Assembly: GCA_035161305.1 (NCBI GenBank) | Contig: JAALXO010000075.1 | Span: 1,588 to 65,587, forward strand | DNA: 64,000 nucleotides | Reading direction: 5' to 3' | DNA from: Candidatus Hestiella acidicharens | GTDB taxonomy: Archaea > Thermoproteota > Thermoprotei_A > Sulfolobales > Acidilobaceae | In this document: positions 1-64,000 of the stretch, one piece after another | Layout: every line of letters starts with the position of its first letter | Position numbering within the stretch: the stretch's first letter is position 1 | Made by a program: the position numbers and the translations under genes | Notes under the pieces: model-generated | The model's input: only the letters and a program-made list of their open reading frames with translations | What the model was told of the DNA's origin: nothing | The model's database searches: none

Positions 1-57
1 ATAAATAAGGTCTTCACCCTTCGAGATAGCTTTAATAGGCTCCGAGCCTTTACTATT

Positions 58-597
58 ATGGGTGAAAACATGAGCGACAGACCTAATAGGAGGAGATCAA
101 TATTCGATCTCTTTGACGATATTATAAGGCAAATGGAAGAAGAAATGAGGAACTTTGAAGAGAACTTCGGAGGATTTAATAACATTGCAAAGGATAGTAA
201 GAAGGAGAATCCATTCTACTATGGCGTAAGGATTTTCGTAGGACCCGATGGGATCCCAAAGGTTGAAGAGTTTGGGAACGTGAAGAAGGGGAGATATGGG
301 AGGCCTATAATAAGCGAAGAAATAGAGCCAATGGTAGACGTAATAGAAAGAGACGATGAAATATGGGTTGTGGCTGATCTACCAGGAGTGTCTAAGGAAA
401 ATATAAATGTTAGGGCCACCGAAGATAAAATTTACATAAAAGCCCAAGGAGAATCAAGGAAGTATTCTAAGGAAGTCGAGCTTCCTTCTAAAATAGACAC
501 CGATACAGTTAAGGCCTCATATAAAAATGGCGTCCTAGAAATAAAGGTAAAGAAAAAGAAGGAGGAATTTAAGGGAAAAGAAATAAAGGTAGAATAA
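58..597 (+). CDS. hsp20: Small heat-shock protein (Hsp20/alpha-crystallin family)
   Basis: EPMVDVIERDDEIWVVADLPGV...ASYKNGVLEIKV alpha-crystallin signature; archaeal FYYG...GPDG.P.VEEFGNV N-terminal motif. Confidence 0.95.
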   Translation: MGENMSDRPNRRRSIFDLFDDIIRQMEEEMRNFEENFGGFNNIAKDSKKENPFYYGVRIFVGPDGIPKVEEFGNVKKGRYGRPIISEEIEPMVDVIERDDEIWVVADLPGVSKENINVRATEDKIYIKAQGESRKYSKEVELPSKIDTDTVKASYKNGVLEIKVKKKKEEFKGKEIKVE

Positions 598-615
598 AAA
601 CAAAATGGTGATAAA

Positions 616-966
616 TTGTTTGAAGGGCTAGCCAAAGATATTATTGAATCTTTCAACTCTGAGGTCGGTGCATTTATATTTGATAGGAGGCTCATAAAGG
701 CTTCTGATGTAAACAATTTAATCCAAAGGGCAGGCCTTGAAAGCCTAATAAAGAATGTAAATGTTGGAAACATCACCGTACTTTTCATCGATAAGGAAAG
801 CATTGAAAAAGGATGCCTATATGAGAAATGCACTGATATAGAAGAGAAGGGCTATAAAAAGAGTTGCGTGAAGAAATGCGCAGAGGAAAGCATTTCTCTG
901 CTAAAGAGGAAAATCGAGAAAAGCCTTATAGAAGCAACTAACACTTTTAATACTTCTAATACATAA
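616..966 (+). CDS. Hypothetical protein with two CX3C motifs
   Basis: 116-aa ORF, TTG start preceded by GGTGA at 607-611. Confidence 0.7.
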   Translation: MFEGLAKDIIESFNSEVGAFIFDRRLIKASDVNNLIQRAGLESLIKNVNVGNITVLFIDKESIEKGCLYEKCTDIEEKGYKKSCVKKCAEESISLLKRKIEKSLIEATNTFNTSNT

Positions 967-985
967 CTTTAAAGAACAACAAGCA

Positions 986-1243
986 TTAGCTTTGCAGAGC
1001 CTCTCCTTTGTTTATATACTTTGACCACTTCTTTACATACATATTTATTACAAGCACGAGCCTTTGCACTGCATCAGGCTCTATGCAAGCAGTTTCCATC
1101 TCTTCTCCGTCAGTAGTAATTATATGCACCTTTTTGTATCCCTTTGGTCTCTCGCACTGAATGATATTATATTCCTTAATTAGACCATTCATTGCCAACC
1201 CCTCAATTTCTATAACCTTTATTGAATTCTCCGGCTCAGGCAT
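986..1243 (-). CDS. Hypothetical protein
   Basis: 85-aa ORF with protein-like composition, GGTGG/GTAGG upstream of ATG, convergent with neighbour. Confidence 0.65.
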   Translation of the reverse strand: MPEPENSIKVIEIEGLAMNGLIKEYNIIQCERPKGYKKVHIITTDGEEMETACIEPDAVQRLVLVINMYVKKWSKYINKGEALQS

Positions 1244-1383
1244 CCTACCACCTACTGTTTAATTTTATGTGGAAAGATTAAATATGATTTCTTAATATAT
1301 TATAATACTATGAGAAACGTTATATGAATGAGAAAATTTATTCTCTCCACGCTGCCTGATTTCCCTTAGGTATTCATTTCATC

Positions 1384-1540
1384 TTTATATAAGTTTATAG
1401 TAATATCTAGAGGGCTTCACCTCATTCAAATGAATTGCTAGCCTCTATGAGATTATGGATAACATTTGAGGCTAATGGTATAGGAGCCTCCATTCGTTAT
1501 TTCCAATAAGGTTTGGAACATTACTTTCATAGCTCATTAT
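1384..1540 (+). repeat. Dispersed degenerate repeat family A, copy 1
   Basis: Shares TTTATATAAG start, CACCTCATTCAAA and TAGCCTCTAT with the reverse complement of 3711-3854. Confidence 0.75.
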
Positions 1541-1679
1541 CTTAATGCTAACGTGCTATAACTTACTCTAACATCAAAACATATTCTACCCATTTTATAT
1601 TCCCTGAGGCCGATTTATAATAAGTACTTGCGAAAACATTTTTAGCATATAATGCAGAATTCATTAGCAGGTTTGAAGG

Positions 1680-2633
1680 TTGGAAATAAAGAGGTACGAA
1701 GGAAAGCTATCAATAATAATGCTAATAATTTTACTGACTCTGATGTTCTTGGTGTTTTCCTTTATGTCTGGTACACCACTAAAAGCTGTAAAATACATAG
1801 AAGAAGGTGGCTTAGTGCTTATTTATTCCTTTCTTCTAATAGTGGCTTCGGAAGTTGTAAAATCATTTCGTTATTATCTTTTAGGTAGAAAATTAAGGCG
1901 CAGCCTAAGTTTAAAGGAATCTATACTAGTGCAGTTTATTGGATATTTTGCAAATATATTAACGCCCGGTGGTATAGGAGGGATACCAGCTAGTGCTTCG
2001 CTGTTATCATCATATGCTGATCTTAACCTTGGAGAGTCCTTGGGTTATGCTACACTTCAATCCTTCTTTGACATAACAATCCCCGTATTGATTTCATTAT
2101 ACATAAGCTTCTATTTCCTACCAAAGTCTATACTGCTCATACTATTTTCCTTACTTTCAATAACGCTATGGATCTCTGCTTTCAGCCTTAGAGTCAAGAA
2201 CTTCTTGATACGTTTAGTCAAAAAAATCATTAAAAGGGATATGGGGGGCAGGATAGAAAATGAGATAAGCACCTTCCAGAACTCTTTAAAAATAATATGG
2301 AAGGAAAAAGAGCTTGCGCTGTACCTTTTTCTGATAACTTTAGTTGCATATTTTATTCAAGCCTTTTCCATTAATGTGTTATATGTGCATGTATCAATTC
2401 TAAGGATATTCACCAGTTTAATGTTCTTCTATGTGATGGCCTCATTTCCAACACCTGGAGGCGAAGGAGGGGTGGAATATGGTCTATCCTTCCTTTTACC
2501 CCTGAAAACAGTTATAGAATGGAGAGCCTTGTATGTATTTAGTGCACTCCTTTCAGGTATTTTCCTCATCTTCAGCATAAGGGACATTAACAATTATATA
2601 AACAAGTTTCTTGACATCTTGGGTGGGTTTTGA
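1680..2633 (+). CDS. Lysylphosphatidylglycerol synthase TM / flippase-like membrane protein (UPF0104)
   Basis: Multi-TM; FANILTPGGIGG and PTPGGEGGVE motifs. Confidence 0.85.
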   Translation: MEIKRYEGKLSIIMLIILLTLMFLVFSFMSGTPLKAVKYIEEGGLVLIYSFLLIVASEVVKSFRYYLLGRKLRRSLSLKESILVQFIGYFANILTPGGIGGIPASASLLSSYADLNLGESLGYATLQSFFDITIPVLISLYISFYFLPKSILLILFSLLSITLWISAFSLRVKNFLIRLVKKIIKRDMGGRIENEISTFQNSLKIIWKEKELALYLFLITLVAYFIQAFSINVLYVHVSILRIFTSLMFFYVMASFPTPGGEGGVEYGLSFLLPLKTVIEWRALYVFSALLSGIFLIFSIRDINNYINKFLDILGGF

Positions 2634-2684
2634 ATTTAATACTACTTATTTAAGGGTTTATTAAACCTAGGAAACCATTAGAAA

Positions 2685-3449
2685 TTGAGGTTAAAGAATA
2701 TGGACAAGAAAGACAGGAGAATCATAATAACACCCCCGACGCACCCTATGTTTATATCATTATATATACTAGGGGCCATTTTAATCGTGCTGTTTGCTTT
2801 CCATTTCCCCGTATACGTTGCGATGGCTTCTTATCTAGACTATGCACTAATATTGGGTATAGTCTCTGCAACACTTATCATATTGAGTCCACTACTAAGC
2901 TTTGTTAATATAATATTCAAAACTATAGGTACTGGTATAACTGAAAATGTTATGGAGATGGAGTACGTTGATTTCTTTGGGGTGCCTATACCCATACCTA
3001 GGATATCTTATAGAGAAGCAAAAATGAGGATAGCTGTCAACCTTGGAGGGGCAATTACACCTTTAGTAATCTCTATAATTCTTTTCATTTTAATGGTCAA
3101 CTCTCCATTCTCTAGTGTATTCTTTAGGGCAGTCATAGTTTCTTTTGTAGTGACTACAATAGTTACTTATTTTCTAGCAAGGCCTATAAGCGGAGTAGGT
3201 ATTGCCATACCAGCGTTTATCCCACCATTGGTCTCCGCTACTGCTTCGATACTATTAGCTGGTATAGGCCCTGCAGCAGCCACTTCAGCCTACATAAGCG
3301 GAAGTATGGGTAGCCTCCTCGGGGCTGATATATTGCACATAGCCAGGGAGCCTGAAAAAATATTTGCTCCTATGGTAAGCATAGGAGGCGCTGGTGTGTT
3401 TGATGGGGTATTCCTGACGGGAATAATTGCATTTGTGCTAGCGCTCTAG
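2685..3449 (+). CDS. DUF1614 family membrane protein
   Basis: IAVNLGGAITP, ARPISGVGIAIP, GSLLGADI, SIGGAGVFDG motifs. Confidence 0.9.
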   Translation: MRLKNMDKKDRRIIITPPTHPMFISLYILGAILIVLFAFHFPVYVAMASYLDYALILGIVSATLIILSPLLSFVNIIFKTIGTGITENVMEMEYVDFFGVPIPIPRISYREAKMRIAVNLGGAITPLVISIILFILMVNSPFSSVFFRAVIVSFVVTTIVTYFLARPISGVGIAIPAFIPPLVSATASILLAGIGPAAATSAYISGSMGSLLGADILHIAREPEKIFAPMVSIGGAGVFDGVFLTGIIAFVLAL

Positions 3450-3710
3450 TCAAATAAAGTTTTATAAAAATGTTGCTTGCAAGACCTCACCCTTTAAGGC
3501 TGGGAACACATAAGGAGTAGGTAAGATTAAGTGCTTTGCAGAACGGTAAAATTCAAAATAATCCATAAGGAGATAGTAGCGATATGAGCCCCTCTAGGAG
3601 GGTCTTCTCATTAAGGGGCAATCAAACTTCCCTTGAAAACCCTAGGGAGTAGAAAATATCTTGTTGATTAATGAAGCACTTGTATAGCTTGCCAGTCAAG
3701 TAATTATTTG

Positions 3711-3854
3711 AATGACGATGGAAGCAACGCTCCAAGCCCCTCAAGGCTTAGATTTGCCCCGTGCCATTTGCTTCAAATACTACTCATAATAGAGGCTAAT
3801 AAGTCCTTTTGAATGAGGTGGAACTCCCTAGGCACTAACATAAGCTTATATAAA
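3711..3854 (-). repeat. Dispersed degenerate repeat family A, copy 2
   Basis: Reverse complement shares GAGTTCCACCTCA and GGGGCTTGGAGC with 14087-14240. Confidence 0.75.
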
Positions 3855-3871
3855 GTGGTTGAAATGAACAC

Positions 3872-4900
3872 CTAGGGAGAAACGGTAACCCACGTAACTA
3901 TATCTATCTCATATATTGACATACTTGGACTATATTCAATTACCTTTCTTGGCTTTCCTACTTCAAAGCTATAGGGGCACTTTATAGAACCCCTTATCTT
4001 ATTGAGTATGTTGCTATTCTTGCTCTCTAAAACATAAAGAAATATTGTTGATTTTCCTTTCTCTAATAGGTTGCATGCGCTACTTAAGTAATTGATAGAC
4101 ATTGTAGGGTTGTTCATTATTATTTTATTAAATTTATTTGCAATTATCTTATCTAGGCGTGAAGAATCTGCCCTCATAAATGTTACATCTCCTTTAAGGA
4201 TTTTTTTATTAATATGATAGTTACGCTCAGCCAGATATATTGCATATGGGTTTATATCGACTCCTAATATATTAGCTTTTCTTTTTTTTGCTATGTTTAT
4301 CGAAAACCCTCCAATACCTGTAAACATGTCTAAAACGCTGTCGCCATCATCTATAAGATCTGCTATTCTCATGTGCTCCCCTGCAAGCCTTGGATTGAAG
4401 TAGGCCTTGGCTAGGTCAATATAAAACCTAAGGCCATTTTCTTTATGTATTGTTAACCTCTTATCTTCACCTTCTAGTAATATTAACTCAGGTATCCTGA
4501 ACTCTCCTAAGGTCGCAGTTTTTGCATAAACCGCTTTTATCCTTGGATTCATTTCCATAATTTGTCTAGCAGCTTTTTTAAGTAACCCCATATCTTTTTT
4601 GTAGTTAATTATTGCTATATCACCAATTATGAGGTAACTAGAAATTCCTGGGATTACCTCACTTAACCTCTTAAAGCTATACTTGTATTTCTCGAAGCTA
4701 TCCTTACAGATTTCAAAGGTTACCCCACTCTTTTCTAGTAGCCCCCTTGTAAGCTCAACTTGGGAGACCGCAAAGGCTATTTTGTCCTCAATTCTTTTAG
4801 GCTTTAAACCGCTCCTTAACGCATTTCCATTCTTTAGGATATCTAGTACCTTTTTTGCATCTTTTTTGTTTACGCACACGCAGTTGCTTATAACATCCAA
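3872..4900 (-). CDS. trm5: tRNA methyltransferase, Trm5/Taw22 (Met-10+) family
   Basis: IIGDIAII, HKENGLRFYIDLAKAYFNPRLAGEH, VLDMFTGIGGFSI, DINPYA, IIMNNP motifs. Confidence 0.85.
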   Translation of the reverse strand: MDVISNCVCVNKKDAKKVLDILKNGNALRSGLKPKRIEDKIAFAVSQVELTRGLLEKSGVTFEICKDSFEKYKYSFKRLSEVIPGISSYLIIGDIAIINYKKDMGLLKKAARQIMEMNPRIKAVYAKTATLGEFRIPELILLEGEDKRLTIHKENGLRFYIDLAKAYFNPRLAGEHMRIADLIDDGDSVLDMFTGIGGFSINIAKKRKANILGVDINPYAIYLAERNYHINKKILKGDVTFMRADSSRLDKIIANKFNKIIMNNPTMSINYLSSACNLLEKGKSTIFLYVLESKNSNILNKIRGSIKCPYSFEVGKPRKVIEYSPSMSIYEIDIVTWVTVSP

Positions 4901-4962
4901 TTTTGTGCGATCACCAAAAGTAGTTTAAAAATATAACCTTTTTAGATTTATTATTAAAGAAT

Positions 4963-5279
4963 TGCAGGCCAGGATAGCGGTCCACGGGCCCTTGGCCTGA
5001 GGAAACACCGCCCTCTCGGTGGCGACCGGGCCCTGATGGGCTGGGGCAATACCCCAGGCAACGGTACAGAAACGACACGGCCTCCATCAGATGTTGATGA
5101 TGTGGTAAGGCCTCCTTGGTAACAAGGAGGCAGAAAAGCCACGGAAAATGGTGGAGGATGCGATGAAACGACCGACCCCGGTGGAGCAAGGCTGGGGGTG
5201 ATGAAGAGCCACGTAAACCCCCAAAGGCCGCAGAGTCAAATGCCGCAATACAGAAGGCGGGTTATTATCCTGGCCTGCA
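4963..5279 (+). ncRNA. rnpB: RNase P RNA
   Basis: P1 helix TGCAGGCCAGGATA/TATCCTGGCCTGCA; conserved regions GAGGAAAC..CCGCC, ACAGAAAC, TGAAACG, GAGCAAG, ACAGAAGGCGGGTTAT; GC-rich island in AT-rich DNA. Confidence 0.95.
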
Positions 5280-5479
5280 TGTTTACAACTGAAAGCTTTG
5301 TCTTTTAAGGCTGAAATGCTTATAATTTGTGAATGTATTTAAAAAGTCCCCATAACCAGGGTTTCCTAAATGAAATAGAAGTAACTGGGAATAGATGCAA
5401 AATTGAGGAATCTCTGAGCAGCTCGACTACCCCGCAGGTGTATCCCGGATAGGTGCTGAGAATTGATAAATGCCCTAAA

Positions 5480-5515
5480 GGAGACCCTCGCCCTTTAGGG
5501 TAGGGAAGAAGTCAG
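5480..5515 (+). mobile_element. IS200/IS605-family end hairpin (orphan remnant)
   Basis: GGAGACCCTCGCCCTTTAGGGTAGGGAAGAAGTCAG matches the end motif also seen at 15276-15309 and 51490-51523. Confidence 0.7.
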
Positions 5516-5588
5516 TTAAAATATACCTTTTGGTATATACAGAGCTTATCTTTTATAAGCTTGGAAAATAAAGTTTACTAGATGAAAG

Positions 5589-6443
5589 TTGGTGAATGGT
5601 TTGACTCGGTATGGAATAATACTTAAACCAAACAGCAAGACTGCAGAGTCCATAGCAATAAAGGCTATTGATTTGTTAAGAAGTCATGGGATAGAACCCC
5701 TCGTGGAAGTAGAATCTATGAAGTCATCAGTTTTACTCAAAAACTATGAGACCTTTGAGCTTGAAAAAGACAGTGTAGAGAGGCTTATAGTAATAGGAGG
5801 AGATGGAACCTTATTGAGGGCAGCAATGAGGAAGAAAAGCGAAAGTTGCATTTTTATGACAATCAGGGCAGGAAAGAGAGGTTTCATGCTGGATGTAGAA
5901 GAAAACGAACTAAAGGAAAGGATTAATGACTTTATTAGGGGTAACTATTATCTAGTAGAATATCCAAGACTTTTACCAATTTTCAATGGGGAAGAGAAAA
6001 AATGTGCTATGAATGATATAGCCATCTTTACGGCTGATGGTGAGCTTGTTAAGGCAACCGTTAGCTACAATGACGACAAGATATATAACGTAGATGGCGA
6101 TGGCGTAGTTATTTCGACTACAATAGGTTCTACAGCCTATAGCCTAAGTGCAGGTGGCCCTATTATAGATCCGAGGCTTAACGTCATCGTAATAACCCCC
6201 TTAAACCCAATACAGCTACACCTCAGACCAGTTGTCATTCCATTAAAAGGTTTGATTAGCATTGAATTTAAAGAAGATAGTGGAGAATATTATATAAACA
6301 TAGATGGACAGGAAAAGATACGCTCTAAATCGAAATCATTATTAAAGGTAACCCCGTGCAAACATACAGTCAAGATAGCTCGCTTTAGGTGGTGGGAGGA
6401 CTACTATGAAAGGCTGTTCAACAGGCTGCTCATATACTGGTAA
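5589..6443 (+). CDS. nadK: NAD(+) kinase
   Basis: VIGGDGTLLR, AMNDIAI, DGDGVVISTTIGSTAYSLSAGGPI motifs. Confidence 0.95.
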   Translation: MVNGLTRYGIILKPNSKTAESIAIKAIDLLRSHGIEPLVEVESMKSSVLLKNYETFELEKDSVERLIVIGGDGTLLRAAMRKKSESCIFMTIRAGKRGFMLDVEENELKERINDFIRGNYYLVEYPRLLPIFNGEEKKCAMNDIAIFTADGELVKATVSYNDDKIYNVDGDGVVISTTIGSTAYSLSAGGPIIDPRLNVIVITPLNPIQLHLRPVVIPLKGLISIEFKEDSGEYYINIDGQEKIRSKSKSLLKVTPCKHTVKIARFRWWEDYYERLFNRLLIYW

Positions 6444-6834
6444 ATGCATTGTTTTAGATACAGGGGCTTTCTTGACTGCGTTCGTGACAGAAACTCCTTT
6501 CATTTCATTTACCACACCTAGTGTTATAAACGAAATAAAGGACAATTTATCTAAAAGGATCCTTGAGATGTCTCTTGCAGCAAAAAAAGTCTCCGTTTTA
6601 GAAGTAGACAACAACTACAGACAAGAAGTAGTTAAAATAGCCAAGAATATGGGGTTAAATAAAAAGTTAAGTGCCGTAGACGTTGAGGTGCTCGCATTAT
6701 CCTATTGTTTAAAAAAGGAGTCAGGGGAAGTCTACATAGCTACAGATGACTACGCAATGCAAAAGGTTGCAGTAACCCTAGGAGTAAAGGTAATAAAAAT
6801 AAAGTATCCTGGAATCAGGGAATTGAAAAGTTAA
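6406..6834 (+). CDS. nob1: NOB1-family PIN-domain endonuclease
   Basis: IVLDTGAFL, TTPSVINEIKD, LSAVDVEVLAL, IATDDYAMQKVA PIN motifs. Confidence 0.9.
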   Translation: MKGCSTGCSYTGKCIVLDTGAFLTAFVTETPFISFTTPSVINEIKDNLSKRILEMSLAAKKVSVLEVDNNYRQEVVKIAKNMGLNKKLSAVDVEVLALSYCLKKESGEVYIATDDYAMQKVAVTLGVKVIKIKYPGIRELKS

Positions 6835-6853
6835 GACTGAAGAAAAGAAAGGC

Positions 6854-8146
6854 CTAGAGGTTTCTATATGTACTCGACCTAAGGTCAAAATAGGAGGCAC
6901 CTTCTATCTCTACTAGCACTCTTCTACCAATAAGACCTTCATCTCCATCTATAGCTACAGGAAAGTAATTCTGCATCCTGCCTACAACATAGGATTTTTT
7001 GAAACCCCTTGAAGTCACTAAGACTTCCTCTTCCCTACCTATATAGGTCCTGTAAATCTTCTCTGCTTCCTCGCGTATTATTTGGTTTAACATTCCACTC
7101 CTCTTCTTCTTTATAGGCTCTGGCACCTGTTGCATTGAAGCTGACCTTGTCCTAGGCCTTATGCTATACTGGGCTAGATACACCCTTTCAAACTTAAGTT
7201 CCCTGAGTAACCTAGCAGTATTATTAAAAGATTCTTCATCCTCGCCAGGATGACCAACAATTATATCTGTTGCAAAAAGCGAACTGGGGAATTTGGCTTT
7301 AATTTTCCTGTGGAGGTTTTTAAATTCCTCTACAGAATAATTCCTATTCATTACCTTCAAAAGGTTCTCATCGCCCGATTGAACTGGTATATGAAAGAAC
7401 TTAAACACCCTATCATCCCTGTATAGCTCTAGAAGGTTATCTATTATTTCCATTGACCTGTTTGGTGTCATCATACCTATCCTTAATCTGTAATCCCCAT
7501 CGACCCTATCTATTATCATAGAAACAAGTTCATCAAGCCTCGTTTTTGGTACGAGGTCAAGCCCATATGCTGCCGTATCCTGTCCTGTAAGCCTTATTTC
7601 TTTTACACCATTTTTCACAAGCTCTTGAATTGTATTCACTATAAGACGAGGCTTATAAGACCTTAAGGTTCTTCTGGCAAGTTTTGTTATACAAAAGCTA
7701 CAATTATCGAGGCATCCTTCTGCTATCATTATCGTTGCAGTACTATCCATGCTAGGGGGAATAAAAATTTTTTCATTGTCCCTCTCTCCGTTAAGCAGTA
7801 TTACCTTCTTGTTAGACTCAACAACCTCTAGTATTTTTGAAACGTTTTGAGGAGAAATAAGGCTGGCATCTGGTAACGTTCTTTCAACAAGCGAAGGTCT
7901 AGCCTTAACAAGACAACCAGACACAACAATTTTGGATCTCGTTGAGTAACCTTTTATCTCCTTCAACCTTTTAATTATTTTGATCTCTGTATCGAGTCTT
8001 ACGGCGCAAGTATTAACGATAATGATTTCTGCCTCATCTATGTTATTTGTCATCCTGTAGCCGTTAGAATTCAAAAGGTAGATCATAGTATTACTATCGA
8101 AACGGGATAATGGGCAACCATACGTTTCAATATAATATTTCTTCAT
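6854..8146 (-). CDS. mtaB: tRNA t6A37 methylthiotransferase (MiaB-like/MtaB radical SAM)
   Basis: UPF0004 N-terminus (ETYGC, VNTCAVR, SGCL), CLDNCSFC radical-SAM motif, C-terminal TRAM domain. Confidence 0.92.
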   Translation of the reverse strand: MKKYYIETYGCPLSRFDSNTMIYLLNSNGYRMTNNIDEAEIIIVNTCAVRLDTEIKIIKRLKEIKGYSTRSKIVVSGCLVKARPSLVERTLPDASLISPQNVSKILEVVESNKKVILLNGERDNEKIFIPPSMDSTATIMIAEGCLDNCSFCITKLARRTLRSYKPRLIVNTIQELVKNGVKEIRLTGQDTAAYGLDLVPKTRLDELVSMIIDRVDGDYRLRIGMMTPNRSMEIIDNLLELYRDDRVFKFFHIPVQSGDENLLKVMNRNYSVEEFKNLHRKIKAKFPSSLFATDIIVGHPGEDEESFNNTARLLRELKFERVYLAQYSIRPRTRSASMQQVPEPIKKKRSGMLNQIIREEAEKIYRTYIGREEEVLVTSRGFKKSYVVGRMQNYFPVAIDGDEGLIGRRVLVEIEGASYFDLRSSTYRNL

Positions 8147-8190
8147 GGCTCAGCCCCTCTCTAATGCTCTAAAGTATCCTATGATATTAA

Positions 8191-8751
8191 TCAACCTTTT
8201 TCAAAGAATTTTGGAAGCCTAACACCCCTCTGTCCTTTGTAGCTTCCATTATATGGCCTTTCCGAAGGCGTCTCCATCTTAACTAAAACTAGGTGTAGAA
8301 ACCTCTCACCAGCATATAGCCTTACTGGAAACTCGCTTCCTATTACTTCTATGGTAAGTTCCCCTTCAAATCCAGCATCTGCAACTGTACTTGGTATATA
8401 GATTCCTGTCCTTGCCCACGTACTCCTTAAGTTAACAAGACCTACAAGGTAGGAGGGTAGCCTTATGTATTCCATTGTATGCAAAAGGTAGTGCCTTTGG
8501 GGCATTATAGTAAAGCTATCTGATTTCTTACATTCATAAAAGTTTGTAGGTGGCAAGGGGTCGTGTGGATCTAGTTCTTTTTCTGTTTTCTTAAACTCGC
8601 AATATTCATGTCCCAGCCTCAGATCAAGGCCATTCTCCCTTATTGTATCTGATTTAATGGGTTCTATGACTAGCTCTTTTGACCTGAGTAGCACGTTTAT
8701 GTCCCTATCGCTCAATATCAAGCTAATCCCCGTAGAAGATAGTGACGACAA
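8191..8751 (-). CDS. dcd: dCTP deaminase
   Basis: ILSDRDI, IRENGLDLRLG, LRSTWARTGI, VADAGFEGELTIE, YNGSYKGQRGV. Confidence 0.95.
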   Translation of the reverse strand: MSSLSSTGISLILSDRDINVLLRSKELVIEPIKSDTIRENGLDLRLGHEYCEFKKTEKELDPHDPLPPTNFYECKKSDSFTIMPQRHYLLHTMEYIRLPSYLVGLVNLRSTWARTGIYIPSTVADAGFEGELTIEVIGSEFPVRLYAGERFLHLVLVKMETPSERPYNGSYKGQRGVRLPKFFEKG

Positions 8752-8888
8752 GGTTTAAAGCTCATTTACTATTCCTAGGTTTTTTAGATTCCCCTGAATA
8801 GACTCCGTTTCCTGCCCTAGATAATCGTAAATCTCTCTAGGGTAGGCTATTCTCTACTCAAGACTTCACCATGGTCTCAAGCCACGTG

Positions 8889-8932
8889 GAGGTCATGAAT
8901 ATCTTTTGAGGTAAATAGAATGAGCCCCATAT
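8889..8932 (+). repeat. Possible further fragment of repeat family A
   Basis: GAGGTCATGAATATCTTTTGAGGTAAAT..GCCCCAT resembles GAGGTCATGGATGGCAGTTGAAGCCAAC (14150s) and GAGATTATGGATAACATTTGAGGCTAAT (1450s). Confidence 0.45.
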
Positions 8933-9078
8933 TCCCATAATAATCCACATAGACCTAATAAAAACCTTTACCTCAGGAATTGCTTATAACCCTTACCTAA
9001 TAATTACTACCATAGATAGTAATCTAACTGGAAACATCTGTATTCCAACGAAACCCTTTTAAAATACCCCATATTAAT

Positions 9079-9492
9079 ATGAGCAACGGTGATAGTGTGA
9101 GTAGCAGGCTTGCTAAGGGCTTTGGAGCTCTAATAAAAGAGGTTTCTGGTAACAAGAAATATAAGAAAATAATGGCATTAGTAGCATTCATTTCAATAGT
9201 TGCAGCCCTCTTTACAGGAGTAGCTATATCTCATGCAGCCACTTCTTCTGCAAAATCTACAGTAGCCTCACCAACAAGTATTTCCGGGAAGGCAATAGGT
9301 TCTGGGCTTGCTATAGGCTTAGCTGGAATTGGTGGTGGAATTGGCGTTGGGGTAGCTGGTGCAGCAGCGATAAGCGCAGTGGCTGAAAACAGAGAAATGT
9401 TTGGTACAGCATTCATATTCGTGGTTCTCGGCGAAGGTATAGCAATTTATGGGCTTCTTGTTGCAATAATTATATTATTCGTTCTCCCATAG
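9079..9492 (+). CDS. atpK: A/V-type ATP synthase proteolipid subunit K (c)
   Basis: GLAIGLAGIGGGIGVGVAGAAAISAVAENRE...FVVLGEGIAIYGLLVA with the ion-carrying Glu. Confidence 0.92.
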   Translation: MSNGDSVSSRLAKGFGALIKEVSGNKKYKKIMALVAFISIVAALFTGVAISHAATSSAKSTVASPTSISGKAIGSGLAIGLAGIGGGIGVGVAGAAAISAVAENREMFGTAFIFVVLGEGIAIYGLLVAIIILFVLP

Positions 9493-9593
9493 ATTGAAGG
9501 TGTAAGCCCTGCCTCCAAACTTTTTTATATAGCCTCTCTAGCTTTTAATAACCCTTAATAAACCCATCTTATTTTATTCTTAAAAGAAATCGG

Positions 9594-11054
9594 GTGGGTG
9601 GAATGATTCGACCAAAAAAGGACAGGCTGATTTCAAGCTTTTCCGAATGGTTTGACTCTGTACTGAAAAAGGCTGAGGTTTACGACTATGGCAGGTATCC
9701 AGTAAAGGGCATGGGGGTTTGGCTTCCCTATGGCTTTCAGATTAGAAAAAAGATAATAGAAAAAATAAGGAACCTTCTTGATGAAACCAATCATGAAGAG
9801 GTGCTTTTTCCCCTCCTAATTCCCGATTGGATGCTTAAAAAGGAAGGTGAGCATATAAGAGGCTTTGAAGATGAGGTTTATTGGATAACCCATGGCGGGT
9901 TAGAAGAACTTGATCAGAAATTAGCCCTTAGGCCAACAAGTGAAACGATAATCACATATTACGAATCACTTTGGTATCAAAGCTATAGGCAACTTCCAAA
10001 GAAACTCTACCAAATAGTTAGCATGTTTAGATATGAGACGAAGGCAACAAGGGCACTAATTAGGCTGAGAGAAGTCACAACCTTTAAAGAGGCGCATACC
10101 CTACATGAGAACTATTATGATGCTGAAAGGCAAGTAGAGGAGGCTATTGAAATATATAAGAAGTTTTTTGATGCATTAAAAATACCCTATTTAATTTCTA
10201 AGAGACCTGATTGGGATAAATTCGCAGGGGCCCTGTATACGATAGCGTTTGACACACTTCTGCCTGATGGAAAAACCTTGCAAATAGGAACAGTGCACCA
10301 CCTTGGGCAGAGCTTCCCTAAGGCATTTAACTTCAAAATACAGCTAAAAGATGGTTCCTACGACCATCCCTGGCAAACTAGCTATGGGATTAGTGATAGG
10401 GTATTGGCAACGCTAATAGCAATACATGGTGATGACAATGGGTTGGTGTTGCCACCTAGCGTAGCACCCCTTCAAGCAGTAGTGGTTCCTATAATACCTA
10501 GCAATAAAGGAATCAAGGATGACATAAACAAATACGCAATAGCCATTACAGATGAACTTAACAAAAATGGCATAAAGGCCAAACTGGATGATAGGGAAGA
10601 CATGACGCCGGGTGAAAAATATTATTACTGGGATTCGAAAGGCGTACCCCTGAGGATAGAAATAGGTGAAAGGGAGTTTAGAAAGAACACAGCAACAGTA
10701 GTCAGGAGGGATACACTAGAAAAGAGGGTTGTTAATAGGGAAAGGTTAATTGAAGAAGTAAAGGCAACTATGGAAATGATATCACAAAACCTGTATGATA
10801 CCGCATGGGAAAATATGAAGAAAAAGATCCATAGGGTTAATACGCCAGAAGAGGCAAGGCAACTTTTAAACAAGAAGGAAGGTATCGTGGAAATCCCGTG
10901 GTGTGGAAGAGAAGAATGTGCACTAAAGATAATGGACTCTATTGATGCCAAAAGCCTAGGAACACCATGGCCTAGCAGGAAAATAAATGAGGAAAAATGC
11001 CCCATTTGCGGAAGGCGTGCCATAACAGTCATGAGATATGCCAGGCAATATTAG
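9594..11054 (+). CDS. proS: Prolyl-tRNA synthetase (archaeal/eukaryotic type)
   Basis: [49 protein letters not shown]-terminal zinc site and FARxY-like end. Confidence 0.97.
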
Positions 11055-11214
11055 CCTCATTTTTAGATTAGAAGTAAAAAGAAAGCTCAGAGGGCTCCTT
11101 GTCGACATCTATTTTCCGAGTCCACCACACTCTTCATTGCAAGAAAATGGTTTCAGACAGGTTTTAAATATTTAATGAATAATTATGTTAGTTAGAAATA
11201 AATCCCATTATAAC

Positions 11215-11901
11215 TTAGTTGACTTCAAAACCCTCAACGCCTACCAGGGGTACAAACAGAACTGATATGTCATATTTTATATTTAATTCGTAATCACGAT
11301 GCTTATGTACTATTGCGAGCCTCTGCTCATATTTACCTCCAATAGGCAATACTGCTATCCCGCCTTCTTTTAGCTGCTCTTTGACAAAGCTTGGTATTTT
11401 AGGGCATGCAGCCGTGATGATAATCCTATCGTATGGCTGGCCTTCTTTATAGCCTATAGAACCATCGCCAACTATTAGGGTTACGTATTGCAGTAGATTA
11501 ACCTTCTTTAGTTTCTCCCTAGCCATATCTGAGAGCTCTCTAACCCTTTCTATAGACCATACGTGCCCCTGTTCCTTTACAAGGTATGCAATTATCGCTG
11601 TCTGATACCCAGAACCAGTTCCCACTTCCAATACCCTCGATCCCTCAGCAGGTTGAAGCAGCTCCGTCATGTATGCTACAATGCTTGGCGCACTAATGGT
11701 CTGCCCATATCCTATGGGTAGGGGTATATCGTCATATGCTTTGTGTAAATATTTTTCTGGAACAAAGATAGACCTGTCTATCTCAAGCATAGCCCTTTCT
11801 ATCCTCTCTGATCTTATGTAGCCTTCGTTTTTTAATTTTTCTACTAGTCTTTTCTGCAGAGAACCTCTCAAAAATCTCCACCACTGATAACTTCCAAACA
11901 A
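11215..11901 (-). CDS. pcm: Protein-L-isoaspartate O-methyltransferase
   Basis: AYDDIPLPIGYGQTISAP, VLEVGTGSGYQTA, GDGSIG...PYDRIIITAA. Confidence 0.95.
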   Translation of the reverse strand: MFGSYQWWRFLRGSLQKRLVEKLKNEGYIRSERIERAMLEIDRSIFVPEKYLHKAYDDIPLPIGYGQTISAPSIVAYMTELLQPAEGSRVLEVGTGSGYQTAIIAYLVKEQGHVWSIERVRELSDMAREKLKKVNLLQYVTLIVGDGSIGYKEGQPYDRIIITAACPKIPSFVKEQLKEGGIAVLPIGGKYEQRLAIVHKHRDYELNIKYDISVLFVPLVGVEGFEVN

Positions 11902-11909
11902 CTAGCTCC

Positions 11910-12824
11910 CTAAAACTTTAGACCAACGCTTTCGAGCATTTTTGATACCATAAAATGGGGAATTCTGCTTAGCATGCTTCTCTCCACGTTGTTAGGGAAG
12001 CAATTCACCACACTAGAGGTATGATCAACTATTGCACTCAAAGTTTTGATACCCTTCCTTATTATATCACCTTCATTTTCATCATGGTTGTTTGCCGTTA
12101 CCCATTTCTCGAACAATATTTCTCCTGGGTCTAGCTTTTCTTTTTCTCCCTTTAAATACGAATAGTAATCACTTATGTCATCGGCTATTTGATAAGCTAT
12201 CCCTAACTTATTCCCATAAGTTTCCGCGTTATTTATAACCACCTTGTTTTTTGCTGCAATCGCCCCTAAAACCGTCGAAAGGCTAAAAAGGGAGGCGGTT
12301 TTCAATTTAATAATTTCTATGTAGTCAGAGGGTTTTAACTTAAGGTAGGCATACGCATCTAGTATTTCCCCTCTGACCATTGACTCCCATGCCTTTATAC
12401 TATATTTTATTGCTTCGAAGCCATAGTTTTGTATTATCCTTTGCGCAACAGGAATAAGCAAGAGACTAGTGAGAGCTGTTTTTCCTACACCATAGATTAC
12501 CCAACTCGAAAGCTTCCCTCTTCTCTTTACGTCTCTATCTATTATGTCATCCATAGCCAAGCTTGCTGCATGAACAATTTCTATAGCAACGGCAGCATCC
12601 GAAGCCTTTTCAATAGTGCCTCCTAAGGATTCTGCAAACAATATCGTAAGAAAACCTCTAAACATTTTTCCTCCTTTTGCCAAGTAGTAGGGGATGCTCT
12701 CAATCCCTAAGTCTTCGATCGATCTTGTGGTGTCTTCTAACTTTGGTTCAAGGTACTCTCTTACCCTCTCCCATCTTTCTATGATCATAGTATCGACGTC
12801 TTGCATTGCTTTCTCTTCGCTCAC
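11910..12824 (-). CDS. Polyprenyl diphosphate synthase
   Basis: GGKMFRG, first Asp-rich motif DDIIDRDVKRRG, KTASLF, second motif YQIADDISD. Confidence 0.9.
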   Translation of the reverse strand: MSEEKAMQDVDTMIIERWERVREYLEPKLEDTTRSIEDLGIESIPYYLAKGGKMFRGFLTILFAESLGGTIEKASDAAVAIEIVHAASLAMDDIIDRDVKRRGKLSSWVIYGVGKTALTSLLLIPVAQRIIQNYGFEAIKYSIKAWESMVRGEILDAYAYLKLKPSDYIEIIKLKTASLFSLSTVLGAIAAKNKVVINNAETYGNKLGIAYQIADDISDYYSYLKGEKEKLDPGEILFEKWVTANNHDENEGDIIRKGIKTLSAIVDHTSSVVNCFPNNVERSMLSRIPHFMVSKMLESVGLKF

Positions 12825-13091
12825 GCCGTTGCACCTAACCCCGTATATTTTTACTTTTGGAGTTTATTAATATACATTCAATATTACCGTATTTTCTCAG
12901 CTTATAGCTACTATAAATTCCACCATACATTACGTTTTACTAAGAGAACTATTAGTCTATCAGATAAAATAGTCTTTTTTATCCATTGCCTAATACTGCA
13001 TTTCTAGTAAAGGCTAGAGGGAGTATCAAAAACAAATCGGCCGACATTTAAATATTTAGAGGTCAACCATTCACAGGGTCAATGCTAATTA

Positions 13092-13820
13092 ATGATAGTG
13101 ATGATGGATATGAAGAAGGCTGGGCTTGGCTTAGATGAAGAGTTTTGGAAGGATTTGGTTAATGAAATAGAAAGGTATTCACAAAGGGGATGCTATGAAA
13201 AAGCAAATAACATAATGAGTTTCTATACCTTAAAAAAACTAAGGATTATTGCTTCAAGCCTAGCAGTCGGATCAAAGGTAATAGTAGATGCTGGTAGCGG
13301 ACCTGGTACCTCAACATGGTATATAAAACAGGTTAATAGTGATTCTCTCATTGTCGCTTTAGATCCTTCTTTTGCCATGCTAGAAGTAGCAAAGGATTCC
13401 ATGGAAAATCTGAACCTAGTTAACGGCATGTTTGAATGTATACCAATGAAGGAAAACTCCGCAGACTCTATTATAGCGATGTTTTCATTCAGGGATGCCA
13501 GGTTCTATGAAGATGCAATCAAAGAGTTTTCTAGGATACTAAGACCTGATGGTAAGCTCATAATATTAGATCTCTACAAGCCAGAAAATACACTAGAGAA
13601 GATTTTGGCGCTTTTCCAATTTAATATTTTCTCTATAATATCTGGCTTGCTTGCTGGGTGTGGTCTTGACTCCTTTAATTTTAATTACTTATACAAGACA
13701 TTAAATAAAATGTTAACTCCGAAAGAGCTACTGGTCGTAACAAAAAAATATTTTAGAAATGCAGTTTTCAAAAAATTACCTATATTAGTAGGAATCTTAT
13801 ATGCAATGAATCCTCTTTAG
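13092..13820 (+). CDS. Class I SAM-dependent methyltransferase (UbiE/MenG-like)
   Basis: VDAGSGPG, LDPSFAML, FSFRDA, SRILRPDGKLIILD; divergent from prenyl synthase. Confidence 0.8.
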   Translation: MIVMMDMKKAGLGLDEEFWKDLVNEIERYSQRGCYEKANNIMSFYTLKKLRIIASSLAVGSKVIVDAGSGPGTSTWYIKQVNSDSLIVALDPSFAMLEVAKDSMENLNLVNGMFECIPMKENSADSIIAMFSFRDARFYEDAIKEFSRILRPDGKLIILDLYKPENTLEKILALFQFNIFSIISGLLAGCGLDSFNFNYLYKTLNKMLTPKELLVVTKKYFRNAVFKKLPILVGILYAMNPL

Positions 13821-14086
13821 TTTCGCTAGTAACATATTTGTACCAGCTGCTATTAGCAACCATTTCCAATCTTATTATAGGCCATTATAGGGGTTCAGCC
13901 AAGATGTGTTACATTTTCCCTTGGTATCATTGTGATTATAAACTATATGGAAGTCATGGGCACCCTTCGGGGAGCAAGAATTCTAGCATTTAGGAGATGC
14001 GCTCTATAGGTCATCTTCAAAAAGCCTATAGAAAACTTTACTCAATAAATTCTTGCTAGTTCCATTTCCCCTAGGTGGTCATTTAT

Positions 14087-14240
14087 TTTATATAGGTTTA
14101 TGGTAGCACCTAAAGAGTTCCACCTCACCCATAACCCCCTCTTGAGGGTTATGAGGTCATGGATGGCAGTTGAAGCCAACGGCACAAGGCTCCCATCTAA
14201 GTCATGCCATGCGGGGGCTTGGAGCATTATTCTCATTGCT
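14087..14240 (+). repeat. Dispersed degenerate repeat family A, copy 3
   Basis: TTTATATAG start, GAGTTCCACCTCA, GGGGCTTGGAGC shared with copies 1 and 2. Confidence 0.75.
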
Positions 14241-14328
14241 CCTCAAACAGTAACTTGACCATCAATATGTATAAACTCTTCCTCGGAACGTTAAAATGTA
14301 TTCAGCCCAGCCGAAAGCTATTCAAACG

Positions 14329-14574
14329 CTAGTGTTTAGTTTTCCTTCTGAATTGTCTTGTTGGTGCATCCCTTCTCCTTTCTATGTATCCCTTTGCATG
14401 AGAAACTATGTGATTTAATAGATCAGGTTCGCTGAAAAAGAGGGCGCTCTTACAAATTGGGCATACATAACCTCCGGAATTTTTAGCCTTATATGCTATT
14501 ATCCTAGATCCCTTGAAGCTTACCTCGACTTCTATAAGATCCTCAAAAAGGCTTTTATTATCATCATCAAGCAA
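14329..14574 (-). CDS. Small C2H2-type zinc-finger protein
   Basis: YVCPICKSALFFSEPDLLNHIVSH (C-x2-C-x13-H-x3-H). Confidence 0.75.
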   Translation of the reverse strand: MLDDDNKSLFEDLIEVEVSFKGSRIIAYKAKNSGGYVCPICKSALFFSEPDLLNHIVSHAKGYIERRRDAPTRQFRRKTKH

Positions 14575-14769
14575 TTCTATACCCTTATATAAGAATTATT
14601 ATAAAGGACATATAACTCTTTCTTTTAGAACTTTGCTACTATAAGACCTAAGGCATTCATCCTTTTTAATAAACCTTCGAGAGTTTAGCGCTACCTTTAA
14701 GGAAAAGCCAAGGTTGAAGCTCTGAGAAAAATCTCTTACAAAACAAAAATAAACTTTTGGTAGATTCAA

Positions 14770-15180
14770 TCATTCATAAGATGTTAGCCTTGTTAATATC
14801 CCAGTAAGGTCTCTTACCAAGATTAGACCTTTTAACCTTCCTTCAGAATCAACCACTGGTAGATGTCTTATCCCTTTTTCATACATTAAGGTCACGACTT
14901 TACTTATACTATCGCTTTCCTTTACTGTCCAAGGATTTTTTGTCATAACATCCCCTAAGCTTTTATCCAGAGGTATATCATTTGCAACAATCCTTGTCAG
15001 ATCTCTTTCCGTAAATATTCCAATAACTTTATCCTCCGGTGATGTAACGACCACGCAACCTATGCTGTTTTCATCCATCAGCTTTGCAGCATCTTTTATT
15101 TTTATGTTGGGCATTGCCGAAACAGCTTTTTTCATGATGTCTGAAGCTTTTAATTTCAATGTACTTGACACGATAGACAC
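14770..15180 (-). CDS. CBS-domain protein
   Basis: Paired CBS repeats: ASDIMKK...VIGIFTERDL and GDVMTK...IRHLPVVD.EGRLKGLI. Confidence 0.92.
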   Translation of the reverse strand: MSIVSSTLKLKASDIMKKAVSAMPNIKIKDAAKLMDENSIGCVVVTSPEDKVIGIFTERDLTRIVANDIPLDKSLGDVMTKNPWTVKESDSISKVVTLMYEKGIRHLPVVDSEGRLKGLILVRDLTGILTRLTSYE

Positions 15181-15275
15181 CGTTATATTACTTCTTCATC
15201 CAGGGTATAAAAGTTTTATTATTTAATTAAAAATATTTTTATAAAATTGTTATATATAAGGATTATTTATACTTG

Positions 15276-15677
<402 letters not shown>

Positions 15678-15791
15678 AATATAAATAACTGCTATAAAAA
15701 AATATACTGCTATAAAAATATATAGCCAAGTACTCAAATTAAAACAGGTGAAGGGCTCCAATGCCTTAGGACACAATAAGACGGGCCTAGA

Positions 15792-15866
15792 GGACCCGTA
15801 GCTCAGCCAGGATAGAGCGTCGGCCCTCTAAGCCGAATGTCGGGGGTTCAAATCCCCCCGGGTCCG
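15792..15866 (+). tRNA. tRNA-Arg(UCU), position 33 is C
   Basis: Acceptor GGACCCG/CGGGTCC, anticodon arm TCGGC-CCTCTAA-GCCGA, T-arm GGGGG-TTCAAAT-CCCCC. Confidence 0.93.
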
Positions 15867-15957
15867 CCTACATAAACACCTTGTATCTATGCATGCTAAG
15901 CAATTAAAGACCTATAAGCATGTTACATCAGCATACTCATAACCCTAAAGGTAAGAA

Positions 15958-16272
15958 GTGGTTGCCTCTGCATATGATATATTTTCATTATTTTTATAAC
16001 TTTGGTAACCATGCAAAGGCTTTTTCCTCATAAACCTCATCTTTGTTAGCAGTTCATTAAGGGCTACGCTAATGAATATTGCTTGACCTACCATTGCTTG
16101 ATCTACCTTACTAGAAATTAAGCTTGACCTTAAGCCCTTAATGGTAGCCTTACTCTCATTAGCACAAGAAAAGAGAGGTGTTACTATTCCCATTCCTTCT
16201 TCTTATTGGCTTTTCCCGAGCATTTAAAATTCCCTAGCGCTGTCAAATTAAATACTCAAATAAGCAGATAGT
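15958..16272 (-). repeat. Dispersed repeat family B, copy 1 (decayed gene plus upstream region)
   Basis: Reverse complement shares exact ACTATCTGCTTATTTGAGTATT, AATAAGAAGAAGGAAT, CAAAGATGAGGT, ATGGTTACCAAAGTTA with 48576-48868. Confidence 0.9.
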
Positions 16273-16432
16273 CTTTCGCTTGGATCTCGGAGGCAATGAT
16301 TTTTGGTTTTTCAAAATACGTTTTAGGGAATTTTGATTAGAATTAATAAAAACATTAAACAGAATCTACTAAACATGTTATTTTTTAACCTTTTTTTATT
16401 ACTCCCCCTCTTGAACGAGGAGCTGGTGAAAA

Positions 16433-18646
16433 ATGGGAGCCAGGGTAAAGCTGGTATCAGAAATTGAGAAAATAATGACAAATATAGAGCAGGTTAGGAA
16501 CATAGGGGTAGTTGCTCATATCGATCATGGTAAAACTACAACAAGCGACACCCTACTAGCGGGTGCTGGAATAATTTCAGAAAGGGTCGCTGGGGAAGCT
16601 ATGCTATTAGATTATTTGAATGTAGAAAAAGAGAGAGGAGTAACAGTAAAGGCCGCAAACGTAAGCTTGTATCATGAGGTAAATGGGAAGCCGTATGTCA
16701 TCAACCTTATAGATACCCCAGGGCATGTAGATTTTTCTGGTATGGTCACAAGGAGCCTAAGGGTTTTAGATGGAGGTATAATAGTTGTCGACGCGGCTGA
16801 AGGTGTAATGACACAAACTGAGACTGTTCTGAGGCAGGCCCTTGGAGAAAGGGTGAAGCCTATACTTTTCATAAACAAGGTAGATAGGCTTATAAAAGAA
16901 CTGAAATATGGTCCGCAACAGATACAGGAAAGGTTTGTAGAAATAATTAGGGATATAAACAACCTTATTGATATGTATGCTGAGCCACAGTTTAAAAATA
17001 AGTGGAAAATAAACCCAGCCGAGGGAAATGTAGCTTTTGGTAGTGCAAAGGACAAATGGGCCCTTACAGTACCGGATGCCACGAAAAAAGGGATAACTTT
17101 CCAGCAAATAATTGATGCTTATTCATCCGAAAGTAAGGAAAGGATCGTAGAGCTATCAAAAAAAGCCCCGATATGGGAGGCTTTGCTTAACATGGTAGTT
17201 AAGTTCATACCGAACCCGAAGGAGGCGCAGAAATATAGGATTCCAAAGATATGGAAGGGAAGCCTAGACTCGGAGCTTGGAAAAGCTATGATGGAAGCTG
17301 ACCCAAACGGTCCTTTAGTCTTTTACGCAAATGCCATCAAAGTAGAAAAGGCAGGGATAGTAGCTACTGGGAGGGTGTTTTCAGGCATCTTAGAACCTGG
17401 CAAGGAGGTCTATATTGTTTCAGGTGATCGTAAGGGAAGGATACTTCAAGTAAGCCTCTACATGGGTCCCTTTAGAGAGCTAACAAGTAGGATACCTGCT
17501 GGAAACATAGCAGCAATAATGGGAATAGAGGGGATGAGGTCTGGCGAAACGATAGTCGACATTGCATATAAGTCACAAGCTGCCCCATTTGAGCAAATGC
17601 ATTACATAAGCGAACCTGTCGTGACCTCGGCCATAGAACCCTTAAAGCTCCAGGACTTACCTAAGATGATAGACGCCCTGAAGAAGCTAACGTTAGAGGA
17701 TCCTAACTTGGTCATAAAAATAAATGAGGAAACCGGTGAGTACCTCATTTCTGGCATGGGACAATTACACCTTGAAATAGCGATGTGGATGCTTAAAGAG
17801 CTTTATGGCGTAGAGGTCAAGGCATCCCCGCCAATAGTTGTCTATAGAGAGTCTGTAAAGCAGGCTAGCAAGACGTTTGAAGGAAAGAGCCCTAACAAGC
17901 ACAATAGGTTCTACATCAGCGTTGAGCCTCTTAATGAAGAAACCATAAGCTTGGTTCAAAAGGGTTTAGTTAGCGAGGATCAGGATGCGAGGGAAAGGGG
18001 TAGGATCCTTAGAGATAAAGCTGGATGGGATTATGATGAGGCAAGGAGGATTTGGTCTATTGATGAGAACATAAACATGTTTGTTGATATGACTTCTGGA
18101 GTGCAATACTTAAAGGAAGTAAAAGATACAATACTAGGAGGGTTTAGGATAGCTGTAAAGGAAGGACCCCTTGCTGCCGAACCGGTAAGGGGGCTAAAGG
18201 TTGTGTTACATGACGCAGAGATACATGAAGACCCAGTCCACAGGGGTCCTGGGCAAATATATCCTGCGGTAAGAAACGCAATATGGGCATCCATGCTTAC
18301 TTCGAAGCCAACGCTATTAGAGCCAATACAGAAGCTTGACATAAAGGTCCCAATAGATTATCTCAGTCAAGTGACGGCAATAATAAGTAAGAAAAGGGGA
18401 AAGATTCTTGACGTTAGGCAAGCAGAGGTACAGGCATTGGTGACGGCCGAGCTCCCAGTTGCAGAGAGCTTTGACATATCTCAAGAGCTAAGGGGCGCTA
18501 CTGCCGGGAAGGCCTTCTGGGGAACGGAGTTTAGCAGATGGGCCCCAGTTCCAGATTCTCTCCTTGATGACCTGATAAAGAAGATAAGGCAGAGAAAGGG
18601 ATTACCTCCTAGGCCACCAAGGCTTGACGACCTTTTAGGGCCATAA
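16433..18646 (+). CDS. fusA: Translation elongation factor 2
   Basis: [21 protein letters not shown] GTPase motifs; diphthamide loop [12 protein letters not shown]. Confidence 0.98.
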
Positions 18647-18647
18647 G

Positions 18648-19361
18648 CTAATATATTATTTTGCTGAACTTTATAGAGGTGAGGTTTCCACTCACCTCTC
18701 CTTTCGACGATTTTATCTTTATATAATCATCCTCAAGAACTAAGCCGATCCTGTGCATTATTGCTGCGCAGTTTTCGGTTGAAGCGGAAGAGCTGATTCC
18801 CCCTTCACTTAGTAAATCCAGGCCGCTGTTTACATCAGGCTGCGAAAGTCCACAATGCCCTAATGGATGCGTATGCATACTATATATTACCTTAACAAAT
18901 GGTAGCCTAACCCTGAAGAGTTCACCTTCAAGTATTGTTAAGTTTGAGCTCTCATCATACAGCAATAGGTATTCTATTCCTGTGGATGTAGTTTTCCTTG
19001 CTAATTCCTTTATAATGTTAATGTCATATTTATATGGGATTAGTGGTATAAGGTTATATATCTTTTTAATGCTTACGTGGCTTCTGACGTATCTTTCCTT
19101 GACTATTCTTAACTTTTTATTACCGATTTCCTCCTCTACGTCCTCGAAATCCCAAGGTGTATTTACTCCAATCTTTATTTCTCTCTTTTTTGTTATCATT
19201 CCAAGAGGGGTTATGTCATTAATGTTTATGCTCGCATCGAAGAGGTCGTAAGCATCGTCATAGGTATCCTCAAGGATTGTTACTAGCTTGTATAACAAAG
19301 AAATGATTAGTGAAGCCTCAGTAACCTTTAGGTCTTGATATTTTTTATTCAAGGTTATCAT
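18648..19361 (-). CDS. Hypothetical protein with JAMM/MPN+-like motif
   Basis: GIEYLL...HTHPLGHCGLSQPD fits E-xn-H-x-H-x7-S-x2-D. Confidence 0.7.
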   Translation of the reverse strand: MITLNKKYQDLKVTEASLIISLLYKLVTILEDTYDDAYDLFDASININDITPLGMITKKREIKIGVNTPWDFEDVEEEIGNKKLRIVKERYVRSHVSIKKIYNLIPLIPYKYDINIIKELARKTTSTGIEYLLLYDESSNLTILEGELFRVRLPFVKVIYSMHTHPLGHCGLSQPDVNSGLDLLSEGGISSSASTENCAAIMHRIGLVLEDDYIKIKSSKGEVSGNLTSIKFSKIIY

Positions 19362-19815
19362 CCCACTCGCGTAGGGCTGTAATCATTATCTTCACCTTCT
19401 CCCCATTTTTGATGTCATTTATTAATTTCCTGTCTATTTCTAGGGCTGCTTTGTTTGCCCTAATCATTACAGTAGAAGGCTCAATGTACGTGCTCTTCCT
19501 AAAGATGATTTTGTTCTCACTGCTTAGGATGAGATTTCTACTACCAAAGCCAATAACGCTGTCACAGGCGTTTTTTGTGCAAAATACAGCTATTATTATT
19601 GAGGTATCGCTTCTCATATTATTTATTAGCCATGCAGGAAAGTCCTTTGCTGACTTTTCCGAGCTTATAGCTATTATACAGTCTCCTCTATATGTTACAT
19701 AGTTGTCCTTCGTTATCTCTAGCGTCGTTTTGTGCTTTGCTCTAATATTCTTGTGGCCATACGCATTAAACGCAAACCATTTGGTCTCAAACGTCTCCCC
19801 TCTCATTTCTTTCAT
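19345..19815 (-). CDS. DUF371 family protein
   Basis: AYGHKNIRAKHKTTLEITKDNYVTYRGDCII...IFRKSTYI..T.MIRANKAA.EIDR. Confidence 0.9.
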   Translation of the reverse strand: MKEMRGETFETKWFAFNAYGHKNIRAKHKTTLEITKDNYVTYRGDCIIAISSEKSAKDFPAWLINNMRSDTSIIIAVFCTKNACDSVIGFGSRNLILSSENKIIFRKSTYIEPSTVMIRANKAALEIDRKLINDIKNGEKVKIMITALREWDDNLE

Positions 19816-20536
19816 CCTTTAAATAAAACATGTCTAGTGTACTTCTGCCCTTTGGATTTCTTTTGTAGGGAGCTTTTATTATTTCTCTTATCTTAATGGC
19901 TTTTTTCTCACCTAAAACCTTTGAAAGCTCAGAAACGTTGCAGTTAAAGAATCTTTCTAACGTAGAAAATTCTTCCAGTATCCTCTCGGCTGTCTTGTTT
20001 CCAATACCTGGAAAGGATTGGAGAATATATAGCTGCCATTCCCTTTTATCGTTAATTTTAGGTTTTTTATGTATTACAAAGTCCATACTAAAATCTTTGC
20101 TATTAGCTTTCTTTAATAATGAAATTAAATAATTGGCTGTGGAAAGTCTATCAATGCTCCATAAAACCTTTGCATTAAAATCTATAATGAGGGATATCAT
20201 TGCAGCCTCTATTTGCTTTTCCCTGTTCTTCCACCTATAGACTACCCTCCTAAAGTCTCCCTCGACGATGTATATAATGTGCTGGTAATTTTCAGAAAGC
20301 CTTTTCGCTTGGTCAAAAAGCCTACCATCGAACAGCGATTTCACAAAATCATAGGAACTTTTCCTTTCTATTATTAGGCCTTTTGGTATTATATAGTCTC
20401 CTTCTTCTAGTTGCCTCCTTATTACTATAATTCCATAGGATTCCAATAGCTTTGGGATGCCGGATTCTTCTTCCCTTACATCTGCATATATTCTCTTTAC
20501 CTTGTCTTCCCTATTACTTTCTTCCCTATTGCTCAT
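19787..20536 (-). CDS. xpf: XPF/ERCC4-family structure-specific nuclease (crenarchaeal short form)
   Basis: IYADVREE, GDYII...IIERKS..DF..SLFDGRLFDQ, C-terminal HhH; start moved to ATG at 20536. Confidence 0.92.
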   Translation of the reverse strand: MSNREESNREDKVKRIYADVREEESGIPKLLESYGIIVIRRQLEEGDYIIPKGLIIERKSSYDFVKSLFDGRLFDQAKRLSENYQHIIYIVEGDFRRVVYRWKNREKQIEAAMISLIIDFNAKVLWSIDRLSTANYLISLLKKANSKDFSMDFVIHKKPKINDKREWQLYILQSFPGIGNKTAERILEEFSTLERFFNCNVSELSKVLGEKKAIKIREIIKAPYKRNPKGRSTLDMFYLKDERNERGDV

Positions 20537-21560
20537 TCCTTTCACGGCCGCTTTTACATTCCTCATTATTAATAATATGTATTGCATAATTGAAAATTTT
20601 TTCCTTATCTGCTTTATGGCTAAAGGTGAAAATACCTGCTCCTCTATGACCACCGCCGCTTCCACTAAAAAAGGTACTGAGGCGTTTAGCGATTCTAGAA
20701 GCGTCAACACCCTTTTCAAGGGCCCTTTCAGATATTTTTATAGATCCTCTTCCCATACCCTTTTGTTTCTCGTTTAAGGTAATCGCTATATCTCCTCCTA
20801 TGTCTATGATTATTCTAGAGGCATCTGATTCATGAGCCCCTACTTCAGATAGTGCAATTATTAAATTCCCACAGACCCTGCCTAGCATCATTCTACTCAG
20901 CGCTTTTAGCCTTGCCATCCTTGCTGAAAACTCTTCGTTTACAAAACCAAAGACCTCTCTCAATATCTTCCTTGCTTTTTTGTAGTCCCCTCCATGGTTT
21001 ATAAGGTACACAAGGCTTCGAAAAGTAGAGAGCCTCGCCCTTTCTAGGTTTCCGCTATCAGTAAGGATTCCCATTATTGCAAGCGTTGCTATATCTTTAT
21101 CTGGCCTTATCGAGAGCATTTCCATTAATTCTACTAGTATTTCTGTGGTTGAAGATGCTTCATTATCTACATAATATAGGTTTACAATTTTGGAGAGCTC
21201 ACCTTCCTTATGGTGGTCTATAAGCAACTTTTTTATTTCTTTCCTAATTAGTACTTTTCCTATTTCTCCCATTTGCGAAGCGTTTGCTGCATCAAGGATT
21301 ATAAATTGATCAGCGTTCAACTCTTTGCACTGTAGTGAGCCTATTCCCAGCTCATCGAGTATAGCCTTTGCTCCCCTAGAAATGCTTTCGAGATGAACAC
21401 AACATTTTTTGCTTAGTTCCATGCAAATGTCTTGCATAAGAAGTGATGATGAGATTGCATCAACATCTGCGTTTACATGGGATGTAATCACTATCCCTTT
21501 ACTATTGTCTATGAATTGGAGGAAATCGTTTAAAAAACCGGCAAGGTTGTTATTTTCCAA
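20526..21560 (-). CDS. DHH-family phosphoesterase
   Basis: TSHVNADVDA, ILD, LIDHH, ASSTTEI, GILTDSG, GGGH.GA motifs. Confidence 0.9.
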   Translation of the reverse strand: MENNNLAGFLNDFLQFIDNSKGIVITSHVNADVDAISSSLLMQDICMELSKKCCVHLESISRGAKAILDELGIGSLQCKELNADQFIILDAANASQMGEIGKVLIRKEIKKLLIDHHKEGELSKIVNLYYVDNEASSTTEILVELMEMLSIRPDKDIATLAIMGILTDSGNLERARLSTFRSLVYLINHGGDYKKARKILREVFGFVNEEFSARMARLKALSRMMLGRVCGNLIIALSEVGAHESDASRIIIDIGGDIAITLNEKQKGMGRGSIKISERALEKGVDASRIAKRLSTFFSGSGGGHRGAGIFTFSHKADKEKIFNYAIHIINNEECKSGRERNEQ

Positions 21561-21580
21561 TTTATTTTCACTTATTCTCC

Positions 21581-21973
21581 TTATCCTCCAGCTCCTCCAA
21601 TACCCTTAGATAAGCCTAACCCAGCAAGCATTTGCTTTAGTTCATTTGTCAGCCTATCCATTTCATCCTTTACCATGTTCTCTTGGTTCTTTAATGCCTT
21701 TATTTTGAGTTCTAGGTCTTCCTTTTTTGTCTCGAGCTCTTTCATCAAGTCTTCCTTTTTGTTCTTAATCAATACGAAGCCGGACATCTTGAATAGCTCT
21801 GTGCTTTCATCGAGGCTTTTTAGCTTTTCAAGAACCTTTTCTATTTCTCCTAGCGAAGACTCCGCATTTAATCTTTGCTGTATTATAACGTTATAGGTGT
21901 CCCTTAGCTTAAGGTATTTATTATATTTAGCCTCCGCTTCAGGCGGTATCCTTTCTACCAATTTTCTCCCCAT
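21581..21973 (-). CDS. pfdB: Prefoldin beta subunit
   Basis: IPPE...coiled coil, central LFKMSGFVLIK hairpin, second coiled coil. Confidence 0.92.
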   Translation of the reverse strand: MGRKLVERIPPEAEAKYNKYLKLRDTYNVIIQQRLNAESSLGEIEKVLEKLKSLDESTELFKMSGFVLIKNKKEDLMKELETKKEDLELKIKALKNQENMVKDEMDRLTNELKQMLAGLGLSKGIGGAGG

Positions 21974-22162
21974 TGTTTCTTGTAGGCTAATTGGTTTTTA
22001 TGCTTAAACACTTCTTGACAGGATGTTGTGGTTTTAAATAAAAAGCGTTTTTTAAAAGTTAAAGATTTAAACTAAGCTAAAAAGCATCAATTATATATAT
22101 GAAAAGAAGGTAAAAACATAAATAAATCTACTTAATTAAACTAACTAAGGGGGTAGAATAGA

Positions 22163-22567
22163 TTGACGTTTGCCTATAGCCCGCTAGTGCTCTCTGCGAA
22201 CGCTTTGTTTGTTGTACCCCTTGTTATCCTTGCACTTCTATTTGCTGTTATTTACATTTTAAGATGGATATTGAAAGCAAGTTATGACATAGAAAAGAAA
22301 GAACCATATAAGAAAATCCCGTTTGAGTCCTCAAATCCACCAAGAGGCGTTGGTAAGGCCAGGGTACCATTCCAATACTTCGGCTATTTGATAATGTTTT
22401 TGACCGTAGAGCCTGCGGTGGTCATCTTAACGTTTATTGCCACATCTCCTCATACCCTTACATTTAAATCAATATTGTTTTATGTAATAATGGTTGTCAT
22501 ATTCACACCGTTATTAGCATATGCAGCTCATGAATCAAAGCGTATTAAGGAGTGGATATTAGGATGA
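22163..22567 (+). CDS. nuoA: Complex I-like subunit A
   Basis: KKIPFESSNPP.G..R...QYFGYLIMFLTVE; first gene of operon. Confidence 0.9.
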   Translation: MTFAYSPLVLSANALFVVPLVILALLFAVIYILRWILKASYDIEKKEPYKKIPFESSNPPRGVGKARVPFQYFGYLIMFLTVEPAVVILTFIATSPHTLTFKSILFYVIMVVIFTPLLAYAAHESKRIKEWILG

Positions 22568-22599
22568 AGCAACATATTTGGTGCAGGGAGGTGTAACAC

Positions 22600-23235
22600 A
22601 TGGGTAGTGACAACAAAGAGAAGAAGGAAGAGAGGCTGAACCTGCTCTATGGAGATCTAGATACTGTAGCCAAGATGGCAAAAGAATCCTTGATAAAGGG
22701 AAAGATAGCTAAAATGGTGGATTGGGCTACCTCTTTTAGTCTTTGGCCTGTACACTTGATGACAAGCTGTTGCGGCTGTGAAATAGGGGCTGCTTGGGGA
22801 CCTAGGTTTGATAATGAAAGGTTTGGTTCGCTCCCATGGGTGAGTCCTAGGCAGACAAATTTGATAATAGTTGAAGGCACAATAACGAAGAAAATGGCCT
22901 GCACGCTCAGGATTGTCTGGGAACAAATGCCATATCCGAAATTTGCAATAGCTATGGGGTCATGCGCTTTAGATGGTGGAATATTTTACAACAGCTACAA
23001 CATTGTGAGGCCGTGGCAGGTAATACCTATAGACATATACATACCAGGATGCCCTCCAAGACCTGAAGCTGTTGCCAGGTCCATTATAGAGTTACAGAAA
23101 ATGCTGAAAAACAAATCTCTTGCATCAAAATGGATATTAGAGTCAAAGCGTGAAGATAAAAAATACATAATTCCGAAAGAAGACCTTTGTGGATGGAGGG
23201 GTGAAAGGGTTGATCTCACTACAAGATATGATTAA
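22600..23235 (+). CDS. nuoB: Complex I-like subunit B
   Basis: SLWPVHLMTSCCGCEI, SPRQ, QMPYPKFAIAMGSCA..GG, DIYIPGCPPRPEA. Confidence 0.95.
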   Translation: MGSDNKEKKEERLNLLYGDLDTVAKMAKESLIKGKIAKMVDWATSFSLWPVHLMTSCCGCEIGAAWGPRFDNERFGSLPWVSPRQTNLIIVEGTITKKMACTLRIVWEQMPYPKFAIAMGSCALDGGIFYNSYNIVRPWQVIPIDIYIPGCPPRPEAVARSIIELQKMLKNKSLASKWILESKREDKKYIIPKEDLCGWRGERVDLTTRYD

Positions 23236-23716
23236 GGAAGCACTTGGCAATAATATAATAAAAATCGAGGATAACAAGGGATATATGGATGTAGTTGTAC
23301 CTTTGGAGAAATTGAAGGAGTCGGCAATAAAAGTAAAGCAACTTGGCTTTGACCACGTGAAGTCTGTAACTGCTGTTGATTATATTCAAAAGAAACAATT
23401 TATGGTTACATATCACATCTCGAGTTATCTTAATGAAGAGCTTTCAAGGCACGTCTTAGGATTATCGACTTTCATAGATAGGGATAATCCACACATTCCA
23501 AGCCTAGCCACTATATGGACGAGCGCGGAATTCCAGGAGAGGGAGGTGTATGAATTCTTTGGCATAATATTTGATGGTCATCCGGATTTACGTCTCTTAC
23601 TGTTAACGCCAGTCGTGGCTGCGTTAAAGCCCTTAAGGAAAGACTTTGTTGTTAAGGAAGATAGCATAAACATAGAGGTGGACTACGCGGCCTATAATGC
23701 AACAAAGTGGTGGTGA
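23228..23716 (+). CDS. nuoC: Complex I-like subunit C
   Basis: TAVDY, IPSLATIWTSAEFQEREVYEFFGIIFDGHPDLR.LL, PLRKDF; ATG at 23228 overlaps nuoB stop. Confidence 0.92.
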   Translation: MIKEALGNNIIKIEDNKGYMDVVVPLEKLKESAIKVKQLGFDHVKSVTAVDYIQKKQFMVTYHISSYLNEELSRHVLGLSTFIDRDNPHIPSLATIWTSAEFQEREVYEFFGIIFDGHPDLRLLLLTPVVAALKPLRKDFVVKEDSINIEVDYAAYNATKWW

Positions 23717-24975
23717 AGAAAGTGGAAGCTGGCACTATTTCGAGTGGTAGTGGCATACACCTTCCAGGAATGGAAATAGCAAAGGCTAGCAAGAATAGGT
23801 ATGAAGTAATGATAGGTCCGGCCCATCCCGGTTCTGGCCACATGAGGATATTTGTAGAAGTTGATGGAGACATAATGGTAAAGGTTGACCCTGATATAGG
23901 TTTTGTTCATAGGACCATGGAAAAGCTTGCAGAAGGAAGGGAGTGGATCCAGAACATACCGCTCTTCGAAAGGATAGCGATATTAGATGCTTGCAATATA
24001 ACGCTTCCATATGTAAGGGCTGTAGAAAAGCTGTTAGGAATAGAAGCGCCGGAAAGGGCTAGGTACTTAAGGACTTTACTATGCGAAATAAACAGGGTTG
24101 CAAGTCATTTATATGGTATGGGAATATTTGGGGTATTCTTAGGCCACTCGACTTTATATATGTGGGGTTTTGGAGATAGGGAAGTGTTTATAGACCTTGC
24201 TGAGAGGCTGACCGGTGCAAGGCTTACGCACACCTATCCTGTCTTTGGAGGGGTTAGAAGGGATATACCTGATGATTTTCCAGAGGATGCAAGAAAGGCA
24301 ACAAGATATATGAGAAAGAGGTTGAATGAATACGCTAAGATATTTTTAAACAACCCAAATATAAGGAGTAGGTTGGAAAACGTAGGGGTGTTGACCAAGA
24401 ATCAGGCAGCGGAGCTGGGGCTTGTGGGTCCTAACATTAGGGCTAGTGGTATAAGGTATGACGTTAGGCTTAATGAACCTTATGAAGCTTATGGAGATGT
24501 TGACTTTGAAATACCCGTTTTTGAGGAAGGCGATTCGCTAGCTAGGGCATGGGCAAGGGTTGAAGAAGTAAGGCAAAGCCTCAATATTATAGACCAGGTC
24601 GTCACTTGGCTCGAGAAGCATCCTAGGGAGAACTTTATGCATGAAAAGTTCTGGAAAACCGCACCTAAGCTATATAAAGACGTTTATGAAGGCAAGATAA
24701 GCTATTCCCCAAAGTACAGGATAAAGCTCATGCCAATTTTCGCCTCCCTGAAAGTGCCTCCGGGAAAATCCTTTGCGAGGGTTGAGGCCGGTAGGGGAGA
24801 AATAGTTTACTATGTAGAAAGCAATGGAGATATCTTTCCTTATAGGGTAAGGGTTGTCTCCCCTTCCTTTAGGAATGTCATAGCCTTTAAGTATGTAATG
24901 CCTGGGCATAGGCTTATGGATCTTCCAGCTATATATGGTAGCTTTGATTACTTCCCACCAGCATTTGATAGGTGA
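23707..24975 (+). CDS. nuoD: Complex I-like subunit D
   Basis: IGPAHPGSGH.R, DIGFVHRTMEK, EAGRGE; no NiFe CxxC motifs. Confidence 0.95.
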   Translation: MVVKKVEAGTISSGSGIHLPGMEIAKASKNRYEVMIGPAHPGSGHMRIFVEVDGDIMVKVDPDIGFVHRTMEKLAEGREWIQNIPLFERIAILDACNITLPYVRAVEKLLGIEAPERARYLRTLLCEINRVASHLYGMGIFGVFLGHSTLYMWGFGDREVFIDLAERLTGARLTHTYPVFGGVRRDIPDDFPEDARKATRYMRKRLNEYAKIFLNNPNIRSRLENVGVLTKNQAAELGLVGPNIRASGIRYDVRLNEPYEAYGDVDFEIPVFEEGDSLARAWARVEEVRQSLNIIDQVVTWLEKHPRENFMHEKFWKTAPKLYKDVYEGKISYSPKYRIKLMPIFASLKVPPGKSFARVEAGRGEIVYYVESNGDIFPYRVRVVSPSFRNVIAFKYVMPGHRLMDLPAIYGSFDYFPPAFDR

Positions 24976-26036
24976 GGCTGATGAACCCCTGTTATTATGC
25001 TTGCTATATAGTATACAAGGTTATTGTTTATGATATAATATTCTATCCTCCGGTCTACCAATTCCTAATCATACCTGGTCTAATAACTGCAATTATTATT
25101 GCTATATTTATAATATGGTTTGAAAGGAAGGCAGCTGCATATGTTCAAATGAGGTATGGGCCATGGGAAATAGCTCCAAAGATAGGTGGTGCAATACAAC
25201 TCTTGGCTGACCTAACGAGGTATGCGATGCAGGAAATAATTACGCCCCAGACTGTTGATACCTTACAATACCTGTTGGCACCAATAGTTATGGTAGTGCT
25301 TGCTTTGTTACCTCTCGAAGCAGTACCGCTAACCTCTGTAAAGCCTTATTTTCCAATTCCTAGTGGCTATAGCCTCTTAGTTGCCGTTGCTTTTACAACC
25401 CTTTCTCCATTGTTTATTACTATGATGGGATGGGCCAGCAACAATAAGTTCTCTATAACAGGTAGCGTTAGGGAGTCGTTCATGATAACGTCATATGAGC
25501 TTATCTCAGTTCTTGGTTTATTAACGGCTGCCGCTATGACAAGGTCTTATGACTTGGTTAAAATAGTTAATCTACAGATGTCAGGTAAGTGGCTTGGTCT
25601 AATTAACCCAATAGCATTGTTTGTTGTTTTTATTGCCGTGCTAATGAGTACTAGTGGTTTCCCATTCGAAATACCTGAGTCGGAAAGTGAATTGGTTGCA
25701 GGTCCATTTACAGAGTATAGTGGTTTGCTTTATGGTCTAAACATGGGTGGGGCCTATATTAGGAGGTGGGTCTTTAGCATCTTAATAACCCTAGTCTTCC
25801 TTGGAGGATGGGCTCCATACCGTCCAACTCCAGGAGTGATAACTGGTTACTTCGTTCCGAGCCTGATAGTTTCATTGAAGGCCGTCGTTATTATGGGGAT
25901 TATGAGCTTTCTGAGAAGCGTTTATGGAAGGTATAGGTTAGATCAAGCCTTAGGCATTGCATGGGAGATTTTAATTCCATTAGCGCTATTAGCTTTCGGT
26001 ATTGGATTGACCGAGGCATATTTTGGGATAATATGA
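24972..26036 (+). CDS. nuoH: Complex I-like subunit H
   Basis: WFERKAAAYVQMRYGP, PFEIPESESELVAGPFTEYSG. Confidence 0.95.
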   Translation: MRLMNPCYYACYIVYKVIVYDIIFYPPVYQFLIIPGLITAIIIAIFIIWFERKAAAYVQMRYGPWEIAPKIGGAIQLLADLTRYAMQEIITPQTVDTLQYLLAPIVMVVLALLPLEAVPLTSVKPYFPIPSGYSLLVAVAFTTLSPLFITMMGWASNNKFSITGSVRESFMITSYELISVLGLLTAAAMTRSYDLVKIVNLQMSGKWLGLINPIALFVVFIAVLMSTSGFPFEIPESESELVAGPFTEYSGLLYGLNMGGAYIRRWVFSILITLVFLGGWAPYRPTPGVITGYFVPSLIVSLKAVVIMGIMSFLRSVYGRYRLDQALGIAWEILIPLALLAFGIGLTEAYFGII

Positions 26037-26037
26037 G

Positions 26038-26658
26038 GTGATCGATGTGCCGGCAAAGGTATCGCAAAAAAAGAACCCTAAGAGAAACCCGCTAGGAAAG
26101 GTGTTTGCTGGGAACATTGGTGCGCTTGCAGTGGGGTTAAAGTATTTCTTTGATCCAAACAGGATAACTTTGTTATATCCTCATGAATACATAAAGCTTA
26201 ATAAAGGATATAGGGGATTTATAGTATTAATTAAGGAAAAGTGTATAAGCTGTTCTTCATGTGCAAGGATATGCCCTGCAGCGGCAATGAGGATGCTTTC
26301 TGTAAAGGTATATAATGAGAAGTTGAAGAAGTACATGATTAAAAAGTATCCTGTAATCAACTATAATAGATGCATATTCTGTGGTCTTTGTGTAGATGTG
26401 TGTCCTACTGAAGCGTTATATCACGTACCCTATCATGATATAGTTTATGAAAACATGAATGACATGATACTCTCTCTTGAAGATTTTCAAAAGGAGCCAG
26501 AAAATATAGAGTTTAAGGAGGGCATACCAGTAAAATACTACTTCGATGAAAGGAGGGGTCTTGTAAAGACGCCATATATGGAAGAGCTTGAAAAACGGAA
26601 TGAGAAAGAAGAAAAAAATCAAAAAGTTGAAGGAGAAGGTGAAAAGGGGGCGGGTTAG
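26038..26658 (+). CDS. nuoI: Complex I-like subunit I (2x[4Fe-4S])
   Basis: CISCSSCARICP and CIFCGLCVDVCP. Confidence 0.95.
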   Translation: MIDVPAKVSQKKNPKRNPLGKVFAGNIGALAVGLKYFFDPNRITLLYPHEYIKLNKGYRGFIVLIKEKCISCSSCARICPAAAMRMLSVKVYNEKLKKYMIKKYPVINYNRCIFCGLCVDVCPTEALYHVPYHDIVYENMNDMILSLEDFQKEPENIEFKEGIPVKYYFDERRGLVKTPYMEELEKRNEKEEKNQKVEGEGEKGAG

Positions 26659-27153
26659 ATGCATATGTATACAATGCTACCGTTTTTTACGATTGCATTA
26701 GGTGTGGCATCGATAGCTGCTGCGTATTATGTGGTAAAAATTAAGGACCTAGTCTACGCAAGCGTTATGCTAGATGTGTTAGCTTCGATAATAGCTTCTA
26801 TGCTGGCATTAATTGGATATGGCATAGTTGCGGCATTTCAGGTATTAATATATGTAGGGGCTGCTGTTATGTTCATCATAATTACCATATCGATGATAGG
26901 TGCAAGGGGTAGGGAGACGAAAGAACCATTTTTGGGATTTATTACAGGTACCTTTTTATCAATTGCAATAATAATTATTGTAATGGGAGGTGGACTCTTT
27001 AAGCTCTATGCACGTCCAGGGTATGTGAGCCCATCGCAGGCGGCAGCTGGTTTGTTAAGCCACTACTTCCCTGTAATAGTCTTAATAATAATTGCGCAAG
27101 CGGCAACAATCATAGAGGCTATAAGTATCTCAAAGAGGGGTGAAAAGAAATGA
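26659..27153 (+). CDS. nuoJ: Complex I-like subunit J
   Basis: AAFQVLIYVGAAVMFII motif; operon position. Confidence 0.9.
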   Translation: MHMYTMLPFFTIALGVASIAAAYYVVKIKDLVYASVMLDVLASIIASMLALIGYGIVAAFQVLIYVGAAVMFIIITISMIGARGRETKEPFLGFITGTFLSIAIIIIVMGGGLFKLYARPGYVSPSQAAAGLLSHYFPVIVLIIIAQAATIIEAISISKRGEKK

Positions 27154-27464
27154 TGGCATTGGATACGCTAACTGGTGCTGTTGTGATGGTTGTCTCCTCA
27201 GTTATTATGGGAATTGGGGCATATGGCGTGGCATCGTCAAGATCCCTGTTTAGGCAGGTCTTATCGATAGAGGTAATATTTAATGGCCTTCTACTCCTTG
27301 TTTTATCTCTCCTATCTTTTAACGCAATAGCCGCAACTTACTTTGGTATACTTATAATTTCATCGGTTGCGGCAGAAATTATAGTTGTTGTTGCAATTAT
27401 TGTTGCATACCTTAGAAGTACTGGTAGCCTTAGCTCAGATGAGCTCGAGGAGGAGCGTGCATAA
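27150..27464 (+). CDS. nuoK: Complex I-like subunit K
   Basis: SIEVIFNG, SVAAE 3-TM pattern. Confidence 0.9.
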   Translation: MMALDTLTGAVVMVVSSVIMGIGAYGVASSRSLFRQVLSIEVIFNGLLLLVLSLLSFNAIAATYFGILIISSVAAEIIVVVAIIVAYLRSTGSLSSDELEEERA

Positions 27465-27466
27465 CC

Positions 27467-29029
27467 ATGATGTTGTCTTTTCCATATCTTTGGCTTTCGT
27501 TCCTTCTCCCGTTGTTTTTGGGTATTATAGCCTGGGGTCTTGGGAGATATGAAAAGGCGGTAAAGGCATTAATTGACATATCGGCCATATCATTGCTTAT
27601 TCCACTGGTTTTGGTTTTATATTATTATGCTACGGGTCAAATTTACAAGGGGATAGTTGATCCTTTATCAATAAATTTAGTAAAATATAAGATAGGTACC
27701 TTTTACTTTGCCGTTGACGGCCTTTCAGCCCCAATAGTTATAGGAATTTCAATAGTCACAGCATTTGTAGCATTTTATGGCATTAAATACATGAAGAACA
27801 GGATAGAGGAACTAAAGAAGGAGAAGGCATCTGTTCCGAATCTAGGTGCATATACTTTTCTATACAATCTTTTTGCTGTAACAATGCTCGGCATTGCATA
27901 TTCCACAAACCTAATAGAATTTTACATATTTCTTGAAGGAACGTTGGCCTCGTCGTTTTTGCTTATAGCCTATTATGGCTATGGTAACAGGAAAAAGTAT
28001 TCCTTGCTATACTTCGTTTGGACACACATAGGTGCTGTAATACTCCTTACGGGCATTCTTTATCTTGGATATATTATAGGATCATTTAATTATATGACGT
28101 TAAGCAATGGGGTTCTGTTGCCTGTGGGCTCCCTGCAAGCAAAGCTCGGAGAGGCAGCTGTTGCAATTGCCCTCTTGATGACTATTGGACTTTTTGTAAA
28201 AATGGCAATATTTGGGGTTCATATGTGGGCTCCATACACCTATGCAGAATCTCCAACGCCAATATCGGCCCTCCTCTCTTCTAACCTAACTGGCTTGGCA
28301 GGATATGCACTAGCTAGGTTTGTCTTTCAGTATTTTCCATCAATAATGCTTAGCTGGAGGCCTATATTGCTCGGCATAGCATTCCTTACGCTCATTTATG
28401 GGGGCCTCCTTGCCGTTCGCCAAGCTGATTTCAAAAGATTCCTTGCGTACTCTGGTATAAGCCAGATGGGATACATGCTCCTAGGCCTATCAACACTAAC
28501 TTCCTATGGTATTGCAGGCGCAATGCTAATATATCTCTCCCATGCAATAGGAAAAGCCATACTTTTCATGGTTTCAGGCGTGTTTATAACGGAACTTGGG
28601 AACCTAAGGAACATAAAGAAGATGGGGGGACTGGCAAAAATGTATCCATTTACCGCCGCTTTAGCCCTGTTCGGCTTTATGAACCTATCTGGCATACCAC
28701 CAACAATAGGCATGTGGAGTGAGATATTGATTGTGATGGGTGTGGTTAAGTCAGTTGCACTAAGTAGCCTAGGTGGGTTGGTAGGCTTCACGTTCTTGTT
28801 GATTGTATCCCTAACGATAACTGCAGCCTATTCTTTTGTAATGATGCGTAGGGTATTTTATGGGCAGATGAGGAGTGAGGTTAAGGAACATGAAAAGATT
28901 GATGGGTTTAAGCTTTCCATGCTAGCGATTGCAATTTTTGGATTTGTATTTTTCTTGTATATAAATCCGCTGATGAATGGACTAAACTACTCAGCAATAT
29001 CATTTATCATATCTTTTTTAGGTAGGTGA
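27467..29029 (+). CDS. nuoM: Complex I-like subunit M
   Basis: FAVDGLSAP, FYIFLE, VKMAIFGVHMWAPYTYAESPTP, LAYSGISQMG, SGIPPTIGMWSE. Confidence 0.9.
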   Translation: MMLSFPYLWLSFLLPLFLGIIAWGLGRYEKAVKALIDISAISLLIPLVLVLYYYATGQIYKGIVDPLSINLVKYKIGTFYFAVDGLSAPIVIGISIVTAFVAFYGIKYMKNRIEELKKEKASVPNLGAYTFLYNLFAVTMLGIAYSTNLIEFYIFLEGTLASSFLLIAYYGYGNRKKYSLLYFVWTHIGAVILLTGILYLGYIIGSFNYMTLSNGVLLPVGSLQAKLGEAAVAIALLMTIGLFVKMAIFGVHMWAPYTYAESPTPISALLSSNLTGLAGYALARFVFQYFPSIMLSWRPILLGIAFLTLIYGGLLAVRQADFKRFLAYSGISQMGYMLLGLSTLTSYGIAGAMLIYLSHAIGKAILFMVSGVFITELGNLRNIKKMGGLAKMYPFTAALALFGFMNLSGIPPTIGMWSEILIVMGVVKSVALSSLGGLVGFTFLLIVSLTITAAYSFVMMRRVFYGQMRSEVKEHEKIDGFKLSMLAIAIFGFVFFLYINPLMNGLNYSAISFIISFLGR

Positions 29030-31086
29030 TGCTTATGGTAGTTGTTTATGGGAACTGGTGGGAATGGAACTCGATATGGCTCTCCCCATTTTTTGCAGCA
29101 GGTGTACTGGCGATACTGTGGCTTGTGGGAGTAAGGAATGAAAAGGTATATGATTTAATAAGCGTATTGAGCATACTTATCTCTTCGATAATATCAACAT
29201 TTGCTTTATATTACGTATTGATAAGGCACGAAGTAATAATAGCACAGACATCATGGTATTGGGTAACCTTTCTCAAAATAAAGGTAGGTGCTTACTTAGA
29301 TGGTCTAGGTGCAATAATGTCTACCATAGTTTCTTGGCTAAGTTTCTTAATAGTTGCATATAGTATTGAATATATGAAGAAAGATTGGGGGGTACAAAGG
29401 TACTTCTTTTTCATGTCATTCTTCGTCGGTAGCATGTTGCTCCTCGTAGATGCTAGTAACTTAATCCTTATGTTTATAGGATGGGAGGGCACAGGCCTTG
29501 CAAGCTATGCACTAATAGGCCATTGGTATACAGATGAAGAAAAGTATTGGGTAGGTGTTCCAAACAGAAAGGCATTAGGCTTGCCAATGTATTTTGAGCC
29601 AAGTAATAGTGGTCTTAGGGCAATGATATTTACTAGGATAGGTGATATAGGGTTTTTGATAGGGATAACCGGCCTATTCTTCTTGGCTCACTATTCGATG
29701 AACCTCCTCTCCATTTATTCAAGCGCAGGCGCTTGGATGGGGGAGCTGGCATCTAAAGGCATGCTTGCGGCGTTCTTGCTCATATTCACGCTAGGGGCCA
29801 TATCAAAGAGTGCACAGTTCCCGTTCCATGAATGGCTTGTAACTGCTATGACAGGTCCAACACCAGTCTCTGCGTTAATACATGCAGCAACGATGGTAAA
29901 GGCTGGTGTGTATTTCGTATTGAGGTTTGCACCGATATTCTTTGTAGGGGCAGTGGCTGCGAGCGCCCTAGCTGTTTCTCAAACACATGAATACTTCTAT
30001 ATGCTTGCAGGAATAGCAGTAACTACCGTATTTATTATGGCTACAATGGCGATAGTAAGCAATGAATTTAAGTTAATATTGGCATATTCAACGGCAGAAT
30101 ACTTGGGTTACATGATACTTGCCGTTGCTGCTGGAGGCCTTTTCGTTACAACTCACAACTTTCACGCCATGGCTGACGCAGAGGTTGCGGGAATAGCGAT
30201 GCTCTTAGCACATGCCATATTTAAAGCTGCGTTGTTCTTGATAGCAGGATATGCCCTTCATGTAGCCAATAGCAGGTTTATAGATCATATGGGCAACTAC
30301 TCGAAATACATGAAGGTAACCGCTATTGCCATGTGGCTTTCTGGATTAAGCTTGGCGGCCATACCACCTTTCAGCGGCTTCTTCGGTAAGGAACTTGTAT
30401 TAGAGAACGTTGGCAAAACCGGTTATCTTGGCTTGTATCTCTTCGCAGTTTTTGCAGTATTCTTTACTGCAGCATACATTTCAAGGCTAATAATAAGGGT
30501 TTTTCACGAGCCTCCTTATGTTAAAAACAAGGAATCCGAACACCATCTAAAGGAAGCACCAATACTCATGCTTGCTCCATATACTGTACTGGCTTTAGCA
30601 GCAATAGTCTTGGGAGCATTATGGATTTATACAGGAAAGGGGCTAGCTATAGGCATGTTTGAGACGCTAGGTATAAAAGCCTTCCCTATATTTAATGTAG
30701 CGATAGATGCCTCAACAATAACCATAACTACATTAATAATAATAGACTTCATAATAATTGCATTGCTCTACTATAGGCGGTACAACTTCATGGGTCTGTT
30801 GGAGAAGAGCTCAGCTTTAAGGGCAATACACGCGTTCTTGTTCGATAGGTGGTTCATCAATTCAGGCCTTTACTATCTCTTCTTATATCCATTTATGGGA
30901 CTATCGTGGATATCTAACGTTATCAACGTTGCTATAGATCTTTTCTATCATAGGGTATTGGTGAAGGCTGGGGAACTCACATCCCTTGGATTAAGGACTT
31001 TCTTTAGAGGGAGGACAGACTACCTTGTAGCAATATACATAGCAATGGTAAGCATAGTAATGCTATTAATATACTTTGGATGGTGA
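29026..31086 (+). CDS. nuoL: Complex I-like subunit L
   Basis: FIGWEGTGLASYALIGHW, TRIGDIG, KSAQFPFHEWLVTAMTGPTPVSALIHAATMVKAGVY. Confidence 0.93.
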   Translation: MMLMVVVYGNWWEWNSIWLSPFFAAGVLAILWLVGVRNEKVYDLISVLSILISSIISTFALYYVLIRHEVIIAQTSWYWVTFLKIKVGAYLDGLGAIMSTIVSWLSFLIVAYSIEYMKKDWGVQRYFFFMSFFVGSMLLLVDASNLILMFIGWEGTGLASYALIGHWYTDEEKYWVGVPNRKALGLPMYFEPSNSGLRAMIFTRIGDIGFLIGITGLFFLAHYSMNLLSIYSSAGAWMGELASKGMLAAFLLIFTLGAISKSAQFPFHEWLVTAMTGPTPVSALIHAATMVKAGVYFVLRFAPIFFVGAVAASALAVSQTHEYFYMLAGIAVTTVFIMATMAIVSNEFKLILAYSTAEYLGYMILAVAAGGLFVTTHNFHAMADAEVAGIAMLLAHAIFKAALFLIAGYALHVANSRFIDHMGNYSKYMKVTAIAMWLSGLSLAAIPPFSGFFGKELVLENVGKTGYLGLYLFAVFAVFFTAAYISRLIIRVFHEPPYVKNKESEHHLKEAPILMLAPYTVLALAAIVLGALWIYTGKGLAIGMFETLGIKAFPIFNVAIDASTITITTLIIIDFIIIALLYYRRYNFMGLLEKSSALRAIHAFLFDRWFINSGLYYLFLYPFMGLSWISNVINVAIDLFYHRVLVKAGELTSLGLRTFFRGRTDYLVAIYIAMVSIVMLLIYFGW

Positions 31087-31092
31087 TAGAAT

Positions 31093-32544
31093 ATGATTGG
31101 TATAAATTTCGTTATAGAATTCTTCCTTTATTTGACGCTTGCTTTCGGCTTGATAGCACCAATAACTGGGGTATCAAACAAGGAAAGCATATGGCCACTA
31201 GTAATTTCAGCGATAAGCATAGGAACCTTCTTTATAGTAGCGATACTAACGCTATATGCTTCTCTATCTCACTACCTTGTGTTCTATAATGGTTTAGTAA
31301 TACAGGACTCATTTACATCAGTAATACTGCTCGGTATTTCTATAACATCCATAATATTCCTTGTAGCAGTAGGAAATATTGGGGCGAGATGGAGATCAAG
31401 TCCAGCTATGTATAGCCTTATACCATTAACCCTATTTGGCCTATTCTTCTTGACTGGATCAAATGATGCATTAATGTTGCTGGCGTCATGGCTAATTGTT
31501 TCATTGGTTAGCTACATTTTTGTTTCCATTCCGGATGCAAAAGAAAGCAAACAAGCTGCTATAAGATACGTTATGGTGGGTATGATAGCAACACTCATAT
31601 TAATAGCATGGATAGCATTTTTGGCCATCACACCAAAGCACGCCCCTATGGAGTTTTCCTTCTCATCACTCCTACCATTAACTAAAGGAAGCATAAGGAT
31701 TGCAAGCATGGCTGTGTTGCTCTTCCTTGCAGCGTTAGGCTTTAAGGTTGGTTTATTCCCATTCCACTGGTGGCTACCTCAAGTCTATGGAAGAGGAGAC
31801 GGCAGAGGCATATCCTTCGTCGCAGGGGTAATAAAGTTAGGATTTATAGCCATTATTGCTAGAACTATGGTGATATTTAGTTATTCTATTCACGGCGTTG
31901 ATCCAATTTCCAATTATACTGCGATAATAGTGGCTGTTTTTGCTGTAGCGACTATGATCTACGGAAACATTTCCGCGCTAACAACGAGAAATTTCCAGAT
32001 GATACTTTCATACAGCAGCATGGCTCATACTGGCTATATCTTTGCGGCGATTGCTGCCGCTGCATATTTTGCTGGCATAGATAATCCTATACTTTTGAAA
32101 CTAGCGCTTTTTGCAGTTGCTTTGCAGACAATAGCCTATGGAATAGCAAAAACGCCTCTGTTTGCCTTTGTTGGGGACTCAAACAAGAAACTGAGCGACT
32201 TACAGGGCATGCTAAGTAGTCATCCAGTAGCTGCCGTTTCTATATTAATATTATTGTTAAGCCTCCTAGGGGTACCACCATTTATGGGCTTCTGGGGTAA
32301 GGTTTATCTTTTCATATCAACTTCTGGCTATAGCCTGTGGTTAGTGTTAATAGCGTTAATCAATAGTGGCATAAGCTCTGTTTACTATATAATAGCTTCT
32401 AGGGAAATAGTATCTAAGGGTAAGAGTAACGTAAAGCTAAGCAAAACATATACAGTGGCGCTGTTGATAGGTGCAATAGTCATCATAGTACTTGGTATAT
32501 ATTCTCCTTTCTTGCTTAAGAGTATATCAAGCATATACTATTAA
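31093..32544 (+). CDS. nuoN: Complex I-like subunit N
   Basis: AAIRYVMVG, FKVGLFPFHWWLPQVY, LSYSSMAHTGY, LLGVPPFMGFWGK. Confidence 0.9.
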   Translation: MIGINFVIEFFLYLTLAFGLIAPITGVSNKESIWPLVISAISIGTFFIVAILTLYASLSHYLVFYNGLVIQDSFTSVILLGISITSIIFLVAVGNIGARWRSSPAMYSLIPLTLFGLFFLTGSNDALMLLASWLIVSLVSYIFVSIPDAKESKQAAIRYVMVGMIATLILIAWIAFLAITPKHAPMEFSFSSLLPLTKGSIRIASMAVLLFLAALGFKVGLFPFHWWLPQVYGRGDGRGISFVAGVIKLGFIAIIARTMVIFSYSIHGVDPISNYTAIIVAVFAVATMIYGNISALTTRNFQMILSYSSMAHTGYIFAAIAAAAYFAGIDNPILLKLALFAVALQTIAYGIAKTPLFAFVGDSNKKLSDLQGMLSSHPVAAVSILILLLSLLGVPPFMGFWGKVYLFISTSGYSLWLVLIALINSGISSVYYIIASREIVSKGKSNVKLSKTYTVALLIGAIVIIVLGIYSPFLLKSISSIYY

Positions 32545-32572
32545 TTTTTTTATTAAATTAATCTATATAATA

Positions 32573-32678
32573 TGCCGCCGCCGGGATTCGAACCCGGGAC
32601 CTCCGGATTTCCCAGAGCGCGATTTTCGGTTAAAGGGCCGTATGAGTCCGGCGCTCTAACCTCCTGAGCTACGGCGGC
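32573..32678 (-). tRNA. tRNA-Met(CAU), elongator type, 32-nt intron at 37/38 (32609-32640)
   Basis: GCCGCCGTAGCTCAG...CCGGA-CTCATA[intron]A-TCCGG...GGTTCGAATCC; CUCA/UGGG central BHB helix. Confidence 0.93.
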
Positions 32679-32831
32679 CCAATAGGATTTTTTATGTTTT
32701 AACAATATTTAAGCCTTTCTTAGAAATACTTTCGTATGTAGCAATGATACTTACGGGCTTGGCTATAGTTATGTGGTATATCAGGAAGCTAATTTTTACT
32801 ATAATCGGTATTACCTATGTGGTGTTAGGTC

Positions 32832-32999
32832 ATGCAGAGCTCAAGAAGAGCATCAGACTTAAGAATAATAAGCTTTAGGATAGATGTTGGCACCCTATAT
32901 CAAATAGATAAAGAAGGGTTGAGGAGAGGAATGAATAGAAGTGAAATCATAAGGAATGCGATAAGGCGTTATTTAGATGCAGAAATATATAAGCAGTAA
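32832..32999 (+). CDS. Ribbon-helix-helix (CopG/NikR N-terminal-like) DNA-binding protein; absent from ORF track
   Basis: MQSSRRASDLRIISFRIDVGTLYQIDKEGLRRGMNRSEIIRNAIRRYLDAEIYKQ fits the RHH pattern. Confidence 0.8.
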   Translation: MQSSRRASDLRIISFRIDVGTLYQIDKEGLRRGMNRSEIIRNAIRRYLDAEIYKQ

Positions 33000-33061
33000 A
33001 AAAATATGTAGATGTAAGATATAAGCATCCATAAATTTTTTGTAGCAAAGCTTACCTAACT

Positions 33062-34219
33062 GTGGTTGCTATGAGCAATCTTTGGGCATACTTGGCTGTA
33101 GGAATTATAATCGGACTGGTTGTTGGAATACCTACCACGTACTATTTTTCTCACAAAGTTTCAAGTAGTATCTCTGTAGTTAAACCGAATGTAACTAGTA
33201 GTTCAAGTAGCTCAAACATGTTTACTATAGGTGCGGCAGGTACTTTGAAATTTTCTTTTGGTGCTATGTTAAAGAAATTTGCCAATATATATCACAAAAT
33301 ACCTTTAGGAACGCCTTTATTTAAAGGCAGTGAAGAGGTAGCTCATGACGAGAAAGCTACAAATGAGTTTAGTGTCGTAGCTTCTGCTGACACTACGAGC
33401 ATTCCATCTATTCTTTTTCCTACTACAGCTAGCTACGAGATAGCCTTTGGGACAACACAGATGGTGGTAATAGTAGATTTGCAAACCAAAGCTGGCAAAG
33501 AGGTATATACTCTATGGAAAAAGGCAGAAACACTTAAGCCCTACACAAGCCAATGGAACCAGACTTGGAAGGAAATATTTTCTATCATAGCCCTAAATCC
33601 TTCATCGATTATAGGTGTGTCGAATCCCTTTACGGATCCTAGTGGTTACCAAGCACAATGCGTCTTAAAACTGGCTGGGTTGACCTTCTTTGACAATTCC
33701 TCATATTTATATAACAATGTGTATAAAAACCCAAAGAAATACTATATGAGAAACACAGAAATAGACCTGTTGAGCCTTATGGCAACAAACAACTCTATAA
33801 ACTTCATACTCTCTTCTTATTTATCAAACGCAATGCCTCAGGTAGAATTTTACAGGAGCAAAGGCGTAAATATAACTTACATCACTTTACCACCATTAAT
33901 AAACCTAGGAAATTTAAGCTACGTTCCCTATTATCATAGGGTTAACGTGACGTGGACAGAGCTGGGAACAAGTAAGACCTTCACTTGTAATCCAGTGGTA
34001 TATACTATAACGATTCCAAACAAGGCCCCGAACAAGGAGGCCGGGGTCGATTTTATTTTACTGCTATTCAGCCCCAAAGGTCAAACAATATTGAAGCATT
34101 ATGGGATTAATCCAATAGTCCCTGGAATAGTTTATGGTAACTATTCAGAGGTTCCAGCACAGGTAAGGCCGTTTGTTAAGCCAGTAAATCAAACGACCCT
34201 CATAAGCATATTTAAATGA
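33062..34219 (+). CDS. wtpA: Tungstate/molybdate ABC transporter substrate-binding protein (WtpA-like)
   Basis: GAAGTL, ASAD, PFTDPSGY, RNTEIDL, NPVVYTITIP..APN motifs; N-terminal membrane anchor. Confidence 0.8.
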   Translation: MVAMSNLWAYLAVGIIIGLVVGIPTTYYFSHKVSSSISVVKPNVTSSSSSSNMFTIGAAGTLKFSFGAMLKKFANIYHKIPLGTPLFKGSEEVAHDEKATNEFSVVASADTTSIPSILFPTTASYEIAFGTTQMVVIVDLQTKAGKEVYTLWKKAETLKPYTSQWNQTWKEIFSIIALNPSSIIGVSNPFTDPSGYQAQCVLKLAGLTFFDNSSYLYNNVYKNPKKYYMRNTEIDLLSLMATNNSINFILSSYLSNAMPQVEFYRSKGVNITYITLPPLINLGNLSYVPYYHRVNVTWTELGTSKTFTCNPVVYTITIPNKAPNKEAGVDFILLLFSPKGQTILKHYGINPIVPGIVYGNYSEVPAQVRPFVKPVNQTTLISIFK

Positions 34220-35040
34220 GTGATGTGGTAGTGAAGAATTTAAATTCTCTACCATTTTTTGCGTTTCTTGTTGTTTTTTCTTTGTTGGTATTACTTTTCT
34301 TTGCCTATCCCTTAGTACTTCTACTAATCCTTGGTGGGAGTGGATTTGTTACATCCCTAGAGAACAGGTCTTTTATGCTGTCTATTGAGGTTACCTTAAT
34401 AATTTCAACAATTACATCGGTTTTTGCAGTCCTATTTGGCGTGCCGTTAGGCTACGTAATGGCAAGATATGATTTTAAGTTTAAAAGTATCCTCGAAACG
34501 CTAATAGATATACCAATAGTTATACCGCACATAGTCGTTGGATTGATGATTTTGCTTGCCTTCTCTTCACAATATGGCATAGGTCCCTTTCTACACAAGT
34601 TTGGAATAACGGTATTAGACACTATATTTGGTGCCATCTTAGCAGTCTCATACCTTTCATCTACCTATACTATAAAGGTAGTGGAGTCTTCTATAGCTAT
34701 GATAGATCCTGAGGTAGAGCTCGTTTCTAGGAGCCTTGGCGCTTCAAGGTTTGCAACTTTTTTTAGGGTAACAATTCCTAGTATCAAAAGGTCGATACTA
34801 AATGGGGCCTTGTTAACATGGGCAAGGGCCACATCAGAGGCTGGCGCGCTTTTTATAATTGCGTATTACGTTTTCTTTTATAGAAAAACGGTTTACCCCT
34901 CACCTATTTTTATCTATGAAAGCTACATTACATTTGGAATACTTCAGGCAGTAAAATTCGCTGCGGCACTTGTAATAATAGTCATAGCTATTTTTATTTT
35001 GTTCAGGGCCATATTCAGGGTAAGAGGGCAGGTATATTGA
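34216..35040 (+). CDS. wtpB: ABC transporter permease (WtpB/ModB-like)
   Basis: LIDIPIVIPH.VVG, EAA-loop DPEVELVSRSLGASR, LTWARATSEAGA. Confidence 0.85.
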   Translation: MSDVVVKNLNSLPFFAFLVVFSLLVLLFFAYPLVLLLILGGSGFVTSLENRSFMLSIEVTLIISTITSVFAVLFGVPLGYVMARYDFKFKSILETLIDIPIVIPHIVVGLMILLAFSSQYGIGPFLHKFGITVLDTIFGAILAVSYLSSTYTIKVVESSIAMIDPEVELVSRSLGASRFATFFRVTIPSIKRSILNGALLTWARATSEAGALFIIAYYVFFYRKTVYPSPIFIYESYITFGILQAVKFAAALVIIVIAIFILFRAIFRVRGQVY

Positions 35041-36089
35041 CGTTATTAAGGGTCGAAGCACTTGTAGTGAAGCTGAGTGACTTTACTCTAGGACCCTTAA
35101 CTTTCGAGGTTGAAGATAACGATTACATAGTTCTCTTTGGACCTAATGGTAGCGGGAAGACAACCCTTTTAAAAACAATACTAGGCTTCTATAGGCCGAT
35201 TCTAGGCAGGATACTCTTTAATGGAATAGATATAACAGGATTACCGATAGAGAAGAGGAATATAGGATATGTACCTCAAAACATTGTTCTATTTGAAAAT
35301 ATGACGATAAGGCAGAATATTGAATTTGGGTTAAAATTTAAGAAATTGGGCAAAGAGGAAAGAAAAAACAGGGTTAAGAGGATCTCTGAGATTCTCTCCA
35401 TTGAAAGTCTTTTGGATAAAAAACCAAGGGAGCTGAGTTATGGACAAAAGCAACTCGTCTCCATAGCAAGAGCAATAGCCCCAGAGCCAAGCCTCCTCCT
35501 TCTCGATGAGCCGTTATCTAACTTAGACCCAAATACAAGATTGTCCATAATGAAGGCCCTTAGGACATTAAAGAAGTTCAATACATCAATAATACACGTA
35601 ACCCATATTATTGAGAATGTACTCTACCCAGACTCTAAGCTTCTTTTTATGTATAAGGGAAAGATCTTAGAGAGGGGTAAAACTTCTGAGGTATTTTCGA
35701 ACCCTACAACGCTTGAGCTGGCATCTTACCTATCAAACTGGAACATATATAGAGTATATAAGAAGAAAGGATCACTTATATGCCTTAATGACCGCATATG
35801 TTTTGTTGTAGATGGAGAAAGGATCAAAGTAGACGATAAAGCTACTTACGTTGCATTTAAACCTGTTGACGTAATGCTTGATAAAAAGATCGATGGTTGG
35901 AGCTGTTATGAAGGGTTTATTGAAGGCATACAGGTAACCAGCTATGGTTATCTTTATTCAATAAGGTTCTCTGATATTTTAATAACTGCATTTTCCAGTA
36001 AAAGGAATGAGTTGAAGGAAAGGGTAAGGTTTTGCATAGACCCATCTAAGGTAGTGTTCTTGAGGAAAGGGCTGTCTGTTGAACGTTAG
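35037..36089 (+). CDS. wtpC: ABC transporter ATP-binding protein (WtpC-like)
   Basis: GPNGSGKTT, LSYGQKQ, LLLLDEPLSNLD. Confidence 0.88.
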   Translation: MTLLRVEALVVKLSDFTLGPLTFEVEDNDYIVLFGPNGSGKTTLLKTILGFYRPILGRILFNGIDITGLPIEKRNIGYVPQNIVLFENMTIRQNIEFGLKFKKLGKEERKNRVKRISEILSIESLLDKKPRELSYGQKQLVSIARAIAPEPSLLLLDEPLSNLDPNTRLSIMKALRTLKKFNTSIIHVTHIIENVLYPDSKLLFMYKGKILERGKTSEVFSNPTTLELASYLSNWNIYRVYKKKGSLICLNDRICFVVDGERIKVDDKATYVAFKPVDVMLDKKIDGWSCYEGFIEGIQVTSYGYLYSIRFSDILITAFSSKRNELKERVRFCIDPSKVVFLRKGLSVER

Positions 36090-36125
36090 GTTTTATTTAC
36101 CCTCAAAAGTACATATCTTAATGAA

Positions 36126-36230
36126 GCCGAGGTGGCCGAGCGGTCTAAGGCGGCGGGCTGCAGTATCGAGCAACCTGCCCATCGTTGCCAGAGACCCGTT
36201 ACAACCCGGGTTCGAATCCCGGCCTCGGCT
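36126..36230 (+). tRNA. tRNA-Cys(GCA), 30-nt intron at 37/38 (36164-36193)
   Basis: Acceptor GCCGAGG/CCTCGGC, GCGGG-CTGCAG[intron]A-CCCGT, U73; relaxed BHB. Confidence 0.93.
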
Positions 36231-36305
36231 TCATTATAATTTAAGACCGATGCATAGAGGTTAAATAACAGGGCTGTGAACTTCCCAGCGACGAGATGAC
36301 CAGCG

Positions 36306-36722
36306 TTGGGGGATGATTTAGAAAAGCCGAAGGAGCCCCTGTCCGAGTGCAGGATAAGGGTCATAGGCGGCTATGGCGACATAGTAGGCTTGCTCGATAG
36401 CGTGAAGGAAGAAATCTATAGGTATAATGTTTTGGCATCCAAAAAAGGTTATTATTTAAAGCCTGTTCATAAGGTCTATAAACCAAAAGGTAAGAGTGGC
36501 AAGGCAATATATGAATACTATGGAAGGTATTGGTGGAAGAAGCTTAGAGGCAGGCTTATCTATTCCGGTACAACAAAACCTAGGATTCTGCCTAATCCTC
36601 CAGAAAATCCATTGGAAGGCCTTTCTATAGTTAGAGAGGGCGAAGACGTTATATTAGACTGTTTTGTCTACGAAAGGTATAGGTGGATCTTCAAGGATAA
36701 AAAGGTTGTAAGGGAATTGTAA
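36306..36722 (+). CDS. Conserved hypothetical protein
   Basis: 138-aa ORF; YYLKPVHKVY...YEYYGRYWWK basic/aromatic motif. Confidence 0.7.
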   Translation: MGDDLEKPKEPLSECRIRVIGGYGDIVGLLDSVKEEIYRYNVLASKKGYYLKPVHKVYKPKGKSGKAIYEYYGRYWWKKLRGRLIYSGTTKPRILPNPPENPLEGLSIVREGEDVILDCFVYERYRWIFKDKKVVREL

Positions 36723-36740
36723 TTCGAAAAGGAGTTAGAA

Positions 36741-38687
36741 ATGGCAAGGAAATCCATGTCTTCATTTGACATATATTCATGGGTTAATACAACAGGGGGA
36801 AAACTGAGGGGGAGAAGGATAGACAACATCTACCAAGAAAGCGATGTTGTGTTGGTAAAGATAAAGGCAGACGTGGGTAACATTATGCTAGTAGAACCTG
36901 CCAAAAGGGTTTATTTTACACAAAGAATCAAGCCTTCTCAGCATTCTAAGGAAGGTAACTTTGCGCTTTTAATGAGGAAGTATATTAGGGGCTTGAAAAT
37001 AAGGGATGTTTATCAGGTTGGTTTTGATAGGATTGTTAGGATTGACATAGGTGACTTTTCTTTTGTTGTAGAGCTCCTACCTAAGGGTTCAGGTGTGCTT
37101 TTAGATAAAAATGGTATAATAATAGGTACGACAAAGAACGTAAGCTTCAAAGACAGGGTGGTGAGACCAAAAACGAGTTACGTGACCCCGAGCATCATAA
37201 AGGAAAGACCATGGGATCTTACTAGTGAATCACTCATAGAGAAAATAAAGGGTTATAGAGATGTGATAAGGGGCTTGATCCTAGGCCTATCAATACCTGG
37301 TGAAGTTGCTGAAGAGATCGCATATTTAGCCGGGTTAGATAAAGGATTAGAACCTGAAAAGTTAAGGGTGACAGATGCAGAGGCATTAATTAATAGCATG
37401 AGGGATATAGTCAAAGAGGCATTAATTGGGAAGGGATATATATCTTATAGCGAAGAAGGCTTGCCTGTTCAGGCAACACCTTTCATGCCAAGATCGTTTG
37501 CTGAAAATGGTGGAAGCCTTGTAGAATATTCTTCCTTTGATGCCGCATTAGATGACTACTTTAACCTTATATTAAAGGGCAGTCTTGAACATAGATTGGA
37601 AGCAGAAAGATCAAAATTGATGCACAGTATAGAGGAAAATAAGCTTTTATATAGGAAGTTTATGGAGGAGGCCGGGTATCTCGAAAAACAGGCAGAAATA
37701 ATAGGCGAAAACTATCCTGAGTTTTCTGATATCTTAGCTTGCTTGAAGGCTAATGGAATCTCTTGTAGGGGTGTACTTGAAGATAACAGGAAGGAGAGGT
37801 ATGCTATAATAGACTACAATGGAACCAAAATTAAGTTATATTATGATAGTACTTTGGACAAGGCTATAGTTAGGCTGTATAGGGAGGCAGGAGAGCTCAA
37901 GTCGAAGTCCAAGAAGGCATGGAAATCCATAGGAGAGATGGAAGCTAAGCTGAAGGAGATAAACAGCAAAATCATGCTAGGAGAAGTTAAACAGAGAATA
38001 CGAAACAGGAAAAGAGAATGGTATGAAAGGTACCATTGGACTATAACAAAGAATTGCTACCTTGCAATAGGTGGTAGAAACTCAGACCAGAATGAGAGCC
38101 TTGTGAGGAAGTATTTGAGGGATAGGGATATATTTATTCATGCAGATGTTCATGGTTCACCAGCTGTTATTGTTTTTAACGATGGAAATGTAGGTGAAGA
38201 AGACCTAATAGAAGCCTCAAAGATAGCTGTTGCTTATAGTAAGGCATGGAAGGCAGGTATAGGAAGCATAGACGCTTATTGGGTCTATGGTAATCAAGTC
38301 TCGAAATCGCCCCCTTCTGGAGAGTATTTAGCGAAGGGATCTTTCATGATTTATGGTAGGAAGAATTTCATAAACCATATCGAGGTAAGTATATTTATTG
38401 GTGTAGCGCTTGATAGGGAAAGTTTACCAGTAATAATATCTGGTAGTGAGGATAGCATTAGGGAGCAGTCGCTCATTTATGCAAAAATTGTTCCAGGTAA
38501 CCTTGGGCAGAAAGATCTTTCAGAAAAAATAAAAAGGGAATTTTCAAAGAACTTAAATGGAGATCCCCAACTACTCATCCTAGGAATGGATGAAGGAGAA
38601 ATTGCCTCTAGACTCCCAGGGAAGTCCTCAATATTTTATGTAAAGAAGGGTGAAAATAAAGGACTGAAGAGACCTAAAGGTATATAG
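36741..38687 (+). CDS. rqc2: Ribosome quality-control protein Rqc2/NEMF (NFACT family)
   Basis: MSSFDI, FALLMRKYI, QVGFDRIV, WYERYHW, GGRNSDQNESLVRKY, HADVHGSP, YLAKGSFMIYG. Confidence 0.92.
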   Translation: MARKSMSSFDIYSWVNTTGGKLRGRRIDNIYQESDVVLVKIKADVGNIMLVEPAKRVYFTQRIKPSQHSKEGNFALLMRKYIRGLKIRDVYQVGFDRIVRIDIGDFSFVVELLPKGSGVLLDKNGIIIGTTKNVSFKDRVVRPKTSYVTPSIIKERPWDLTSESLIEKIKGYRDVIRGLILGLSIPGEVAEEIAYLAGLDKGLEPEKLRVTDAEALINSMRDIVKEALIGKGYISYSEEGLPVQATPFMPRSFAENGGSLVEYSSFDAALDDYFNLILKGSLEHRLEAERSKLMHSIEENKLLYRKFMEEAGYLEKQAEIIGENYPEFSDILACLKANGISCRGVLEDNRKERYAIIDYNGTKIKLYYDSTLDKAIVRLYREAGELKSKSKKAWKSIGEMEAKLKEINSKIMLGEVKQRIRNRKREWYERYHWTITKNCYLAIGGRNSDQNESLVRKYLRDRDIFIHADVHGSPAVIVFNDGNVGEEDLIEASKIAVAYSKAWKAGIGSIDAYWVYGNQVSKSPPSGEYLAKGSFMIYGRKNFINHIEVSIFIGVALDRESLPVIISGSEDSIREQSLIYAKIVPGNLGQKDLSEKIKREFSKNLNGDPQLLILGMDEGEIASRLPGKSSIFYVKKGENKGLKRPKGI

Positions 38688-38799
38688 CGCTAATAAAAAG
38701 GGCAAAGGTCTCAGGAATTGGTAGTCCCTATCCTTGTGCAGTGCTTTATACATTATATTTTTAAAACCTAGAATTGAATTAGATAGGAGGGTAAATGAG

Positions 38800-39009
38800 A
38801 TGGCAGTAACTGCGGTAAAAAAGATGGACATGCTAGATTCGGTTCAACCACCCATATGCACGAGCTGTGGGAAGATAATACATCCCAAGGAAAAGGCTGT
38901 TGCTTTTTATTGTCCAAATTGCGGGAGTGCCCTGATATGGAGATGCTCTAAGTGTAGAAAACAGGGCATCAAGTATCAATGCCCCAACTGTGGTTTCATA
39001 GGACCTTAA
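38800..39009 (+). CDS. Zn-ribbon protein (DUF1610 family)
   Basis: CTSCG, FYCPNCG, IWRCSKCRKQG..Y.CPNCGFIGP; directly upstream of EF-1beta; start moved to ATG 38800. Confidence 0.9.
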   Translation: MAVTAVKKMDMLDSVQPPICTSCGKIIHPKEKAVAFYCPNCGSALIWRCSKCRKQGIKYQCPNCGFIGP

Positions 39010-39023
39010 CAGGGTGATAATGA

Positions 39024-39299
39024 ATGGCAAGAGTAGCTGTTCTCTTAAGGGTCATGCCAAATTCCTTAGATATAAACCTAGGCGACCTCAAGCTTGCAAT
39101 AGAAAAAAAGTTGCCTGGATCATATAAAATACTTGACAGCAAAGAAGAGCCAATAGCATTTGGTTTAAAGTCCTTAATGTTGTTGATATCAATGGAGGAA
39201 AACACAGAGGGGGGTACCGAGGAGTTGGAATCAAAGGTAAAGGACGTTGAGGGAGTTGAAGAAGTCGAGGTTGAAAACATTAGCAGAATAAGTGAATAG
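39024..39299 (+). CDS. ef1b: Elongation factor 1-beta
   Basis: RVMP, EEPIAFGLKSL, GGTEELE..VKDVEGVEEVEV. Confidence 0.95.
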   Translation: MARVAVLLRVMPNSLDINLGDLKLAIEKKLPGSYKILDSKEEPIAFGLKSLMLLISMEENTEGGTEELESKVKDVEGVEEVEVENISRISE

Positions 39300-39304
39300 C
39301 CAAT

Positions 39305-39895
39305 ATGTCCATCCTTACAGACAGCCTCGTTTACCTTTCCATATTTTCAATTTCCTTTGTATCTAATGTGATCCCATTTGGTGGTCCCCCATATACTATA
39401 ATAACTGCAACGGCCATACTAAAATTGGGGAACTCTTATTATTGGCCTCTAATAGTGCTAGCTTCGTTAGGTGCTATATTGTCTAAGATCGTGATATACT
39501 TAACTGGAAAGCTTTTTAAAAAAAGTCTTAGGAAGAACAGGAACATCGCGTTTCTTTCTAGGATATCGAATAGCGACACCTTCTATATAATCCTTTTTGT
39601 ACTAGCGGTTATACCTATCCTTCCCTTCGATGACTATCTCTTTATTGCAGCCGGTGCTATAGAAATCTCTCTATTAAAAGCGGTGTTCGCCCTAGTTGTT
39701 GCAAAGTTAATAAAGACAGCATTAGAGGTATTTATAGAACTAAAGGTAATAGTAGCAATATCTTCTCTACTTACCTTGGCGAAGCCAACAATTGGTGCCA
39801 TATTAACGATAGCATTTGTAGCCTTTGGAATAATAATATTTAAGATTGATTGGGAGCATTACTATAATAAGATAAAGGGACGGATTGGTGTTTAA
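39305..39895 (+). CDS. DedA/VTT-domain membrane protein
   Basis: NVIPFGGPPY, LAVIPILPFDDYLFIAAG. Confidence 0.75.
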   Translation: MSILTDSLVYLSIFSISFVSNVIPFGGPPYTIITATAILKLGNSYYWPLIVLASLGAILSKIVIYLTGKLFKKSLRKNRNIAFLSRISNSDTFYIILFVLAVIPILPFDDYLFIAAGAIEISLLKAVFALVVAKLIKTALEVFIELKVIVAISSLLTLAKPTIGAILTIAFVAFGIIIFKIDWEHYYNKIKGRIGV

Positions 39896-39918
39896 AACGC
39901 TTGCAGAGGTATTAAGAG

Positions 39919-40824
39919 TTGTCTAGGTGGATAGAACTCGTTACCCTTGGAACGGGCGGCGCATTCCCGGGAGAGAGAAGGTTTACCTCATCCCATGTTT
40001 TGAGGGATTGGTTTGGAAACATTATTTTGTTGGATTCCGGTGAAGGCGCCCAGATAAGGTTAAGTAAGGCTTCAATACCCATAACAAGGATTAATGCAAT
40101 ATTGATTACTCATGGGCATGGCGATCATGTAAATGGGTTGCCCGGCCTTCTTCAATCGATGTACTTGAATTCAAGAAAGATATCACTAACAATAGTTGCC
40201 CCAAAAGACGTCATTAATTTTATAGAGAATGCATTAATACTTGAGGGTTCTAACCTAGGCTTTGAGATAAGGCTTTTTGAAATAAAGGGCTCTGGCAGTA
40301 TGCAACTCTTCAATCAAAGGGGGGATAAATTGCTCCTCTATTGGTATGAGACTTGCCATTCGAGGGAGTCCTATGGTTTTGTATTGGAGTGGAACTTAAG
40401 GCCAAGAATAAATAAAGCTAAAATGGAAAGACTAGGCATCAGGTCAGGGCCTCATATAGGGAAAATGCTTCTTAATGGAAATAAAGAAGATTTGCTAGTA
40501 AGGCTTGACCCTTTTAGAATAGCCTATACTGGTGACACTAGGCCGTGTAAGAAAGTAGTCGATGGTATTAAGAAGTCTGATATCTTGTTACATGAGTCTA
40601 CTTTTTCGGAGGAAAATAGGGAGGAGGCTGAGGAGTTTTGCCATAGCACAGGTAAGGGGGCTGCCGAGGAAGCTATAAGCGTTGGCGCTAAGTTGTTAAT
40701 ATTGACTCACGTAAGTTCTAGGTACGAAGGGTATGAAGCCTATGAAATAGAGAGGGAGGCTAGGAAAATTTTTCCAAGGTCTGTCTTAGCTTGGGACTTA
40801 GCCAGGTTCAGGTTTACCATTTAA
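39919..40824 (+). CDS. rnz: Ribonuclease Z
   Basis: LGTGGAFP, LLDSGEGAQ, ITHGHGDHVNGLPG, YTGDTRP, LLHEST, HST, LTHVSSRY. Confidence 0.95.
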   Translation: MSRWIELVTLGTGGAFPGERRFTSSHVLRDWFGNIILLDSGEGAQIRLSKASIPITRINAILITHGHGDHVNGLPGLLQSMYLNSRKISLTIVAPKDVINFIENALILEGSNLGFEIRLFEIKGSGSMQLFNQRGDKLLLYWYETCHSRESYGFVLEWNLRPRINKAKMERLGIRSGPHIGKMLLNGNKEDLLVRLDPFRIAYTGDTRPCKKVVDGIKKSDILLHESTFSEENREEAEEFCHSTGKGAAEEAISVGAKLLILTHVSSRYEGYEAYEIEREARKIFPRSVLAWDLARFRFTI

Positions 40825-40839
40825 ACTATCCCAGCAAGA

Positions 40840-41277
40840 TTATTCTGGCAAGCTCCTTTCCCATAGAGGCTTACCCCTAGAGGTCTGTGGGGCAAGCCAG
40901 TCTATTACATCTTCTATATTCCTATGTTTCACGTAAATTTTTATGGCTCCTAGGGGGGATTCTTCCTCCCATGATATGAAGCTGATTTTATTCACATACG
41001 CAGCTTGTTTATGTATCATTATGGAAAGCGTTTTACCTTTTATCCTTTTTACCATATAAGACCTAGCAGATTCCAATATAGCCTGAGCCCTGAGCAGATG
41101 ATAAAGCTTCATTAGGGAGCGAAGCGTTGATGAGTAGCCTCTTATTAGCTTGTAATCTCCTTGGTCTAGAATTTCTAGTTGCTCTGCTTCAAAAACATTT
41201 GATATTGCCTTTAATACCTTTTCCTCATCCTCTGTAGGCCTTAACTCCGCCTCTACAATAACTTTTCCACGAACCAT
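40840..41277 (-). CDS. UPF0201 family RNA-binding protein
   Basis: VEAELRPTEDEEKVLKAISNVF, HKQAAYVNKISF, PLGAI.I, DWLAP. Confidence 0.88.
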   Translation of the reverse strand: MVRGKVIVEAELRPTEDEEKVLKAISNVFEAEQLEILDQGDYKLIRGYSSTLRSLMKLYHLLRAQAILESARSYMVKRIKGKTLSIMIHKQAAYVNKISFISWEEESPLGAIKIYVKHRNIEDVIDWLAPQTSRGKPLWERSLPE

Positions 41278-41821
41278 CTTTTATTGCACCAAGTACCTTC
41301 CCAAAGGTTTCGCTCGGTCCCTTATCTGTATCGTTTATTATTATATAGTCGGAGAGAGCAATTACTTCCCCAATCCCATACTCTAGGTTCTTCATATCCC
41401 TAAACTTAAATTCATCGAGCGTTATTCCTTTACCACCCCTATTCCTTTCCATGACCCTTTTAAACCTTACTGCCGGCGGTGCATGAATTGCGATTAGGCA
41501 CACGTCATATTTTTTCTCTATAACCTCAATCTCTTCCAAGCTCCTTATACCATCTATTAATATAACATTACTATTACAACCCTCTATTTTTTTGAGGAGC
41601 AGTAATGCTACTATACCTTTGCCCTGCTTCTCCCTTAGCTCTGTCGCAACCCTTTCAATATTTTCTATAGTTAAAGGCAAGCCCCTTAAGGAAACTTCTT
41701 CCCTTACCACATCTCCCATTGCAAATACAGGTGCTTTTATAGCATCGGAAATGAGCTTTGAGTAGTAACTCTTCCCACTTCCAGGCATACCGGTAATCGC
41801 TATGGCAAGCCTTCCCTTCAG
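41225..41821 (-). CDS. UPF0200 / dephospho-CoA kinase-like P-loop kinase (start uncertain, possibly CTG at 41821)
   Basis: AIAITGMPGSGKS Walker A extends upstream of the track start; MGDVVREE, IDGIRS, E...GIGEVIALSDY. Confidence 0.85.
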   Translation of the reverse strand: MKGRLAIAITGMPGSGKSYYSKLISDAIKAPVFAMGDVVREEVSLRGLPLTIENIERVATELREKQGKGIVALLLLKKIEGCNSNVILIDGIRSLEEIEVIEKKYDVCLIAIHAPPAVRFKRVMERNRGGKGITLDEFKFRDMKNLEYGIGEVIALSDYIIINDTDKGPSETFGKVLGAIKDGSWKSYCRGGVKAYRG

Positions 41822-41832
41822 CTTTGTCCACC

Positions 41833-42315
41833 TTACAGCTTGTATCGGAACTTTCTCAGCAGCTCCTTTCTTTCTACCTTGTCATCATCGGCTTCCACGC
41901 CGAGTGGTTTAAAACCATCTGAGACTCCCAAAAGTGCAGCGCTTTCTCCTAAATCTGCTACAATAACCTTTAGTGGATTTGATGTAGCTACGTAGAGCGA
42001 AACTATCTCCTGTACGCCTTTCAACGAGTTTAACACGTTTATTGGCCAAGACTCCTTTATATAAATAACAAATACATGACCTACTGATATTGTTTTGCAT
42101 GCATTTATTGCAAGGTTTATTAAATCTTCATGATTTCCTTCATGCCTGATGAGCCTCTTTCCAGAAGCCTCGCAAAAAGCTAACCCGAATTTTATTGATG
42201 GGCAGCTTGTTATCAACGATTCATATATATCCTCGACACTTTTTATGAAGTGACTCTGACCAATTATTATGCTTGTTTCTTCAGGAATGGGTACTTCCAA
42301 AACCTTTATTTCCAA
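41833..42315 (-). CDS. Adenosine-specific kinase family protein (DUF355)
   Basis: IIGQSHFIKSVEDIYE, FGLAFCEASGKRLIR, GHVFVIY, WPINVLN, LGVSDG. Confidence 0.9.
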   Translation of the reverse strand: MEIKVLEVPIPEETSIIIGQSHFIKSVEDIYESLITSCPSIKFGLAFCEASGKRLIRHEGNHEDLINLAINACKTISVGHVFVIYIKESWPINVLNSLKGVQEIVSLYVATSNPLKVIVADLGESAALLGVSDGFKPLGVEADDDKVERKELLRKFRYKL

Positions 42316-42366
42316 GCTTTCTCACCGAGAAAACTGATGCTTCAAGAAATTTAAATGCCTTTTTAC

Positions 42367-42900
42367 CTAATCTTCTTGCGAAAGCGATCTTAGCCTCTCG
42401 ATAAATCCAACTTTCTTCAGCAATTCCAAGAGGTATTCCGGTACGCAACTTATTTGTTCCCCTCTATTGTCTATTATGTTTTTTCTTATTATGGTTCCTT
42501 TACATACGTCTCTTTTATAAATGTTGGGAATGAGGGTTGAATACCCCATGTCTTTGAATAGGCTCAAAACTAATGGGTTTCCAGAGACTACCCCGTCAAA
42601 CTCTGGTAGCAACATCCTTAAATATTGTACCCAGACCTTATTCATCTCAGTGTCTATAACCGGTGCTATGAATATCCTCTTGCAGTAGTCATCTCCAAAT
42701 TCCCTTTCAAACGCAACCCTTAGCAGCATTATCCTTTCCCCTGCAGTTAGTGGATTCCTTATAGTATAGCTTTCCTGTGCAGACCCCACTACAACTATAA
42801 CTTCCCTTGAGGATTCCAGGGCGTATTCTATTGCCTTTATGTGTCCATAGTGTACTGGCTGAAACCTCCCTGGAAACACGAGCCTATTAAATGTCTTCAT
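42367..42900 (-). CDS. nadM: Nicotinamide-nucleotide adenylyltransferase
   Basis: FPGRFQPVHYGH, VGSAQES...NPLTAGER, SGNPLV; start moved to ATG 42900. Confidence 0.93.
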   Translation of the reverse strand: MKTFNRLVFPGRFQPVHYGHIKAIEYALESSREVIVVVGSAQESYTIRNPLTAGERIMLLRVAFEREFGDDYCKRIFIAPVIDTEMNKVWVQYLRMLLPEFDGVVSGNPLVLSLFKDMGYSTLIPNIYKRDVCKGTIIRKNIIDNRGEQISCVPEYLLELLKKVGFIERLRSLSQED

Positions 42901-42959
42901 TACATGTCCCCCTTGTATAGAATTTTTTAGCCTATAAAATATTATAATATTGGAGCGTA

Positions 42960-43952
42960 ATGAAAGCATTTAAAACTTTAGATGAAAAGGTGTTTGGATA
43001 TAAGGTTTCGGAGGAGGCCCTAAGTCTGTCGAGAAGGTTTGGATATGCTAGCTACATAGTCGAGAGATATTTAAGGCTCTTGGGCATGGAAGAGACGGAG
43101 GAGCTGCTAAAGGTAAATGAGAGACCTATGCCAAAAAGCTATAGGTGCAACGATTTTTTAATAGCTTGTGATGAAGTGGAGAAGAGGCTAAAGGAAAAGG
43201 AGTTCTTGGTAAGCAAGATCCCCTTTCTTCCCCACGGATATGAGGTCGTCTTCTCTCCCTATAGCCTTGGCGCGACCCATGAATATATGATGGGATATTA
43301 CTACATACAGGATCCAGGTTCAATGCTAGTAGCATACCTCTTAGATCCAAGGAAATATACCACAATAGTTGATATGGCAGCTGCGCCAGGCGGAAAGGCA
43401 ACCCAGATACTGCAATTAACGGAGGACTCCTCTAGGTTGATAGCAGTTGAATATAAGAGGAAGAGAATAAAGGCTTTGAGGTCAAACTTACAGAGAATGG
43501 GCTTTTCAAATTACTTAATCTTAAGGCATGATGCCAGAAAACTCAAAATAAAGGAGGCTGATAAGATCTTGCTAGACTCACCTTCATCAGGTGAGGGGAT
43601 AATTAGGAAGGATCCAGGTAGGAAGGCAAGGTATACTAGGGATGACCTAAAGAAAATACATACAATTCAATATGAACTCCTAAACAAGGCGTTCGACTTG
43701 GTAAAGAAAGGCGGTGAGGTCTTGTATGCTGCATGCTCAACAGCTATAGAGGAAGGCGAATACGTAATACACAAGGTTTTAGAGAGAAGGAAGGACGTCG
43801 AGGTGTTGCATGTCACTTCGCCTATTGGAGATAAGGCTTTTGTGGAGTATAACGGGGTTGAGTTTAATGTGGAGGTGTCTAAGTGCATAAGGCTCTGGCC
43901 ACACAAGCACTGGACCGAGGGGTTTTTCATATGCAAGATGAGGAGAATTTAG
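42960..43952 (+). CDS. RsmB/NOP2-family RNA m5C methyltransferase
   Basis: GYYYIQDPGSML, DMAAAPGGKATQ, LLDSPSSGEG, YAACS..IEEGE, LWPH.H.TEGFF; the usual motif IV Cys (DAPC) reads DSPS. Confidence 0.9.
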   Translation: MKAFKTLDEKVFGYKVSEEALSLSRRFGYASYIVERYLRLLGMEETEELLKVNERPMPKSYRCNDFLIACDEVEKRLKEKEFLVSKIPFLPHGYEVVFSPYSLGATHEYMMGYYYIQDPGSMLVAYLLDPRKYTTIVDMAAAPGGKATQILQLTEDSSRLIAVEYKRKRIKALRSNLQRMGFSNYLILRHDARKLKIKEADKILLDSPSSGEGIIRKDPGRKARYTRDDLKKIHTIQYELLNKAFDLVKKGGEVLYAACSTAIEEGEYVIHKVLERRKDVEVLHVTSPIGDKAFVEYNGVEFNVEVSKCIRLWPHKHWTEGFFICKMRRI

Positions 43953-44437
43953 CTTTGCTTCCTAAACATGACTTGAAAAGGGTAGAGGACTTTGCGAAGG
44001 CACTTGGAATACCGCTCTCTTCTTTTCTTTCAAACCCAGTATTCCTCTCGAGAAATGGAAGAAAGGATGTCTTTGATTTACCCCTTTTTCCGAAGTTTGT
44101 TGTGAAAAAGTACCTTTATTCGCTAGGCTTTTATGTAGGCTATATCAAGGACAAGGTTTTTTACCCAAGCCTAATACTATCAAAGAGGCTTTCGAGGTTG
44201 TGCTTTTTAGGGATATGTAACAGGGTTGATGATTTTGGAGAAAAGGTGTTTTTGTATAATAGGAGGGTTTTTGAAGAACATATAGCAGAATTCCGTAAGG
44301 GTATCTCTATTGTTGTAAATGAAAGAGGCGAACCCCTCGGTTGGGGCGTAGGCAAAGCTATATATGTGAAAAATAAAGAAATTAAAGTAGTTGACCCACT
44401 AAAAGATTTGGGATGGTATTTAAGAAGAGGTGGATGA
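43931..44437 (+). CDS. PUA/NIP7-like domain protein
   Basis: GEKVFLYNRRV, VVNERGEPLGWG, DLGWYLRRGG end; coupled to RsmB gene. Confidence 0.8.
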   Translation: MQDEENLALLPKHDLKRVEDFAKALGIPLSSFLSNPVFLSRNGRKDVFDLPLFPKFVVKKYLYSLGFYVGYIKDKVFYPSLILSKRLSRLCFLGICNRVDDFGEKVFLYNRRVFEEHIAEFRKGISIVVNERGEPLGWGVGKAIYVKNKEIKVVDPLKDLGWYLRRGG

Positions 44438-45200
44438 GATGGTGTTTAATGATGGAGACTTCGTGCTGATAAACTACACGATAAGGGTAAGGGAAGATGG
44501 AGACTATAAGGTGCAAGACACGACGTATCTTGAAGAAGCAAAGGCCTCGGGAATTTTCGACCCAAACAGGAGCTATGGACCATATCTTGTTGTTGTTGGA
44601 AAGAGTCACTTGATAGAGGCAGTCGATGAGGAAATTAAAAAAATGGAGGTTGGGCAGAAAAAGGAGATCATGGCACCGCCAGAAAAAGCCTATGGAGAAG
44701 TTAAGGGGGACCTTATAATAAAAATACCTTTGAGACAGCTTAAAAGATACAACATACCTGCTAAGGTCGGTCAGAAGGTTGAACTTGGTGGCAGGGTTGG
44801 GGTTATAAAGAGAATAGCGGAAAGGTTTGCATATATAGACTTTAACCACCCCTTAGCTGGCAAGGAGCTATCAATATCGCTAGAAGTCGTAAGGAAGATA
44901 GATACTATGGAAGATAAGGTGAAATACCTAGCAGAGAGGTGGCTTGGCCTAAAAGACAAGGTTGCCGTAGAGTCTAAAGACGACTCTTTAAACATAAACC
45001 TTCCAGGGGAAGCGATAGGGGTGGTTGACCTTGAGTCAAAGCTACAGCTCCTCCTTAGGGACATTTACCAATATATCGGTTCAAAGGAGGTAAACATTAA
45101 TATTAAGGTTAAGTATGCTGGCGGGGAAAAGGAAGAAAAGAAGGAAGAAAAAGGGGAAAAGGAAGAAGAAGGGGAGGCTAAGGGAGAAGCTAAGGCCTAG
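44430..45200 (+). CDS. FKBP-type peptidyl-prolyl isomerase (long archaeal SlyD-like)
   Basis: GDFVLINYT, PPEKAYG, IDFNHPLAGKEL; acidic C-terminal tail. Confidence 0.93.
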   Translation: MDEMVFNDGDFVLINYTIRVREDGDYKVQDTTYLEEAKASGIFDPNRSYGPYLVVVGKSHLIEAVDEEIKKMEVGQKKEIMAPPEKAYGEVKGDLIIKIPLRQLKRYNIPAKVGQKVELGGRVGVIKRIAERFAYIDFNHPLAGKELSISLEVVRKIDTMEDKVKYLAERWLGLKDKVAVESKDDSLNINLPGEAIGVVDLESKLQLLLRDIYQYIGSKEVNINIKVKYAGGEKEEKKEEKGEKEEEGEAKGEAKA

Positions 45201-45297
45201 CCTGATTATAACCCTTTCTTATAACCAAATAAACCTTGAGCATAATATTCTTCTTGGGCCAATGAAGCACGATGGGCAGTCTGAAAGGTGGTGAGAT

Positions 45298-46023
45298 ATT
45301 GCAGAACTGAGGTCCAAGATTGTTGCAACAGCCGATATACATTCGCCAAGGTATATTCAGCTGTTTAAGGAATCAATGGAAAGGTTAAACCTTAAGGAAG
45401 AACCCTGCGTTTTTCTCTTAGCTGGTGATATAATAGATAGAGGAGAAAAAGAACAGGCTGGTCTTGTTTTTAATATCATTAATAAAAAGTTCCCGGATAT
45501 AAAGATAATAGCGGTCTTTGGTAACGAAGAATACTCAGAGATATGGGAGGAGCTTAGGGAAACATATCCTGAAGTAACCTGGCTTTCTGATGAATGCACA
45601 GCAATAGATTGTGGCGGTAGGATTGCAATAGTAGGTACTACTGGTGCCTTGGAAAGGCCTACTAGGTGGCAGGCGTTGCACATAAAAAACATTAAAGAAG
45701 TATACGAGAAAAGAATCTCTAATGTAGAGGTATTGCTAAGGGAGGCCAGAAAGAAGGCCAGCAAAGTGATTCTCCTTTCTCATTATGGTCTCTCTAAGGT
45801 TACCTTAAGGGGGGAAAGACCCTCTGCCTATAACTGGCTCTATAGCTCTAGAATGGAGCAGGTTATTGTAAAGCTTAGGCCTGACGTTGCAATCCATGGC
45901 CATGCACATAATGGGACAAAGTTTGCTTTCCTTAAAGGAATACCTATATATAACGTTGCGTTACCGCTAAATAAAGAAATAGTTGTGATACATTTTAAAA
46001 CAATTTTCGATTACTTTAGATGA
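45298..46023 (+). CDS. Metallophosphoesterase (start uncertain; track start 45376 omits motif I)
   Basis: TADIH upstream of ATG, LAGD, VFGNEE, LSHY, HGHAH motifs. Confidence 0.85.
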   Translation: MAELRSKIVATADIHSPRYIQLFKESMERLNLKEEPCVFLLAGDIIDRGEKEQAGLVFNIINKKFPDIKIIAVFGNEEYSEIWEELRETYPEVTWLSDECTAIDCGGRIAIVGTTGALERPTRWQALHIKNIKEVYEKRISNVEVLLREARKKASKVILLSHYGLSKVTLRGERPSAYNWLYSSRMEQVIVKLRPDVAIHGHAHNGTKFAFLKGIPIYNVALPLNKEIVVIHFKTIFDYFR

Positions 46024-46067
46024 TTATCATTTAGGTAGAAACATTTTAAAACAATTTTCGATTACTT
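45990..46067 (+). repeat. 27-bp perfect direct repeat (45990-46016, 46041-46067) with 24-bp spacer
   Basis: ACATTTTAAAACAATTTTCGATTACTT twice. Confidence 0.95.
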
Positions 46068-46077
46068 ATTTGGGGGA

Positions 46078-46152
46078 GCCGCGGTAGTATAGCCCGGCCC
46101 AGTATGCGGGCCCTTCGAGCCCGTGACCCGGGTTCAAATCCCGGCCGCGGCA
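46078..46152 (+). tRNA. tRNA-Glu(UUC), position 33 is C
   Basis: Acceptor GCCGCGG/CCGCGGC, anticodon arm CGGGC-CCTTCGA-GCCCG, T-arm CCGGG-TTCAAAT-CCCGG. Confidence 0.93.
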
Positions 46153-46248
46153 CTAGCGCGGGCCTCTCTATTTCTATTTAGTTGCTTGGTCTGATGTTTC
46201 AATAAATTAATATATCAAAACTTTTAAGTAGATATATCCAAAAGATTT

Positions 46249-46881
46249 TTGGTGAGTAAAATGGCAATACTCTGCTTGCTAAGACATGGAGAGTCCTTGT
46301 GGAACAAGGAAAACAGGTTCACTGGTTGGGTTGACGTGCCCCTAACAGAGAAGGGTAGGCAAGAGGCAATAAGGGCCGGTTTCCTTTTAAAGGACTACAA
46401 GTTCGATGTAGCATACACTAGTGTTTTGCAAAGGGCTATAGAAACGCTTGACTTAGTATTGATGGTCCTTGGATATAAAATACCAGTAATAAAGGATTGG
46501 AGGCTGAATGAAAGGAACTATGGAGACCTACAGGGCTTGAACAAGGCCGAAACCGCAAGGAAATATGGCGACGAGCAAGTAAGAATATGGAGGAGGAGCT
46601 ATAGGGTGAAGCCCCCAAATGGGGAGAGCCTTGAAGATACTCAAAAGAGAACTATTCCCTTCTTCAAGAACGCCATAGCAATGGACTTGAAATACCAGAA
46701 AAATGTCTTAGTAGTTGCGCATGGCAACAGCCTTAGGTCGATAGTTATGTACATCGAGAACATTCCAGAAGACGTTATACCGAAAGTGGAGATACCTACC
46801 GGACAACCTATAATTTATGAAACCGAATGGGATTCCAGCAAGGATGAACTTTCGATAAAGTCTAAGAAGGTCCTTCAGTAG
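46249..46881 (+). CDS. gpmA: 2,3-bisphosphoglycerate-dependent phosphoglycerate mutase
   Basis: [61 protein letters not shown]. Confidence 0.93.
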
Positions 46882-47284
46882 AGACTTCAGATACTATTTC
46901 CTTTAAGACTTCCTCTGCACTTTTTATGTATTCGTTATCCAATCCGCTGAGCTGTGAGAGGGGCTCGCTTAATGGTTCATAAGAAACAAAGGAATTTTTA
47001 TTTTCGTCTTCCCAGATGAGTACCTTTTGGGGTAGATAAAGGCCAGCCCTCATATCATTTCTCATTATCATAGTGCACCTCCTTGGGTTACCAAAGAGGT
47101 AGAGAATGGAGCTATTCAATTTCATGCCGATGCCTTCTGCAGCGTTGCTATAATCTATCCTAGCCATTATGTTCATGCCATTTCTTATTATTAGGCTCTC
47201 CACCTTCCTCTTGAGCTCTTGAAATTCATATTTCGATTTACAGGTTTTCAATAGTCGCCACCGTTTGAGAAAAAAGCATTGCAA
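46862..47284 (-). CDS. DUF302 family protein
   Basis: [17 protein letters not shown]......[13 protein letters not shown]. Confidence 0.85.
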
Positions 47285-47297
47285 CTTAAAACCCTTC

Positions 47298-48329
47298 TTA
47301 GGGTTTTTTAGCTACTACTATTTCCCTATTTAGGCTGGAATGAACGTACATAGCATAATGCTTAACAAGCTTGAAGCCTTTATCCAACGCAAATGAGTGA
47401 GGCTTTTTTTCATAAGGCCCAGCGTAAACTATATATGAACCTCTCTTCAATACTCTCATTGCTTCCTCCAAAAACTTAGAAATGATAAAATCATATCCCA
47501 TCTTCCTTGTGCTTGAAGCCCTTCCGTAAGGGGGATCAGTGGCTATTGCATCAACGCTTTCATCTGCTATAGGGAGCCTTGAGGCATCATGCCTTGCTAC
47601 GCAAAATGAGCTACATTCATTTAGGGCAAGGAAGTTCGTCTTTGAGCCAAGGGTCATTTCTTCACTGATATCCATGCAGAGGGGTCTCGCTATACCAAGC
47701 AAGCAGGCCTCTAATACTATGCCTCCAGTACCGCAGAATGGATCTAGAAGAGTAGAGTCCTTTCTAGCCCTAGACAAGTTTAGAAACAACCTTGACAGGT
47801 ACTGGTCTATTTGCCCTGACCTATTGAAAGGTTTCTTTATATTAGAGAAGGTGCCTTTCTTTTTAGATAGTAGAAGGCCAAATATTGCAACACCTTCAGT
47901 AATTATTACCCTAACAAGGTTTTTCGATTTTGTGGTAGCATTTATACCTATTTTCTCTATTTCCCTCGCCAACGATATTTCTATTTTGCTTAGGCTTAGC
48001 GAAGAGGAGTGACCCTTAAACTTAATTGCATCGACCCTTGCATCCTTTAATCTAAGTACCTTAAGTTTTTGGGCTACTTCAGTGAAGTTAATGTTTTCTA
48101 CGCTATAATAGGCGATGAGCCTTCCAACCTCCTTTACATAAGCAGCTCTTTCCGTTATCCTTTCAGGATCGATCTTGCCACGTATTAGAGAAACTCCATC
48201 GAACCTATATATAAAATTCCATTCGTAATTGTTTGCTTCTAGTATGGCCTCAAGCTCATCGTTAGGAAGCGTTGGATGGAAGCCAGAGAGCAATGCGTAG
48301 TATTCTGTTTGTTCCTTGCCCAAATCCAT
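47298..48329 (-). CDS. tRNA m2G10 methyltransferase (TrmG10/Trm11, THUMP + MTase)
   Basis: LSGFHPTLP..E, LLDPFCGTGGIVLEA, VDAIATDPPYGR, YVHSSLNREI. Confidence 0.88.
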   Translation of the reverse strand: MDLGKEQTEYYALLSGFHPTLPNDELEAILEANNYEWNFIYRFDGVSLIRGKIDPERITERAAYVKEVGRLIAYYSVENINFTEVAQKLKVLRLKDARVDAIKFKGHSSSLSLSKIEISLAREIEKIGINATTKSKNLVRVIITEGVAIFGLLLSKKKGTFSNIKKPFNRSGQIDQYLSRLFLNLSRARKDSTLLDPFCGTGGIVLEACLLGIARPLCMDISEEMTLGSKTNFLALNECSSFCVARHDASRLPIADESVDAIATDPPYGRASSTRKMGYDFIISKFLEEAMRVLKRGSYIVYAGPYEKKPHSFALDKGFKLVKHYAMYVHSSLNREIVVAKKP

Positions 48330-48391
48330 TTCACCTTCTTTCTAGGCAGAGAGTAAATGCTAAAAACCTCTTTATGTGAAAGATACTTGGT

Positions 48392-48488
48392 GCCGCCGTA
48401 GCTCAGACCGGTAGAACCCTGCGTGGGTACCGAAAGCGCTGGCCTTGTAAGCCAGTGGTCGCGGGTTCGAATCCCGCCGGCGGCTCCA
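48392..48488 (+). tRNA. tRNA-Thr(UGU) with 20-nt non-canonical D-arm intron at 22/23 (48415-48434), encoded CCA
   Basis: CTGGC-CTTGTAA-GCCAG; BHB: AGA bulge, CGGU/ACCG helix, AAA bulge, ACCC/GGGU intron stem. Confidence 0.93.
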
Positions 48489-48575
48489 ATTCATATAAGG
48501 TTTCCTTATTGATAACTAAGCTGATTACCTAGCTCTTCGGACTGGTTCAGTTTACTATGGAAGCCTCAAGGAAAT

Positions 48576-48868
48576 ACTATCTGCTTATTTGAGTATTCAA
48601 TTTGACAACTAGGGAAGCATTTAAATGCTTGGGAAAAGTCTGTTAATAAGAAGAAGGAATTGTAATACCTCTCTTCTCCTGCACCGATGAGAATAAGGTT
48701 ACCATCAAGGACTTGAGGTTATGCTTAACTTCCCGTAAGGCGGGTTAAGTGGTACCTGTCGATGTAGCTTTCGATGAACCACCGACAAAGATGAGGTGGA
48801 TGAGGGAGGACCTGTGTATGGTTACCAAAGTTACCAAAATAACGAAAATACCATACACAGGCAACCAC
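48576..48868 (+). repeat. Dispersed repeat family B, copy 2
   Basis: Collinear homology to the reverse complement of 15958-16272, including a 22-nt exact block. Confidence 0.9.
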
Positions 48869-49016
48869 CGCGGAAGACCGACTTTTTGAAGCGAGGAGAA
48901 GACCACGTTATGTTTTATCAAATGTTATACTCTACGCTATATTCTGCAATTAGTGCTACATCCTCTTCGGGATGTCCTTATGTCTTCAATCTCAATCTTC
49001 ACGTTTTCAGTTCTAA

Positions 49017-49342
49017 CTAGAACTCATAGCCTAGTTCGGAGGCTACCTCGGCCATCACTCAAAATCTTTATCTCTTGTTACTAGCCTTTCTCCTCTGTTT
49101 AGTGCTATTGAAGCTATTAGTAAGTCGGCGAATGCTTGAGGCTATCTTCTTTTTAGTAGTTGCAATTGAAGTTCATGGGCGGTAAGGTAGTCTTGCTCTA
49201 CGGGGAATATAACGTTGCCTTGGAAGTGTTTGTAGTATACTATTCGAGGGTACTCTACAAGAGTCACGACAGTTATATCCTCGGTTATGGGCTTCCTCTT
49301 GCGGACCTGGCCTATCGCAATACTGGTATCTAATATTGTCAA
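49017..49342 (-). pseudogene. vapC: VapC (PIN) toxin pseudogene
   Basis: MTILDTSIAI...; in-frame TAG at 49142-49144 followed in the same frame by PQAFADLLIASIALNRGERLVTRDKDFE, then a frameshift. Confidence 0.85.
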
Positions 49343-49566
49343 GATAGCCGCTCCCTCTCATGTCTACGTAGCTCTTTTATGTTGTATTCTCCCACCTCAA
49401 TATCCTCTAATAGCCGCTCCCTCTTCACGCCGAGTTTCACTCTAATCTCTTCAATACTAGTTCGACCCCAGAGCTTCGCTACTACCTCCTCTATAGCTCT
49501 CCGGGCCTCCTCTTCTGAGACCCACGGAGGTAGCCTAACCGTGATGGTTTTTGGTTTACTACTCAT
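49339..49566 (-). CDS. Putative antitoxin partner of VapC
   Basis: Small charged ORF (MSSKPKTITVRLPPWVSEEEARR...) overlapping the PIN gene start by 4 nt. Confidence 0.7.
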   Translation of the reverse strand: MSSKPKTITVRLPPWVSEEEARRAIEEVVAKLWGRTSIEEIRVKLGVKRERLLEDIEVGEYNIKELRRHERERLS

Positions 49567-50497
49567 CACAATCACCCCTCCAAAGAGTAAATACCCACCC
49601 AAACCTTAAAGACCCTCGTGAGCACTTACGCTTACATGAGCTCGCTTACTGTAGTTTAATGCAGGTTCTCAAGTTATCGAAAGTCCTAATATCGATTTCG
49701 CTTACAAACATGACTCAGCAAGTCTGAGATAGTGACACATCCGCGAGCACTACTAACACCTCATGAAGTAATGCCTTGGAAGAAACTATGCTAGCGTGAC
49801 GCTCAGGTCTGGAACGGAGTAGAGATGGAATATTAAGACTGAAAGGAAAGCATACACTTGCGTATAGTAGCATATTTGTTCCAGAGAGGCTATGAAAGAT
49901 TTCTGAGACTTCATGCTCTTTTGACGAGATGTCGCGTCTAAGGTAATATTTCAGTAGACATATGCTATTACACGCGGTTATTTGCGTATAACCATACAAA
50001 GGCTTCCACTGTTAACTCTCGGAGTCTATTTGTGTCATTAACCTCTGCCATTTCTTCGAGGTTGCTCACATGCGGGCTGTGTTATTTGTAAATCCTATGA
50101 ACTATGTAAGCTTTACTCTTTTAATAGTTTATAAATGCTATAACATAAATAAACCCTTATAGGCCTCAGTAAGGAAATTATGGTGCTAGGTGAACACTAT
50201 TTCTCTAGGTTTCTTGTTTCACATGCTAGTGTAGAGGCTCTTGAGCATAGTGCTGCCCCTGGATTTTGGTAGGTAGAAGAGGGTAAGCTTCCTTAACCAG
50301 CAACTGCATGTAGTCTTCGTTAAGCTCGTCCATCAAAACCTTGAGCAAACCATAGAAAGGGGAAGAACACTGTAATGCAATGAAAATAGATCATAATTCC
50401 AGTCGATGGTAAGGAGGCTCAAGGGTTATTTAGACTTAAGTTTATCGCAGGCTTCTGCGTAGATTTATGTTGAGCACTTTGAGGGGTGTAGGAAGAT

Positions 50498-51510
50498 ATG
50501 GAGTACCAATTGTTAGGGAAGACCAGCCTGCACGTGTCAAGAATAGGATTTGGAGTATATAGTCTTACTGGGCTCTATGGCGATATAAATGAGGAGGAAG
50601 CAATAGAGCTACTTCACTATGCAAACCGTCTAGGCATAAACTTCTATGATACGGCCGACGTCTACGGTAATGGCTATGGAGAAGAGCTATTATGTAAGGC
50701 CTTTGGGGAGAGAGGCGTACGGCAACTGATTATTGCTACAAAGATAGGATATGATTTTTACAGCGATAAGACGCCACCACTGCGCAGGTATGATGCCAAA
50801 TACCTTCTTAATGCTATCGAGAAAAGTAGTGAGAGATTGTGCAAAAAACCTATAGACTTAGTCCAAGTTCATAATCCACCATTAAATGTACTTCAAAATG
50901 GGGTTCTCTGGAAAGTTCTTGAGAAGATACTTGATGAGGGTTATGCGAGAAAGGTTGGTATTGCCCTGGGTCCCGAGACGGATGTACTGGAGCATGCACT
51001 CATAGCACTTGACCATGAGGAAGCTCAAGCGATACAGTTCGTATATAACATGCTTGAGCAGGAGCCTGGCTCAGCAATAGCGCGGCTTGCATCGAATAAG
51101 GAGGTTGGTACGATAGCCAGGGTACCACATGCTGCTGGGATATTAGATGAAAGTATAAAACCAGAAGAAGGGATGAAGCTCAGAGATCACCGGGTACTGA
51201 GAAGAAACGGGTGGTATAGCTGGGCGTTTCAGCTCTATGGAAAGATGAAACAAGTATTATTTGAGGTGCCGGTGCACCTAGCCAGCAGGCAATAAGGTTT
51301 ATTCTTGATAGTGTACCAATAGATACTGTCATAATTATCGCAAAGGATAAGGCTAGGTTGCGTGAATACGTCAATGCACTTATGCTACCACCTCTGGAGA
51401 GGAGTATTATTGATAGGCTTCGGGAACTTTACTTAGCAGCTATACCAAGAAGCCCAGAGAAGCCAGTGAAAAGCCTTGAGAAACTAGGTCTGACCTCCTC
51501 CCCATCCTAA
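50498..51510 (+). pseudogene. Aldo/keto reductase, frameshifted near 51271
   Basis: LGKTSLHVSRIGFG, FYDTADVYGNGYGEE, IATKIG, IDLVQVHNP, YNMLEQ; C-terminus (QAIRFIL...TVIII...LREYVNA) continues in the -1 frame to TAA at 51508-51510. Confidence 0.8.
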
Positions 51511-51592
51511 AGAGCGATGGTTCTTGGTGTTAATAGAGTGGAGAGGTTTGAGGCTACATTCAATTTGGGTTCAGCCTTGAGCCTCCAGCCCC

Positions 51593-51778
51593 TTATTCAT
51601 ATTCTACTTGGGGAGACTCGGGGTAATGGGGGCTTTTCAAAATATTGCATACACCCGCAATATCAGCATTAAATACCTTGTTCAAGGTTGTACACTTGAA
51701 TAGTCCCCTAGATATACTCTTTCCACATTTACTGCCATGAAGTGAGCAACGTAATGATGATGTATATGCTTCATTTGT
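51593..51778 (-). pseudogene. tnpB: TnpB C-terminal fragment
   Basis: TNEAYTSSLRCSLHGSKCGKSISRGLFKCTTLNKVFNADIAGVCNILK: Zn finger and RuvC III (NAD) motif. Confidence 0.85.
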
Positions 51779-51796
51779 AAAAATAGCACTAATTTC

Positions 51797-51965
51797 TCAA
51801 ACTCTCCTCCATTGTTCTTCAACGTATTTCTTTACAACATTCGCTGTTTACATTACCTGTTGTTGCAACAAAGTAGCTCCTATTCCATAACTTGCCATAC
51901 TTAGCTCTTGTCGTTATATACGGGAACTTCTGTAATATCCTTCTGGCACTCTTGCCTTTGGCGAA
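51797..51965 (-). pseudogene. tnpA: Y1 (HUH) transposase TnpA C-terminal fragment
   Basis: KGKSARRILQKFP...KLWNRSYFVATTGNV..., frameshift, VVKKYVEEQW with the catalytic Tyr. Confidence 0.88.
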
Positions 51966-52309
51966 GCACAACATCATCCCGCAACCAACTATAACTTGTC
52001 CCAGTAAGCTTTATAAAAAATTCTTTCTTTATTAGCTTGTCATAAAGAGGCTATCAGAACCTAAAGAAACCTTAAAAGGCCTATAATCTGGAAACCGCTA
52101 ACAATTCTTAAATGAATATAGAACTAGATCTTTTCATATCTTTTTATTTCATTAATCGGTAACAGATCAATAATGATCATAATTTACACAATAGTTTTTT
52201 ATGTAAAGGGGCTTTTGTATAATTGAAATTTGCTTATAATTTATACTTTGGACATGGCTATTAATTTGCCCACTCTGTAACCGTTAAAAATTTTCCCTAA
52301 CAGATAATA

Positions 52310-53773
52310 GTGGTGAGAATCTTGGGGCTTAGAAATGTGGAAGAGTATTTGTCTAGCCTGAAGGACAAGAGGGAGGTTTACTATAGAGGAGAAATGGTAG
52401 ATGATGTAACAGAACACCCAGTTTTAAGCATCGCTGTTAGACATGCCTCTGATATCTATAGGCTACAGCACGATCCGAAATATAAAGACCTTTTAGTTTA
52501 TGACGATCCTAAATATGGAGCTATAAGTGGTTTTTATAGAATCCCTCGAAGTGCAGATGACCTATTAAATAGGTTTGAGTTGATATATGAAACCACAAGG
52601 CTTGGAAGGGGCATGTTTAATATAATTAAGGCCATAGGTTCCGATGCGCTCTTCGCATTAATGATCATAGCCAAACAAATGGATCTTATGTTAGGTACAA
52701 ACTATTATGGAAAGGTTTTAGATTATTACAAAAATGTTGTAGAAAATGATTTGGCTTTAGCAGTAGCACAAACGGACGTGAAGGGAGATAGATCCAAGAG
52801 GCCTCACGAGCAGGAAGATCCAGACATGTACCTCCGCATAATTGAGAAGACAAAAGAAGGTATTTACGTTCAGGGGGCTAAGGTTCACACCACGCAGTCC
52901 ATTGCTGCAAATGAGTTGATAGTGCTTCCGACTAGGGCCATGATAGAAAAGGACAAAGACTATGCAGTTGCATTTGCAATACCAGCAAATACGAAAGGCG
53001 TTAAGATGATTTCTAGGCCGATGAAAGGAGTTGAAGCTGCCCTAAAAGACCCTAGCTTTATAATGGGTAGGATGAACGTGGAGAGTGAAACTGTAACCAT
53101 ATTTGATAATGTCTTCGTGCCATGGGAAAGGGTTTTTATGAGTGGAGAATGGAATTTCGCAGGCCCACTAGCCATAACCTTCCCAATATATCATAGGTTT
53201 ACCGCGATCTCCTATAGGGCAGCAATGGCCGACCTTTTGCTAGGCCTTGCAAAGCTATTAGCGGAGTATAATGGAGTAGATGACAAGTCTCACATACGTA
53301 GGGATATAGTTTATATGATACGCTACAAGGAGATGTTGCGCGCTACTGCCATAGCGGCGGCACATGAATGCCAGGTTGATAAAAACACTGGTATAGTAGT
53401 TCCAAACATTATTATGACCAACATAGGAAAGCTCCTGGCAAATGAAGAGTATACTTCTACAATAAAGCATTTGGTTGATGTTGCCGGGGGCCTAGCAGCT
53501 ACTATACCCAGCATTCAAGACTTTGAGAATCCAAATGAGGGCAAATACCTAGAAAAATACTTGGTCGGTGCTAGGGGCTCTGCTATAGAAAGGACAAGGC
53601 TCTTCATACTCCTTAAAGAATGGATATCTTCTTTCGGGTCACTATTTACGACGGCGATGATGCATGCAGAGGGCTCAATAGAGGCTAGCGTTATAGAGCT
53701 CTACAGGTCTTATCGCTATGAAAAAAGCAAGGAACTAGCATTGTACGCCTCTGGTCTTAAAGAAGAGTTGTAG
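52310..53773 (+). CDS. 4-hydroxybutyryl-CoA dehydratase/HpaB-family flavoprotein lacking Fe-S cysteines
   Basis: AQTDVKGDRS, GAKVHTT, IFDNVFVPWERVF, YHRF, MHAEGS; only one Cys in 487 aa. Confidence 0.85.
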   Translation: MVRILGLRNVEEYLSSLKDKREVYYRGEMVDDVTEHPVLSIAVRHASDIYRLQHDPKYKDLLVYDDPKYGAISGFYRIPRSADDLLNRFELIYETTRLGRGMFNIIKAIGSDALFALMIIAKQMDLMLGTNYYGKVLDYYKNVVENDLALAVAQTDVKGDRSKRPHEQEDPDMYLRIIEKTKEGIYVQGAKVHTTQSIAANELIVLPTRAMIEKDKDYAVAFAIPANTKGVKMISRPMKGVEAALKDPSFIMGRMNVESETVTIFDNVFVPWERVFMSGEWNFAGPLAITFPIYHRFTAISYRAAMADLLLGLAKLLAEYNGVDDKSHIRRDIVYMIRYKEMLRATAIAAAHECQVDKNTGIVVPNIIMTNIGKLLANEEYTSTIKHLVDVAGGLAATIPSIQDFENPNEGKYLEKYLVGARGSAIERTRLFILLKEWISSFGSLFTTAMMHAEGSIEASVIELYRSYRYEKSKELALYASGLKEEL

Positions 53774-53957
53774 CTTTTTTTGTCTAAGAACAACTTAAAG
53801 GCCTTTATCTAATAAAGACTCTATGTGTACTTTTTGTGGGATATGCTTTTAGTTATGCAAAAAATATATCTTAAAGCAATAGTATAAAGATTTCATTAAA
53901 AAATATATTTTAGGATATGACCACAAATAGGCGAAAGAGCTTTAGGAGGGATTTTCT

Positions 53958-55157
53958 TTGGAAAAGTATGATGTGGTTATTGTAGGTGGTGGTATAGCGG
54001 GACTTTCTATTGCCAGAGAACTCTCAAAATACAATGTATCAACCCTCGTTATAGAAAAAAATGAGGACTTTGGTAGAGAAATGACGGCAAGTAACATGAC
54101 GTTAGTTTGTCAAGGGGCAGACTCCCTTACTTTTAGATATGGAACGCTTCATGCAGAACTGAACATAAAAAGCATACCATTATGGCCAAAATATGCAGAA
54201 GAACTCGGCGTTCCCTTTAAAAAAATAGGTGGTCTTGGCTTGATAAGGGATAAGGCTGACTTCTTTAGGTTTATGAAGATGTATTCAAGGGCATTTAAAT
54301 CTTCGCTAAAGGGTGAAGAATCGTACTATATTCCTAAAGGTAGCTTCGAACCACTACAGTTTTTGAATAAGAAGGCTCTAAAAGACTTAGAGCCCTACTC
54401 GAATCCAAAAATCCAAGGAGCCCTATATGACCCAAACCTAGCTGTAACGGATCCTGTAAAGTTGGCTGTAGCACTAGCCGAAAATGCTAAGGCTAACGGC
54501 GTTGAGTTTCTTTTGAAAAATGAGGTAAATAAAATTATGAGGGAAGACGAGTATTTTACGATTATAACTAATGAAACTTCTATTAAAGGCTCGTTCATTG
54601 TGAACGCTTCTGGAATAAATGCGGATAGGTTAGCTGAAATGGCAAAGGCAAGGGATTTTAGCTATGTTCCAGTTAAAGGGGTTTTGACGGATTTTGATGA
54701 AGATACAAGCGAGGTCTTTAAACACCAAGCATTTTATCTCCCAAGTCTAGGAGAACCCCATATTAAGGCTGTAGTTCCTCTAATATACGGGGGCCTCAGG
54801 GTCGGTATCCATCTAAGCTTTACGTTGCGTAGCGATAAGGAGATTCCTCTAGGGGCAGCAGATCATAACCTAGGGGTTATCAAGAGCATTGCTCCTGGCT
54901 ATCCTTTTGAAAAACACATTAAGAAGACGTTCTTTGGTATAATGCCTCTAACAAATGCCGAAACTGGCTGGCATGACTTTGTTGTGGATACACCACCTCA
55001 CGTACCTAGGTGGATTAACGTAATTTTAGGACCGGCCGGGGTTTCCTCTTCGCCGATGCTTGGAAAGAAGGTGGTTGAGTTGCTTTCAACATCAGGCTTA
55101 GAGATGGAGCCTAATCCTAGGTTTAGTTCTTCGGCCAAAGGAGGTGTAAAGGGATGA
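53958..55157 (+). CDS. FAD-dependent oxidoreductase (DAO/LhgO/GlpA-like)
   Basis: DVVIVGGGIAG, DPVKLAVALAENAKANGVEF, VNASGINADRLA, GPAGVSSSPMLG. Confidence 0.85.
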   Translation: MEKYDVVIVGGGIAGLSIARELSKYNVSTLVIEKNEDFGREMTASNMTLVCQGADSLTFRYGTLHAELNIKSIPLWPKYAEELGVPFKKIGGLGLIRDKADFFRFMKMYSRAFKSSLKGEESYYIPKGSFEPLQFLNKKALKDLEPYSNPKIQGALYDPNLAVTDPVKLAVALAENAKANGVEFLLKNEVNKIMREDEYFTIITNETSIKGSFIVNASGINADRLAEMAKARDFSYVPVKGVLTDFDEDTSEVFKHQAFYLPSLGEPHIKAVVPLIYGGLRVGIHLSFTLRSDKEIPLGAADHNLGVIKSIAPGYPFEKHIKKTFFGIMPLTNAETGWHDFVVDTPPHVPRWINVILGPAGVSSSPMLGKKVVELLSTSGLEMEPNPRFSSSAKGGVKG

Positions 55158-55993
55158 GCGCGTTATCTAGAAAGGTGGACTTGAATATGGCTATTAAAAT
55201 TATAAATGCAATGATTATGTATGCAAATGATAATGGGCTGTTACCTGGTAGCTATGCAGTTGTTGACGAAGGAGGGCACGTAGTTGCGTTTGAGAGGAGG
55301 GATGAGGCACCAGCTGCAACTGCTGACATAGCCATAGATAAGGCTTGGACAGCTGCTACTATGAAAGCTTCAGGAAGGATACTCGAGATCATATCTAAGG
55401 GCCAGGGTTGGAGGCTTAATGTGAAACATAAAGGTAGGCTAACCATCATTCCAGGAGCAGTTCCAATAATAGCCAATGCAAGGGTTATTGGAGGTGTTGG
55501 TCACAGCGGTGGTTCTGCGGAAGACGATTTAAAGATAGCACAAGCCGGCTGGACTGCGATCTTTAGGGAAGAGGATTTCAACGCTGAGGTGGAGGAAAGG
55601 CTTTCCCTTGCAAGGAAAATTGCCAAGGAAGTAATAGAGGAAGTGGATAATAGAAAGCTTAAGCCAGTAACCTTGGCTGTAGTAGATGAATGGGGTCACC
55701 CAACCTTGATTTATAGGATAGATGGGGCTCCTTTTGGAACTTTAGAATTAGCAAGGGACAAGGCCTGGACAGCTGTTGCTTTCAAGACCCTATCAGAAAA
55801 CGTATCATCGCTTTATTCAAATATGATAAGTGCAACAAACTGGAATGAAAGGCTCACTCCTATCCCTGGGGGTGTCCCATTCATGTATAATAAATTTGCT
55901 GGAGCAATTGGGATTGCAGGCAACATGCCTGAAGAAGACAAGAACCTTGCTATAAATGTAATAAAAAAGGTTGGGCTTGAATTGCTTGGCTAG
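55154..55993 (+). CDS. Tandem GlcG/HbpS (DUF336) heme-binding-domain protein
   Basis: Two repeats: AVVDEGGH...RRDEAP....IAIDKAWTA...PGAVPI...GGVGHSGG...DD and AVVDEWGH...RIDGAP....LARDKAWTA...PGGVPF...GAIGIAG...ED. Confidence 0.88.
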   Translation: MSALSRKVDLNMAIKIINAMIMYANDNGLLPGSYAVVDEGGHVVAFERRDEAPAATADIAIDKAWTAATMKASGRILEIISKGQGWRLNVKHKGRLTIIPGAVPIIANARVIGGVGHSGGSAEDDLKIAQAGWTAIFREEDFNAEVEERLSLARKIAKEVIEEVDNRKLKPVTLAVVDEWGHPTLIYRIDGAPFGTLELARDKAWTAVAFKTLSENVSSLYSNMISATNWNERLTPIPGGVPFMYNKFAGAIGIAGNMPEEDKNLAINVIKKVGLELLG

Positions 55994-56270
55994 TAGATAT
56001 ATTTGGGCACCAATACCATCAACTTCCTTTTTATTTAGTGTTGCCTGTAAAGGCTTCTATGCCTATGTAAGTATGGTCGAGTTTGAGTAAGCTTTAGATG
56101 CGAAAACCTTTAAGGTTTTATGAAGAAAGAAGCCCAAGGAACAGACGTATAATTAATTGTATGCCTTAGGCAATAATCTCTAGGCAAGTGTCTCTATGTC
56201 CTTTTAAATTACAAGGCTCCAAACTTCTATGTGGGCTAGTGGTTAAAAGGGCAATTCACAACGGTGGCAA

Positions 56271-57566
56271 TTGTTGGTCGGGATCAAAGAGTTCACGGGA
56301 CTTCTGGTTCTTTTAATAATAATAGGTGGTTTCATACTCAGGGCAAAGAAACCGAAGATTCCGGCATGGTCTATAATGTCCTTTGCTGGGTCAATGAGCG
56401 TCCTTTTTGGCCTAATACCAATAGGCAAACTAAACTATATTATAAATTGGAATTTGATATTGCTTTTAATAGGTATGTTCAGCATAGTTGGGATAATAGA
56501 AGAATCAGGCCTTATTGACTACTTTATTATAAAGCTTTCCAGGCTAACAAAGAATAGGACGTTACTCCTTTATATCTTCTCGCTATTTTTTGCTATAGCT
56601 GCATCTTTCATGGTTAATGATGCCGTTGCAATTTTTGGTGTAAGTTTCTTACCCATGATATCGAGGATCCTTGATATGCCCTTAGAGCCACTCGCCTTTT
56701 TGTTGATATTCTCTATAACTATTGGGTCTGCTATGACCCCTATAGGTAACCCGCAGAACATGCTTATTGCGACGGAGGCAAGCATAAGCGCCCCTTTTGT
56801 TACTTTTTTTAAGTATCTTGCATTACCAACGTTTATAAATTTATGTTTGACCACCTACATATTGACAAAAATTTATAGGATTGAAGAAGGCAATAAGTAC
56901 CTCAATCAAAGCTCACTAGTTCAAAAAAATTTGAAGAATAAGAGGGATGCATACGTCGGTTTAATAGGTTTACTTTTAACAATTTTTCTCATGCTTCTGA
57001 ACGACTTCTTGGAGATGTTTAAGCTACCTCACGTGACCCAGATAGGCCTAATACCTTTTGTTGTAGCCTCATTTTCATATATCTTTGTTTCAAGCCCAAG
57101 GGAGGTATTATCAAAGGTTAACTGGAGTGCCATAATATTTTTCATAGCGATGTTTATAGCTTCTCAAGGAATTTGGAATTCAACCCTTCTTAACTATCCG
57201 TTACACTACCTCTTACCAAGACTTATGAATAACACTAGCGGTTTCTTGAGAATAACCTTAATATCCCTTTTATTTAGCCAACTTTTGAGTAATGTACCGT
57301 TTACTAACATCTTCATATTGTATTTGCACAACCTAGGTTATAGCTCAAGTGATGTGCTCTCATGGATTACGTTTTCTATGAGCTCTACAATTGCAGGAAA
57401 CTTCACAATATTAGGCGCGATATCAAATGTTATAATACTTGATTCTTTAGAGACTAGGTTCAGCACTTTCATTAGCTATGCAAAGTTTATAAAGCTCGGG
57501 GTGATGATAACGCTTGTGAACGTTTCCGTTTATTTGTTATACATAATTGCTTTGTCTTATCTATAA
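56271..57566 (+). CDS. ArsB/NhaD/SLC13-family ion transporter
   Basis: INWNLILLLIGMF, MVNDAV, IGSAMTPIGNPQN, LLSNVP, STIAGNFTILGAISN. Confidence 0.88.
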   Translation: MLVGIKEFTGLLVLLIIIGGFILRAKKPKIPAWSIMSFAGSMSVLFGLIPIGKLNYIINWNLILLLIGMFSIVGIIEESGLIDYFIIKLSRLTKNRTLLLYIFSLFFAIAASFMVNDAVAIFGVSFLPMISRILDMPLEPLAFLLIFSITIGSAMTPIGNPQNMLIATEASISAPFVTFFKYLALPTFINLCLTTYILTKIYRIEEGNKYLNQSSLVQKNLKNKRDAYVGLIGLLLTIFLMLLNDFLEMFKLPHVTQIGLIPFVVASFSYIFVSSPREVLSKVNWSAIIFFIAMFIASQGIWNSTLLNYPLHYLLPRLMNNTSGFLRITLISLLFSQLLSNVPFTNIFILYLHNLGYSSSDVLSWITFSMSSTIAGNFTILGAISNVIILDSLETRFSTFISYAKFIKLGVMITLVNVSVYLLYIIALSYL

Positions 57567-57572
57567 GAAAGG

Positions 57573-58637
57573 CTATGGATTCCATACCTTCTTTGATGAT
57601 AGCAAGTAGTTTACAACGAAGCCAAATATTATTCCTATAAACTGTCCTATCAGGGGGTAGATGTTCAAAATTTTTGCTAGCATTTCCATAACAAAAAATA
57701 TAGTTAAGCCGCTTGGTGCTACCATGACATGGTACCTGAAAATCCTAGAGGCTAGAGACCTCTTCCTTCTATCCTTAAAGGTCCATGCATTATTAAAGGT
57801 GAAGTTGCTTAATATACTACTTTCTATTCCTATGGCACTTGCATAATCATAAAACAAACCCAATCTTAAAAAGAGGTACATCATACCAAGGTTTACAAAT
57901 GTACCACTAGCTCCTACGGTTGCAAATTTTATTGGCCTGGAGTCCCTTATAACGTGAATTAAAAAGGTGACCATCTCTTTAAAACCCAATTTGCTGCTAC
58001 CAGCGTAGCGCTTTCCAAAGATATAGGCAATATCTGACACCTTCGCTTTTGGGTTTGAATAGAGGAGTTCCAACAATATTTTATATCCTATGGGTTTAAC
58101 GTTTTCTATGTTTATTGATTTCTTCCTAAATGCAAAAAAACCTGACATGGGATCACTTGTCCTGTTCGCCTCCGGTACGAGAAGCTTCGCTATCAGAGAA
58201 GCACCCCTGCTCATGGCTTTTCTTATTGCGCTCCACCTCTCCACCCCACCTCCTTTTTTATACCTAGAAGCGACTACAATATCGACCTTATCTTCTATCA
58301 ATTTCCTAACAAGCTTTGGAATAACCTCCGGTGGATGTTGTAGATCCGCATCCATCACAACTATGTATTCTCCGCTTGATATTTTTATGCCATCTATAAC
58401 TGCAGAAGAAAGTCCCCTCTTCTCTTCCCTTACTAGTAGCCTGATGTTTCCATTAACCTTAGACATCTCCTTAACGATCTCCGAGGTACCATCAGGGCTG
58501 TTGTCATCAACAACAATAATTTCATAGGTGCAACATTCCTTTAGTGAACTCTTTATTCTCTCTATTAGGTGAGCTATGTTTTTTGATTCGTTGTATGTTG
58601 GAATTATTATTGAGACCTTTCCAGCATTAGCATCCAT
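57573..58637 (-). CDS. GT2 dolichol-phosphate mannosyltransferase-like protein with GtrA-like C-terminal domain
   Basis: IIIPTYNE, VVDDNSPDGT, VMDADLQHPPE, SDPMSGFF; IKFATVGASGTFVN GtrA start. Confidence 0.9.
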   Translation of the reverse strand: MDANAGKVSIIIPTYNESKNIAHLIERIKSSLKECCTYEIIVVDDNSPDGTSEIVKEMSKVNGNIRLLVREEKRGLSSAVIDGIKISSGEYIVVMDADLQHPPEVIPKLVRKLIEDKVDIVVASRYKKGGGVERWSAIRKAMSRGASLIAKLLVPEANRTSDPMSGFFAFRKKSINIENVKPIGYKILLELLYSNPKAKVSDIAYIFGKRYAGSSKLGFKEMVTFLIHVIRDSRPIKFATVGASGTFVNLGMMYLFLRLGLFYDYASAIGIESSILSNFTFNNAWTFKDRRKRSLASRIFRYHVMVAPSGLTIFFVMEMLAKILNIYPLIGQFIGIIFGFVVNYLLSSKKVWNP

Positions 58638-58905
58638 ATAGGTTTCACTTCATTAGAATAATTAAGGTTGTTAAGCTAAAAAATTATTTGATTTTTGTCC
58701 ATAATTTATAGCAAGTTCATTTGTGTCTTGTAAGAAAAATCTACAAAGACTTTTCTTGACCTCGAACTTGTGGAAACTTTTGTATTTTCTAGTTTGCTAT
58801 TTGATATAAAGATTTTGGTTTAATTATACGAGAGCCTTGAGGATTAGAAGAAGCACTTTCTCGTATAAGTATATATAAACGCTAGGTCCAGATTAGAGGA
58901 AGTGA

Positions 58906-59664
58906 TTGGAGAAAATGATAAGCGACATCGATGGTCTAAAAATACTTAAAAACCTACCAGTCCTTGTCCACGAAAAAAGCCATACGGCGATAATAAGTGA
59001 TATACATTTGGGGTATGAAGGTGCTATGGCTTCACAAGGCGTCTATTTGCCAAGGCTTCAGCTAAAGAGGGCAAGAAACATTATTAATGAAATTGCAAAT
59101 GAGGGTATCAAAAAAATAGCAGTTGCTGGCGATTTAAAGCATGTATTTGAAAAATTGACTAGGCAGGAAAGGGCAGAGGTACTAGAGCTTTTGGGTTATT
59201 CCATAAAAAAGGGGATAAAGGAGATAGTGCTAATAAGAGGCAATCACGATACTTTTATTGGTCCGCTCTTAAGGAGTCTGGGTATAGAGATAGTGGAAGA
59301 TAGGCTTGACCTAGGTAGCGGTGTTACTGTAATTCATGGGCATAAGAGCGTAGACCTAAAAGGTTCTGACTATGTAGTTATGGGGCATGAACATCCAACT
59401 ATTGAAATAGACCTGTCAGGAAGCAGGATAAGGCTCCAAGTGCTATTTAAATTGCCTCTTAAAAACGGCAGAGTAGCATTAGTCTTACCTGCTATAGGTT
59501 TGTATCAAACAGGTACTGTGGTAACGCTCAATAGATCCTCTTACCTTTCACCAATAACGAGGAAATCAGGTATAATAGAGGAGGGCGTGCCAATAATTGT
59601 AGATAGAGAAATAGGAGTAATTGAGCTGGCAAAGCTAAGGATTATTTTAGGATCAAAAAAATAA
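58906..59664 (+). CDS. Metallophosphoesterase (ICC-like)
   Basis: ISDIHLGYE, AGDLKH, RGNHD, IHGH, MGHEHP. Confidence 0.9.
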   Translation: MEKMISDIDGLKILKNLPVLVHEKSHTAIISDIHLGYEGAMASQGVYLPRLQLKRARNIINEIANEGIKKIAVAGDLKHVFEKLTRQERAEVLELLGYSIKKGIKEIVLIRGNHDTFIGPLLRSLGIEIVEDRLDLGSGVTVIHGHKSVDLKGSDYVVMGHEHPTIEIDLSGSRIRLQVLFKLPLKNGRVALVLPAIGLYQTGTVVTLNRSSYLSPITRKSGIIEEGVPIIVDREIGVIELAKLRIILGSKK

Positions 59665-59668
59665 GCAG

Positions 59669-60283
59669 TCATTCTTCTCTTATACATTGGTTTTTGCTTA
59701 ATATATCGTATATGCCAAATACTGCATCTTCAACTTCGGATTCCCTTTTAGCCCCGGTTATGACCATTTTCCCACTACTGAATATTAACAGCACAACCCT
59801 AGGTTTTTCCATCCTGTATATTAACCCTGGGAACTGCTCTGGCTCATACATGCTTTTTGCCAACGTATAGGCAGCCTTTTCCAAGTCTACTATTACATTA
59901 AGGTTTGCTGATGCAACTATATTTTGTATCTGTATTTGGGGTTTGCCTTGCATTGGAACGCCCTTTACTAAAAGTTTTTTGAGTATTGTTTTAACGGCCC
60001 ATACTAATTGCTTTACGCTTTTCGCTCCAGTAACTACCATCTTGCCTGACTTAAATATTAGCGCCGTTATCTTTGGACTTTGCAACCTATAAACAAGCCC
60101 TGGGAACTGGTCTGGATTGTAATCTACATCAGGTATCCTAGTCTCTATTAGGTTTAAGTCGAGTTGTGTATCCAATATGACGGTTGCCACAATGTTTTCT
60201 ATCTTCACGGTTGGCTTGTTGCCCTTTTCTTCTATTTCATTTTTTCCAGAAAAATCTTCACCTAGTCTACCTCCTCTGTTCAA
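59669..60283 (-). CDS. tbp: TATA-box binding protein
   Basis: Direct repeats IENIVAT...YNPDQFPGL...IFKSGK and IQNIVAS...YEPEQFPGL...IFSSGK. Confidence 0.98.
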
Positions 60284-60393
60284 AAATCTTCACCTGCTTT
60301 TAAACCCACTAATATACTCCTGTATAGAAATATTTAAATCTTTTTAAGTAATATTTGGATAAAATACAAGCGAGTTATCAGCCCATGACCTAC

Positions 60394-60466
60394 CGCCGGG
60401 GGAGGGACTCGAACCCTCGACCGCCCGGTTAACAGCCGGGCGCTCTACCAGCTGAGCTACCCCGGC
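60394..60466 (-). tRNA. tRNA-Asn(GUU)
   Basis: GCCGGGGTAGCTCAGCTGGTAGAGC...CCCGG-CTGTTAA-CCGGG...GGTTCGAGTCC. Confidence 0.96.
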
Positions 60467-60578
60467 CTGCCAAGGAATTATTGCCCCCACAGGTTTTAAA
60501 ACATTTTCTAAAGGAAGTCATGAAACAGCGATGAAGGAAGGGTTTACTGTTGTATTATAAAGGCATAGAAACATCATA

Positions 60579-60785
60579 TTAGCTTAGGATTTTCTCTACC
60601 TTGCCCAAGATTTCTGCCTTTCCACCGGTTGGCTTTACAAGCTGAGAGCCACAAGACAAGCACCTTACTGGGAAGGTAGCATGGCTATAGATAACTTGTT
60701 TGTGACCACAGTTTGGGCACTCAACAACTAAAAAACGGCTCCTGGGCTGTGGCAAAAGCATTTTCATCCTTAGACCTCTAGCCAT
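60579..60785 (-). CDS. rps27e: 30S ribosomal protein S27e
   Basis: PQPRSRFLVVECPNCG...FSHA-like...CLSCG..LVKPTGGKA. Confidence 0.96.
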   Translation of the reverse strand: MARGLRMKMLLPQPRSRFLVVECPNCGHKQVIYSHATFPVRCLSCGSQLVKPTGGKAEILGKVEKILS

Positions 60786-60792
60786 TTTACGC

Positions 60793-61080
60793 TCACCTTA
60801 AGGTCTGTGATAGCTCCAGCTTCTTTAACCTTATGCCTAATATTTGTCTCTTATAACCGCATTTCTTGCAGGTTATTATTAATGTAACCTTCTTTGTTGT
60901 CTTTGCAAACCTCTTCTGCTCAGGTTTTCTCTTACTTCCATATCCTTTGTTTTTCCTTATATACCTTCTCTGTCCTTCTGAAAGGTTTCTTCTCTTACCC
61001 CCTTTGTAGAGGGCCACGCTATGCTCAGTATGCTCATTACATCTGGGGCAGTATGCTCTTATTTGCTTTGGAAACCTCAC
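60793..61080 (-). CDS. rpl44e: 50S ribosomal protein L44e
   Basis: [26 protein letters not shown]...CKKCG. Confidence 0.96.
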
Positions 61081-61128
61081 TCCTTAACCCCTCTATAGTA
61101 CTCCTAGGAATAGGTTCCTTATTAGCTT

Positions 61129-61602
61129 TTAACTTTTTCCAAAGAGCCGATTTGAGGAAAGCGTTTTTACAATCTCTACATAATCTAGTGCAGAGAGGAG
61201 TATTGCCTCTTCTAGCTGGACTAGTGTTACCTCTCCTCTTTCGTGTTCTTTGCTATCTGATAGCATTAAGTCCTTGTTAAACTTCACTAAGACGAACTCA
61301 CCAAATGATATGGCCTCTCCGGATAAATAGGTTGAATATCTATCTATTATTTTTTTGATTGTTGCAAGGAAATCCCTATCTAAGCCTTTATACTCATTCG
61401 GATCTATGTCCTCTATCCTGACAAGGGATATTTGGCTCGATACTTTCCTGACTATAGAGCTAAACCTCCTACAAAGCTCCACGTCCTCAGAACAATATAT
61501 CCCCCAAAGTTTTCTTGCCTCTTTTATTGTTTCAGCGTTCAGTTGCTCATGTAGTCCAATCACAGCCCTGAATGGGCCACCAGCCGGTATTCTTTCTGAC
61601 AA
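61129..61602 (-). CDS. Probable GINS subunit Gins15 (Gins51)
   Basis: Position between priS and rpl44e as in the conserved PCNA-PriS-Gins15 cluster; helical region then LVKFNKDL...GEVTLV beta-rich B domain. Confidence 0.6.
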   Translation of the reverse strand: MSERIPAGGPFRAVIGLHEQLNAETIKEARKLWGIYCSEDVELCRRFSSIVRKVSSQISLVRIEDIDPNEYKGLDRDFLATIKKIIDRYSTYLSGEAISFGEFVLVKFNKDLMLSDSKEHERGEVTLVQLEEAILLSALDYVEIVKTLSSNRLFGKS

Positions 61603-62623
61603 CTACTTCTCCCTCCAAAACTTCTACATAACCCTTAGTGGCCAAGTATATGGCCAATTGGGAGGGCAGGCTCAACCCTTCTCCCCTTCTCATGGAAAGG
61701 TTTATACCTAATATCTTTATATTATCTATATCTTTTTTTGAGGTCACTTCAAGTGAACCAGAAAAAGGGGAAAGCCACCTACCTATCTTAAAGTCCCTGC
61801 ATACAGGAACTACCAATAGTGAGGCCTTCCCATTTATAGTGCCTGGAATTCTCGTAAGCCTAGTTGGATCTTGAGTAACCATAGCATCTATGTCTACCTT
61901 CATTTTGCTTACCGCATCCATGATCGATTCTTCTTTAACTTCGTCACCAATCCCGGCCTTAGCTATTAGACCCCTCCAGCCTGGATCACTGGGTGTAGGC
62001 TTAGCTATTTTCCTTCCCTTCTTGGCTATAGGAAATATTAGCCTTATATCGAGATCTTTTGCAGCAATAAAGTTGGCAATTTCTGCCCTTTCTTCCCTAC
62101 CTAGATATATGCATTGCTCACACATACCCCTGACGTGATAGCCTCTATTGCCAGTGAAGTATATTTGGTAGGTACCCCCAAGGTAGTTTTTAATGATATG
62201 CGCTATCCTATTTGCGTGCTCAAGTCCTTTCATAATACAGTTATCATCAATTATTTCTTTATTAAGCTCGCAACCTGGTAGATGATCTAGATCGATGTCG
62301 AACAATAGATCGGAGCCTCTCCACCCCTTTTCCTCCATCCTATTTGCTTCTGGTAAGTCATACCTAGCTATTGAATAGTAGGCTTGCCTTGGTGTGTTCT
62401 CAATCATATATTTATAGAAGGCTTCTTTGTTTTCGAAAGATATGTGCCTTACATAGCTGTTAAACTCAAATGGTTGGAATGCGAACTCCCTTTTGTTAAT
62501 ATCTTTTGGAAGTAAAAGCGGTGGAATTAAGGAATAGTATTCACTATAGAGGGCTTTAAGGTGAATCCCCCTTTGTCTTTTTATTTTTATCTCTTTGCTT
62601 TCACTCGATTCTCGGTGAAACAT
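61547..62623 (-). CDS. priS: DNA primase small (catalytic) subunit
   Basis: REFAFQ, YYSIARY, LLFDID, FTGNRGYH, IDAMVTQDPTRLTRIPGTIN. Confidence 0.95.
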   Translation of the reverse strand: MFHRESSESKEIKIKRQRGIHLKALYSEYYSLIPPLLLPKDINKREFAFQPFEFNSYVRHISFENKEAFYKYMIENTPRQAYYSIARYDLPEANRMEEKGWRGSDLLFDIDLDHLPGCELNKEIIDDNCIMKGLEHANRIAHIIKNYLGGTYQIYFTGNRGYHVRGMCEQCIYLGREERAEIANFIAAKDLDIRLIFPIAKKGRKIAKPTPSDPGWRGLIAKAGIGDEVKEESIMDAVSKMKVDIDAMVTQDPTRLTRIPGTINGKASLLVVPVCRDFKIGRWLSPFSGSLEVTSKKDIDNIKILGINLSMRRGEGLSLPSQLAIYLATKGYVEVLEGEVVVRKNTGWWPIQGCDWTT

Positions 62624-63347
62624 AGAATGTCATCCTACCCCCGCCTTGGTATTCCATAACCACTTTTGCTGGGGTGTCTTGTGAATATAACAAGGAAACT
62701 AGCTCGGCCTCCCTCGCTGCTAGCAACATATCAGAAAAATACTCTACGCTATAGGTAGAAGTATCGGGTGAATCAATGCTTAGGTCTATTAGGTTCTTCT
62801 TTTCAATAGAAAGCTCTATTTCTGCTACTTCTATGTCACCCTTACCTGTTATGACAAGTTTGTTTCCTTCTTCATCAGCACTTATAGTTATGGAATCTGA
62901 TATGGATTCTATATCCTTTATGGAATCGATAAATATATTATTGGTGAGTTTTGCCTTCACGTTAAAGTTTATTTTTGGCTCAGGTAATCTCTCTTGGGTT
63001 ATATTTATTAGAGGTATTTTGAATAGTCTTTCTCCCCTTCCAATGTATTTTAGGGATAGTGAATTCCCATCCGAACTTAGCTCAAGTTCATCGTTTTTCT
63101 CGGCTCTCTTAAGTACGCTATTAAGTACTGAGAACGAGAGGCCTAGGTCTTCTTCTTTATCATTAAGTTCATAATCTTCAAACGCGTCCCTTGGGTAATA
63201 GAAGTCTACCATGACAACCCTGCTAGTATCTATCGCTCGCAGGGACAATCCATCTTCGTTTGCAGTAATTACTCCTTCATCAATTATCTTTTCTATAGAA
63301 CCTATGATATATCTCCACGTCCTTGGATCCTTAAACCTTAGCTTCAT
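62601..63347 (-). CDS. pcn: DNA sliding clamp PCNA
   Basis: LSLRAIDTSRVVMV, STYSVEYF, P......Y.GGG.MTFYVSPRIE. Confidence 0.95.
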   Translation of the reverse strand: MKLRFKDPRTWRYIIGSIEKIIDEGVITANEDGLSLRAIDTSRVVMVDFYYPRDAFEDYELNDKEEDLGLSFSVLNSVLKRAEKNDELELSSDGNSLSLKYIGRGERLFKIPLINITQERLPEPKINFNVKAKLTNNIFIDSIKDIESISDSITISADEEGNKLVITGKGDIEVAEIELSIEKKNLIDLSIDSPDTSTYSVEYFSDMLLAAREAELVSLLYSQDTPAKVVMEYQGGGRMTFYVSPRIE

Positions 63348-63394
63348 AACTTACCCCTTTTTATCATATTTCTAGTTAGATTTATATTTTCTTT

Positions 63395-63577
63395 TTAAGT
63401 TTTCTCACTTTTCTTCTTTATTTCGTATTTTATTATATACCTATACTTGATATATTTGTCATTGGGAGAAAACCTGGCCGGATGTGGTATTACAAGTTCC
63501 CCATTACAATATGGACATTTATCCTGCCTTAAAGTATATCTTCCACACCTTTTGCACTTCCTTAAAAGCCACCTCAA
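63395..63577 (-). CDS. nop10: H/ACA RNP protein Nop10
   Basis: LRKCKRCGRYTL...CPYCNG....PHPARFSPNDKY.KYR. Confidence 0.96.
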   Translation of the reverse strand: MRWLLRKCKRCGRYTLRQDKCPYCNGELVIPHPARFSPNDKYIKYRYIIKYEIKKKSEKT

Positions 63578-63583
63578 AAAAAT

Positions 63584-64000
63584 TTACCTCCTTAGCCTTT
63601 CTATAGAAAATTGCAGGTTAAGTTCCTTTGCATACTTGCTGGCTTTGTTTGTTATTTTGCTTAGAATATTTTCTAGTGTTTTATAGTCAGGTCCAATAAG
63701 GTCTAGCCTGTATTTAGGGGCTCCTATAGTATAGACCTTTACCTTTACATCTTCAACCTTTTTTGCTTCATCTCTGAGATCTATTAGAACCTTTTTTATC
63801 TTCTCCACCCCATTAGGATCCCCAGACCTTAAAGTTAATATACTGCTTATCCCTACCTTCTTTACTTCAATATATTTCTTTGCAATCTCCTCCAAAACAT
63901 CAATCCATTCATCTGATATTCCAGCTTTCTTCAACAGGTTTTTTTCACCGGTTAGGGAAGCCTCCAATCCGCTCATGATATCTCCAAAATAGTCCTCAAA
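63584..64000 (-). CDS. eif2a: Translation initiation factor aIF-2 alpha (5' truncated by window edge)
   Basis: GVEKIKKVL, VKVYTIGAPKYRLDL.G.DYK; adjacent to nop10; frame open to window end. Confidence 0.92.
   Translation of the reverse strand, partial: FEDYFGDIMSGLEASLTGEKNLLKKAGISDEWIDVLEEIAKKYIEVKKVGISSILTLRSGDPNGVEKIKKVLIDLRDEAKKVEDVKVKVYTIGAPKYRLDLIGPDYKTLENILSKITNKASKYAKELNLQFSIERLRR

Follow-up and report, generated by a model that had tools for sequence, protein, structure and literature searches.

Uridine at position 33 is found in 97% of known tRNAs (PMC11096365) and is held to be invariant in elongator tRNAs, the listed exceptions being eukaryotic initiator tRNAs with C33 and the Candida tRNA-Ser with G33 (PMC5041475). 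U33 is usually taken as fixed in elongators, where it is the trigger of Elongator, a determinant of t6A in yeast and E. coli, and a requirement of an archaeal Cm32 methyltransferase. Wolff et al. 2020 mention an archaeal exception in a single sentence: the tRNA-Cys(GCA) gene of Sulfolobales has C33, and the corresponding tRNA could not be isolated (PMC7668247). Beyond this remark, no description of C33 in archaeal Arg, Glu or Leu tRNAs was found in the searchable literature.

Departures from the conserved nucleotides of tRNAs are also known from other systems. In Methanopyrus kandleri, editing of C8 to U8 by the enzyme CDAT8 has been demonstrated, and most tRNAs are affected. Phage tRNAs with substitutions in the anticodon loop escape the anticodon nucleases of the host. 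In eukaryotes, tRNA-Arg(UCU) and tRNA-Glu(UUC) are the classic Elongator substrates. The dependence of individual enzymes on position 33 has been studied directly. The U33C substitution abolishes both acetyl-CoA hydrolysis by Elongator and the formation of mcm5U (PMC11096365), and a U33C substrate is not modified at all by TrmJ, the Cm32 methyltransferase of Sulfolobus acidocaldarius (PMC4105751). For t6A37 synthesis, C33 acts as an anti-determinant with yeast KEOPS and with E. coli TsaBCDE, whereas human and nematode KEOPS, whose initiator tRNA has C33, are not blocked by it; the metazoan initiator tRNA combines C33 with t6A in vivo (PMC8887486). The gamma-toxin of K. lactis cleaves a U33C substrate as well as the wild type (PMC2275089).

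Here we describe a tRNA-Arg(UCU) gene with C33 found in a 64,000-nt stretch of archaeal DNA, further referred to as the window. It resembles the M. kandleri case in having a genomic C at a nearly invariant U in more than one tRNA of a single lineage; however, here a minority of tRNAs has the C and no candidate enzyme turned up among the window ORFs scanned, whereas in M. kandleri most tRNAs are involved, the enzyme is known and the editing has been demonstrated. As in the phage tRNAs that escape nucleases, conserved positions of the anticodon loop are changed, but those tRNAs are extra copies on mobile genomes and this gene is chromosomal and apparently the sole copy. The cytoplasmic initiator tRNA-Met of animals and plants shares with it a natural C33 and the U36-A37-A38 sequence, with C33 lying beside the site of t6A37, and the t6A machinery has co-evolved to accept this nucleotide (PMC8887486). 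The initiator, though, enters the P site directly, while tRNA-Arg(UCU) is an elongator and must pass A-site decoding. Moreover, it is not an initiator of the eukaryotic type: its anticodon is UCU rather than CAU, and its anticodon stem UCGGC/GCCGA does not have the run of three G-C pairs at the loop end. Candida tRNA-Ser(CAG) is likewise an elongator working without U33 (PMC5041475), but it is eukaryotic, has G33 rather than C33 and is tied to a codon reassignment. The Sulfolobales tRNA-Cys(GCA) is also an elongator of thermoacidophilic Thermoprotei with a genomic C33 conserved across a clade (PMC7668247). It differs in amino acid (Cys), in having G34 and a G27-U43 pair, in belonging to a different order, and in being a single tRNA species; here, tRNA-Arg(UCU), tRNA-Arg(CCU), tRNA-Leu(CAG) and tRNA-Glu(UUC) are affected, and the arginine case recurs in other archaeal phyla. 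Hence the tRNAs of Hestiella and Caldisphaera join a rare and already noticed class, that of archaeal elongator tRNAs with C33, and are not a new kind of system. They provide a natural experiment on C33 in hot-spring and vent archaea, including the cultured C. lagunensis with a finished genome. Such an experiment could tell if decoding proceeds normally in the absence of U33, if the archaeal Elp3, KEOPS and TrmJ obey the same U33 rule, and if there is a new editing step.

The tRNA-Arg(UCU) gene and its genomic context

The gene forms a full cloverleaf without an intron, and CCA is not encoded (Table 1). Its match to the Rfam tRNA model is full-length and far above the cut-off of 29 bits, and no non-canonical pairs are flagged in it. 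It has a 7-bp acceptor stem, a D arm with G18G19, a 5-bp anticodon stem, a 7-nt anticodon loop and a T arm with a GTTCRAnnC loop, as an elongator tRNA-Arg should, and deviates in the C at position 33. Since all features other than position 33 are in place, the gene is kept in the tRNA family and is a member of it despite C33. The loop had been read as C-C-U-C-U-A-A in the first-pass annotation; the sequence and the Rfam alignment agree with that reading.

Table 1. Positions of the tRNA genes with C33 and of other features of the window discussed in the text
Feature	Position	Strand	Evidence
tRNA-Arg(UCU) gene	15792..15866	+	ARAGORN; Rfam RF00005 67.1 bits, model positions 1-71
tRNA-Arg(UCU) anticodon stem, TCGGC paired with GCCGA	15820..15824 with 15832..15836	+	direct reading
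tRNA-Arg(UCU) C32	15825	+	
tRNA-Arg(UCU) position 33, C in place of the near-universal U	15826	+	sequence; exact metagenome contigs X1, X3; C. lagunensis CP003378.1
tRNA-Arg(UCU) anticodon TCT (U34-C35-U36)	15827..15829	+	ARAGORN, Rfam; codon count
tRNA-Arg(UCU) A37-A38	15830..15831	+	
5' flank of tRNA-Arg(UCU), about 17 nt	15775..15791	+	
tRNA-Glu(UUC) gene, second tRNA with C33	46078..46152	+	ARAGORN; Rfam 56.7 bits
tRNA-Glu(UUC) position 33, C	46113	+	sequence; 29.9-kb X3 contig, exact match
tRNA-Thr(UGU) gene with D-loop insertion	48392..48485	+	
MtaB/CDKAL1-type methylthiotransferase gene	6854..8146	-	UPF0004, radical SAM and TRAM domains
Trm5/Taw22-like methyltransferase gene	3872..4900	-	
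RNase P RNA gene	4966..5276	+	178.6 bits

The tRNA decodes AGA and possibly AGG. In those ORFs of the window that are 150 aa or longer, AGA makes up 26% and AGG 67% of the arginine codons, while the CGN codons account for 6.5% combined. AGA and AGG together thus represent 93% of the arginine codons, and therefore the codon family served by tRNA-Arg(UCU) is heavily used and the gene is not a spare copy.

The window DNA is approximately 87-92% identical to WALX01000133.1 from Candidatus Hestiella sp. S016_56_esom (L051, L208), with a value of about 89% for the comparison with S016_56 as such. Hestiella is a genus of Acidilobaceae (Acidilobales) neighbouring Caldisphaera, and by sequence similarity the window is assigned to a Hestiella species. 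All annotated neighbours in the window are chromosomal housekeeping genes, among them those for EF-2, ProRS, PCMT, prefoldin, the Nuo operon, TBP, PCNA, primase, Trm5/Taw22, an MtaB-type methylthiotransferase and an RsmB-like methyltransferase. The window contains no repeat of the tRNA 3' half. Neither a mobile location nor redundancy with a chromosomal copy, by which tRNAs of mobile elements and phages are recognised, is seen for this gene. An origin from a mobile element was set aside because of the housekeeping neighbours, the lack of a 3'-half repeat in the window and the lack of a second copy in the contigs of metagenome run X10 described below.

Verification of C33 and copy number

Two metagenome runs contain short contigs covering position 33. 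In run X1, from a hydrothermal vent, a 76-nt contig is an exact match to 15792-15867, and in run X3 a 66-nt contig is an exact match to 15792-15857; both span position 33, and their depth is of the same order as that of the flanking contigs. A 29.9-kb contig of X3 matches 46060-46144, which includes position 33 of tRNA-Glu, without a difference.

Copy number was assessed in run X10, which contains a relative (organism B) with an upstream flank like that of C. lagunensis. No twin gene with U33 was found there at a likeness of at least 85% in 1.58 Mb of contigs read. One contig only covers position 33 of tRNA-Arg, and the Logan contigs of this run contain no other Arg(UCU)-like copy. The first-pass annotation had named two observations that would overturn the anomaly, T at position 33 in the reads and another, U33-bearing copy of the gene with this one unexpressed; the contigs of X1 and X3 carry C, and the X10 contigs contain no U33 copy at that likeness. 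The tRNA-Arg(UCU) gene is real, conserved, syntenic and apparently single-copy, and serves the dominant arginine codon family.

C33 in Hestiella, Caldisphaera and their relatives

The tRNA-Arg(UCU) gene is identical in Candidatus Hestiella S016_56 (L051), and the genes of Caldisphaera and Acidilobaceae are 93-98% identical to it. In the complete genome of the cultured C. lagunensis DSM 15908 (CP003378.1, L085 10446-10523) the gene has C33 and adjoins the same CBS-domain gene that lies upstream of it in the window, the two CBS-domain proteins being 62% identical. The same synteny together with C33 was found in Caldisphaera MAGs and hot-spring metagenome contigs (L016, L084, L112, L121, L201). 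The same tRNA body with C33 occurs in Acidilobaceae UBA158 and in a MAG labelled Desulfurococcales (L005, L066). In a Sulfolobales MAG the CBS-domain gene is present with no tRNA nearby, so the synteny is lost. The nearest body with U33 among the listed matches of the open metagenome scan described below (L127, L188) has the same acceptor and T stems and a different anticodon stem.

Other tRNAs of the family have C33 as well. In Caldisphaera MAGs and UBA158 (L012, L046, L048) and in metagenome organism A, tRNA-Arg(CCU) has the loop CCCCUAA and equals the UCU gene except at position 34. In Caldisphaera sp. JBMFUF010000001.1 (L211), a tRNA-Leu(CAG) at 17739-17823 (Rfam, 47.6 bits) has the loop CCCAGAA, which combines C33, C34 and A37. 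In the window itself, the anticodon loop of tRNA-Glu(UUC) is C C U U C G A.

The seven tRNAs and one RNase P RNA found by Rfam in the window allow a comparison within one genome. C33 occurs in two of the seven tRNAs, and the other five have U33, among them Asn(GUU), Met(CAU, with an intron), Thr(UGU, with a D-loop intron) and Cys(GCA, with an intron) according to the Rfam alignments. The first-pass annotation had stated the same for these four tRNAs and had seen the substitution of tRNA-Glu, and both statements proved correct. With a background probability of 0.03, the chance of two C33 among seven tRNAs is approximately 0.02. Outside the window, U33 was found in all 68 unique tRNAs other than Arg(UCU) and Arg(CCU) encountered incidentally in about 1.5 Mb of archaeal loci, the window's own Glu being the sole exception. 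Given these 68 tRNAs, the 97% frequency of U33 among known tRNAs and the small chance probability, the C33 of the window is beyond coincidence.

The history of the substitution differs between the two tRNAs of the window. Three Hestiella assemblies (L208-L210) have the identical tRNA-Glu(UUC) gene with C33. Its syntenic counterparts in two species of Caldisphaera (L211, L212) have the loop CTTTCGA, hence T33, and are otherwise 100% identical, and T is also found at position 33 of tRNA-Glu(UUC) in metagenome organisms A and B. Because the Caldisphaera genes differ at position 33 alone and organisms A and B also have T, C33 of tRNA-Glu is, as judged from this alignment, a recent and Hestiella-specific change.

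In total, at least four tRNA species of the Hestiella/Caldisphaera family, of roughly a dozen seen, have C33: Arg(UCU), Arg(CCU), Leu(CAG) and Glu(UUC). That at least four species in one family carry it suggests that C33 characterises the lineage and not just a single tRNA. The connection between C33 and U34 with its xm5(s2)U modification, proposed in the first-pass annotation, is weakened: Arg(CCU) and Leu(CAG) have C33 together with C34, and Thr(UGU) and the Glu(UUC) of Caldisphaera keep U33. The pattern of one Nitrososphaerales genome, given in the next section, does fit such a connection. Another of the proposed options, a tolerated lineage-specific variant of the loop, gained support, because the syntenic genes of Hestiella through C. 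lagunensis all keep C33, the tRNA family serves the dominant arginine codons, and the sole copy in X10 has C33.

C33 in arginine tRNAs of other prokaryotes

We searched one genome per species (185,579 species) for the pattern C32-C33-Y34-C35-U36-A37-A38 in an Arg-like frame; the scan covered Arg(UCU) and Arg(CCU) only. At least 84 stretches were found, about 62 of them archaeal. The number 84 is a lower bound, because C. lagunensis CP003378.1 is not listed although its tRNA-Arg(UCU) matches the pattern exactly. The archaeal matches belong to the Acidilobales group, to roughly 40 MAGs of Nitrososphaeria, Thaumarchaeota and Conexivisphaerales, to Bathyarchaeia, and to the DPANN phyla Woese-, Pace- and Nanoarchaeota, the latter with CCU. 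The matches in Nitrososphaeria, Thaumarchaeota and Conexivisphaerales represent several different tRNA bodies, mostly with UCU. The recurrence of C33 across Thermoproteota, Nitrososphaeria, Bathyarchaeia and DPANN suggests that Arg(UCU) and Arg(CCU) are unusually tolerant of C33 or gain from it.

The Nitrososphaerales MAG L060 (CAYFFS010000005.1) has four arginine tRNAs within 8 kb, and of these UCU alone has C33, whereas CCU, CCG and UCG have U33. This is opposite to Caldisphaera, where both UCU and CCU have C33. A scan of metagenomes with positions 33 and 34 left open yielded at least 119 loci, with at least 82 U33-CCU, at least 27 U33-UCU and at least 10 C33-UCU genes. Among the matches listed, the C33 genes had two tRNA bodies only, the Acidilobales type and the Nitrososphaerales type, and T at position 33 was seen in neither of these bodies.

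The remaining matches of the genome scan are scattered among bacteria, some of them in tRNA arrays. In a contig of an uncultured Treponema sp. (L059), C33 is combined with U34 in Thr(UGU), Arg(UCU), Glu(UUC) and Gly(UCC), which lie beside tRNAs with U33. The cyanobacterial contigs L038 and L065 have tRNA arrays with several C33 tRNAs, including Arg(UCU) and Glu(CUC) in L038. These three look like mobile or phage-type tRNA arrays.

Probable inheritance of C33 and its possible consequences for decoding and modification

We consider it probable, on balance, that the gene encodes a working tRNA-Arg(UCU) of Hestiella with a fixed C33 going back to the ancestor shared by Hestiella and Caldisphaera, and that the lineage tolerates this nucleotide. 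C33 most likely stays C in the mature tRNA; here we rely on parsimony and on the RNA contigs of a distant homologue from Nitrososphaeria described below. Position 33 would be permissive for C throughout the family, and fresh T-to-C changes there would continue to be fixed, because different members carry C33 in Arg(UCU), Arg(CCU), Leu(CAG) and Glu(UUC). The tRNA would decode with a C33 anticodon turn, as the metazoan and plant initiator tRNAs do. The Elp3/Elongator (cm5U34), KEOPS (t6A37) and TrmJ (Cm32) enzymes of the lineage would either accept C33 or skip these tRNAs, and in the latter case the tRNAs would have an altered modification pattern. By analogy with the enzymes studied elsewhere, C33 probably alters the handling of these tRNAs by the U33-dependent Elp3, KEOPS and TrmJ. 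No match to the Elp3 radical-SAM motif was found within the retrieved loci.

It is possible, though unlikely, that C33 has been selected as an anti-determinant that keeps Elp3, KEOPS and TrmJ off these tRNAs and in this way tunes the decoding of AGA/AGG and, in Hestiella, of GAA/GAG. The blocking effect of U33C on Elongator, on t6A synthesis in yeast and E. coli and on S. acidocaldarius TrmJ, the status of Arg(UCU) and Glu(UUC) as Elongator substrates, the restriction of C33 to the UCU gene in L060, and the recurrence of C33 in Arg(UCU) and Arg(CCU) with different tRNA bodies across several archaeal phyla are all consistent with such selection. However, Arg(CCU) and Leu(CAG) combine C33 with C34, on which Elp3 has no bearing, and Leu(CAG) and Glu are not t6A substrates. 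Since the C34 members are outside the range of Elp3 and neither Leu(CAG) nor Glu belongs to that of t6A synthesis, no single enzyme explains the whole set of C33 tRNAs. The recurrence itself comes from a genome scan that took in Arg(UCU) and Arg(CCU) only, so that specificity for arginine is not established by it.

RNA evidence and possible editing

In X27, the one RNA run found, no contig matches the window's tRNA across the anticodon; the Arg tRNAs found there belong to other organisms. RNA contigs could be analysed for a widespread Nitrososphaeria homologue of tRNA-Arg(UCU) (L003 3593-3669). In four metatranscriptomes it has C33 in unbroken contigs with zero differences, which run from the 5' leader through the anticodon loop, and no contig bearing T was found in these metatranscriptomes at the 1% reporting threshold. 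A frequent U33 form would have given a T contig or split contigs, so an abundant edited form of this tRNA was probably absent. As the contigs include the leader, they may represent precursors or DNA carry-over, and standard libraries capture mature tRNA poorly; these data are mildly against editing of C33.

Conversion of C33 by an undescribed lineage-specific enzyme, which would deaminate it to U or otherwise change it after transcription and make the genomic T-to-C changes neutral, has a low probability in our estimate. That one family has C33 in several tRNAs unrelated to each other, including the very recent change in Glu, would follow from it, because a C33-to-U deaminase would permit such accumulation. 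All C33 tRNAs of the family also share C32-C33, tRNA-Arg(UCU) has a genomic C at a conserved U position as an edited tRNA should, and the CDAT8 system is an archaeal precedent of C-to-U tRNA editing. On the other hand, no tRNA cytidine deaminase was found in the window among the ORFs scanned (about 50 of about 72), the one deaminase there being a dCTP deaminase of nucleotide metabolism. Further, no reversal to T was seen in the Acidilobales-type or Nitrososphaerales-type bodies among the matches listed, the four metatranscriptomes show C only in the Nitrososphaeria homologue, and the mature metazoan initiator tRNA, which has t6A in vivo, is described as containing C33, so that editing is not required in that case (PMC8887486). 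It is accordingly improbable that Caldisphaeraceae, and perhaps other C33 archaea, convert C33 to U or another base in the mature tRNA. If they did, this would be the second archaeal system of C-to-U tRNA editing and would act inside the anticodon loop, and changes of U33 to C would be neutral and accumulate in one tRNA after another.

Nuclease evasion and artefacts as unlikely alternatives

Protection of the tRNA by C33 from an anticodon-loop nuclease that recognises U33, be it a toxin, a virus or the weapon of a competitor, seems very unlikely. We know of no U33-recognising anticodon nuclease in these archaea. Such protection is known for the phage tRNAs mentioned above, and some of the bacterial genes matched by the scan stand in arrays that contain more than one C33 tRNA (L059, L038, L065). 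By contrast, the gene considered here is chromosomal, apparently single-copy and surrounded by housekeeping genes, the sister genera differ in which tRNAs are affected, and the K. lactis gamma-toxin is indifferent to U33C (PMC2275089).

An error of assembly or sequencing, or a decaying pseudogene, has nothing but the rarity of C33 in its favour and can practically be dismissed given the exact matches in independent metagenome runs, the same C in the finished genome of the cultured C. lagunensis, the high score of the tRNA, the kept synteny and the heavy use of its codon family.

Flanking sequences and other RNA-related genes of the window

The 5' flank directly upstream of tRNA-Arg, ataagacgggcctaga, stays similar out to Caldisphaera, the C. 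lagunensis version being aacaaggcgggccatgt. The CGGGCC within it could pair with the 5' acceptor strand GGACCCG, and the flank may be a leader or a promoter element. On the 3' side, similarity to the other Hestiella genome (15867 onward in the window, 6826 onward in L051) stops approximately 20 nt past the tRNA, and the EF-2 gene that follows tRNA-Arg in the window does not follow it in L051. Since the similarity ends there and EF-2 is absent in L051, tRNA-Arg marks a synteny break between the two Hestiella species.

An integrated element had been suspected at tRNA-Glu, since contigs stop there. This was ruled out, because the 3' half of the tRNA matches other tRNAs alone elsewhere in the window, and because the surrounding housekeeping genes keep their synteny in both Hestiella and Caldisphaera.

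The MtaB/CDKAL1-type methylthiotransferase encoded in the window would, as predicted from its domains, form ms2t6A37 in tRNAs that read ANN codons, Arg(UCU) among them. The genes for the Trm5/Taw22-like methyltransferase and for RNase P RNA lie close by (Table 1). The D-loop insertion of tRNA-Thr(UGU) is 27 nt long, at a non-canonical intron position, and is kept in Hestiella (L208, L209) and Caldisphaera (L212). With this insertion, ARAGORN miscalls the tRNA as Thr(GGU), and in L212 as Pro(GGG).

Follow-up and report, generated by a model that had tools for sequence, protein, structure and literature searches.

The DNA analysed here, hereafter the window, is a 64,000-nucleotide stretch of the genome of Candidatus Hestiella acidicharens. 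NCBI places Hestiella in the Acidilobaceae; the window has a G+C content of 39.8%, and its sequence occurs in hydrothermal-vent metagenomes. It carries six tRNA genes together with an archaeal RNase P RNA (Rfam). We focused our attention on the tRNA gene at 46078-46152/3 on the forward strand, which both ARAGORN and the Rfam tRNA model identify as tRNA-Glu(UUC). This gene and the features considered with it are as follows:

4966-5276: RNase P RNA, in the same window
15792-15866, + strand: companion tRNA-Arg(UCU), with loop CCUCUAA and C33 at 15826 (ARAGORN, Rfam)
39919-40824: RNase Z-like gene, in the same window
45376-46023, + strand: metallophosphoesterase gene, upstream anchor of the gene order FKBP, metallophosphoesterase, tRNA-Glu that is common to Caldisphaera
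45990-46016, + strand: copy 1 of a perfect 27-bp direct repeat, ACATTTTAAAACAATTTTCGATTACTT, overlapping the 3' end of the metallophosphoesterase ORF and also found in Ca. Hestiella sp. S016_56 (L023)
46041-46067, + strand: copy 2 of the 27-bp direct repeat, containing the TATA-like box of tRNA-Glu
46044-46051, + strand: TATA-like box TTTTAAAA, at -34 to -27 from the mature 5' end, a putative archaeal-type promoter
46078-46152, + strand: tRNA-Glu(UUC) gene, 75 nt (ARAGORN; Rfam RF00005), with discriminator A73 and CCA not encoded
46113, + strand: C at tRNA position 33, the derived state in the genus Hestiella (window letters, orthologue comparison)
46114-46116, + strand: anticodon TTC (U34 U35 C36), which reads GAA (ARAGORN, Rfam)
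46261-46881, + strand: His_Phos_1 (phosphoglycerate-mutase-like) gene, the downstream neighbor within Hestiella only

U33 is among the most conserved nucleotides in biology and forms the U-turn that presents the anticodon; a C at this position can supply the N3-H hydrogen bond of the classical U-turn only in protonated form. The Hestiella tRNA-Glu(UUC) is canonical in its seven-nucleotide anticodon loop, CCUUCGA (C32 C33 U34 U35 C36 G37 A38), with respect to length and the purine at position 37, but has C33 in place of U33. The molecule scores 56.7 bits against RF00005 (gathering score, 29), and all 21 of its stem pairs are intact in the Rfam model alignment. The acceptor stem, GCCGCGG/CCGCGGC, is followed by U8 and A9. 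The D stem (GUAU/GUAU) consists of a U-A pair, an A-U pair, and two G.U pairs around an 11-nt D loop, and position 26 is a G. An anticodon stem CGGGC/GCCCG, a 4-nt variable region, and a T arm CCGGG-UUCAAAU-CCCGG complete the structure. Hence, the original prediction had the coordinates, loop, anticodon, and TATA-like box correct, as judged by ARAGORN, Rfam, and the window letters, and its description of the tRNA as otherwise perfectly paired stands if the two G.U pairs of the D stem are set aside. In Caldisphaera sp. (L443), the T33 orthologue is preceded by the same box, AAACATTTTAAAACA, in a similar position; a sigma-70 promoter and terminator scan of the region is not applicable to archaea.

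Could the loop be read or folded differently? In nearest-neighbor folding of the anticodon stem-loops at 37°C, closing the loop with a C33-G37 pair costs only 0.7 kcal/mol relative to the canonical form, compared with 2.1 kcal/mol for U33; at 80°C the closed form is not favored, and a clear misfolding signal is absent. A shifted loop, with a UCA anticodon and the U of position 34 acting as U33, was rejected on the grounds that the shifted stem is unpaired. We also rejected the idea that the C came in with an integrated element that replaced the 3' half of the gene, because the genes on either side have housekeeping roles and those upstream are syntenic with Caldisphaera.

The second C33 tRNA of the window, tRNA-Arg(UCU), lies 30.3 kb from tRNA-Glu(UUC), while the remaining four (Thr(UGU) at 48392, Asn(GUU), Met(CAU), and Cys(GCA)) carry the usual U33. 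Two further points of the original prediction are thereby confirmed: a second C33 tRNA (Arg-UCU) lies ~30 kb away, base 15826 being C, and tRNA-Thr(UGU) keeps U33 in the Rfam alignment. The tRNA-Arg(UCU) is identical in a 94.5%-identical Hestiella lineage (L449) and has one difference in Acidilobaceae UBA158 (L063). In an EF-2 synteny search it was not found beside EF-2 in Caldisphaera lagunensis, Acidilobus saccharovorans, or Hestiella S016_56, and the ~16 kb by which other assemblies extend the window contained no further tRNA. That tRNA-Arg(UCU) underwent the change as well suggests that the constraint on U33 was relaxed in a few tRNAs of this lineage, not that two accidents occurred.

Inheritance and probable use of the tRNA-Glu(UUC) gene

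The base at 46113 is likewise C in the ENA assemblies ERZ23491061 and ERZ27262636, which stem from different analyses (loci L001 and L002, 99.9% and 100% identical to the window, respectively), and in the NCBI MAG GCA_035594205.1 (L458). In sequencing run X1, a 29.9-kb Logan contig spans the position without mismatch and reads C. A second species, Ca. Hestiella sp. S016_56 (L023, from the GTDB scan described below), has C33 in an identical tRNA-Glu with syntenic flanks that are ~93% identical. The whole tRNA-Glu gene is identical in L001, L002, L023, L457, and L458.

Runs X2 and X3 gave a different picture, and one that would suit an artefact of assembly or sequencing, or else a rare strain variant: their only Logan contigs over 46113 read T. 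However, these contigs have 10-30x the depth of the Hestiella contigs, which themselves end at 46107, in a graph tangle with the tRNA-Glu genes of other organisms. Such a tangle is expected, because genes that are identical except for T33 exist in other Thermoprotei. The T contigs of X2 and X3 are most likely the tRNA-Glu of co-occurring Thermoprotei and uninformative on Hestiella; with T confined to these high-depth contigs, we did not take them as a sign of T in Hestiella. With C present in five independent assemblies, one of them from a different species, we regard the chance of an artefact or rare variant as virtually negligible. On the sequences compared, C33 is a real, inherited change and not an error.

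To place the change on the tree, we drew on orthologues from metagenomes and from the closest relatives. JGI metagenomes were scanned with a pattern that allowed C or T at position 33 and fixed the anticodon stem, T arm, and 3' acceptor strand of the window tRNA. Among the matches listed, T33 was found in 119 of 119 orthologues, and apart from T33 four of them are identical to the window tRNA throughout (74 positions). The closest protein relatives outside Hestiella come from Caldisphaera (52-59% identity for the metallophosphoesterase and 89% for EF-2). One of these four metagenome loci, the Caldisphaera-type L157 (31% G+C), has its T33 tRNA-Glu, which matches at 74 of 75 positions, downstream of FKBP (67% amino-acid identity) and metallophosphoesterase (53%) genes in the same order. 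A Caldisphaera sp. MAG (L443), fetched via its metallophosphoesterase homologue (59% identity), has the same gene order and again T33 in a tRNA that is 74/75 identical. By this shared FKBP-metallophosphoesterase locus, the window tRNA-Glu is orthologous to the Caldisphaera tRNA-Glu(UUC). Because the syntenic Caldisphaera loci and the metagenome orthologues among the matches listed carry T33, C33 is the derived state, and by this comparison it is a single substitution on the Hestiella branch. The rest of tRNA-Glu is frozen across Thermoprotei spanning 31 to 62% G+C.

Within Hestiella, the gene bears the marks of one in use. Between the two species compared, tRNA-Glu shows 0 changes in 75 positions, while adjacent non-coding DNA shows 6 in 150 and the neighboring genes are 6.5-10% diverged; under neutrality, the probability of 0 changes in tRNA-Glu is ~0.05 to 0.006. 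Judged by these counts, tRNA-Glu(UUC) is under purifying selection between Hestiella species. A tRNA pseudogene was rejected, since all stems are intact, the TATA-like box is kept, and 0/75 changes contrast with 4-10% in the flanks. The original prediction had argued that C33 reflects neither random error nor decay. The recurrence of C in independent assemblies and in a second species upholds the former claim, and the latter agrees with a positional orthologue of a T33 gene whose tRNA body is unchanged between flanks diverged by 4-10%.

The codon that this tRNA reads is common. GAA makes up 598 of 1019 Glu codons (59%) in the 49 long ORFs of the window, or ~3.9% of all codons, and its share of 0.59 falls within the range of A-ending codons in the other two-codon sets (0.47-0.61), without depletion. 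With a normal GAA share, codon usage gives no hint that decoding is impaired. Under the wobble rules, GAA is beyond the reach of a C34 tRNA-Glu, and a U34 tRNA-Glu is therefore required. Might such a tRNA be encoded elsewhere, with U33, leaving the C33 gene as a disabled or decaying copy? Only ~80 kb of the genome is visible, which gives this idea some room. In run X1, a contig at genome depth (21x) has T at the position of 46113, but it also has C at the position of 46114; since T33 comes with C34, this contig represents a CUC isoacceptor with U33. Sequence with both T33 and T34 sums to only ~1.8x, against ~20x for the genome, in a search for tRNA-Glu of at least 85% similarity in Logan contigs, which can lose variants. 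From the depths in X1 and the ~80 kb of genome read, a second U33 tRNA-Glu(UUC) gene is unlikely. Moreover, the C33 gene corresponds in position to its canonical Caldisphaera orthologue, has a good tRNA score, intact stems, and a conserved promoter box, and shows no substitution between species whose flanks are 4-10% apart. We consider it very improbable that the C33 gene is a defunct copy whose work is done by a U33 tRNA-Glu(UUC). It is very likely functional, and its product is probably the sole reader of GAA.

C33 in other archaea, bacteria, and viruses

We scanned GTDB species genomes for the pattern GGC-C32-C33-NNN-R37-A38-GCC followed by a T loop, which returned at least 119 loci. Of 60 archaeal matches run through ARAGORN, most are tRNAs with the expected anticodon. 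The 68 archaeal matches listed comprise Gly(CCC) (25), Arg(UCU) (12), Gly(UCC) (12), Gln(UUG) (6), Gln(CUG) (5), Arg(CCG) (3), Glu(UUC) (2), Arg(CCU) (2), and one spurious match. Among these matches, C33 occurs in Desulfurococcales, Acidilobaceae, Thermoproteales, Nitrososphaeria, Bathyarchaeia, Asgard, DPANN, and several euryarchaeal groups, and C33 Glu(UUC) is found only in Hestiella and one Micrarchaeota MAG. The Acidilobaceae among the matches listed contribute Glu(UUC) in Hestiella, Arg(UCU) in the Hestiella lineages and UBA158, and Gly(UCC) in Acidilobus sp. RSNS4 (L115). Bacterial matches are richer in the tRNA considered here: 23 of the 50 genome matches listed are Glu(UUC) with C33. 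Meanwhile, viral contigs with the same stem context show, among the matches listed, 22 C33 to 60 T33 for Glu(UUC) and 1 to 119 for Arg(UCU).

Taken together, the matches suggest a higher frequency of archaeal C33 than is implied by the literature we searched, in which only the Sulfolobales tRNA-Cys appears. Among the matches listed, archaeal C33 appears to be concentrated in few tRNAs: Gly, Arg-UCU, Gln, and Glu. This distribution does not sustain the original proposal of a specificity for split-box U34 tRNAs, which drew on the two tRNAs of the window; family-box Gly and C34 tRNAs dominate the archaeal matches listed. Position 35 is a pyrimidine in all real archaeal matches listed, although the scan pattern itself biases which tRNAs are visible, and the T33 control in this context is very small: of its 10 non-selected tRNAs, 3 have a purine there. 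A restriction of archaeal C33 to anticodons with a pyrimidine at position 35 is thus a lead, not a result.

Tolerance, editing, or adaptation

How does a tRNA lacking U33 work? Natural precedents differ in how closely they resemble the Hestiella case. Like the tRNA-Glu described here, Saccharomyces cerevisiae tL(GAG) is an elongator encoded by a single-copy gene with C33, and it is expressed and used unedited. Unlike tRNA-Glu, it is eukaryotic, has G34, and is non-essential, since tRNA-Leu(UAG) also reads CUC. Its natural C33 and a C33U version show minimal functional difference (PMC13492127). Closer in phylogeny is the tRNA-Cys(GCA) gene of the Sulfolobales, where C33 is clade-wide in genome sequences (PMC7668247). 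That tRNA is a crenarchaeal elongator from the same broad thermoacidophilic group of Thermoprotei; its C33 is known from genes alone, the tRNA itself not having been isolated, and the Hestiella tRNA-Cys(GCA) has U33. The initiator tRNA-Met of multicellular eukaryotes also has C33 (PMC9023262, PMC8887486), which is conserved, as in Hestiella, and alters which modification enzymes accept the tRNA. However, the initiator enters the P site directly, and its position 33 evolved in concert with the t6A machinery, whereas tRNA-Glu is an A-site elongator. The tRNA-Ser(CAG) of the Candida CTG clade is another natural elongator without U33. It has G33 rather than C33, which reportedly alters anticodon-arm structure and decoding efficiency (cited in PMC13492127 and PMC5041475), and it is tied to a codon reassignment of which Hestiella shows no sign. 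As in the natural C33 tRNAs, genomic C33 of tRNA-Glu is conserved in relatives (five assemblies, two species at 93% identity).

We think it likely, though well short of certain, that the window encodes a single-copy, functional Hestiella tRNA-Glu(UUC) in which a lineage-specific U33-to-C33 change has become fixed and the C33 is unedited and tolerated. The gene sits at the ancestral FKBP, metallophosphoesterase, tRNA-Glu locus behind a conserved TATA-like box. From there, tRNA-Glu(UUC) would be transcribed, trimmed, and CCA-tailed, steps for which the window holds the RNase P RNA and the RNase Z-like gene listed above. The mature tRNA most likely retains C33 and decodes GAA, the deviation from the U-turn being near-neutral, as in yeast tRNA-Leu(GAG). 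Going by the enzymology of orthologous enzymes, C33 would act as an anti-determinant for TrmJ (Cm32) and Elp3/Elongator (xm5U34), and the companion tRNA-Arg(UCU) would also be hit at a t6A37 machinery of the yeast or bacterial type. U33C abolishes the activity of SaTrmJ from S. acidocaldarius (PMC4105751) and acetyl-CoA hydrolysis by Elongator (PMC11096365), and C33 blocks yeast KEOPS and E. coli TsaBCDE while human KEOPS tolerates it (PMC8887486). The modifications of the two C33 tRNAs may therefore differ from those of their U33 relatives. As a counterpoint to tolerance, U33C is damaging in several experimental tRNAs, e.g., sup4-U33C (PMC11096365).

One alternative, implied by the original prediction, is editing, in which a tRNA cytidine deaminase resembling CDAT8 would restore C33 to U33 after transcription and give a working tRNA with a normal U-turn. 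U33 is structurally important and nearly universal, the change is common to two unlinked tRNAs, and the normal GAA usage is equally compatible with a fully restored U33. To our knowledge, the position-8 system of Methanopyrus kandleri is the one archaeal C-to-U tRNA editing system known. There, CDAT8 converts C8 to U8 in 30 tRNAs (PMC3695527), which establishes that such editing exists in archaea. Like Hestiella, the hyperthermophile M. kandleri has archaeal tRNA genes that encode C where U is structurally required, a situation found here at both 46113 and 15826. The systems differ in that the M. kandleri one acts at position 8 rather than 33 and on 30 tRNA species as opposed to 2 of the 6 seen here, and in that its dedicated enzyme, a deaminase-THUMP protein, has been identified and U has been demonstrated in the RNA.

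Public runs queried with the tRNA region and the RNase P RNA yielded no RNA run containing Hestiella. As a proxy we took a Nitrososphaerales tRNA-Arg(UCU) (L004), a different tRNA from a lineage distant at the phylum level with the same C32-C33-U34-C35-U36 loop. Contigs from four metatranscriptomes are 100% identical to it over the anticodon arm, including C33, at depths of up to 211x, and no T variant at position 33 was seen in these four runs. The contigs carry at least 57 nt of 5' leader, marking them as precursor RNA or possibly DNA, and with the distance between the two archaea their C counts only weakly against editing in Hestiella. In and beside the window (~80 kb, part of the ORFs), the genes examined did not include a tRNA-binding cytidine deaminase; they are housekeeping genes, among them a complex I operon, an ABC transporter, EF-2, ProRS, and dCTP deaminase, as well as Trm5/Taw2-like, MtaB-like, NSUN-like, and THUMP methyltransferase genes. 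With part of the ORFs covered and the window amounting to ~4% of the genome, the lack of any nucleic-acid deaminase among them likewise weighs little against editing. Other considerations bear on the question more broadly: sporadic C33 in single tRNAs of many unrelated archaea would call for many independent editing systems, and natural C33 tRNAs work unedited in yeast (PMC13492127). The sporadic occurrence of C33 in particular tRNAs of multiple archaeal lineages fits better with tolerance than with dedicated editing. On this indirect basis, editing is less likely than simple tolerance, and we see restoration of U33 as distinctly unlikely. The more specific proposal that an undescribed anticodon-loop cytidine deaminase converts C33 in Hestiella, and perhaps in other C33 archaea, is in our view highly doubtful. 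If true, archaea would have, besides CDAT8, another tRNA C-to-U editing system, one that targets selected tRNAs. The finding would matter much more if editing existed; nothing here points to editing.

An unedited C33 might instead be adaptive. It would shield the two U34 tRNAs from Elp3 (xm5U34), TrmJ (Cm32), and KEOPS (t6A37), and, in the presence of separate C34 isoacceptors, would tune how GAA/GAG and AGA/AGG are read at the wobble position. The yeast counterparts of tRNA-Glu(UUC) and tRNA-Arg(UCU) are Elongator substrates, both C33 tRNAs are U34 members of split boxes, and U33C blocks three anticodon-loop enzyme systems in vitro. The CUC isoacceptor deduced from run X1 keeps U33. Codon usage offers a hint for tRNA-Arg only: AGA is under-used in Hestiella, at 28-31% of AGR compared with 44-61% for other A-ending pairs, while the Caldisphaera-like loci have no such dip (66% vs 65-76%). 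However, a preference for AGG is a known codon bias of thermophiles, and GAA usage has not shifted. Among the archaeal matches listed, C33 is commonest in Gly(CCC) and occurs in other C34 tRNAs too, none of which is a wobble-uridine substrate, and the adaptive case stands on two tRNAs. We rate an adaptive shield as unlikely.

C33 and the role of U33

Recent enzymology has identified U33 as a recognition element for Elongator/Elp3, for archaeal TrmJ, and for some t6A machineries. Against this background, the tolerated C33 that we favor would mean that a deep-sea-vent archaeon has an apparently essential elongator tRNA with a fixed C33, adding tRNA-Glu and tRNA-Arg to the short list of natural C33 tRNAs. 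Hestiella with C33 and its sister genus Caldisphaera with U33, in an otherwise identical tRNA-Glu, form a clean natural pair that differs by one nucleotide. This pair allows one to ask how U33 matters for decoding and for the modification of the anticodon loop at high temperature, and the concentration of C33 in few tRNAs could become a rule on which anticodons tolerate the loss of U33.

Distribution of C33 tRNA genes

The loci considered here were recovered by a pattern scan of GTDB species genomes (L004-L122), a scan in which the search pattern itself biases which tRNAs appear. Among the matches listed, archaeal C33 tRNA genes are spread over many phyla, chiefly as Gly(CCC), Gly(UCC), Arg(UCU), and Gln(YUG), and position 35 is a pyrimidine in every real archaeal match. 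The tRNAs neighboring archaeal C33 genes almost all carry U33, the exception being one C33 tRNA-Gly(CCC) in locus L173; further apparent non-U33 neighbors are seemingly genes with introns that ARAGORN misread. In the searchable literature, the sole mention of archaeal C33 concerns Sulfolobales tRNA-Cys.

A different arrangement is seen in certain phage tRNA arrays and bacterial loci, where many adjoining tRNAs of differing specificity all carry C33. Bacterial loci with C33 neighbors (L011, L038, L067, and L101) come from Planctomycetes, Actinomycetota, and Acidobacteriota MAGs; on a Pirellulales contig, for example, a C33 tRNA-Glu is adjoined by five more C33 tRNAs. C33 neighbors also occur on four viral contigs (L400, L416, L437, and L440), and C33 is present in 44 of 980 non-selected tRNAs at viral loci.

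Two side observations concern individual loci. A contig from a MAG labeled Spirochaetes (L065) has the same archaeal-type C33 tRNA-Gly(CCC) and the same downstream sequence as Candidatus Asgardarchaeum abyssi (L031); judged by sequence, this contig is probably archaeal. Separately, one Nitrososphaerales pre-tRNA-Arg-like contig (L004:2150-2276) recurs in RNA runs X9-X12, each time with an identical G>A at 2191 and a leader of at least 57 nt. According to their labels, these metatranscriptomes come from a hypersaline lake, a microbial mat, and hot springs; the contig is covered up to 211x, in a run of 35 Mb. This recurrence may reflect either an organism or a contaminant in common.

tRNA introns and maturation genes in the window

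Three of the six window tRNAs contain introns:

48392-48488, tRNA-Thr(UGU), ~22-nt insertion in the D-loop region
36126-36230, tRNA-Cys(GCA), ~30-nt insertion after position 35/37
32573-32678, tRNA-Met(CAU), ~32-nt insertion

ARAGORN miscalled the Thr(UGU) anticodon as ggt because of the D-loop-region insertion, and overlooked the Cys(GCA) and Met(CAU) genes entirely. tRNA-maturation genes are abundant in the window, with five loci, every one housekeeping:

3872-4900, minus strand, Trm5/Taw2-like
6854-8146, minus strand, MtaB-like radical-SAM methylthiotransferase
39919-40824, plus strand, RNase Z-like metallo-beta-lactamase
42960-43952, plus strand, NSUN/RsmB-type m5C methyltransferase
47298-48329, minus strand, THUMP methyltransferase (UPF0020)

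None of these five genes encodes a deaminase.

Repeats and non-coding elements beside the tRNA genes

Upstream of tRNA-Glu lies a perfect 27-bp direct repeat, ACATTTTAAAACAATTTTCGATTACTT:

45990-46016, copy 1, the 3' end of a metallophosphoesterase ORF
46041-46067, copy 2, containing the TATA-like box of tRNA-Glu

The direct repeat is common to both Hestiella species; Caldisphaera has one related copy only. Two paralogous non-coding elements of ~320 nt, 73% identical to each other, are each located 80-90 nt from a tRNA gene:

15958-16282, plus strand, copy 1, downstream of tRNA-Arg(UCU)
48567-48868, reverse orientation, copy 2, downstream of tRNA-Thr(UGU)

Both are kept in other Hestiella lineages (L449:1929-2224, in a 94.5%-identical lineage, and L023:1947-2247, in Candidatus Hestiella sp. 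S016_56). The fold predicted by RNAalifold from four copies comprises 65 base pairs, and 11 of these show compensatory changes; the elements have no Rfam match at E ≤ 1. We suggest that they may represent an unannotated structured RNA family.

Leader and codon usage of tRNA-Arg(UCU)

In the region ahead of tRNA-Arg(UCU) (15740-15791), comparison with L449 and Acidilobaceae UBA158 (L063) revealed a conserved stretch of ~45 nt (gaagggctccaatgccttaggacacaataagacgggcctaga) that separates an A/T-rich box from the mature 5' end and whose similarity is still recognizable in UBA158. The length and conservation of this leader are unusual. In Hestiella (window ORFs, L023, and L445), AGA makes up 28-31% of AGA+AGG, compared with 44-61% in other A/G-ending pairs. 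In Caldisphaera-like loci (L443, L446, L157, and L237), the AGA share is 66%, in line with other pairs (65-76%). The specific under-use of AGA in Hestiella could be linked to the C33 tRNA-Arg(UCU), or could reflect thermophile codon bias.

Follow-up and report, generated by a model that had tools for sequence, protein, structure and literature searches.

Proteins of the GlcG/DUF336 family are found in all domains of life and are known from the glc, pdu and nah operons; to our knowledge, there is no agreement on their biochemical role. DUF336 members are able to bind heme or cobalamin, one of them, EfgA, is a formaldehyde sensor, and the genes are located in aldehyde-producing pathways (PMC8153426). 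The glycerol-3-phosphate (G3P) dehydrogenase GlpTk-NOX-MOX is described from Thermococcus, Thermotoga and Clostridia, and GlpA-CoxG (Saci_2032/2031) from Sulfolobus acidocaldarius, where the G3P-binding sites are conserved and activity with G3P was measured (PMC11962113). In AbfD, the 4-hydroxybutyryl-CoA dehydratase (4HBD) of C. aminobutyricum, the [4Fe-4S] cluster is ligated by C99, C103, C299 and H292 (bioRxiv 10.1101/2020.02.05.935528). Uncharacterised proteins described as type-2 4-BUDH retain His-292, while the cluster cysteines are missing (PMC4681859).

Relatives of these proteins are encoded at positions 52310-55993 of the window, a stretch of 64,000 nucleotides from Candidatus Hestiella acidicharens (GCA_035161305.1 JAALXO010000075.1:1588-65587). 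The three reading frames on one strand, the 184-bp gap after the first and the overlap between the second and the third were all recovered as originally predicted (Table 1).

Table 1. Features of the region, with positions counted from the first letter of the window.
Feature	Position	Strand	Remarks
AbfD/4HBD-like flavoprotein, Fe-S-less ("type-2"), P0001	52310..53773	+	487 aa; HpaB_N 293 bits and HpaB 174 bits
Intergenic region	53774..53957	+	184 bp between AbfD-like stop and DAO start; read from the sequence
DAO-fold FAD oxidoreductase of the "xQG" clade, BFD-less, P0002	53958..55157	+	399 aa; PF01266, 160 bits
Tandem GlcG/HbpS-like protein, P0003	55154..55993	+	279 aa; two PF03928 matches
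N-terminal GlcG/HbpS-like unit of P0003	55154..55573	+	PF03928 at residues 9-132; ortholog of bacterial GlcG1
C-terminal GlcG/HbpS-like unit of P0003	55601..55993	+	PF03928 at window positions 55601-55963; ortholog of bacterial GlcG2

As read from the intergenic sequence, a run of seven T begins 2 nt past the stop codon of the AbfD-like gene, A/T-rich, TATA-like stretches are located approximately 40 to 100 nt before the DAO gene, and AGGAGG precedes its start codon TTG by about 9 nt. A scan for bacterial-type promoters and terminators returned sites no more numerous than in shuffled sequence. The DAO and GlcG genes overlap by 4 nt, stop and start codon forming ATGA, and a Shine-Dalgarno-like GGAGGTG is located about 8 nt upstream of the GlcG start, which indicates that both genes are translationally coupled. 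An IS200-like remnant immediately upstream points to rearrangement at this place. We consider it likely that the region comprises two unrelated units, namely an independent AbfD-like gene and an operon of DAO and tandem GlcG encoding a heteromeric flavoenzyme, the substrate of which is probably not G3P.

The originally predicted partnership between the DAO protein and a double GlcG protein proved to be strictly conserved. GlcG units are located directly downstream of the DAO gene at 59 of 70 loci of the xQG clade, to which P0002 belongs; nine of the other 11 loci end at a contig edge, and L045 and L095 comprise 0.4-1.4 kb of downstream sequence without recognisable GlcG. By comparison, no GlcG gene was found at any of 80 control loci of the His-type, i.e. 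G3P-dehydrogenase-like, relatives (Fisher p = 7e-31, calculated for loci that are not phylogenetically independent). All four DAO orthologs examined (Acidilobaceae/Desulfurococcales, Caldisphaera, Vulcanisaeta) are followed by an HbpS-like gene coding for 273-280 aa, and the other neighbours all differ. The archaeal form consists of DAO and a fused tandem GlcG, the bacterial form, found in anaerobes, of DAO-BFD, a NOX-like protein and DUF1667, followed by GlcG1 and GlcG2 or by one fused GlcG. Carriers of the clade are acidophilic Thermoproteota as well as anaerobic Syntrophales, Dehalococcoidia, Geothermincolia and Dethiobacter. DAO and two GlcG units are thus a true conserved unit in archaea and bacteria; no description of this association was found in the open-access literature. 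A clue to the substrate was sought in the flanks of the 70 DAO loci, which yielded lineage-specific neighbours only and none of general occurrence (DUF364/DUF4213, UbiE-type methyltransferase, MOSC, metallo-beta-lactamase, radical SAM, POR, AFOR, a PALP enzyme and CoA-transferase). A metal or tetrapyrrole theme was seen in single DAO loci (Feo, Peripla_BP_2, CitMHS, DUF364).

P0003 was confirmed as a double GlcG protein. Its two HbpS-like PF03928 matches together reach 171 bits (cut-off 25), and both halves were found again in a genome search. According to class bit scores, the archaeal N half corresponds to bacterial GlcG1 or the N half of fused proteins, and the C half to GlcG2 or the fused C half. 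The order of GlcG1 and GlcG2 is preserved between archaea and bacteria, and the two units were fused at least twice. Each half matches the folds of OrfY, EfgA, PduOC and HbpS (TM approximately 0.75-0.81). In the N unit, the invariant K63, S118 and D125 are spaced as K57, S114 and D121 of EfgA, a likeness of spacing and not of aligned residues. The DUF336 fold of each half would also suit a GlcG pair that is co-expressed as a small-molecule binder without being a subunit, acting like EfgA, HbpS or PduOC as a sensor of aldehydes or tetrapyrroles or as a scavenger of a reactive product. This would be consistent with formaldehyde sensing by EfgA and the occurrence of DUF336 genes in aldehyde-producing pathways (PMC8153426), and an aldehyde:ferredoxin oxidoreductase adjoins one bacterial cluster, 2-oxoacid:ferredoxin oxidoreductase genes two others. 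We regard such a free binder as unlikely, since two distinct paralogous units in fixed order and with repeated fusion are better explained by a structural hetero-pair, and the predicted contact with P0002 also speaks against it.

In this prediction, the complex of P0002 and P0003 was modelled with an ipSAE of 0.84, compared to 0.00 for the best control. Among solved complexes, 58 of 80 attain this mark, among mismatched pairs two of 110, a benchmark that is only rough here, where our own alignments were used. At least 91% of the contacts were common to the runs, with a pLDDT of at least 86 for the partner. On the side of the GlcG N unit, the modelled interface is formed by residues 3-4, 22-28, 73-76, 103-109 and 127-139. 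It takes in conserved residues of both proteins (F234, P238 and N333 of DAO; D26, P104 and Q130 of GlcG) and passes through an insert specific for the DAO proteins of the clade. From this model, we infer that P0002 and P0003 form a physical complex.

In agreement with the original prediction, VCQG stands at residue 50 of P0002 where the catalytic-His motif would be expected, and the protein lacks a C-terminal BFD domain; its C-terminal end falls where the Fer2_BFD domain begins in relatives. The DAO fold with its GxGxxG FAD site is supported by both the PF01266 match (160 bits) and the structural model. The clade-specific insert mentioned above (NxETGWH) comprises residues 333-339. Compared to the glycerophosphate oxidase of Mycoplasma pneumoniae (MpGlpO), S47 is replaced by methionine, R320 by M329 and H51 by C51, the sole cysteine of P0002. 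The serine, histidine and arginine concerned are common to GlpO and L2HGDH, the histidine being the proposed base (PMC10726252). None of the 59 readable xQG clade members has a histidine at the catalytic position, and hydrophobic residues occupy that of the arginine. Residue 51 is Cys in 52 of these sequences, Asn in five, and Lys and Arg in one each. A catalytic role of the thiol is doubtful because Cys51 is not invariant, and the residue was set aside as catalytic nucleophile or flavin-linking residue in view of the seven exceptions among 59. An identity as L-2-hydroxyglutarate oxidase LhgO was rejected as well (NF008726, 92.9 bits versus 299; catalytic His replaced). The xQG clade is monophyletic against the His-type relatives in a FastTree phylogeny with SH-like support only.

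DAO and tandem GlcG might alternatively be a G3P dehydrogenase/oxidase isoenzyme, in which the GlcG pair replaces BFD, NOX and DUF1667 as electron acceptor or anchor, comparable to GlpA-CoxG of S. acidocaldarius. The best curated match of P0002 is the type-2 glycerol-3-phosphate oxidase (NF033460, 150.7 bits), MpGlpO is the best structure, and relatives are annotated as G3P dehydrogenase by one source. Archaeal G3P dehydrogenases vary in C-terminus and partner (PMC11962113), and heme or cobalamin can be bound by DUF336 proteins (PMC8153426). However, the score is far under the cut-off of 460 (for TIGR03377, GlpA, 51 bits versus 552.8), and the equivalents of His51, Arg320 and Ser47 are replaced throughout the clade. 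Of the 80 His-type loci, 30 have a glycerol-kinase-like gene in their vicinity, compared to none of the 70 xQG loci, and the genome already contains, at another place, a canonical cluster of FGGY kinase, DAO-BFD (with IIH motif) and Pyr_redox_2. Furthermore, the bacterial GlcG pair co-occurs with BFD, NOX and DUF1667 and is therefore no replacement for them. Taken together, an isoenzyme is quite unlikely. Since His, Arg and Ser are replaced and glycerol kinase is never adjacent, the substrate of P0002 is probably not G3P; a 2-hydroxy acid bound in the manner of GlpO/L2HGDH is probably to be discounted, too. Members of the xQG clade are now automatically annotated as "glycerol-3-phosphate dehydrogenase", although they do not possess the residues required for that reaction.

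According to the favoured reading of two unrelated units, the translationally coupled DAO and tandem GlcG genes would give rise to a heteromeric flavoenzyme, in which the NxETGWH insert and an A-x-D-F strand are predicted to mediate docking of the GlcG N unit to the substrate-binding domain of the DAO protein. The archaeal pair would represent the minimal form of a cluster that comprises five genes in bacteria (DAO-BFD, NOX-like flavoprotein, DUF1667, GlcG1, GlcG2), archaea having presumably lost the electron-transfer parts BFD, NOX and DUF1667 and retained both GlcG units. As the pair is kept in archaea without these parts, it may serve the substrate/product side of catalysis and not electron output. 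More tentatively, and with rather less than even confidence, we propose that the GlcG pair is an obligate subunit of an unrecognised xQG flavoenzyme family, handling substrate or product at a remodelled active-site mouth, with a substrate unlike those of the characterised relatives. If true, DUF336 would with this obligate GlcG subunit be assigned a role in an enzyme for the first time.

In metagenomes, Fe-S-less "4HBD type-2" proteins frequently serve as markers of carbon fixation. The motifs predicted for P0001 were found (TDVKGDRS at residue 155, MFNIIKA at residue 102, C354 as sole cysteine). Its best solved relatives are the 4HBD structures 1u8v (C. aminobutyricum AbfD) and 6vjr (N. maritimus 4HBD), with which it aligns over the full length (E = 6e-75 and 3e-70) and to which it is nearer than to HpaB structures. 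In this alignment, the cluster ligands C99, C103 and C299 correspond to I105, A108 and Y302, while H292 is retained as H295; the same pattern of replaced cysteines and conserved histidine was seen in 17 family members. Of the catalytic residues of 4HBD, T190 and E257 are retained (T195 and E258), whereas Y296 and E455 are replaced by A299 and A449; the nearly invariant Glu454 of P0001 occupies the position of A460. A 4-hydroxybutyryl-CoA dehydratase is ruled out, the equivalents of the cluster cysteines, Y296 and E455 all being replaced, and an HpaB 4-hydroxyphenylacetate 3-monooxygenase was rejected by score (TIGR02309, 203.9 bits versus a cut-off of 480.2; TIGR02310, 149.8 versus 885.2). Judged by its sequence, P0001 cannot carry out radical dehydration. 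Its family, Fe-S-less and very large, is a sister to 4-hydroxybutyryl-CoA dehydratase and occurs in archaea and bacteria.

At 80 loci of the family, the commonest neighbours of the acyl-CoA type are SDR (at 27 loci), acyl-CoA synthetase (at 12), acyl-CoA dehydrogenase (at nine), thiolase (at eight) and enoyl-CoA hydratase (at seven); several others that do not belong to this type, e.g. Zn-ADH and GFO/IDH/MocA oxidoreductases, are equally frequent, and the neighbours of P0001 orthologs in close relatives are uninformative. The usual neighbours of the family suggest, as the most probable role of P0001, a FAD-dependent reaction on an acyl-CoA thioester. The step may be vinylacetyl-CoA-isomerase-like or that of a non-radical (de)hydratase or dehydrogenase. 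Considering the breadth of the family and its acyl-CoA contexts, type-2 proteins should not be taken as evidence for 4-hydroxybutyrate cycles.

The expectation that the Fe-S-less AbfD homolog might be assigned a function from its neighbours was not borne out. Apart from the window, AbfD-like and DAO genes were found linked only in another MAG of the genus Hestiella, the proteins of which are 95-97% identical to those of the window. This MAG accounts for the one locus out of 80 in the gene-neighbourhood survey of the family with DAO/GlcG beside the AbfD-like gene. The linkage is missing at P0001 orthologs of 77%, 65%, 61% and 59% identity, and the genome-locus survey found no AbfD-like gene beside any DAO-GlcG locus outside Hestiella; in one MAG, the AbfD-like and DAO genes share a contig but are separated by about 60 kb. 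Linkage peculiar to this genome had been named in the original prediction as what would speak against a three-gene pathway, which falls with the confinement of the linkage to one genus. That the three proteins catalyse consecutive steps of one catabolic pathway (hydroxy-acid, acyl-CoA or aromatic) is thus highly improbable: adjacency on the same strand in both Hestiella genomes and the Shine-Dalgarno-like AGGAGG, compatible with an internal operon gene, stand against this pattern of missing linkage, the T-run and A/T-rich, promoter-like sequence in the gap, and the IS200-like remnant. The AbfD-like gene is an independent chance neighbour, which would merely have landed upstream of the DAO-GlcG unit in Hestiella, and the earlier caution, drawn from the 184-bp gap, that it may be transcribed separately appears justified.

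Compared with known systems, P0001 fits the published description of type-2 4-BUDH (PMC4681859) and shares the TD(V/P)KGDR motif with AbfD/4HBD. Its family extends far beyond Crenarchaeota and is also found in Poribacteria, Entotheonella, Dehalococcoidia, Methylomirabilota and others. His-type DAO-BFD/NOX-like/DUF1667 clusters contain a homologous DAO catalytic subunit (28-31% identity to xQG), and the BFD domain as well as homologs of the NOX-like and DUF1667 genes are retained in the xQG clusters of bacteria. The two types differ in that I-I-H-x-G and G-L-R motifs are present in the His-type, whereas the xQG clade has neither His nor Arg and carries the NxETGWH insert; the archaeal xQG form, unlike the His-type clusters, has no BFD, NOX or DUF1667. 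S. acidocaldarius GlpA-CoxG resembles P0002-P0003 as an archaeal DAO-fold protein that has lost BFD and has a small non-redox partner encoded alongside, but the partner is CoxG-like there and a DUF336 protein here, and the substrate residues are replaced in P0002. The M. pneumoniae L-alpha-glycerophosphate oxidase (4x9m) is the best match of P0002 in sequence and fold (E = 1e-21, TM 0.87-0.90, 25% identity); both are of the same length class without a C-terminal domain, but MpGlpO has no GlcG partner. The DUF336 fold of P0003 is shared by GlcG of the E. coli glc operon (GlcDEF and GlcG), the PduO C-domain, HbpS, EfgA, OrfY and NahX. With the DAO-GlcG unit, GlcG/DUF336 gains, in a two-gene thermostable system, a specific partner enzyme that is strictly co-inherited and for which an interface was modelled, so that the role of GlcG could be tested by simple co-expression. 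The glc operon resembles this unit in that a DUF336 protein is encoded beside an oxidoreductase for small organic acids. GlcDEF, however, is of the VAO-type/Fe-S kind and P0002 of the DAO fold, and E. coli GlcG is a single unit, whereas the GlcG partner of the xQG clade comprises two paralogous units, frequently fused and fixed in their order, for which direct contact with the enzyme is predicted.

The three ORFs lie near a TBP gene in an archaeal MAG of 1.39 Mb and 78 contigs, the closest public relative of which is Candidatus Hestiella sp. (family Acidilobaceae). The original prediction joined the AbfD-like flavoprotein of gene 1 (P0001, 487 aa), the DAO-fold oxidoreductase of gene 2 (P0002, 399 aa) and the double GlcG protein of gene 3 (P0003, 279 aa) into a single pathway, and every sequence detail it gave for them was borne out on re-checking. 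Of the three genes, DAO and double GlcG are a genuine unit, one that is conserved unusually well.

Features in and around the three ORFs (window positions)
Feature	Position	Strand	Description
tRNA-Glu	46078		
tRNA-Thr(GGT)	48392-48488		
ORF-poor stretch	48500-50497		~2 kb, no ORF >98 aa in any frame
IS200-like transposase remnant	51822-51977	-	52-aa frame matching Y1_Tnp positions 73-115, E = 3e-8
Gene 1	52310-53773	+	HpaB_N/HpaB, two domains
Gene 2	53958-55157	+	DAO-family flavoprotein
Gene 3	55154-55993	+	two tandem HbpS-like/GlcG domains
tRNA-Asn	60394		

Each of the four DAO orthologs inspected has a 273-280-aa HbpS-like gene immediately downstream, while the remaining surroundings all differ. 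The ATGA overlap of the DAO and GlcG genes, together with the GGAGGTG upstream of it, points to translational coupling. Next in similarity to P0002 (34-39% identity) come ~490-aa proteins of anaerobic bacteria that carry a BFD [2Fe-2S] domain; both bacterial loci examined have the gene order DAO-BFD, Pyr_redox_2 flavoprotein, DUF1667, HbpS-like, HbpS-like. A clade-alignment scan for DAO relatives with the QG motif and without the catalytic histidine (xQG clade) yielded 70 loci, 15 of them archaeal (Acidilobaceae, Caldisphaera, Vulcanisaeta) and about 55 bacterial (Syntrophales/Thermodesulfobacteriota, Dehalococcoidia, Geothermincolia, Dethiobacter and others). GlcG units were found in the same position in 59 of the 70; nine of the other 11 loci end inside the cluster and two are ambiguous. 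None of 80 control loci encoding His-type (glycerol-3-phosphate-dehydrogenase-like) relatives in the same DAO-BFD/NOX/DUF1667 layout contains a GlcG gene, whereas a glycerol-kinase-like gene is present in 30 of these and in none of the 70 xQG loci. In a quick FastTree run, which gives local support only, all xQG members group together against the His-type (support 100), and the BFD-less DAO proteins of archaea make up a single branch, with the bacterial proteins as its sister. No description of the DAO-GlcG association was found in the searchable literature.

The two GlcG units are different paralogs in a fixed order: bacterial GlcG1 or the N halves of fused proteins give the highest scores for the N half of the archaeal GlcG protein, and GlcG2 or the C halves of fused proteins for its C half. 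Fused tandem forms occur in Archaea and Actinomycetota. The latter (Geothermincolia/Solincola; loci L063, L066, L068, L069, L073, L074, L078, L086, L089 and L090) are 293-306 aa long, with an additional loop of ~14 residues in the N unit. Fusion probably took place more than once, since the tree keeps the actinomycetotal fused forms apart from archaea. Two DAO/tandem-GlcG loci on separate contigs (L030 and L039; DAO 68% and 71% identical to P0002) are found in the Acidilobaceae MAG M2_metabat2_scaf2bin.202_VB, which means that the locus is truly duplicated or that the bin is mixed. In Vulcanisaeta sp. JCM 16159 (L054:6983-8196) and V. distributa JCM 11217 (L065:6983-8199) the DAO gene is split into ORFs of ~200 and 194 aa, as is the GlcG gene in the former; these are possibly pseudogenes or draft-sequence frameshifts.

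Structure prediction supports binding of P0002 to P0003. With two author-built alignments (A2, A3), the modelled complex reached ipSAE values of 0.84, 0.85 and 0.84 (best control 0.00), with at least 91% of contacts in common between runs and a partner pLDDT of at least 86. Of 80 solved complexes, 58 attained the benchmark mark for ipSAE, and so did two of 110 mismatched pairs; these counts are rough, as own alignments were used. The prediction is unlikely to be a recall of a solved complex, because neither protein has a DAO-DUF336 complex among its structural neighbours. The modelled interface comprises DAO residues 223-238 (the conserved A-x-D-F-x-x-x-P strand), 267, 287-293 and 333-336, the last being the start of an NxETGWH insert limited to the xQG clade, and GlcG N-unit residues including D26, P104 and Q130.

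Gene 1 does not belong to this unit. The neighbourhood survey suggested with the original prediction revealed no conserved linkage to DAO or GlcG, and the three-gene pathway was rejected: neither gene is found within 7 kb of the gene 1 orthologs of an Acidilobales/Desulfurococcales MAG (77% identity), Thermoplasma (65%), Caldisphaera (61%) and Vulcanisaeta moutnovskia (59%), and among the best 80 of at least 600 family loci, DAO/GlcG adjoins the AbfD-like gene only on a congeneric Hestiella contig. The 77% MAG carries a DAO-GlcG pair on the same contig, ~60 kb off. In the window, a run of seven T begins 2 nt after the gene 1 stop, followed by A/T-rich sequence ahead of the DAO start. The IS200-like remnant, 330 bp upstream of gene 1 inside a ~1-kb ORF-free gap, is compatible with a recent local rearrangement. 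Further upstream, the tRNA-Thr(GGT) probably contains an archaeal intron, since its span of 97 nt exceeds a standard tRNA. The ORF-poor stretch gave no Pfam match (longest frames), Rfam family or tandem repeat and might be non-coding sequence, a gene in decay or an RNA of unknown kind.

The closest solved relatives of P0001 are two 4-hydroxybutyryl-CoA dehydratases (4HBDs), 6vjr (E = 6e-75) and 1u8v (E = 3e-70); HpaB monooxygenase structures score below these, and scores against curated HpaB models fall far short of the cut-offs. In the HMMER alignment to 1u8v, the 4HBD cysteines C99, C103 and C299 are replaced by Ile105, Ala108 and Tyr302, while H292 is kept; among the further residues reported to be required for dehydration (bioRxiv 10.1101/2020.02.05.935528), T190 and E257 are kept and Y296 and E455 are replaced by Ala. 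The replaced cluster cysteines, Y296 and E455 rule out a 4HBD. The same replacements occur in 17 family members (Acidilobales, Thermoplasmata, Vulcanisaeta, Sulfolobales, Aigarchaeota, Bathyarchaeia), a pattern matching the published account of uncharacterised 'type-2' enzymes (PMC4681859); for the Metallosphaera sedula paralog Msed_1220, no measured activity is listed, and autotrophy does not raise its expression (PMC7078158). A motif scan with one genome per species detected at least 600 family stretches in archaea and many bacterial phyla. Recurrent neighbours in the best 80 loci were SDR (27), acyl-CoA synthetase (12, mostly archaeal), acyl-CoA dehydrogenase (9), thiolase (8) and enoyl-CoA hydratase (7), and in Thermoplasma the gene lies within a beta-oxidation block. 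From this gene context, gene 1 probably encodes an independent, acyl-CoA-directed flavoprotein. A second AbfD-like paralog in the same genome (L025:6691-8166, contig C16; 491 aa, 34% identical) retains the CxxxC pair, the His and the GGAC-K Cys, possibly a full [4Fe-4S] ligand set, and adjoins urocanase, arginase-family and M24 peptidase genes. It is a candidate for a true dehydratase in an amino-acid-degradation setting of a heterotroph.

Glycerol use does not require P0002, since the genome harbors a canonical cluster of FGGY kinase, FAD_binding_4 oxidase, DAO-BFD (IIH motif) and Pyr_redox_2 without GlcG. There (L024:5176-11845, contig C52), a GlcD-like FAD_binding_4/FAD-oxidase_C gene is inserted between FGGY kinase and DAO-BFD, and a divergent Fe-ADH gene lies beside the cluster. 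The genes flanking xQG loci are too variable to point to a substrate. Metal- or tetrapyrrole-related genes adjoin several archaeal DAO-GlcG pairs (L016:9094-10317, L018:2607-5741, window 56271-57566), encoding BtuF-like Peripla_BP_2, FeoAB with an iron-dependent repressor, and a CitMHS transporter; in Syntrophaceae, DUF364 'heavy-metal chelation' genes lie upstream. This proximity may be due to chance. DUF336 proteins bind small ligands such as heme, cobalamin and formaldehyde, and belong to pathways that produce aldehydes, where no role has been assigned to them (PMC8153426).

Most economically, the unit is read as a heteromeric flavoenzyme, in which the GlcG hetero-pair would act at the substrate or product side of a DAO domain remodelled for it. 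The BFD domain, NOX-like protein and DUF1667, kept in bacterial xQG clusters, would serve electron output there; the archaeal clade has lost all three and retained both GlcG units in fused form.

P0002 shares its fold with Mycoplasma pneumoniae GlpO (TM 0.87-0.90), but Ser47, His51 and Arg320 of the latter align with Met47, Cys51 and Met329. This Ser/His/Arg set is common to GlpO and L-2-hydroxyglutarate dehydrogenase; the His has been proposed as the base, and L-2-hydroxyglutarate dehydrogenase loses its activity when it is mutated (PMC10726252). None of the 59 readable xQG sequences has a His at this site; a hydrophobic residue always stands in for the Arg, and Gln52-Gly53 is invariant. Cys51, the sole cysteine of P0002, is usual in the clade (52 of 59 sequences) and not universal, so no thiol mechanism is claimed. 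A cysteine aligns at this position in the beta subunit of Pyrococcus horikoshii L-proline dehydrogenase (1y56_B), which makes C-N oxidising chemistry conceivable for P0002. DAO plus GlcG would represent a variant among the DAO-fold multi-subunit dehydrogenases.
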